Below the pieces are notes generated by a model, which saw only the letters and a program-made list of their open reading frames with translations, made no database searches and was not told the origin of the DNA. From an uncultured Microbacteriaceae bacterium (lineage in GTDB: Bacteria > Actinomycetota > Actinomycetes > Actinomycetales > Microbacteriaceae): a stretch of 28,623 nt of DNA. Of this stretch, positions 1 to 28,623 are shown piece after piece; within the stretch, counting starts at the first letter, position 1; every line of letters begins with the position of its first letter. Location of the stretch: assembly GCA_964651425.1 (NCBI GenBank), contig CAZYYL010000002.1, forward strand, positions 1-28,623, written 5' to 3'. Made by a program: the position numbers and the translations under genes.

Positions 1-81
1 GATCTTTTCCAGCTTCTCGTTCACATAGTTGGTGAAACGGGCGGTCACCTGGATGTGGCGGGCGACAATGTTCAGCTTCAT
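1..81 (-). CDS. hpf: Ribosome hibernation promoting factor (HPF/RaiA), N-terminal 27 aa, runs off the window edge
   Basis: Not in the ORF track. Reverse strand reads MKLNIVARHIQVTARFTNYVNEKLEKI, a typical HPF N-terminus. SD GGGAGG at 90-95. Position downstream of comF matches the actinobacterial mtrAB-lpqB-comF-hpf-secA order. Confidence 0.85.
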   Translation of the reverse strand, partial: MKLNIVARHIQVTARFTNYVNEKLEKI

Positions 82-89
82 GGCGTGGA

Positions 90-142
90 CCTCCCTGACT
101 GTGGCGTGCCGCCTCGTTCAGTTCGGCGGATTCTTTCACGCC
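90..142 (-). promoter_or_regulatory. hpf 5' leader: hairpin plus SD
   Basis: On the minus strand GGCGTG (142-137) pairs with CACGCC (108-103) and CCGCC (129-125) pairs with GGCGG (113-109). SD GGGAGG at 95-90. Confidence 0.45.
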
Positions 143-180
143 TCCTTTGCTACGAAACATAGTCCTCGCACCTCGACGTG

Positions 181-987
181 TCACGCATTTCGGGCAAACA
201 CGCCGTGGGGATTTTGGGTTGTGTTTTTCGCGTTGGGAAACCGGCCGGGGTCTGGCGGAAATCGGCGCGGCGTGTGGGCAATGACAGCGACGGCAATCAC
301 GCGACCCCCGGCGGCGCGCAGCGCGCGAGCCATCTCGCGAAGCGTCGCGCCTGTCGTCATCAGGTCGTCGACCAAGATGACGGATGTGCCGCGCAAGGAT
401 CGTCGCGCACTCATGCTCCCCCGCAGATTGTCGTCGCGTTCACTCACGCCCAGACCTGCTTGGTCGGCCCGTCGTCGTGCCGTGACTAATTCGCGCGAGA
501 GAGGAATCCTCGCGCGGCGCGCGACCATCTCGACGGGAAAGTACCCCCGCTCAAGAAAGTTGTCGCGGGACGAGGGCGGCGCGACGAAGAGCACGTCGGG
601 CGCGGATCTCGCGAGGCCTGGCCTGGTGAGGTCCGGCCTCGCCGGACGGGGACGAGCGGGCACTTGCGCGAGCGCCGCCTCGACACTTGCCCGCAACCGC
701 GGCGCGAGGTCGCGCGCGAAGCCCGTGCGCCCGAGCTCTTTGAACGCGTGCAATACCGACACGAGTGGCTCGCCATACGGGCCACTTGAGAAGATGGGTG
801 GCAGATTAACCGCGTCGCGTTGCTCGACGTTCGGTTCGAGTTTCGCGAGGCAGGCGCGGCACACGCGACGGTCGGGCTCGCCGCACGCGACGCACTCGAC
901 GGGGAAAACGATGGCGAGCGCATCCCGAATCACCTCGACAAGAGCAAAGAGCAACGATGTGTGCCGTGCGGGCGAGGGCGAATCCAT
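181..987 (-). CDS. comF: ComF family protein (zinc ribbon + phosphoribosyltransferase domain), about 268 aa
   Basis: CVACG...VCRAC zinc motif and PRPP-binding VILVDDLMTTGATL. Start moved from 1011 to ATG 987, which has CACTCT 6 nt upstream. Confidence 0.88.
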   Translation of the reverse strand: MDSPSPARHTSLLFALVEVIRDALAIVFPVECVACGEPDRRVCRACLAKLEPNVEQRDAVNLPPIFSSGPYGEPLVSVLHAFKELGRTGFARDLAPRLRASVEAALAQVPARPRPARPDLTRPGLARSAPDVLFVAPPSSRDNFLERGYFPVEMVARRARIPLSRELVTARRRADQAGLGVSERDDNLRGSMSARRSLRGTSVILVDDLMTTGATLREMARALRAAGGRVIAVAVIAHTPRRFPPDPGRFPNAKNTTQNPHGVFARNA

Positions 988-993
988 CGCAAC

Positions 994-999
994 AGAGTG
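994..999 (-). promoter_or_regulatory. Putative -10 (CACTCT), leaderless comF
   Basis: CANNNT hexamer 6 nt upstream of ATG 987; no SD visible. Confidence 0.4.
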
Positions 1000-1053
1000 C
1001 CCGCCACGCACCCTCCCGCGGGTCGTGCCGCACAGCTTGAGGAAAACCGGGCG

Positions 1054-2751
1054 CTATTGCACCTGTGCCTGAACGGACACGCCACTTGCCACGATGGGCC
1101 ACGTCCCACTCGCGCGGTAGGCATAGAGGCTTCCGTCACCGGCACGCATGAAGAGTTCACTGACGCTGTTTCCCGCCGACAGCGTGAGACCCGGGACGCC
1201 GGGGTTGACCACGGTCGAAGACCCGCCGACAACGTTGAGCGTGACCTTCGCATTTCCACCCGATTGTGTCGTGAGCACCGCGACCGTCAACGAGTCCGCC
1301 CACACCACGTTCGTTGCCGTGCCGTCGGGAACGGGCATGACGAGCGGAGGCCCCACCGCGACGGGACCGTTCTGGCCGTCACGCGCAATGCCCGACACGT
1401 AGAGGTTCGTGCCGAAACCGGATTCGATGACCGCGGCCACTCGTGTTCCGTCGCGTGAAAGTGAAATCGCCACGACTCGACCTCCGGCGGGCCACGGTGT
1501 GGCCACGAGTCGCTTTACCCCGCTAATCGTGCTCGCATACAGATTGTTGTCTTGCGCGCGCGGGACCGACCAGATGTAGCCGAAGTGGTCGAAGACGCCC
1601 GGCGCGAGGTCACTTCGACTGTCGACGAGGGCCGTCGAGCCTGACGAGCGAATCAGAACGAGACCGTCGGTGGTGTTCAACGTTGCTGCGTGGTGACGAT
1701 CCGAATACGACGCCGCCCAACTCTGATACGTCGACGCTGCCGCGGACACGCGAGCGATGTCTTGAACAGCACCGGTCGGCTGGATGTACCCGAACACGCC
1801 ATTCGCAATGACGAGCGGTCGCGCATCGACCTGGGGATAGCTCGCGGTCGCGTCTTCGGATTGCGCCGAGATGTCCTGGGGCACACCCTCGATTGACAGT
1901 TGCACCGTGAAGATGGAGCTGAGCGACCCGAGGCTCGCGGCCGCTTGGCGGAGCATCCGGCGCTTTGCTTCGGCAGTGGTGTCGAGGGCCGTCGCCGTCA
2001 CGTCGACGCTCGCCGAGGTGCCAGTGATGGGAACGGTGTCGGCAACGAGTTTGGTGCCCGGCGGGAAGGCCGTGACCACCGCGCCCGACTGAGCGAGCCA
2101 CGGAGACGGACCCGTGAGAAGGGCTTTCATGATTCGAGTTGGCGTCGAGGCCCGCGACGGAAAGTAGCGGAGGTCGGGCACGAGCAGCGAGAACGACGGA
2201 TCAAAGAAGTAGAGCGCGTGCGGCGCGAATACCTGGTCAAACGTGTACCGCTCGAGCAACACGCCCGGCGGTGCCGACGCGATTCGCCACTCGCCGTTTT
2301 CCATCACGAAGCTGTAATCGAGCGACGCGGGCAGGGTTGAGTCAAACTCCGAATAATTTCCGGAACTGTCGACCGTGGCCTGAACCGTCGCGTGGATGCT
2401 CATCGTCGTTTCGCCCGTCGGAATGAACTCACGCGAGCCGAGGTCAATCGTGACATTCGCGTTGGGCACCCAGTCGGCGGTGAACGTCGTAGCGAGGAAT
2501 TCGCGCGCAACCGCGAAGTCGTTTTGAGGGCTCGACGCGGCATCGATGAATCCGCGAAGGATGCCCTCTTGCGAATCTCCCGCGACGGGCGAGGCCGGCA
2601 GAAACTCAATGTCGGCAGCGGGTGGTTCAACCGTGACATCACTTCGTTGAACGTCACCACTGGTTGGGATGCCCGAACACGCGCTCACGAGCAATGCCAG
2701 TGCGACGGCGCTGGCGCCGAGTATCCACGACCTCACGTGCGCGAGCTTCAC
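1054..2751 (-). CDS. lpqB: LpqB lipoprotein (GerMN + beta-propeller), 565 aa
   Basis: Lipobox LVSA-C followed by SGIPTSG. Motifs LYFFDP, LVPDLRYF and LLTGPSPWL. GTGA overlap with the mtrB stop. Confidence 0.92.
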   Translation of the reverse strand: MKLAHVRSWILGASAVALALLVSACSGIPTSGDVQRSDVTVEPPAADIEFLPASPVAGDSQEGILRGFIDAASSPQNDFAVAREFLATTFTADWVPNANVTIDLGSREFIPTGETTMSIHATVQATVDSSGNYSEFDSTLPASLDYSFVMENGEWRIASAPPGVLLERYTFDQVFAPHALYFFDPSFSLLVPDLRYFPSRASTPTRIMKALLTGPSPWLAQSGAVVTAFPPGTKLVADTVPITGTSASVDVTATALDTTAEAKRRMLRQAAASLGSLSSIFTVQLSIEGVPQDISAQSEDATASYPQVDARPLVIANGVFGYIQPTGAVQDIARVSAAASTYQSWAASYSDRHHAATLNTTDGLVLIRSSGSTALVDSRSDLAPGVFDHFGYIWSVPRAQDNNLYASTISGVKRLVATPWPAGGRVVAISLSRDGTRVAAVIESGFGTNLYVSGIARDGQNGPVAVGPPLVMPVPDGTATNVVWADSLTVAVLTTQSGGNAKVTLNVVGGSSTVVNPGVPGLTLSAGNSVSELFMRAGDGSLYAYRASGTWPIVASGVSVQAQVQ

Positions 2752-4340
2752 TTTTCGAACCCTTCACTCGGGTCGATGGGCAACTCGGCGATGGCGGAAC
2801 CGGCGACACGAGGGAGCGTCAAGACGAAGTTGGCGCCCGCATCGGGAGCCGCCCAGACGTCGATGCGTCCGCCATGAACGCGAGCATCTTCGAGAGAAAT
2901 CGCGAGGCCGAGTCCGGTGCCGCCGATGGTGCGCTTGCGTGCCGCATCCGCTCGCCAAAATCGACCGAAGACTTGCGAGGTTTGCTCGGGCGTCATGCCG
3001 ACACCGTGGTCACGCACCGAAACCGCGACGGCCGACTCGGAACTATCGACCGTGATGTCAATCGGTTTACCCGCGCCGTGTTCGATGGCATTTCCGAGGA
3101 GGTTGACCAGAACGCGGCGAACGCGACGCGGATCGATATCGATGTCGAAGTGGCCGCCGGGTGACACAACCGAAATCTCACAACCGTGTTCCTGCGCGAG
3201 CGTCATGAAGGTTCCGACGACGTCGGAGGCGAGCGACGCAATGTTCACCGACTCCGTTTGAAGTTCGATGGTCTGCGCGTCGTAACGACTTATCTCGAGA
3301 AGGTCCGCGAGCAGACTCTCGAATCGATCCAGTTGCGCGTGGAGAAGTTCCGTCGACCGACGGTTGTCTCGGGTGAATTCCTCACGATGCAAATAAAGGT
3401 GGTCACTCGCGAGACGAATAGTCGTCAGTGGCGTGCGCAATTCGTGCGACACGTCGGCGACGAACCGCTGCTGAATCGACGAGAGTTCGGCCAGTTCGGT
3501 GAGCTGCCGCTGCATCGAACTGGCCATCTGGTTGAAGCTTCGAGACAGGGTCGACATCACGTCTTCGCCCTGTTCCGGGATGCGCACATCCAGGTCGCCC
3601 TGCGACAACTTCTCACTCGTCTCAGCGGCGACGCGAATGGGTTTCACGAGAAGGCGAGAGACGAAGAACGCCACGCCTCCGGAGAGCAGCAAGAGGATGA
3701 GTCCGGAAACCCACAACACCGACTGCACGAAAGCGAGTGTCGACTCGGCTTGCGAAAAGTCGTAGCCGATGTACAACTCGTAATTGCCGCCGCCCGGGAG
3801 CGAAAGTTGTGATCCCACGACGACTCCGGGAACGCGACCCGAGCTGGTCGTGAGCGCAACCGATTGCCAATATTGGCCGGTCGGGTCACCCTCGACCTGA
3901 GTACGAAGTTCGGCGTCAATGACATCACCCGTGAGTTCGGGACTCGAAAAGTCCTGCGGCGAAATCGGACTCATCAGCTGACCAGGAACTCGAAACAGCG
4001 CCGTATAGGGAGACGACGTGGCGTCACGGATGGCCGTGCGTGCCGCATTCATTACCGACTGAGCACCGATACGGTCGGTCGCTTCGGATGTGTCGAGCAC
4101 GCGCTGGGCGGCGGCTTGCGCGCGCTGCGATTCATTGAGCACCTGGGCTAGGCGCGAACTGAAGAGGTCGTTGCTAATCGAGACCGACATATAAATTCCG
4201 ACCACGACGATGGCGACCGTCGTGAGTCCCGTCGAGATGACGATGGTTCGGAATTGCAGTGACCGTCGCCAGAAACGAGTGAGCGCCGACCCCACATGGG
4301 ACGGACGCAGCGTGATGACGCGTTGCCAGAGTTCGTTCAT
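2748..4340 (-). CDS. mtrB: Sensor histidine kinase MtrB, 530 aa
   Basis: Two TM helices and HAMP. H-box DVSHELRTPL, N-box NLLGNAIEHG, G1 DHGVGM, G2 GGTGLGLAI. Lies between mtrA and lpqB. Confidence 0.93.
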   Translation of the reverse strand: MNELWQRVITLRPSHVGSALTRFWRRSLQFRTIVISTGLTTVAIVVVGIYMSVSISNDLFSSRLAQVLNESQRAQAAAQRVLDTSEATDRIGAQSVMNAARTAIRDATSSPYTALFRVPGQLMSPISPQDFSSPELTGDVIDAELRTQVEGDPTGQYWQSVALTTSSGRVPGVVVGSQLSLPGGGNYELYIGYDFSQAESTLAFVQSVLWVSGLILLLLSGGVAFFVSRLLVKPIRVAAETSEKLSQGDLDVRIPEQGEDVMSTLSRSFNQMASSMQRQLTELAELSSIQQRFVADVSHELRTPLTTIRLASDHLYLHREEFTRDNRRSTELLHAQLDRFESLLADLLEISRYDAQTIELQTESVNIASLASDVVGTFMTLAQEHGCEISVVSPGGHFDIDIDPRRVRRVLVNLLGNAIEHGAGKPIDITVDSSESAVAVSVRDHGVGMTPEQTSQVFGRFWRADAARKRTIGGTGLGLAISLEDARVHGGRIDVWAAPDAGANFVLTLPRVAGSAIAELPIDPSEGFEK

Positions 4341-4349
4341 CCGCTGGGC

Positions 4350-5030
4350 TTAGATCACAGCGCCCGCACGGTAACCGACGCCGCGAACGGTCATCACCAC
4401 GCGGGGGTTGTCGGGGTCTTCTTCGATCTTTCCGCGCAGCCGCTGCACGTGAACATTCACGAGTCGAGTGTCGGCTTTGTACTGATAGCCCCACACCTGC
4501 TCGAGGAGCATTTCGCGCGTGAAGACGAGCGACGGCTGCGACGCCAACGCGACGAGCAAGTCGAACTCGAGTGGCGTGAGCGCAAGCTGTTCGCCGGCGC
4601 GACGAACTTCGTGTCCGTGAACATCGATGGTCAAATCGCCGATGGATAACACAGTCGCTTCGTCGACAGGCTTCGGACGAAGGCGGGCACGAATTCGGGC
4701 GGTGAGTTCTTCGGCCTTGTACGGCTTCACGATATAGTCGTCGGCGCCCGCTTCAAGCGCGAGCACGAGGCTGTCCGTTTCGCCATTCGCCGTGAGCATG
4801 ATGATCGGCGTGCCCGACTCGGCGCGAATTTCTCGACAGATTTCGATGCCGTCTTTTGCGGGCAACTGAATGTCGAGCAGAACGAGGTCGGGTTTCGTTT
4901 CGCGGAAGATGCCCAGCGCATCCGCCCCGCTACTGCACAGAATGGGCTCGAACCCACGGTCAGTCAGGGCAATCGCAACCATTTCGAGGATGATTTCTTC
5001 ATCGTCGACCACCAAGATGCGGTGTGTCAT
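4350..5030 (-). CDS. mtrA: OmpR-family response regulator MtrA, 226 aa
   Basis: Receiver motifs VVDD, LLD, MLTA, KP. MtrA-type DNA-binding domain ADTRLVNVHVQRLR. Start set at ATG 5030 (MTHRILVVDD) with AGAGG upstream; the track start 5108 lies inside ahcY. Confidence 0.93.
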   Translation of the reverse strand: MTHRILVVDDEEIILEMVAIALTDRGFEPILCSSGADALGIFRETKPDLVLLDIQLPAKDGIEICREIRAESGTPIIMLTANGETDSLVLALEAGADDYIVKPYKAEELTARIRARLRPKPVDEATVLSIGDLTIDVHGHEVRRAGEQLALTPLEFDLLVALASQPSLVFTREMLLEQVWGYQYKADTRLVNVHVQRLRGKIEEDPDNPRVVMTVRGVGYRAGAVI

Positions 5031-5073
5031 GGTCGCCTCTATCCCTCGAGATGCGGATTCGTCGTGACTAACC

Positions 5074-6546
5074 CTAGTAACGGTAGTGGTCGACTTTGTA
5101 GGGGCCATCCACTGCGACGCCGATGTAGGCAGCCTGCTCGGGCGACAGGGTCGTCAGTTGAACGCCGAGCGCGTCAAGGTGAAGGCGGGCGACTTTCTCA
5201 TCGAGCTCCTTCGGCAGCACATGGACGCCAATGGGGTAGTTCTCGTTGCGAACGTGAAGCTCGATCTGAGCGAGTACCTGGTTGGTGAACGATGCGCTCA
5301 TGACGAACGACGGGTGCCCGGTCGCGTTACCGAGGTTCATCAAGCGACCCTCGCTCAACACGAGAATGCTTCGACCCGACGGCAAACGCCATTCGTGCAC
5401 CTGCGGCTTGATCTCCACCTTGGTCGCACCGGCGAGCGATTCGAGCGAGGCCATGTCAATCTCGTTGTCGAAGTGACCGACATTGGACACGACAGCCATG
5501 TGCTTCATACCCTGCATGTGCGCCACGGTGATGATGTTTTTGTTGCCGGTTGCCGTCACAAAGATGTCGACATCACCAAGCACGTCGTCGATTCGCGCAA
5601 CCTGGTAGCCGTCCATCGCTGCTTGAAGCGCGCAGATGGGGTCGACCTCTGTCACGATGACACGTGCACCTTGGCCCCGAAGTGCCTCTGCGCATCCCTT
5701 GCCGACATCGCCGTAACCGCAGACGAGAGCGACCTTTCCGCCCATGAGCACGTCAGTCGCACGGTTGAGTCCGTCGGGGAGCGAGTGGCGAATGCCGTAC
5801 TTGTTATCGAACTTGCTCTTCGTCACGGCGTCGTTCACGTTGATCGCCGGGAAGAGGAGTTCGCCGGCTTTGGCCAGTTCGTAGAGGCGGTGCACTCCCG
5901 TCGTCGTTTCTTCAGAGACGCCACGGATTTCGCCGGCAATCGTCGTCCAGCGATTCGGGTTCGCAGCGATCGTCGAACGAAGCAAATCGAGGATGACCGC
6001 GTACTCTGCGGAGTCATCCGCTGCCGTTGCGGGCACAGCCCCGGCGAGCTCGAATTCGCGCCCCTTGTGCACCAAGAGCGTTGCGTCACCGCCGTCATCG
6101 AGAATCAGGTTCGGGCCCGTGTACTCGGCACCGTCGGCCGCAGCCTCGGCACTCCAATCGAAAATACGCTCGGTGCACCACCAGTACTCCTCGAGCGTTT
6201 CGCCCTTCCACGCGAACACGGGCACGCCCGCGGGTGCGTCGGCGGTGCCGTTGGGGCCGATCACGATGGCTGCGGCTGCTTCATCCTGGGTCGAGAAGAT
6301 GTTGCAGGATGCCCAGCGCACGCGAGCCCCGAGCGCGACAAGCGTCTCAATCAGAACTGCCGTCTGAACAGTCATGTGTAGCGACCCTGCAATTCGCGCG
6401 CCAGCCAGGGGCTGCGATGCGGCGAACTCAGCACGCAGGGCCATGAGCCCGGGCATTTCGTTTTCAGCGAGGCGCAACTGGTGGCGACCGGCTTCACCCA
6501 GTGCGAGATTCGCGACGCGATAGTCATGAGCGAGCAGTGTGGTCAC
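5074..6546 (-). CDS. ahcY: Adenosylhomocysteinase, 490 aa
   Basis: Motifs [56 protein letters not shown] at 6555-6559. Confidence 0.97.
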
Positions 6547-6585
6547 TTTGTGTTCCTCCGTATGGGCGCGTGGTTGGGAACGTGC

Positions 6586-8010
6586 TTAGGCGCGAATGAG
6601 TGCGAGAACTTCGTCTCGAATGCGTTCCATGGTCGGCGCATCCGCTGCCTCAACGTTCAAGCGCAACAGTGGCTCTGTGTTCGACGGACGAACACTGAAC
6701 CACCAGAAAGGTTCACCCTCGGCGATGTTGCCCGTGATCGTGAGTCCGTCGAGCGCGTCTTCGGTGCCACGATCGGCGAACGCCTGACGAACGCGATCGG
6801 TTGATGCGGCAACGTTGTCGACGGTTGAGTTGATTTCGCCACTGAGAACATATGGCGAGTACTCGCGTGCAAATTCCGAAAGCGGATGCGCCTGGTGACC
6901 GAATTCGGCCAGCACGTGCATTGACGCGAGCATGCCGTTGTCGGCACCCCAGAATTCGCGGAAGTAATAGTGCGCGGAGTGCTCGCCCCCAAAGACCGCC
7001 TGAGTACGGGCCATTTCGTCTTTGATGAGCGAGTGCCCGACGCGCGTGCGAACGGGAGTCGCACCGGCAGCCTCAATCGCCTCGGGGACGTACCGCGAGG
7101 TAATGAGGTTGTGAATGATGTTGATCTTGGCGTTCGGGTTGGTCGCACGAACGCGAGCGATTTCGCGTAGCGCAACGATGGCGGCGACGGCCGATGGGGT
7201 CACGGGGTCACCCTTTTCGTCGACGACGAAGCAGCGGTCAGCGTCACCATCGAATGCGAGGCCCACATCAGCTCCGTGTTCAACGACCGCCTTTTGCAGG
7301 TCGACGAGGTTTGCCGGTTCGAGCGGGTTGGCTTCATGGTTCGGGAACGTGCCGTCGAGTTCGAAGTACATCGGGATGATCTCAATGGGCAACGCGGCCA
7401 GACCGGCTGCCGTGCCCAACACCGCGGGAACGGTCATTCCGCCCATGCCGTTGCCTGCGTCGACGACAACCTTGAGAGGGCGGATGTCCGAGAGGTCGAC
7501 GAGCGACCGGAGGTAGGCGGCGTACTCGGTGAGAACATCCTGCTCTCGGTATTCGCCGGGAGCAGCGACTGACTCCATGCCATTACGCAAGTAGGCCATC
7601 GCGCGGTCACGAATCGCGGCGAGACCAGTATCGAGGCTGATGCCCTGAGCCCCCGCGCGAGAAAACTTGATGCCGTTGTACTTGGCCGGATTGTGGCTGG
7701 CCGTAAACATGGCGGCGGGCGCGTGCCATTTGCCCGAGGCGAAGTACGTTTCATCAGTCGAGCAGAGGCCAATGTTGACGACGTTCGCGCCGCGGGCGTT
7801 TGCACCGCGAGCGAAGGCCTCGGCGAAAACGGGGGACGAATCGCGCATGTCATGACCGACGATGACGTCAGATCCGGCCGCACCAATCTCGTCGACGAAT
7901 CCGGCCGCCAGCGCTTCGATCATTTCTGCAGTGAGGGTCTCGCCCACAACACCACGAACGTCGTACGCCTTGACGGCGAGGCTCAATTGTTCTGCTGCGT
8001 CAAAACTCAC
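6586..8010 (-). CDS. manB: Phosphomannomutase/phosphoglucomutase, 474 aa
   Basis: KAYDVRG, phosphoserine TASHN, metal-binding FDGDADR, sugar-binding GEHSAH and C-terminal RPSNTEP. Confidence 0.93.
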   Translation of the reverse strand: MSFDAAEQLSLAVKAYDVRGVVGETLTAEMIEALAAGFVDEIGAAGSDVIVGHDMRDSSPVFAEAFARGANARGANVVNIGLCSTDETYFASGKWHAPAAMFTASHNPAKYNGIKFSRAGAQGISLDTGLAAIRDRAMAYLRNGMESVAAPGEYREQDVLTEYAAYLRSLVDLSDIRPLKVVVDAGNGMGGMTVPAVLGTAAGLAALPIEIIPMYFELDGTFPNHEANPLEPANLVDLQKAVVEHGADVGLAFDGDADRCFVVDEKGDPVTPSAVAAIVALREIARVRATNPNAKINIIHNLITSRYVPEAIEAAGATPVRTRVGHSLIKDEMARTQAVFGGEHSAHYYFREFWGADNGMLASMHVLAEFGHQAHPLSEFAREYSPYVLSGEINSTVDNVAASTDRVRQAFADRGTEDALDGLTITGNIAEGEPFWWFSVRPSNTEPLLRLNVEAADAPTMERIRDEVLALIRA

Positions 8011-8209
8011 CTGTCGATTCTACCTTTCGCACGAGCGACCACCCGTCGGGCACCGTGAACCGGTCGGCATGCTCGAGGCACAAATCAGTGCCGGTGGGTG
8101 TTGTCCACGGCGACAACGGACCGATTGCGGCGACGCATCCGTCGTAGTCATAGGTGAGCGTGAACTGTGCGTCGCGAGAACACGTGGGTTTACTGCAGGT
8201 GCGAGTCAT
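8000..8209 (-). CDS. DUF3499-type small Cys/His protein, 69 aa
   Basis: RTCSKPTC...TLTYDY...IGPL...DLCLEHADRFTVPDGW matches the DUF3499 pattern as I recall it. Conserved position between the zincin-like gene and manB. Confidence 0.8.
   Translation of the reverse strand: MTRTCSKPTCSRDAQFTLTYDYDGCVAAIGPLSPWTTPTGTDLCLEHADRFTVPDGWSLVRKVESTGEF
8017..8022 (-). promoter_or_regulatory. Putative -10 (TAGAAT), leaderless manB, embedded in the DUF3499 CDS
   Basis: TAGAAT, 6 nt, then GTG 8010; no SD. Confidence 0.6.
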
Positions 8210-8240
8210 CGTCGAGCCAGACTAAAGGCAAGTCCACGCC

Positions 8241-8246
8241 TAACAT
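8241..8246 (+). promoter_or_regulatory. Putative -10 (TAACAT), leaderless zincin-like gene
   Basis: TAACAT, 7 nt, then GTG 8254. Confidence 0.5.
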
Positions 8247-8253
8247 GGGATGC

Positions 8254-8697
8254 GTGACTCCTCCCCGTTTCGCTGCCAGTAACGAAGTTCCCGTGCGCGG
8301 GCTCTGGCGTGACCGCCACGGTCGAGGAATGCGCGTTGCCGTGACGGGGCCGCATCTGCCGGATGCCCGCGGCCGACTCGAAACGTTCTATGTGACGGTC
8401 GCACACACGGCCCAGTACTTGCGTTCGTTGTGGCCCGAAGAACTCGAGGGTGTGCACTTCGACGTGGCGAACGGCCCCGTGAAAGAAGTCGACGGCACGG
8501 TCGTCCCGCGATGGAAAGTGGATGCGGCGCGCCGGCGAATTGTGTTGTATCGCTTGCCCATCCAACGCCTCAGTCGCCTGCACAAGGACGACGAGCTGCA
8601 TCGCCAAATGGCAATCGAAGGTTGTGTGTTCTCCGCCGTTGCCGAGCTAATCGGCAAGGAGCCGTGGGAACTCGGCTCGCAGCGTTTCCGCCACTAG
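8254..8697 (+). CDS. Zincin-like 'metallopeptidase family' protein (Rv3259-like) without HExxH, about 147 aa
   Basis: RDRHGRGMR N-terminal motif, RIVLYRLPI and C-terminal VAELIGKEP. Divergent from DUF3499. Start uncertain (ATG 8245 or GTG 8254). Confidence 0.78.
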   Translation: MTPPRFAASNEVPVRGLWRDRHGRGMRVAVTGPHLPDARGRLETFYVTVAHTAQYLRSLWPEELEGVHFDVANGPVKEVDGTVVPRWKVDAARRRIVLYRLPIQRLSRLHKDDELHRQMAIEGCVFSAVAELIGKEPWELGSQRFRH

Positions 8698-8717
8698 CGT
8701 TTGGCACCCCGACGGGA

Positions 8718-10379
8718 CTAACGCGGGTAAACCAGAATCGCCGAGCCCAACTTCGACGGCGCGCGGACGGTCGCCGCACTCGCTTGACCCAGCCCGCCGT
8801 AGGTCACCCCCGCGCGCATGGCTGTTGCACCGTCGAGTCGATACAGGGTGCCCGGCTTCACGACTAGCGTCGTCGCACTTCCGGGCTGAAGTTCGACCGT
8901 GTGGTCGGAGTCGTCGTTGGAGCTCAACGTGAGTGAGGCGACCACGGTTGAGCCGTTGAACACGGTGAGCTGTGCGGCGGGCGCGTTCGCGATGGGCACG
9001 AGCGTCGCATCCGTTAGTTCTGATGTCGACGCGTACCATGCGAAATCGCCACCGCCCACTACGGCGGACACGTTTGACGGTGCGCCGACAGCTTGCCCGG
9101 GAGCCGCAGTTGCGCCAGGGGCCGGCGCAACCAGCTGACCGGTCCCGTCGAGAGGACCTTCCATGTTCGCTTGAAGTTTTGCGGTCGGCGTCGGTGAGCT
9201 CGAGGCCCCCGGCGTCGGCGATGCTGTCGGATTTGCCGTCGATGTGGCACCGGGCGTCGCCGTCGATTTCGCGTCGGCGAACGGGTCGACATCGACCGGA
9301 ACGACCGTGCGCACGGCCGCAACAATCGGTGTGGTGCCGGTCGCAATCACCGTGTACGTGCCGTCGGGAATCGAGTTGAACGGCAGTTGCAGCGCAACAC
9401 CCGGCTTAGCCGTCGCCTTCACCTCAGTGGTCGTGCCGTCGGCCGCGATGGTGGTCACGACGACATCACTGGGCGCATCGGTCGTTGCGAGAATTCGAAC
9501 GGTCGGCTCCTGCTCCGACGTGACCGCGCCACCCTCAGAGTCAGAGAACTGTGCCATGCCGACCAAGCGCACACCGGTCATGATTTGCGTTGTATTGGGG
9601 GCTGCACCGGGCTCAACGATTTCAACGCCCGACGGAAGGATCGTGCGCACGAGCACCTGTTGCAAGCTCGTCGCAAGCGAGCCACCCGAACTCGACACGT
9701 GCACCACGGGCGCATACAAATCCGGGGCGATGGATGCGAGTCCCACCAATTTCTGCGTGCCGGCCTGCACGACGACGTCGTTGGATCCCGTCGGTGTCAC
9801 GCGACCCTTCTCACCGAAAACGTCGATGTGCACCGAGGCATCCGTGATGGACGCGTTGGTCAGGTTGATGACGGTCGTTTGACCGAGGTCGCTCGCGCCA
9901 CCAACAAGCCAACTTTCCGCTTCGGGTTCGACACAGGGTGATGCCGCTAAACCAGCCATATCGTCGGCCAACACAGTCTGAGACTGTGTGCCGGCAAGAA
10001 GCGCAATCGAGCCATCTGCTGGAGGGGCAACACTCAACACGGCCGGCGCGAGCGTGCCGTTCTGGTTCGTCGCGTCGACGACCGACACGTACGTCTCGTC
10101 GACGGGGTCGTTCGTTGAACCCGAGGTGATGTCGGGTCGTTCGGTGCCGACATACGATGTCGCATCGCCGTCGCGGGTCTGCACTCCGAGGAGCGGTCCG
10201 GGGCACACGCGAACCGCCGTCGACGCGGTGGGGTCGACCGTCATCGATACCGGTGAGCCCGCGAGCACAGGGAACGGAATAACGCAAAGCCCAAGCACGA
10301 CTACTCCCGCGATGCCAAGACCAACGAGTCCGGCTGCCGACGTGAGTCCGGCGCGAACGACACTAATTTTGCGGTTCAT
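8718..10379 (-). CDS. DUF5719-type membrane-anchored extracellular protein, about 553 aa
   Basis: N-terminal TM, RVCPGP, GLAASPC...SWLVGG, LTNAS, DFAWY. SD GGAGG at 10385-10389 before ATG 10379. Overlaps the GT2 stop by 17 nt. Confidence 0.8.
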   Translation of the reverse strand: MNRKISVVRAGLTSAAGLVGLGIAGVVVLGLCVIPFPVLAGSPVSMTVDPTASTAVRVCPGPLLGVQTRDGDATSYVGTERPDITSGSTNDPVDETYVSVVDATNQNGTLAPAVLSVAPPADGSIALLAGTQSQTVLADDMAGLAASPCVEPEAESWLVGGASDLGQTTVINLTNASITDASVHIDVFGEKGRVTPTGSNDVVVQAGTQKLVGLASIAPDLYAPVVHVSSSGGSLATSLQQVLVRTILPSGVEIVEPGAAPNTTQIMTGVRLVGMAQFSDSEGGAVTSEQEPTVRILATTDAPSDVVVTTIAADGTTTEVKATAKPGVALQLPFNSIPDGTYTVIATGTTPIVAAVRTVVPVDVDPFADAKSTATPGATSTANPTASPTPGASSSPTPTAKLQANMEGPLDGTGQLVAPAPGATAAPGQAVGAPSNVSAVVGGGDFAWYASTSELTDATLVPIANAPAAQLTVFNGSTVVASLTLSSNDDSDHTVELQPGSATTLVVKPGTLYRLDGATAMRAGVTYGGLGQASAATVRAPSKLGSAILVYPR

Positions 10380-13266
10380 CGTCACCTCCGAGCAGATCGA
10401 CCGGCGCGAGATCATCGGCGTCTTCGTCGAGACCCGGAATCTCGCGACGCGAGCGGCTCTCCGCGAGTGCGCCCGTGGGAATCGCGAGCAAGAGTGTGAG
10501 AATCAACACACCGCCCTGAACGACGAGCACGATTGAGCGCAACGGCTGAACGCTTGACTCGGGCTGCAAGCCCGCAACGACACTCGTGTCAACGTCGGGC
10601 ACGCGCCAGAGCAATCCGCTGTCGGTCACGCCGACCTCTTGGAGCGCGGGATTCGAGTGGAGGGCCGCGGACGCGCGAGCGTGCGCATCCTGCGCTTCGG
10701 TTGTTAAGTCACCCGATGCCGTTGTTTGCGGAGCCGTGAGCAAGATGAAACCGACGCCAGCGGCGCGGAGTTCGTTGTTGCTGTCACTGCCACTCGTTGA
10801 GGCGAGGTTGCCGACGAGCGAGCCGAACACCGACAGCTGATCCGTGGACGTGTTGTTTGTTGTGACGATGGTCGACTGGCTCGCGAGAGTCGGGCCGAGT
10901 CCGCGTTCAAGCGAACCGGTGAGTCCGCCGTCGGGCTGGGCCGTCATCACGATTGTGCCCACGCTCGGATTGGTGGCGGCCTGCGCGGAAACGTACGCGG
11001 GGAACACGCGGTCGTTGTTCGGCACCACGTCGGCACGACCCACGAAGAATGCGGCGGTCATCGGCACGGCCAAAACGAGTACGACGAGCATGCCCGCGAC
11101 AGCCGGGTAGACGCTGAAGCGACGCAGTACGGCAATGCCTGTTGTCGCTGCGACGATCAACGCGAGCCACGCGAGACTCACCCCGCTGCCGGGCCACGCA
11201 ATCGTCGGCACCGAGCCGTCAAAAGCAAATTCGAGGTGGGATGCCCCAACTGCCGTCACAAGCCCGAGCAACATCACCAGCAGAGCTAGTTGGGCACGAA
11301 TGGGGTGCGGCGAGAAGAGGCCGACGACCCCGAGAAACGCAACCACACCGACGAGCACAAGTACGACGAGTCCTGCCGCGATGTTCAGACCCAGGGGTGC
11401 CGACGCACTGACGTCGAGCCAACCGCCCAAGCCGTCCGTCGGGAATCCGAGCACGGTCTGCCACGCAGGCGCACCGGTCGTAGCGACGGGCTGACCCGGG
11501 TCGGCGACGAGGGCAAGCGGGTTGAGTCGTGAGAGCTGTGTGAGTATCACCGGCGCGAAGAGAACGGCCGCGGGAACCGGAATCGCGAGGAACCTCGGCA
11601 CCGAGCGACCCGTGAGCAAAATTGAGCCAACCCACACCACGAGCAACGCCGGCGCGAGCGACGGGGTGCACGCCGTGACGAAAGCGAAGAGCAACGCGGT
11701 GGTAGCTGAGGCCGACCACGAACGTGCGGCCCGGAACCCCGCAACGAACAACCACGGCAGGGCGATGTGCGAGAGCACAGCGCCCGGGCGGCCATCCGAC
11801 AGCGCGATGAGAAGCGTCGGTGCGAGTCCATACGCGAGCGCGGCGAAGGCGCGAATGACGAAACGTTCCGTGAGGCGCGCGGTGAGCATCCATGCACCAA
11901 GACCGGCGAGAGGAATCGCGGCGAACCAGACGAGCACCATCGAAAAAGACGGCTGCCACCACGTCATTGTGCCGAGCAGCGCCATCACAAGACTGAACGG
12001 GTCGGCCGCCCCGACGAGTCCGGGCGATCCCGCGCGCCAGCCGAAACCGATTTGCGCCCACATGTCTGAGACCGAGTGACCGACGGGCAACAAGGCACCG
12101 CCGGCGAGTGCGCTCGAACCGACGAGCGGGAAGAGCATCGCGAACGAAATCACGGCGAGGGCAACGACCGTCCACGCACCACCACCGGCGAAGAAGTGAA
12201 CGGGACGTTTTTCACCGTGGATGCGAATGCGCGCGGCCTCGCGAGCCAACGTTGTCCGGCGTCGAACTTCTGAGCCGCTCAAGCGCACGCCGGCGAGCTG
12301 CGCCCATCCCTGATTGCGCTGACGGTGAAGGCGCGCACGCGATCGACCAATGGTGCCGAGCGAAAACGCCACGGACAGAGCCGCCGACAACTCTCCAAGA
12401 AAGAGCCCCGGCCGTTTGGCGAGCAACTGGCCAAGCATGCGCACAATTGCCCACGGCACGAGAGTCAACCAAATAAAGAGCGGTGCGAGTCCGCGGGCGT
12501 AGACCATACGACGGAACAGCTCAGCGCGGCGACGCTGGCGGAAGTCGCGACGACGATCCCGTTCGCGTTGGATGCGCGGGAGGGCTGTAACACCGTCGCC
12601 GTGTGTTGACACGACGGCCGCGGGAACCACGCGAACCTGGTGACCGGCGAGGCGGGCACGAACACAGAAATCAAGGGCGTCGTCCGCAACCGGCAGACCG
12701 GCGTCGAATCCGCCGAGCGCGGTCCACACGCTTTCGCGAACGAGCATGCCGTTGGCGCCGACGGCCAGCACGTCACTCATCGTGTCGTACTGGCCCTGGT
12801 CGAGTTCGTCGTCGACGAGCGACACCGTGCGGCCGCGCGGAGCCATCGACAAGCCGAACTCGGCGATCGTGCCGACGCCTGCGGGCTCAAGTTCATTTGC
12901 GTCGTATTGCTTCGGCCCCGCGATGGCAGCCGAACGCGAAACTTCGAGGGCTCCAACGAGGTGCTCGAGCGCGGTCGGTGCCGGAGCACTGTCCTGTCCG
13001 AGAAGCCAAAGCACGTCATCACCCGACGGGCTGGCTGACGCGATGCGTGACGCCATTTCAACGGCCTCGCCGAACGGAACGGGACCACCCGTGGAAACGA
13101 TGTGCGCGGGACGCGCATCCTCTAGCTGGGTTCGGGCCGTTCCGCGAGACCCGTTATCGACGGCAATAAGGACATCGATGGGACGAGTTTGTGCAGCGAG
13201 AGCCGCAATCGTCGTCGCAAGATGATCGCCCCCAGAGCGGGCGACAAGGATCGCGACGACACGCAC
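10363..13266 (-). CDS. Large GT2-family glycosyltransferase with multi-TM C-terminal region, 967 aa
   Basis: N-terminal GT-A fold (AVDNGS, LWLL.QDS, GPKQ, LGGFD.GL, DFCVRARLAG) followed by many hydrophobic helices. GTG start is 3 nt after the whiB stop. Confidence 0.85.
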   Translation of the reverse strand: MRVVAILVARSGGDHLATTIAALAAQTRPIDVLIAVDNGSRGTARTQLEDARPAHIVSTGGPVPFGEAVEMASRIASASPSGDDVLWLLGQDSAPAPTALEHLVGALEVSRSAAIAGPKQYDANELEPAGVGTIAEFGLSMAPRGRTVSLVDDELDQGQYDTMSDVLAVGANGMLVRESVWTALGGFDAGLPVADDALDFCVRARLAGHQVRVVPAAVVSTHGDGVTALPRIQRERDRRRDFRQRRRAELFRRMVYARGLAPLFIWLTLVPWAIVRMLGQLLAKRPGLFLGELSAALSVAFSLGTIGRSRARLHRQRNQGWAQLAGVRLSGSEVRRRTTLAREAARIRIHGEKRPVHFFAGGGAWTVVALAVISFAMLFPLVGSSALAGGALLPVGHSVSDMWAQIGFGWRAGSPGLVGAADPFSLVMALLGTMTWWQPSFSMVLVWFAAIPLAGLGAWMLTARLTERFVIRAFAALAYGLAPTLLIALSDGRPGAVLSHIALPWLFVAGFRAARSWSASATTALLFAFVTACTPSLAPALLVVWVGSILLTGRSVPRFLAIPVPAAVLFAPVILTQLSRLNPLALVADPGQPVATTGAPAWQTVLGFPTDGLGGWLDVSASAPLGLNIAAGLVVLVLVGVVAFLGVVGLFSPHPIRAQLALLVMLLGLVTAVGASHLEFAFDGSVPTIAWPGSGVSLAWLALIVAATTGIAVLRRFSVYPAVAGMLVVLVLAVPMTAAFFVGRADVVPNNDRVFPAYVSAQAATNPSVGTIVMTAQPDGGLTGSLERGLGPTLASQSTIVTTNNTSTDQLSVFGSLVGNLASTSGSDSNNELRAAGVGFILLTAPQTTASGDLTTEAQDAHARASAALHSNPALQEVGVTDSGLLWRVPDVDTSVVAGLQPESSVQPLRSIVLVVQGGVLILTLLLAIPTGALAESRSRREIPGLDEDADDLAPVDLLGGDDEPQN

Positions 13267-13269
13267 GCG

Positions 13270-13587
13270 TTACGCGCGGCGACGAAGACGGCGGCGCTCG
13301 CGCTCGCTCAGGCCGCCCCAGATTCCAAAGCGCTCGTCGTTGGCGAGTGCGTATTCGAGACATTGCGCCGCAACCTCGCACGACTCACAGATGCGCTTCG
13401 CGTCGCGGGTCGATCCGCCCTTCTCGGGGAAGAACGATTCGGGGTCGGTCTGCGCGCACAGAGCGTCCGCCTGCCACGCGAGCGGGTTGTCATCGATGTC
13501 GTCATCGATACGACGAATTCCGGGGAGACCGAGGTTAATGGGATCTGCTGCCCAGTTGTCGGGAACTTCACGACGATATGAGGACAT
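13270..13587 (-). CDS. whiB: WhiB family Fe-S transcriptional regulator (WhiB/WhiB2 type), 105 aa
   Basis: WQADALCAQTDPESFFPEKGGSTRDAKRICESCEV...C...ERFGIWGGLSERERR: four Cys plus GIWGG. Confidence 0.96.
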   Translation of the reverse strand: MSSYRREVPDNWAADPINLGLPGIRRIDDDIDDNPLAWQADALCAQTDPESFFPEKGGSTRDAKRICESCEVAAQCLEYALANDERFGIWGGLSERERRRLRRRA

Positions 13588-13642
13588 AGTGCAACCAACC
13601 GATTTCTCTTGTCACGACACACCAGAGCGGCGTGCGTCACCT

Positions 13643-13673
13643 AATTACACCGGTGTGATTCGTTGTTCGTCAA
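13643..13673 (-). promoter_or_regulatory. whiB promoter: -35 TTGACG and near-perfect 18-bp palindrome over the -10 region
   Basis: TTGACG at 13673-13668, 18-nt spacer, TGTAAT at 13649-13644. Palindrome AATTACACCGGTGTGATT at 13643-13660. Confidence 0.6.
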
Positions 13674-13713
13674 GTCGGAGTGTAAAAAGTTTCAAGTATT
13701 ACTGGGGTTTCAC

Positions 13714-14916
13714 CTATGCCTGTATATGGCCGGCACGGGCAACGAACAGTTCGACCCCGCCGTTCACGAGCAATGTGCCTTCATCCGGCGTGATGAACCA
13801 CGCTTGTCCCCGGTGAATTTCGATCTCGCCCGTCGAACCTGTGACCGTCGCGTGACCCGACGTGCACAGGGCGATGACGGGTCCGTCGAGTTCAAGCTCA
13901 GATCCGCTTTCGGTGCCTTCCCCGGAAACGTGAATGAGCTCGAACTCGGGCACACCCGGCGCGAAACGATGAACGCCCGTACTCAGCACCTCGGGCGTCA
14001 ACAGGTCCGGGCTCGTCGGCGCGAACGTTCCGACCTTCATCAATTCATCAACGTCGATGTGCTTAGACGTGAGACCACCCCGTAACACGTTGTCACTCGC
14101 GGCCATGATCTCGATGCCCAGCCCGTGCAAGTAGGCGTGCAGAATTCCGTGAGGCACGAAGATGGCCTCACCTCGTCCCAGTGAGATGCGGTTCATCAGA
14201 AAAGCGACAACAATTCCCGCATCCCCCGGGTATTCCGCGTTGAGCATTCGAACGGTGGATGCGTCGCGCTCAATCGCGCTCGAAACGGGTCCATCCGAAT
14301 CCGGGATCCTCGTCGCCACGGCGACGAGCTGCGCCACCGTCTCGGCCGCCGCATCCCGATCGCCACCCAACAACTCGGCAACAACGAGCCGAACGTCCGT
14401 GGGGGATTTCTCGAGCGCATCTGAGAGCAGAACGAGTCGCTCACACGGCAACCCCGCCAGGGTTGCTTCGGCAATGAACTCGCGTAGCGCGGCGACCGTT
14501 TCGCCCACGGGTCGGATTCCGCAAAGCGCATCGAACGAGTCACTCACACAAAAGATGAGTTCGGGCTTGTGGGATTCGTCACGGTAATTGCGGTGGGGCG
14601 CATCCACCGGAATGCCGGCCGCATTTTCGGCAGCAAACCCGGTGCGCGCTTGATCCATCGACGGGTGCACCTGAATCGAGAGCGCCGTTTCGGCGGCGAG
14701 TACTTTGAGCAGGAACGGCAGAGTCGTCACGTGCGCGAGGTCGCGCGCGCCACCGGCGGCCGCCGGGTCGACGATACGTGACGGCGACATCGGATGCGTG
14801 CCGTACCAGACTTCCGCCTCGGGCTTGCCACTCGCCGTATGCCCGAGCAGTTCGGCGATGGCGTGGAGCGAACCCCACGCGTAGTCACGCGGTTCGTTGT
14901 CGACCTCTAGAAACAC
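13714..14916 (-). CDS. manA: Mannose-6-phosphate isomerase class I, about 400 aa
   Basis: YAWGS, LSIQVHP, HKPEL, HAYLHG, EIMAASDNVLRGGLT. Start moved to GTG 14916 (MFLEVDNEPRDYAWGS) with GAAGGG upstream. Confidence 0.93.
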   Translation of the reverse strand: MFLEVDNEPRDYAWGSLHAIAELLGHTASGKPEAEVWYGTHPMSPSRIVDPAAAGGARDLAHVTTLPFLLKVLAAETALSIQVHPSMDQARTGFAAENAAGIPVDAPHRNYRDESHKPELIFCVSDSFDALCGIRPVGETVAALREFIAEATLAGLPCERLVLLSDALEKSPTDVRLVVAELLGGDRDAAAETVAQLVAVATRIPDSDGPVSSAIERDASTVRMLNAEYPGDAGIVVAFLMNRISLGRGEAIFVPHGILHAYLHGLGIEIMAASDNVLRGGLTSKHIDVDELMKVGTFAPTSPDLLTPEVLSTGVHRFAPGVPEFELIHVSGEGTESGSELELDGPVIALCTSGHATVTGSTGEIEIHRGQAWFITPDEGTLLVNGGVELFVARAGHIQA

Positions 14917-14942
14917 GAAAAACCCTTCGTAGTGCGAGTGCC

Positions 14943-14951
14943 ACGCTACCA
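14943..14951 (-). promoter_or_regulatory. Putative extended -10 (TGG-TAGCGT) for manA
   Basis: TGn plus TANNNT about 27 nt upstream of the start. Confidence 0.45.
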
Positions 14952-15017
14952 ACTCGCACCCTGCACAAAAGGGAGGTGGTGGGGGTAGTGTGACGAAAAA
15001 GGCAGGAAGGCCTCACC

Positions 15018-16193
15018 GTGACGTTTCCCATTCACCCCGGCGATTTCTTCGGACTCGAAGCACAGCTCTCCCCCGACGAGCAGAAGCTCGTGCTCGGCCT
15101 GCGCACCTACCTCGACTCGCTCCGACCGAAACTCGAAGACCTGTGGGAGAAGGCCGAGTTTCCGCACGAGATCGTGAAGGGTCTCGCATCCACTGGCATC
15201 GTCGGGCTGTCGTGGCCCGAATCATGGCCCTTCGAGAACTCGGCTGAGTTCCGCGGCTGGGTCTCGCTCGAGCTCGCGCGTCTCGATGCGAGCGTCGCCA
15301 CCTACGTTGGCGTTCAGGCCGGCTTGGCCATGGGGTCCATCGGCCTCTGCGGTTCACCCGAACAACGTGCCGAGTGGTTGCCGCGCATGGGCACCGGCGA
15401 CGTCGTCGGCGCATTCGGTTTGACCGAGCCGAATTCCGGTTCGGATGTTGCGCTCGGGTTGCAGACCACCGCTCAGCGTCGTGGCGACGAGTGGGTACTC
15501 AATGGCGCCAAGCGCTGGATTGGCAACGCAACCTGGAGCGACATCTGTGTCGTCTGGGCACGTGACGTGGACGACAACAAGGTGAAGGGATTCATCGTCA
15601 CGACCGACACCCCCGGATACAGCGCGACGAAGATCGAACGCAAACTATCGCTGCGCATGGTGCAGAACGCCGACATCGTGTTGACGGATGTGGTTGTGCC
15701 GGAGTCGCGTCGACTCCCCGGCGCGAACACATTCGCCGACACCGCGAGCGTGTTGCGAGCGACACGTGCGGAGGTCGCGTGGGCCGCCGTGGGCGCATCC
15801 ATCGGCGCGTATGAAGCCGCACTCGAATATGCCAAAACCCGCGTGCAATTCGGCCGACCGCTGGCGAAGAACCAACTCATTCAAGACCTGTTGGTGAAGT
15901 GCGTCGGAAACATCACGTCGAGCCTGACGCTCGTGCGCGAAGCCAGTCGAAAGCAAGACGCAGGCGATGACCGCGATGAATTCGCCGCCCTGGCCAAAGC
16001 GGTCGCCACTGTGCGTGCGCGTGAGACGGTTGCCATGGCCCGCGAGATCCTCGGCGGAAACGGCATCGTTCTCGACTACGGCGTCGCCCGATTCTTCGCC
16101 GACGTCGAAGCGCTCTACAGCTACGAGGGCACTCGCGAGGTGAACACTCTCATCGTCGGCCGCGCGATTAGCGGCGAATCGGCGTTCGTCTAG
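15018..16193 (+). CDS. Acyl-CoA dehydrogenase family protein (glutaryl-CoA DH / ACX4-like clade), 391 aa
   Basis: AFGLTEPNSGSD, LNGAKRWIGNA, EILGGNGI and catalytic YSYEGT. SD AGGAAGG at 15004-15010. Confidence 0.9.
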   Translation: MTFPIHPGDFFGLEAQLSPDEQKLVLGLRTYLDSLRPKLEDLWEKAEFPHEIVKGLASTGIVGLSWPESWPFENSAEFRGWVSLELARLDASVATYVGVQAGLAMGSIGLCGSPEQRAEWLPRMGTGDVVGAFGLTEPNSGSDVALGLQTTAQRRGDEWVLNGAKRWIGNATWSDICVVWARDVDDNKVKGFIVTTDTPGYSATKIERKLSLRMVQNADIVLTDVVVPESRRLPGANTFADTASVLRATRAEVAWAAVGASIGAYEAALEYAKTRVQFGRPLAKNQLIQDLLVKCVGNITSSLTLVREASRKQDAGDDRDEFAALAKAVATVRARETVAMAREILGGNGIVLDYGVARFFADVEALYSYEGTREVNTLIVGRAISGESAFV

Positions 16194-16196
16194 CCT
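16191..16196 (+). promoter_or_regulatory. Putative -10 (TAGCCT) built on the upstream stop codon
   Basis: TAG stop of the acyl-CoA dehydrogenase plus CCT, 7 nt, then ATG 16204. Confidence 0.45.
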
Positions 16197-16203
16197 TATG
16201 AGC

Positions 16204-17310
16204 ATGTCGACAGCCAGCATCGAGACGCAACGCGAGGCCACCGCCCGTCGCGTGCGGGCCGAGAAAGCGATTCAACTCGCTGACACGGGTTTGGCCGCCG
16301 TCGCTTTCATCGCATTGTTCGCCGAAGATGCGCTGCGCGCCACACTCGGAAACACCATCGGTGTCGCACTCGCTGCCGTGATCTGCGTGCTCTACTCGAT
16401 CCGTCTACTACGCAATTGGCGCAAAGTTCGTTGGACGCGCATGCCTGTCATGCTCGTGCTGTTCCTCGTCACCTCCGGTATTGCACTGTTCTGGTCGACC
16501 GACCTCAACGCGTCGCTCGTCGCCTGGGCTATCCAGTTGGCAACAGCGGGTGCCGCAATTGGCATGGCAATGCTCCTGCCGTGGCCCGCACTCGTGAAGG
16601 CGCTCGGCACGGCCGTTCGCTGGGTGCTCGGACTCGGCGCGCTCGTCGAAGCACTCTCCGTGTTTGTCGTGCACGGACCGGTTCTCGGACTCACCGGACA
16701 CCTCGGCATGCTCAGCTTTGCCGCCGTCGTGCTGCTCATCGTGCTGCCGATGCAGCTGGCCGACAAGACGGTTTGGCGCGGGTGGGGCTACATCTGGCTT
16801 GCGCTTGCCGTCGCCGCACTCATCTACACGCAGTCGGTTCCGTCGTGGACTGCGCTCGTCGCCAGCGCCGTCGTCACCGGCTTCGTGTTGTGGGCTCGCG
16901 TGACCGACCCGACCCGTCGCCGCCCGATTTACGTCGTGGGGGTCGGTCTCATCGCCGGAGTTGTCGTTGCGATTGTCACGACGTGGTCGGCATTTACCGC
17001 ATCCACTGTCGACGGTTCGTGGATCGCCCTCGTGTCCACATCGAGCGCGGCCGCCGTCGTGTTCTTCATTGCGCTGCTCTACACGACCGTCTGGCGCTCG
17101 TGGTTCGTTGCCGTCGATCGTCCGCAATGGGACCTCAACACAACTCGTCCGTACACGGGCACGAGCATGCTGCCACTCGTCTTGATGACGGCGCTCATCA
17201 CGCTCGGTGCCTTCGACGCACGACTCACAACAGAGTCGGGCCTGTTGCTGGTGGCTATGTGTGCCGTCGTGACGAAGTACCCGGAGCGCCTTCGCGGCGA
17301 ACTGCGATAG
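16204..17310 (+). CDS. Polytopic membrane protein, O-antigen ligase/polymerase (Wzy_C/WaaL)-like, apparently lacking the large extracytoplasmic loop, about 368 aa
   Basis: About 11-12 hydrophobic segments. C-terminal VWRSWFVAVDRPQWDL...RPY...LPL...RL..E.G resembles Microbacteriaceae O-antigen ligase family proteins as I recall them. Start 16198 or 16204. Confidence 0.65.
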   Translation: MSTASIETQREATARRVRAEKAIQLADTGLAAVAFIALFAEDALRATLGNTIGVALAAVICVLYSIRLLRNWRKVRWTRMPVMLVLFLVTSGIALFWSTDLNASLVAWAIQLATAGAAIGMAMLLPWPALVKALGTAVRWVLGLGALVEALSVFVVHGPVLGLTGHLGMLSFAAVVLLIVLPMQLADKTVWRGWGYIWLALAVAALIYTQSVPSWTALVASAVVTGFVLWARVTDPTRRRPIYVVGVGLIAGVVVAIVTTWSAFTASTVDGSWIALVSTSSAAAVVFFIALLYTTVWRSWFVAVDRPQWDLNTTRPYTGTSMLPLVLMTALITLGAFDARLTTESGLLLVAMCAVVTKYPERLRGELR

Positions 17311-17312
17311 TT

Positions 17313-17342
17313 ACAAGCCCGCTAACTCCAAGCCCGCTAGTT
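17313..17342. repeat. Imperfect 15-nt tandem duplication (core CAAGCCCGCTA x2)
   Basis: CAAGCCCGCTA at 17314-17324 and 17329-17339; the second copy contains the LCP stop. Confidence 0.6.
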
Positions 17343-18746
17343 AGAGGCCGGTGTCGCCTCGACCGGCGGATGGATCGCGCTCTGGATGTACGCCTGAATC
17401 GTCGGGTAATCCGGATACATCGGGTCCGTCGGTATCGTGTCTGACTCGGGCGTCAACTCGATGTGCGTGATTGGCAGTTCTTTCGTCTTACCTGCGAGCG
17501 TGATGAAGTACGAAAGCATTGAGCGAGGGATGTTTGTGCGCACCATCTGAGTGCCCGCATCCATGATCGCACTGAACTTCGTTACGACGTTGGCCGGGTT
17601 CACTTGCTGCAGCAGTGCTTCTTGAAGTTGCTGTTGGCGCTGCATGCGCGTGTAGTCGGTGTTGCCCCAACGTGAGCGCGCGTACATGATCGCGGTGTAG
17701 CCGTCCATGTGCTGACCGCCGACTTCGATCCACTCGGGCACGTCTTCGATTGCCGTCTCCGGGTCGGCAATCGCGATGCGTTCGGTGACATTGATGTCGA
17801 CTCCCCCGAGAGCGTCGACGAGGTCCACCGCACCCTGCATGTCGATGATGGCCCAGAACGGGATGGTCAGACCCGTGATTCCCTCGGCCGCATCTCGCAC
17901 GGCCTCGATGCCGGGCGAGCTTCCGTTAGCAACCGCATCTGGATATAAATCCGGATGGTTCATCTCAACGTCCGTATAGATCGTGTTCAAGCACGCAAAC
18001 TCGACGCAGTAATCCGCATCGGACTGCGTGTAGCCGTTCGGATAGATCGACCACATCGGTGACCCCGCCGCCCAGGGAGCATCGTGCAGGTCGCGCGGCA
18101 TGCCGATGATGGTCGCTTGTCCCGAATTGGCATTGACACTGATGACCTGAATCGTGTCGGTGCGCAGTCCGTCACGGTCGGGACCGGAGTCACCACCGAG
18201 AACGAGGATGTTGTACTGCCCGTCAATCGGAGGCTCGCTCGGTCCCACCTGCGCCAGGTCGAACAGGCTTCCCCCGCCAGTGAGCGCGGCGAGTCCGGCG
18301 TTGAGCGAACCGGCCGTCGAGGCACCCCACGCCGCCGTGCCCGCGGTCAGCGCGAGCAAGACAACCGAGAAACCGGCGATCCACGCGCGCGGACGTGCAT
18401 CCACTTTCACAAATTTCACGAGGCGCAAGGTGTCGAGCGTGAGCACGACCCACAGCACGCAGTAATAAATGAGCCCGAACTGGATGAGCAACAGAACGAA
18501 GAAGTTCACGGCGAGCGCTGAGAGAAAATCGCGCGAGATCAGACCGATGAGAACGGCGAGCAAAACGACGGCCCACCCGATCAGCGTGGAGCCAAGTCCG
18601 ATTCGGCCCAATCGACGATTACCCGCGAGCACCTGAGCGGAACCCGGAATCACAACGTTGAGGCCCACCAGCCACCACGCGCGCCGACCCATCGATTCGG
18701 GCGCGTTGGTGTCGGGGTAGCGAATCGGGCTGCTAGCGAGACTCAT
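17337..18746 (-). CDS. LCP (LytR-CpsA-Psr) family cell-wall glycopolymer transferase, 469 aa
   Basis: N-terminal TMs, then [24 protein letters not shown] and RMQRQ with the conserved arginines. ATGA overlap with the purE stop. Confidence 0.93.
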
Positions 18747-19243
18747 AGCTGAGACTTCAGTGCCCGGTTCTTGTCATCAACCTGCTGTTCGAGGTTCTTG
18801 GCAAAGGCTTCGAGTCGATCGAGCAATTCGTCGTCGCCGGTCGCGAGCATTTTGATGGCGATGAGCGCCGCGTTTCGTGCGCCGTCGATTGCGACGGCAG
18901 CCACGGGGACACCCGCAGGCATCTGCACGATGGAGAGCAGTGAATCCATGCCGTCAAGATTCTTCAACGAGACGGGCACGCCGATCACAGGAAGCGGAGT
19001 CACACTGGCGAGCATTCCCGGCAAGTGAGCTGCGCCACCGGCGCCAGCGATGATGACCTTGAGGCCGCGTGCGCGTGCGGTCGAACCAAACTCAACGAGC
19101 TTGCGTGGCGTGCGATGAGCCGACACCACCTCGACTTCGTGGGCGATGCCGAATTCGGTGAGGGTATCGGCGGCCGCCTTCATCACGGACCAATCCGAAT
19201 CGGAGCCCATGACGACAGCGACTTTCGGGTCGGTCGAGGTCAT
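18743..19243 (-). CDS. purE: N5-CAIR mutase, 166 aa
   Basis: [43 protein letters not shown]. Confidence 0.97.
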
Positions 19244-19250
19244 GGTCTCA

Positions 19251-19256
19251 ATGGTA
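19251..19256 (-). promoter_or_regulatory. Putative -10 (TACCAT), leaderless purE
   Basis: TACCAT, 7 nt, then ATG 19243, within the 17-nt purK-purE gap; no SD. Confidence 0.55.
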
Positions 19257-19260
19257 AGAG

Positions 19261-20385
19261 TCAGTCTGTGAAGTTCTCGGCCGCGCCACGCGCCTGCGCG
19301 ACAACCGCGTTCAGGTCATCACCGGCGACGGTGACATGCCCGACCTTGCGACCCGCACGAAACTCCTTGCCATACGAATGAATCTTGGCGTTGGGATGCG
19401 TCGCCATTGCCGCCGCCAAACGAGACGTCATGCCCGCACTCGGCCCGCCGAGGATGTTCACCATCACGGCGAAGTCGGCGGTCATGTCGGTCGCACCGAG
19501 CGGCAAGTCGAGAACGGCGCGCACGTGCTGCTCGAACTGACTCGTCGTCGATCCGTCAATCGTCCAGTGACCGCTGTTGTGCGGGCGCATCGCGAGTTCA
19601 TTGACGAGGATGCGCTCGTCAACCGTCTCGAACAGCTCGACGGCAAGCACCCCGGTGACGTCGAGCCCGCCCGCGATCGTCGTCGCGATGTGTGCCGCCA
19701 TGTCGGAAATCGCGCCGTTCGACAGCGGAGCCGGAGCGATGACCTCGGCACACACGCCATCGCGCTGCACCGTTTCGACGACGGGCCAGAGAGCAACCTC
19801 ACCCGAAGGGCGGCGAGCAATGAGCTGAGCGAGTTCGCGCGTGAACGAAACACGCTCCTCGAGCAGAATGGCTTCGCCATCGGCGAGCGCGTCCAGCCAG
19901 TCGGCCGCCTCGGCACTCGAGCGGATCATGCGCACGCCCTTCCCGTCGTACCCGCCACGGGCCGTCTTGACCACCGCGTGCCCGCCGTACTCGGCAAGGA
20001 ATGAGTCGATGTCGGCCGCGGTCGTTGCGGTCGACCATCCCGGCATCGGAACACCGAGCTCGGCCAGCTTTGTGCGCATCGCTATTTTGTCCTGAGCAAA
20101 CGCGAGAGCGTGCGGGGCCGGGCGCACGACAACTCCGTCGGCAATCAATTCGTCGAGCACAGCCGATGGCACATGCTCATGGTCAAACGTGACAACGTCC
20201 ACCGTGTTCGCGAAAGCGCGCACGGTATCGATGTCGCGGTAATCACCCACTGCGGTGGCGCCGAGACGAGCAGACGCATCCACGCTTTCAGCAAGTACAT
20301 AGATATCAAGACCTAGATTGAGCGCGGCAGGAATCATCATTCGGGCCAACTGCCCTCCGCCAACAACACCAACCGTGTTACCCAT
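19261..20385 (-). CDS. purK: N5-CAIR synthetase (ATP-grasp), 374 aa
   Basis: [48 protein letters not shown] upstream. Confidence 0.96.
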
Positions 20386-20454
20386 GAATGTCCCTTATCT
20401 CGTGCGTCGCTATTCTTAAGTCTCGCAACAGAAAAGAAAGTCACCAACTTCGCA

Positions 20455-20982
20455 ATGTCGACGCCCACTTCGGGTCATCCCGCACCACCGTCTTTCCTCG
20501 CCAAAGTCTGGCAGCAACTCTTCGTGTATCTCCTCAAGTTCGGCGTTGTCGGACTCATCGGCTTCGTTGTTGACTTCGGGATCTTCAACATTTTGCTTCT
20601 CGGCGTCGCGGGAGATGGCTGGTGGTCACACCCCGTCGGCGCAAAGCTCGTGAGCACGATTGCGGCGATCATCGTGAACTGGGTCGGCAACCGATACTGG
20701 ACGTTCCGCAACGACCGTCACCGTCACGTCGTGCGCGAGTTCGTCGAATTCGTCGTCGCGTCGCTCGCGGGCATGGGCGTGACGCTCGCATTCGTCTGGT
20801 TCACGCACGATGTGCTCGGATTCCGGTCGTTGCTCGCCGACAACATCTCGGCAAACGTCATCGGCCTCGCGCTGGGCACCGGAGTGCGCTTCGTGCTCTA
20901 TCGCTTCTGGGTTTGGGGATACCGCCCGAAGGAAGTCGGCGAGCCCACGCTGGCGACCCTCGACATCAAGGTCATCAAGTGA
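20455..20982 (+). CDS. GtrA family protein (putative lipid-linked sugar flippase), 175 aa
   Basis: Four TMs with KFGVVG, DFGIFN, NWVGNRYWTF and RFVLYRFWVW. Confidence 0.88.
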   Translation: MSTPTSGHPAPPSFLAKVWQQLFVYLLKFGVVGLIGFVVDFGIFNILLLGVAGDGWWSHPVGAKLVSTIAAIIVNWVGNRYWTFRNDRHRHVVREFVEFVVASLAGMGVTLAFVWFTHDVLGFRSLLADNISANVIGLALGTGVRFVLYRFWVWGYRPKEVGEPTLATLDIKVIK

Positions 20983-21737
20983 CCCGTGCGTTAGTTCTCA
21001 TCCCCACATACAACGAGGCCGAGAACATCGAAACTGCTGTGCGCGCAGTTCGTGCCGCGTTGCCGGCGGGAGACATTCTCGTGCTCGACGACGGAAGCCC
21101 CGACGGCACGGGCAAAATCGCCGACGGCCTCGCCAAGCAAGACCCGCACGTGTCGGTCATGCACCGTACGGAGAAGAATGGTCTCGGAGCTGCATACCTC
21201 GCCGGTTTCGCTGAAGGCCTGGGCCGCGGGTACGACGTGCTCATCGAGTTCGACGCCGACGGTTCGCACCCCGCCGAAGTTCTGCCGCAGCTCGTCGCTG
21301 CCGTCACCGGATTGGCTGCGGAAAAAGAGAACGTCGGTCTCGCCATTGGTTCGCGCTGGATTCCGGGCGGCACCGTGGTCGACTGGCCCACACGTCGCGA
21401 ATTCTTGAGCCGCGGAGGTAACACCTACGCACGCATCATGCTCGGACTCAACGTAAAAGATGCGACCGCCGGCTACCGTGCCTACCGCGCGAACTGCCTG
21501 CGCGCACTCGAGCTCGAGACGGTCAAGACCAAGGGCTACGGCTTCCAAGTCGACATGACTCGGCGCACCGCGGCCGCGGGCTTCGCGATTCGCGAGGTTC
21601 CGATCACATTCCGCGAGCGCGCGTACGGAGAGTCAAAGATGAGTGGCTCCATCATTATCGAAGCGATGTGGATGGTCACCGTCTGGGGATTCGCACGACC
21701 CTGGCGTTACGTCCAGCGCGCGTTCTCTCGTCGCTGA
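20979..21737 (+). CDS. Polyprenol-monophosphomannose synthase (Ppm1/DPM1-like GT2), 252 aa
   Basis: LIPTYNE, LDDGSPDG, FDADGSH, DATAGYR, GYGFQV, FRER.YGESKMS. True start is GTG 20979 (GTGA overlap with the gtrA stop), not 20622. Confidence 0.88.
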   Translation: MTRALVLIPTYNEAENIETAVRAVRAALPAGDILVLDDGSPDGTGKIADGLAKQDPHVSVMHRTEKNGLGAAYLAGFAEGLGRGYDVLIEFDADGSHPAEVLPQLVAAVTGLAAEKENVGLAIGSRWIPGGTVVDWPTRREFLSRGGNTYARIMLGLNVKDATAGYRAYRANCLRALELETVKTKGYGFQVDMTRRTAAAGFAIREVPITFRERAYGESKMSGSIIIEAMWMVTVWGFARPWRYVQRAFSRR

Positions 21738-22258
21738 CGCGCGTTACCCCCGGCCGAGCGGTCGACGAGCTCGGTGACCGCGGCCTGAACGAGTGACGCG
21801 CGCGGAACATCCCGCATCACGACATCCCGTTCTGCGCCCGTGCCGAGATGCACATCGCCGGACCCGAACATCGCCTGAACCAGGTTGGAGCGAATCGTCA
21901 CGTCGTGCACGCGCGTGAACGGGAGTTCCGAACGCACGCGGCGAAAAACGCCACGTTGGATGATCACGCGGCGCGTGGTGATGGTCATGCGTTTGCTGCG
22001 CCACACGGTCAGGGGCAGCAACCACCCGAACACGAAGACCAGGAGTACGAGCGCGGTGGCGGCGCCGCGCATCCATTCGTCGCCTAAGAACCCGAGTGCG
22101 AAGCCGAAACCGGTGGCCACGGCAATCACGGCGACTGACGGAAAGAACATCACTCGACCGTGCGGGCGCAGGCGGGCGATGACGAATTCGGGCGACGTGT
22201 CGGCGCGGGCACCAGTCGGTCGGGTGTCATTCGCACCCGTTGAACCGTCTCGCGCCAT
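21707..22258 (-). CDS. Membrane protein with bacterial PH (bPH_2, YdbS-like) domain, 183 aa
   Basis: Two TMs, then [13 protein letters not shown]...[10 protein letters not shown]...QAMFGSGDV. Confidence 0.82.
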
Positions 22259-22264
22259 TCGTCA

Positions 22265-22270
22265 AGTATG
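22265..22270 (-). promoter_or_regulatory. Putative -10 (CATACT), leaderless PH-domain gene
   Basis: CATACT, 6 nt, then ATG 22258. Confidence 0.45.
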
Positions 22271-22283
22271 GCGAAACCCGGTG

Positions 22284-23126
22284 TCAGATCACGCGAACGT
22301 GAGTGACGTCACCTACCGAAACCGCCAATGTCTCACCCGCGCGTGCGGTCGGCGTGTCGAGTGTGACAACCAGCGCACCGACGGCGTCGATCGACTCGGC
22401 CTGGCCCATGACTTCGGAGCCGTCGGGCAACTCAACGCGCACGCGACGACCGAGCGTGTCGCACTCACGCTGTATGTCAGCGAGCAGGCCACTCGACTCG
22501 GCGTTGCCCTCGGCAGCCTCGAACACGCGCGTGACGCGACGGAATTCAGTGAGGTAGGCCGCGAGCACCGAATCGATGTCTGTCGATGTCGCTCCGGCGA
22601 GCGCCAAGGACGTCGCCGTGTCGACGAGCAGTTCGTCGCGCGTGAGCGACACGTTGACGCCGGTTCCGACGATGACGGCGGTCTCGCCCGTCGCGTCGGC
22701 CACGAGTTCGCACAAAATGCCACACACTTTGCGCATTCCGTCGGGGGTTTCGATGAGCACGTCGTTCGGCCACTTCAAGCGCGCATCTCGGGCGCGCGGC
22801 AACAGGGTCTCAATCGCGCGAGTCATGGCGAGACCGGCCAGCAACGGGTACCACCCCCACGCGTCGGTCGGCAGAGGTCGCCCGCTCGGCGTGCGTGGAC
22901 GAATGAGAACGGATGCGGCCAGCGAGCCACCCGGGTGATTCACCCATTCGCGACCGAGGCGTCCGCGCCCCGAGCGCTGGTCGTCCGTGGCGACCACGGT
23001 GAAGTCGGGGCTGTCGAGCTCGGTGGTCTCGCGCGCCAATTCGCTGAGGTCCTCGTTCGTCGAACCGGTGTGGGGCATCCATCGCCACAGGCTGGCGAGG
23101 GCGGAAGACTGGGGAAATTCGGGCAC
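22284..23126 (-). CDS. birA: Biotin--[acetyl-CoA carboxylase] ligase without N-terminal HTH (group II), 280 aa
   Basis: [43 protein letters not shown]. Confidence 0.94.
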
Positions 23127-23132
23127 GAGAAC

Positions 23133-23138
23133 ATTGTG
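23133..23138 (-). promoter_or_regulatory. Putative -10 (CACAAT), leaderless birA
   Basis: CACAAT, 6 nt, then GTG 23126. Confidence 0.5.
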
Positions 23139-23153
23139 CCGGTTAACTGCTTA

Positions 23154-23182
23154 CTGACCCGGAGGGTGAGTGGCGGTAGGGT
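23154..23182 (+). promoter_or_regulatory. Putative promoter (CTGACC-17 nt-TAGGGT), leaderless accD
   Basis: TAGGGT at 23177-23182, 7 nt, then GTG 23190. A -35-like CTGACC sits at 23154-23159. Confidence 0.55.
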
Positions 23183-23189
23183 GAAATCC

Positions 23190-24788
23190 GTGAGTTCTGA
23201 CGCGACATCCATCGACCCGTTCACTACAGCGGGCAAACTGGCTGACCTCAAGCAGCGCTACCACGAGGCCGTTCTGGCGAGTGGTGAAGCAGCCATCGCC
23301 AAGCAGCACGCCAAGGGCAAAGGCACGGCGCGCGAGCGCATCGACGGCCTGCTCGACCCCGGCTCATTCGTCGAACTCGACGAGTTCGTGCGCCACCGCA
23401 CCACGGCCTTCGGCATGGACAAGTCCCGCCCCTACGGCGACTCGGTCGTCACTGGTGTCGGCACAATTCACGGACGTCAGGTCGCCGTCTACTCCCAAGA
23501 CTTCACCATTTTCGGTGGCTCGCTCGGTGAGGTTGCCGGCGAGAAGATCATCAAGATCATGGACCACGCGCTCAAGACCGGCGTGCCCATCATTGGCATG
23601 CTCGACTCGGGTGGTGCGCGCATCCAGGAGGGTGTCGTCGCGCTCGGAAAGTACGGTGAGATCTTCCGCCGCAACACGGCCGCCTCGGGTGTCATCCCGC
23701 AGATTTCGATCATCATGGGCCCGGCCGCCGGTGGTGCTGTGTACTCCCCCGCGCTCACCGACTTCGTGATCATGGTCGACAAGACGTCGCACATGTTCGT
23801 GACTGGCCCCGACGTGATCAAGACCGTCACAGGTGAAGAGGTCGGGTTTGAAGAGCTCGGTGGTGCGTTGACGCACAACACGATTTCCGGTGTGGCGCAC
23901 TACCTTGCATCGGACGAAGACGATGCGCTCGACTACGCGCGCACGTTGGTCTCGTACCTGCCCGACAACAACATGGCAGAGCATCCGGTCTACGAAGCGG
24001 ATGCGGAACTCGAGATCACCGACGCCGACAAGAAACTCAACACGCTGATTCCGGATTCGCCGAACCAGCCATACGACATGCACGAAGTCATTCGCCACGT
24101 TGTCGACCACGAGGACTTCCTCGAGGTGCAGCCGCTCTTCGCGCCGAACATTTTGATTGGTTTCGCTCGCGTCGAGGGTCGTACGGTCGGCATCATCGCA
24201 AACCAGCCGAGCCAGATGGCCGGAACCCTGAACATCGAGGCCGGTGAAAAGGCGAGTCGTTTCGTTCGTTTCTGTGACGCGTTCTCGATTCCGATTCTCA
24301 CGCTCGTCGACGTACCGGGTTACCTGCCCGGCACCGACCAAGAGTGGACCGGTGTGATTCGTCGTGGAGCAAAGTTGCTCTACGCCTACGCCGAAGCGAC
24401 CGTTCCCCTCGTGACCGTCATCACGCGCAAGGCCTACGGTGGCGCCTACATCGTTATGGGTTCGAAGCAGCTCGGTGCCGACCTCAACTTTGCGTGGCCG
24501 ACTGCGGAAATTGCCGTCATGGGTGGTCAGGGTGCGGTGAACATTTTGTTCCGCGACAAGATCAAAGCCGCCGAAGAAGCCGGCGAAGACGTTGCTGCCG
24601 TGCGCACGAAGCTGGCCAACGAATACACGTACAACGTGGCCAGCCCCTTCCTCGCCGCCGAGCGAGGTGAACTCGACGGTGTCATCGAGCCTGCGTCGAC
24701 CCGCGTTGCTGTGTTGAAGGCGTTCCGTGCCCTGCGCGGAAAGCGGTCGAGCTTGCCGCCGAAGAAGCACGGGAACATCCCGCTCTAA
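23190..24788 (+). CDS. accD: Acyl-CoA (propionyl/acetyl-CoA) carboxylase carboxyltransferase beta subunit, AccD5/PccB type, 532 aa
   Basis: [63 protein letters not shown]. Start moved from 21885 to GTG 23190. Confidence 0.95.
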
Positions 24789-25030
24789 TGTCGGAAGAAT
24801 TCGACGAGTACGAACTGCACCTGCAAGACAAGGTGCGTTTCGTTACGCGCGGTGTAACCCCCGAAGAGAAGGCCGCCGTCATCGTGGCTCTCGACAAGAT
24901 CGTCGATGAAGAGTCGGCGATGGAACACAGTTCCGCTGCCGGTGGCGAATCGATGTGGGATAAGCGTCGCAAGGGCATCCGTGAGAACCTGTGGCTCACG
25001 CGTGACTTCACCGACGACTTCACGAACTAG
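24788..25030 (+). CDS. Acyl-CoA carboxylase epsilon subunit, 80 aa
   Basis: VRFVTRGVTPEEKAAVIVAL...W..RR pattern. TAATG overlap with the accD stop. Confidence 0.75.
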   Translation: MSEEFDEYELHLQDKVRFVTRGVTPEEKAAVIVALDKIVDEESAMEHSSAAGGESMWDKRRKGIRENLWLTRDFTDDFTN

Positions 25031-25050
25031 CTTTTAGGTTTTCGCTTTCC

Positions 25051-25392
25051 ATGTCTGACCCACTTGGCGTGCACGCCGGCCGCTACAACGCCGAGTACAC
25101 CGAGGCCGAAAACAAGTCGTTCACCGAGCAGTTCGGTGCGATCACCACGGCGATGGCGGCGGCGATGGCTGATGGCGTTGCGTCGTCGGACGACCGCGTG
25201 CAAGACCTCATCCGTCAGCACTACGAGTTCTGCCTGAAGTTCTGGAAGCCGACCCGCGAGGCCTACAAGAGTTTGGCGATGAGTTACATCTTGCCGTCGC
25301 CGTATCGCGAGACGTACGAAGCCGTCGCTCCGGGATTGGGCAAGTATCACTACGACGCGATTGTGGTGTGGGCGGATACGCACCTCACGTAA
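25051..25392 (+). CDS. Stand-alone TipAS-type antibiotic-recognition domain protein (no MerR HTH), 113 aa
   Basis: G.ASSDDRVQ.LI.QHY...FW.PTREAY..L...Y.......YEA.APGL.KY..DAI aligns by eye with TipAS. Host-like codon usage. Confidence 0.75.
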   Translation: MSDPLGVHAGRYNAEYTEAENKSFTEQFGAITTAMAAAMADGVASSDDRVQDLIRQHYEFCLKFWKPTREAYKSLAMSYILPSPYRETYEAVAPGLGKYHYDAIVVWADTHLT

Positions 25393-25404
25393 CCCGCGAA
25401 CACA

Positions 25405-25632
25405 TCTCATCAGTCTGGGGTTTTGCCCTGACACTCCCGGGCTCGTTCGGGTCAGAATGAGGGTCTGTTTGACGTGCGACTCCCCTTGTCGTGCGCCTCA
25501 CACAGCACTGTGGGCCGAGGCACTTTTCGGGTTGTTGCCTCGGCTCACTCTCTAAGCAGGTCAGAGGGTCAGCTGCACAAGTTGGCTCTCTGATCTTTGC
25601 CCGAGGGTCGGGGACCGGACTTCGAGTGCCGG
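25405..25632 (+). ncRNA. Candidate structured non-coding RNA or 3' UTR element of unknown family
   Basis: Stems at 25428-25455, 25473-25495, 25510-25548 (13 bp) and 25558-25596 (16 bp). All nine wobble positions are G-U on the + strand. Largest intergenic gap in the window. Confidence 0.55.
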
Positions 25633-25643
25633 GTATGCGAATG

Positions 25644-26927
25644 CTAGGCGCGAACGAACCGCGCAACCGCCTCGACGTGATGCGTGTGCGGGAACAAGTC
25701 GTGCGCCTCGAGGTGCGCCAACTCATAGCCACTCTGAGTCAGCAGGTGCGCATCCCGAGCCACTGCCACCGGGTCACACGCGACATACACAATCTGCGCG
25801 GGGGCCAGCTCGGCGAGCGCCGCGACGACGGCTCGGCCGGCACCCGAACGAGGCGGGTCGAGCACGACCGTGGCCGCGGCGAGGCGCGAACGGTCGACCG
25901 CCGAGGCGGTCGCGATGAGCTCTTCGAGAAAGTGGTCGACACGAGCGGTCACAGCACGAGCGCCGACCCAGTCGGCGAGGTTTTCGGACGCAAACTCGGT
26001 CGCCTCTTCGTCGAGCTCGACGCTTGTCATGCGCGTGGTTGTTCCGAACGCGTCACCCATCGCCGCGGCGAGCAGGCCGACACCACCGTAGAGGTCGAGG
26101 TTTGCCGCGCGCGGGTCGAACATTTGGTCATCGATTGCTCGGGTGACCGCCTCGGTCAACACGAGTGGTGCGCGGCGGTGGACTTGCCAGAATCCGGATG
26201 CACGCAATCGGAATTCGCGATCCCCGACGCGCTGCGTGATGAGTGGCGCTTTCGTTGAGTCTTTGTCGCGCGACTCGAGTGCGACCACACCACTGTCGGC
26301 ATCGACGAGTGTGACGCCGTCGACTCCGCGCAAGTTCGCCCCGAGTGGCGCCGACTCTTGAATCTTGCGCGTCGCAAGCGGAAGGCTAGCCACGCGCACC
26401 ACCCGGTGACTTCGAATGGCGTACGGGCCGACGTTGCCCTCGTCGTCGACGTGCAAGAACTCGCGCGTGCGGTAGCCAAGACCGTTCGTCTCGTCGTCAC
26501 CGGGGGCCGACGAAACCGTGACCTTCGTATCGATTTTGGCCATGCGTGTGAACGAATCGGTGAGCACGAATGCTTTCAGCTCGCGCTGGTGGGCAAGTTC
26601 AATGTGGCCGAAGTCGGCGCCGCCAGGTCGCACGGCCGGGTCGCGCTCGATGCGCGCTTCGTCCCACACGTGTTCGCGACGGAACTTCGATGGCGCGAGC
26701 ACCTCAATGGTGTCGGCACGCCAGAAACTCTTCTGTGAGTCGTCGGTGACGCGGGCGCGAACGCGTTCGCCGGGAATCGCATCCGTGACGAAAATCACCC
26801 GACCGTCATGTCGAGCGACGAAGACACCGCCGTGAGCCACGTTGGTAATGTCGAGTTCGACCTCGGTTCCTAAGAAACCGGCCGATCGGGTGACGGTCGG
26901 TCGGACATTGCGGGGTCGTGGGCTCAC
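25644..26927 (-). CDS. TRAM-domain class I SAM-dependent RNA methyltransferase (RlmD/TrmA family), about 427 aa
   Basis: TRAM domain VAHGG.FVAR...IFV..AIPGE, then FWQVH, LDLYGGVG, VLDPPRSG, catalytic YVACDP and DLFPHTHHVE. Start GTG 26927 (alternative ATG 26939). Confidence 0.9.
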   Translation of the reverse strand: MSPRPRNVRPTVTRSAGFLGTEVELDITNVAHGGVFVARHDGRVIFVTDAIPGERVRARVTDDSQKSFWRADTIEVLAPSKFRREHVWDEARIERDPAVRPGGADFGHIELAHQRELKAFVLTDSFTRMAKIDTKVTVSSAPGDDETNGLGYRTREFLHVDDEGNVGPYAIRSHRVVRVASLPLATRKIQESAPLGANLRGVDGVTLVDADSGVVALESRDKDSTKAPLITQRVGDREFRLRASGFWQVHRRAPLVLTEAVTRAIDDQMFDPRAANLDLYGGVGLLAAAMGDAFGTTTRMTSVELDEEATEFASENLADWVGARAVTARVDHFLEELIATASAVDRSRLAAATVVLDPPRSGAGRAVVAALAELAPAQIVYVACDPVAVARDAHLLTQSGYELAHLEAHDLFPHTHHVEAVARFVRA

Positions 26928-26934
26928 AGCATTG

Positions 26935-26943
26935 AGCATCCCA
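26935..26943 (-). promoter_or_regulatory. Putative extended -10 (TGG-GATGCT), leaderless methyltransferase
   Basis: GATGCT, 7 nt, then GTG 26927, with TGn immediately upstream. Confidence 0.4.
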
Positions 26944-26955
26944 CATCCACACACA

Positions 26956-26985
26956 GCCTTCACACCCCGAGCCCTCACACCCCGA
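26956..26985. repeat. 15-bp direct tandem repeat GCC(T/C)TCACACCCCGA x2
   Basis: GCCTTCACACCCCGA (26956-26970) and GCCCTCACACCCCGA (26971-26985), 14/15 identical. Confidence 0.8.
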
Positions 26986-27015
26986 CCACGCCTCGAGAAC
27001 CCGGCAGGACCCCTC

Positions 27016-27645
27016 ATGCGCCTTTACCTCGCCTCCACCTCACCTGCGCGACTTGCGACACTTCGCGCCGCCGGCATTGAGCCCGTCGTCGTCCCGAGCC
27101 AGGTAGATGAGGACGGCGCGGTTGCTGCGGCCGAACTCGAACGCGGTCAAGTGCTCGAGCCCGCCGAAATGGTGCTGTTGCTCGCACGCGCCAAGGCCGA
27201 AGCGGTCGTCGCGTCCGACGTGGACGGACTTGTGCTTGGTGGCGACTCCGCATTCGTGCTCGACGGGATCACCTATGGCAAACCGCACGAGCCCGATGTG
27301 GCCCGTGAACGTTGGCTCAAACAACGCGGACGCACCGGTGAGCTCTTCAGCGGCCACTGGCTGATACACGTGTCGAATGGCGAGGTTTTCGCCGCCGTGG
27401 GCGAAGTGGCTGTGGCCGGCGTGACCTTTGCGAATGACATCACGGATGCCGAACTCGACTCCTACATCGACTCGGGCGAACCTCTCCAGGTTGCCGGTGC
27501 CTTCACCATTGATTCCCTCGGCGGCCCGTTCATCGAGCGCATCGAGGGTGATCCATCCACCGTCATTGGTGTGAGTTTGCCCACCGTGCGCCGGCTCGCG
27601 AACAAACTCGGAGTGTTCTGGCCTGACCTCTGGAATCGCGCCTAG
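27016..27645 (+). CDS. maf: Maf family nucleoside triphosphate pyrophosphatase, 209 aa
   Basis: LYLASTSPAR, SQVDE, AKA, GGDS, YGKP, AGAFTI, GDPSTVIG. Start ATG 27016 with GCAGGA upstream. Confidence 0.92.
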   Translation: MRLYLASTSPARLATLRAAGIEPVVVPSQVDEDGAVAAAELERGQVLEPAEMVLLLARAKAEAVVASDVDGLVLGGDSAFVLDGITYGKPHEPDVARERWLKQRGRTGELFSGHWLIHVSNGEVFAAVGEVAVAGVTFANDITDAELDSYIDSGEPLQVAGAFTIDSLGGPFIERIEGDPSTVIGVSLPTVRRLANKLGVFWPDLWNRA

Positions 27646-27707
27646 TTAGCACCGCAAGTGGGTCGAGGTTCACCGCATCGGGAGCCCCACGCATCCCGCC
27701 CGCTCGC

Positions 27708-27713
27708 TAGGCT
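27708..27713 (+). promoter_or_regulatory. Putative -10 (TAGGCT), leaderless accA
   Basis: TAGGCT, 7 nt, then ATG 27721. Confidence 0.6.
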
Positions 27714-27720
27714 GACATGC

Positions 27721-28623
27721 ATGCCTCGCATTACTAAGGTCCTCATCGCCAACCGTGGCGAAATCGCTGTTCGTGTTATTCGCGCCGCGCGCGATTACGG
27801 CATTGGATCGGTCGCCGTCTACGCCGACCAAGACCGCGACAGCCTGCACGCCAAGCTCGCTGACGAGGCGTATGCACTCAACGGCATCACGAGCGCCGAG
27901 ACCTACCTCGTGATTGACAAGATTCTCGCTGTCGCCCGCCGAAGTGGCGCCGACGCTGTTCACCCCGGCTATGGCTTCCTCGCAGAGAACGCCGACTTCG
28001 CCCGTGCCGTCATTGACGCCGGCATGATCTGGATTGGTCCGAGTCCCGAGGCAATTGAGCGCCTGGGAGACAAGGTTTCGGCCCGTCACGTCGCTGAAAA
28101 AGTGGGCGCACCGCTCGCACCCGGAACCATCAACCCCGTCAACGACGCCAAAGAGGTTCTCGACTTTGTTGACCAGGTCGGCTTACCCGTTGCCATCAAG
28201 GCGGCATTCGGTGGTGGAGGTCGCGGACTCAAGGTTGCGCGCACTCGCGACGAGGTTGAATCCCAGTTTGAGTCGGCGACCCGTGAGGCCATTGCCGCCT
28301 TCGGTCGCGGTGAGTGTTTCGTCGAGAAGTACCTCGACCAGCCACGTCACGTCGAGACGCAGTGTCTCGCCGACGCACACGGCAACGTTGTCGTCGTTTC
28401 GACCCGCGACTGCTCGCTTCAGCGTCGCCACCAGAAGCTCGTCGAAGAGGCTCCCGCACCGTTCTTGACGGATGCGCAACTCGACATGCTCTACACCTCA
28501 TCGAAGGCCATCCTCAAAGAGGTCGGCTACCAAGGTGCCGGTACGTGCGAGTTTCTCATCGGTAAAGACGGCACCGTTTCGTTCCTCGAGGTCAACACCC
28601 GCTTGCAGGTGGAACACCCCGTC
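27721..28623 (+). CDS. accA: Biotin carboxylase / acyl-CoA carboxylase alpha subunit (AccA3/BccA type), first 301 aa, runs off the window
   Basis: Not in the ORF track. Reads [22 protein letters not shown]...[10 protein letters not shown]...[10 protein letters not shown]...[12 protein letters not shown]...[14 protein letters not shown]. Confidence 0.95.

Follow-up and report, generated by a model that had tools for sequence, protein, structure and literature searches.

Small RNAs can be derived from the 3' UTR of a transcript and share the terminator of the operon upstream, as CpxQ and SroC do in enterobacteria. A second comparison is the actinobacterial 6C sRNA (RF01066; PMC6486639, PMC5014011), whose C-rich loops are seeds that pair with G-rich targets without a chaperone (PMC6486639), and a third is the intrinsic terminator, which in actinobacteria includes 'I-shaped', U-poor forms. 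The nearest thematic link comes from mycobacteria, where the accD5-accE5-Rv3282 operon is the target of Mcr11, an unrelated trans-acting sRNA (PMC7064933). In the searchable literature we found no regulatory RNA or sRNA described for Microbacteriaceae, and no RNA placed after accE. The RNA described here represents an undescribed family. It is a hairpin sRNA or structured 3' UTR, tied to the acyl-CoA carboxylase operon and patchily retained in the clade of the genome that we analysed.

The window, by which we mean the whole 28,623-nt stretch under analysis, comes from a Microbacteriaceae genome with a GC content of about 60%. A 251-nt gap (25393-25643) separates the stop codon of a TipAS-domain gene on the + strand from that of a convergent methyltransferase gene on the - strand (Table 1). 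The TipAS gene is the last of a string that begins with accD5, an accD5-type carboxyltransferase gene on the same strand (PF01039 in the gene calls of relatives), and continues with an 80-aa ORF in the accE position. This ORF has no Pfam match at E <= 0.01; only its position and its similarity to the ORFs of neighbours lead us to name it accE. The genes maf and a biotin carboxylase gene lie downstream of the methyltransferase gene. Two of the mechanically called ORFs are probably too long. That of the methyltransferase (457 aa) is likely over-long, since the relatives' proteins have 412-444 aa and their alignments start at residue 25-50, and the 967-aa ORF that holds accD5 (21885-24788, +) extends back across a biotin-ligase gene on the opposite strand, the relatives' accD5 having 532-535 aa. 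The ORFs that overlap the gap itself (25361-25555 on the + strand and 25385-25732 on the - strand) were rejected as genes, as neither has a Pfam match and the relatives' indels are not multiples of three. The nearest species-representative genome, a MAG (locus L001), has a methyltransferase 79% identical to that of the window.

Table 1. Features of the gap and its flanking genes in the window, length and content of the corresponding gap in window-clade contigs, and sites of the upstream motif in other genera
Feature	Position or length	Strand	Remarks
80-aa ORF, accE position	24788-25030	+	overlaps accD5 stop (ATGA)
Stand-alone TipAS-domain gene, 113 aa	25051-25392	+	PF07739, E 1.8e-16; same gene order in relatives
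Spacer, TipAS stop to conserved core	25393-25416	+	without conservation, hairpin or promoter-like site
Conserved 5' block GGGGUUUUGCCCUG	25417-25430	+	putative GGG/CCC 3-bp mini-hairpin, invariant
Stem A, CUGAC/GUCAG + CCGGG/UUCGG	25428-25455	+	pairs verified; hairpin varies by lineage
Domain B, outer helix AGGGUCUGU / ACAGCACU around hairpin B	25460-25509	+	MFE fold
Hairpin B	25473-25480 / 25488-25495	+	C-rich loop UCCCCUU, 25481-25487
Hairpin C, 13-bp stem 25510-25522 / 25536-25548, loop CUUUUCGGGUUGU	25510-25548	+	family signature, UCGGGU core invariant
Hairpin D, 16-bp stem 25558-25573 / 25581-25596, loop UGCACAA, then UU	25558-25598	+	99.4% of cells pair
Window-specific spacer before methyltransferase stop, 45 nt	25599-25643	no strand	not conserved
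TRAM + m5U RNA methyltransferase gene, convergent	25644-27017	-	PF01938, PF05958
Gap in L081	233 nt		element present
Gap in L082/L083	about 190 nt		element present
Gap in L092	203 nt		element present
Gap in L093-L096, L163	223-224 nt		element present
Gap in L170	245 nt		element present
Gap in L167	about 190 nt		element present
Gap in L084-L091, L127	128 nt		hairpin D only, after unrelated 5' part
Gap in L168, L169	0 nt		element absent
Upstream motif in L004	8662-8685	-	
Upstream motif in L003	8050-8075	+	
Upstream motif in L005	8579-8600	-	
Upstream motif in L006	8744-8765	-	
Upstream motif in L008	about 8585-8610	-	
Upstream motif in L023	8769-8790	-	
Upstream motif in L002	8599-8620	-	
Upstream motif in L016	8226-8246	-	
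Upstream motif in L015	about 7515-7540	-	

The gap holds a real, strand-specific, multi-hairpin RNA. An earlier sequence-only reading had drawn four stems in it, and all are present at the positions in Table 1: stem A (CTGAC/GTCAG and CCGGG/TTCGG in the DNA), B with 8 bp, C with 13 bp and D with 16 bp. Together they make 47 pairs, 38 of them Watson-Crick and nine G-U with no mismatches, exactly the number of G-U pairs that had been claimed. The suggested extension of stem B by UGAGG/CCUCA also exists and is used in the MFE fold. The claim of a UU after stem D is weaker: the letters are there, within a tail that reads CUUUG, and a U run is missing altogether from several relatives. The tails that follow hairpin D are CUCGUC, CUCAUU or CUGGGA in relatives and GCUUAC in L143, a locus discussed below. 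The + strand folds with an MFE of -117.7 kcal/mol (z = -4.35), which none of 200 dinucleotide-shuffled controls equalled, while the - strand reaches -87.3 kcal/mol (z = -1.0) and 35 of 200 shuffles were as good. The same strand preference was seen in all 17 homologues tested, where the fold of the accE-sense strand was 2-27 kcal/mol more stable than that of its complement.

Covariation and the retention of G-U pairs are direct evidence that selection acts on the + strand RNA, as the sequence-only reading had proposed. In an alignment of ten window-clade sequences, the RNAalifold structure has 96% of its cells paired, a share that falls to 37-46% with slid partners. Two-sided changes were found at 10 pairs, a number reached by none of 500 shuffles. 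Three of these pairs are in helix 2 and two in helix 3 (the outer B helix and B), and five are in hairpin C, where 97.9% of the window-clade cells pair. Variation in hairpin D is limited to switches between G-U, G-C and A-U; of its four G-U pairs, three persist in 8-10 of the 10 sequences. A separate alignment of hairpin C (A7) joined the window clade and the other genera described below in 15 sequences. The UCGGGU loop is invariant across them, 88% of cells pair (33-48% with slid partners), and 10 of the 14 pairs show two-sided changes, again reached by 0 of 500 shuffles. As the loops are invariant, covariation gives no indication of what they pair with.

Rfam does not contain this RNA. The sequence-only reading had not recognised it as a riboswitch, SRP, RNase P, tmRNA, Ms1 or 6C RNA, and none of the 4227 models of Rfam 15 matched the window at gathering score; nor did any match in eight related loci. 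In E-value mode the best score in the region was 21 bits, where the thresholds are 55-75, and the matches up to E 10 were at chance level; seven relatives had no match at E <= 1. The best sub-threshold match, Ms_IGR-4 (RF02468), is a similar-size GC-rich hairpin and was rejected as a chance hit, scoring 21.4 bits against a gathering score of 55 and lying on the wrong (-) strand. The covariation and the conserved G-U pairs support the view that this is an sRNA or a structured 3' UTR.

The RNA resembles 6C sRNA in being actinobacterial, in its stable hairpins and in having one loop with a run of C (UCCCCUU in the window, UCCCCCCU in relatives). It differs in that cmscan found no match up to E 10, in the G-containing second loop (UCGGGU), in its locus and in its greater length, about 180 nt. 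Whereas 6C is defined by two hairpins with loops of at least six C, here only hairpin B is C-rich, with 4 C in the window and 6 in relatives, and the loop of hairpin C, UUUUCGGGUUG, is not C-rich by that standard. The UUCGGGU form of this loop also suggested a tRNA T-loop, with the m5U methyltransferase as its possible partner. This was rejected because position 58 is G rather than A, the stem has 13-15 bp, and some 3 kb separate the RNA from the m5U methyltransferase gene in most genera.

The clade of the window is represented by metagenomes alone. To follow the element among near relatives we used contigs that encode a TipAS 72-95% identical to that of the window. All of them have the gene order accD5-accE-TipAS, convergent methyltransferase, maf. 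The carriers share a recurring order of blocks: GGGUUUUNCCCUG, a variable hairpin, UCUGUYUG, hairpin B, CACACAGC, hairpin C and hairpin D. The spacer between the TipAS stop and this conserved core is 13 to 44 nt long and differs in length and sequence in each relative. The 5' block GGGUUUUNCCCUG was found in all nine TipAS-linked members (alignment A4); it shows no covariation, so the pairing of its mini-hairpin is only putative. By eye, the stem A region cannot be aligned and each relative has a different hairpin there. The loop of hairpin B is C-rich in the window clade, reading UCCCCCCU in seven of ten members, and hairpin C has the loop UUUUCGGGUUG. Hairpin D is nearly invariant, with the consensus GGUCAGAGGGUCAGCUGCAYAAGUUGGCYCUCUGAUC. 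Hairpins B, C and D occur at the same site in at least eight related metagenomic lineages, with compensatory changes.

Other details of the gap vary more. Two relatives (L093 and L170) have an additional hairpin immediately after the TipAS stop. A pairing of the CCCUG block with a downstream UAGGGG was considered and rejected, since by eye it fits these two loci and not L081, L082 or L092. The 45-nt spacer that follows the element in the window has a different sequence in L081 and is only 5-10 nt long in other relatives; it contains two small hairpins (CCCGA/UCGGG and CCGG/CCGG) that can fold on both strands.

In one locus, L143, there is no TipAS gene: accE is followed directly by the RNA, which has hairpins B, C and D, and the convergent methyltransferase gene comes next. 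Its methyltransferase is 58% identical and its accE 41% identical. The C-rich loop of its hairpin B is the same UCCCCCCU. The sequence of hairpin D with its loop is nearly unchanged from the window (25558-25596) to L143 (about 885-921), which exceeds the constraint that a terminator needs.

The element is not present throughout the clade. In L001 the order accE-TipAS-methyltransferase is kept, and the stops of the last two genes overlap (ctCTAg) with no gap between them. The same overlap is seen at L001 2846-2852, L168 1836-1839 and L169 527-530, where the RNA was either cleanly lost or never gained. A sister group with TipAS 76-81% identical (L084 3343-3470, L085-L091 2843-2970 and L127 about 1350-1480 on the - strand) has hairpin D only. 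The unrelated 85-nt 5' part of this 128-nt gap includes a C/U-rich stretch, CUCUUCCCUUUUU, and the gap folds with z = -3.9; its content may be what replaced the RNA, or a remodelled form of it.

Because the 251 nt are an indel relative to so close a relative as L001, the idea arose that they are a miniature mobile element or REP-like repeat inserted between the convergent genes. L001 is the nearest relative in the genome collection, its stops overlap, and in the window the gap is flanked by a 7-nt repeat, CGCGAAC, that might have been a target-site duplication. This last point fell away when the repeat was not found in L081, the closest relative. There is no second copy in the window or in about 1 Mb of related loci, and the plasmid and phage collections gave no match to the element. 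An exact 17-mer of hairpin D matched 70 stretches of the metagenome collection, of which 67 were chance and only three real, all at the same syntenic site. In the loci searched, each copy is single and syntenic, and we found no dispersed copies, terminal inverted repeats or target-site duplication of the kind that marks a MITE or REP. The earlier suggestion of a non-autonomous element is not supported. From its distribution a dispersed mobile element seems unlikely, and for an insertion of the miniature or REP-like kind we see next to no chance.

The distribution bears equally on the proposal of a protein-RNA module in which the RNA and the TipAS protein are functional partners. The only point in its favour is that the two are adjacent in the window clade. 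L143 and all the L003-type loci of other genera have the RNA and no TipAS, and TipAS occurs without the RNA both at the same locus (L001, L168 and L169) and in the unrelated contexts of four distant homologues (L171-L174; 66-68% identical), which have no such RNA. As each is found without the other, co-occurrence speaks against the module, which we regard as very improbable. The association that the sequence-only reading missed is with the accD5-accE operon.

That association became visible outside the clade. BLASTN and nhmmer searches of the first 80 loci with the 251 nt gave one weak match only, in a Microbacteriaceae MAG (L004), and this was the lead to a wider family. Directly after accD5-accE, on the same strand and before a convergent gene, there is a strongly conserved element with no Rfam entry. 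It is carried by Naasia (L003), the MAG of L004, Homoserinimonas (L005), Microcella (L006), Agreia pratensis (L008) and Herbiconiux (L023). Clavibacter michiganensis (L002) has a diverged form, and diverged copies are found at the same address in a Microbacterium MAG (L015), with a UUCGGGU loop, and in a low-GC freshwater MAG (L016). We did not find an RNA downstream of accE in Pseudoclavibacter (L011). The consensus for these other genera comprises a hairpin whose loop reads CUAGGGUAAGCG, another of 15 bp whose 7-nt loop is UUCGGGU, and a GC-rich terminator; 21 of its 43 predicted pairs show compensatory changes. The RNA follows accE in L002-L006, L008, L015, L016 and L023, and the window differs by the TipAS gene in between.

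Two covariance models link the groups. The first (R1) was built from seven sequences of the other genera, leaving the window out. Its sole match in the window was at 25469-25598 (+), with 21.7 bits and an E-value of about 4e-4, a score to be read with the caveat that reverse-strand terminators elsewhere also reach 21-23 bits, and the match spans only hairpin C and the terminal hairpin. The second (R2), built from the window clade and L143 without the other genera, found the untrained L023, L008, L004, L003, L005 and L006 at 40, 37, 36, 29, 25 and 21 bits (E 1e-7 to 7e-3), each in the right place and on the right strand. The window lacks the P2 hairpin (loop AGGGUAAGCG) of the other genera, and R1 deletes it in the window alignment; the window clade and L143 carry the hairpin with the C-rich loop instead. 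L143 bridges the two groups, having part of the upstream motif of the other genera together with the window-clade hairpins B, C and D. As the R1 score alone is modest, the case for homology rests on the reciprocal matches, the identical loop, synteny and L143. On this comparative evidence, we assign about 180 nt of the window (25417-25598, +), as a diverged member, to an undescribed family of Microbacteriaceae RNAs that directly follow accD5-accE.

In the other genera the conserved block opens with the motif tGTCCn(N10)GACTnT, and nothing further upstream is conserved. The motif resembles a dedicated promoter, and in these genera the RNA is probably a free-standing sRNA. The same geometry is known from the 'sigma adaptation' promoters of PafBC, with the consensus tGTCgg(N10)tA(N3)T (PMC8635444). 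Like these, the motif has a GTC triplet at -26 and no -35 element, with a -10 element 10 nt on. It departs from the PafBC consensus in having cc for gg and G for T at the first base of the -10 element, and T at the last -10 base in only five of the eight aligned motifs, a count that leaves out the TACAGA of L015. Extra copies of TGTCCCCC lie upstream of the RNA at a spacing of about 10-40 nt, five of them in L006 (about 8760-8880 on the - strand) and two in each of L003-L005; these copies may be further sites for a regulator, or they may belong to a transcript that is longer. It is conceivable, though we think it distinctly doubtful, that the family is a damage- or stress-induced sRNA under a hybrid promoter with a WYL activator of the PafBC type, and that the lineage of the window rewired it into the 3' UTR of accD5-accE. 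If that were so, sRNA output in this lineage would be coupled to the expression of genes for lipid precursors, and the UCGGGU and C-rich loops would be the seeds of the sRNA or a protein-binding site.

The motif is absent upstream of the window element and from the window clade, where neither the promoter scan nor conservation gave a promoter-like site or motif upstream of the RNA. Given that TipAS separates accE from the RNA here and that the upstream motif is lacking, synthesis as the 3' end of the operon transcript is the most likely origin of the RNA. We therefore lean towards reading the window RNA as the structured 3' end of the accD5-accE-TipAS transcript, and perhaps as a 3'-derived sRNA too. 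It shares with 3' UTR-derived sRNAs its place at the 3' end of an operon, its strand, a sole terminator-like hairpin and the want of a recognisable promoter of its own. It differs from them in that the family seems to have its own upstream motif in other genera, and a 3' UTR position here would thus be a secondary capture.

The RNA could instead be an independent small RNA gene, transcribed separately from the operon by its own promoter, which would lie hidden either within the 3' end of TipAS or in the short spacer that follows; this seems to us unlikely. The strongly conserved motif of the other genera argues for it, as does the hairpin between the TipAS stop and the RNA in L093 and L170. 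This hairpin could end the operon before the RNA, and a separate promoter would then be required in those two loci. For the window the motif is absent, the promoter scan was negative, and the 13-44 nt spacers have no conserved -10-like hexamer.

The operon reading would work as follows. Transcription of accD5-accE-TipAS would run on through the RNA to hairpin D, which would terminate the transcript and shield it against 3' exonucleases. Hairpins B and C would present the C-rich loop and the invariant UCGGGU loop as functional surfaces. These might pair with G-rich or other target RNAs, as in the 6C type of actinobacterial sRNA, or bind a protein, and the 3' end may be processed into a separate sRNA. 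By analogy with 6C, base-pairing with G-rich targets is the most economical guess for the C-rich loop; contact between the two loops (CCCC with CGGG) or binding of a protein is just as conceivable.

Hairpin D is the likely 3' end of the transcript, acting as terminator and 3' protection. It is like the intrinsic terminators of actinobacteria, including the 'I-shaped', U-poor kind, in being long, stable, at the end of an operon and a few nucleotides from a convergent gene. The element goes beyond a terminator in its three further conserved hairpins and invariant loops and in the near-invariance of D; the U tract is CUUUG and is absent in several relatives. The terminator scan did not call hairpin D. 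Among the findings that count against the 3'-end reading are the want of a proper U tract after hairpin D, the extra hairpin in L093 and L170, and the dispensability of the element in some near relatives: L001, L168 and L169 have none of it, and in L084-L091 and L127 hairpin D is all that is left.

This dispensability would also fit a decaying relic, in which the arrival of TipAS deprived an ancestral sRNA of its promoter, selection now maintains only the hairpin D terminator, and the other hairpins are being lost. Presence is patchy, with gaps of 251, 233, about 190, 203, 223 and 245 nt in carriers against 128 nt (hairpin D only) and 0, and hairpin D is the best-conserved part. Where hairpins B and C are retained, however, they are kept by compensatory changes and have invariant loops across lineages whose neighbour proteins are only 58-82% identical. 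Such changes and loops imply continuing purifying selection on B and C, and we consider a relic improbable.

The Microbacteriaceae include plant pathogens such as Clavibacter as well as abundant freshwater bacteria. Across the family there is now an RNA, supported by covariation, with a fixed address beside the essential acyl-CoA carboxylase genes. With an invariant loop motif and two working covariance models available, the family can enter the RNA databases, and its carriers include cultivable strains: Agreia pratensis VKM Ac-2510, Clavibacter michiganensis CFBP8019 and Herbiconiux sp. YIM B11900. In one lineage, that of the window, an sRNA gene appears to have been captured as the 3' UTR of an operon and to have been lost in sister lineages.
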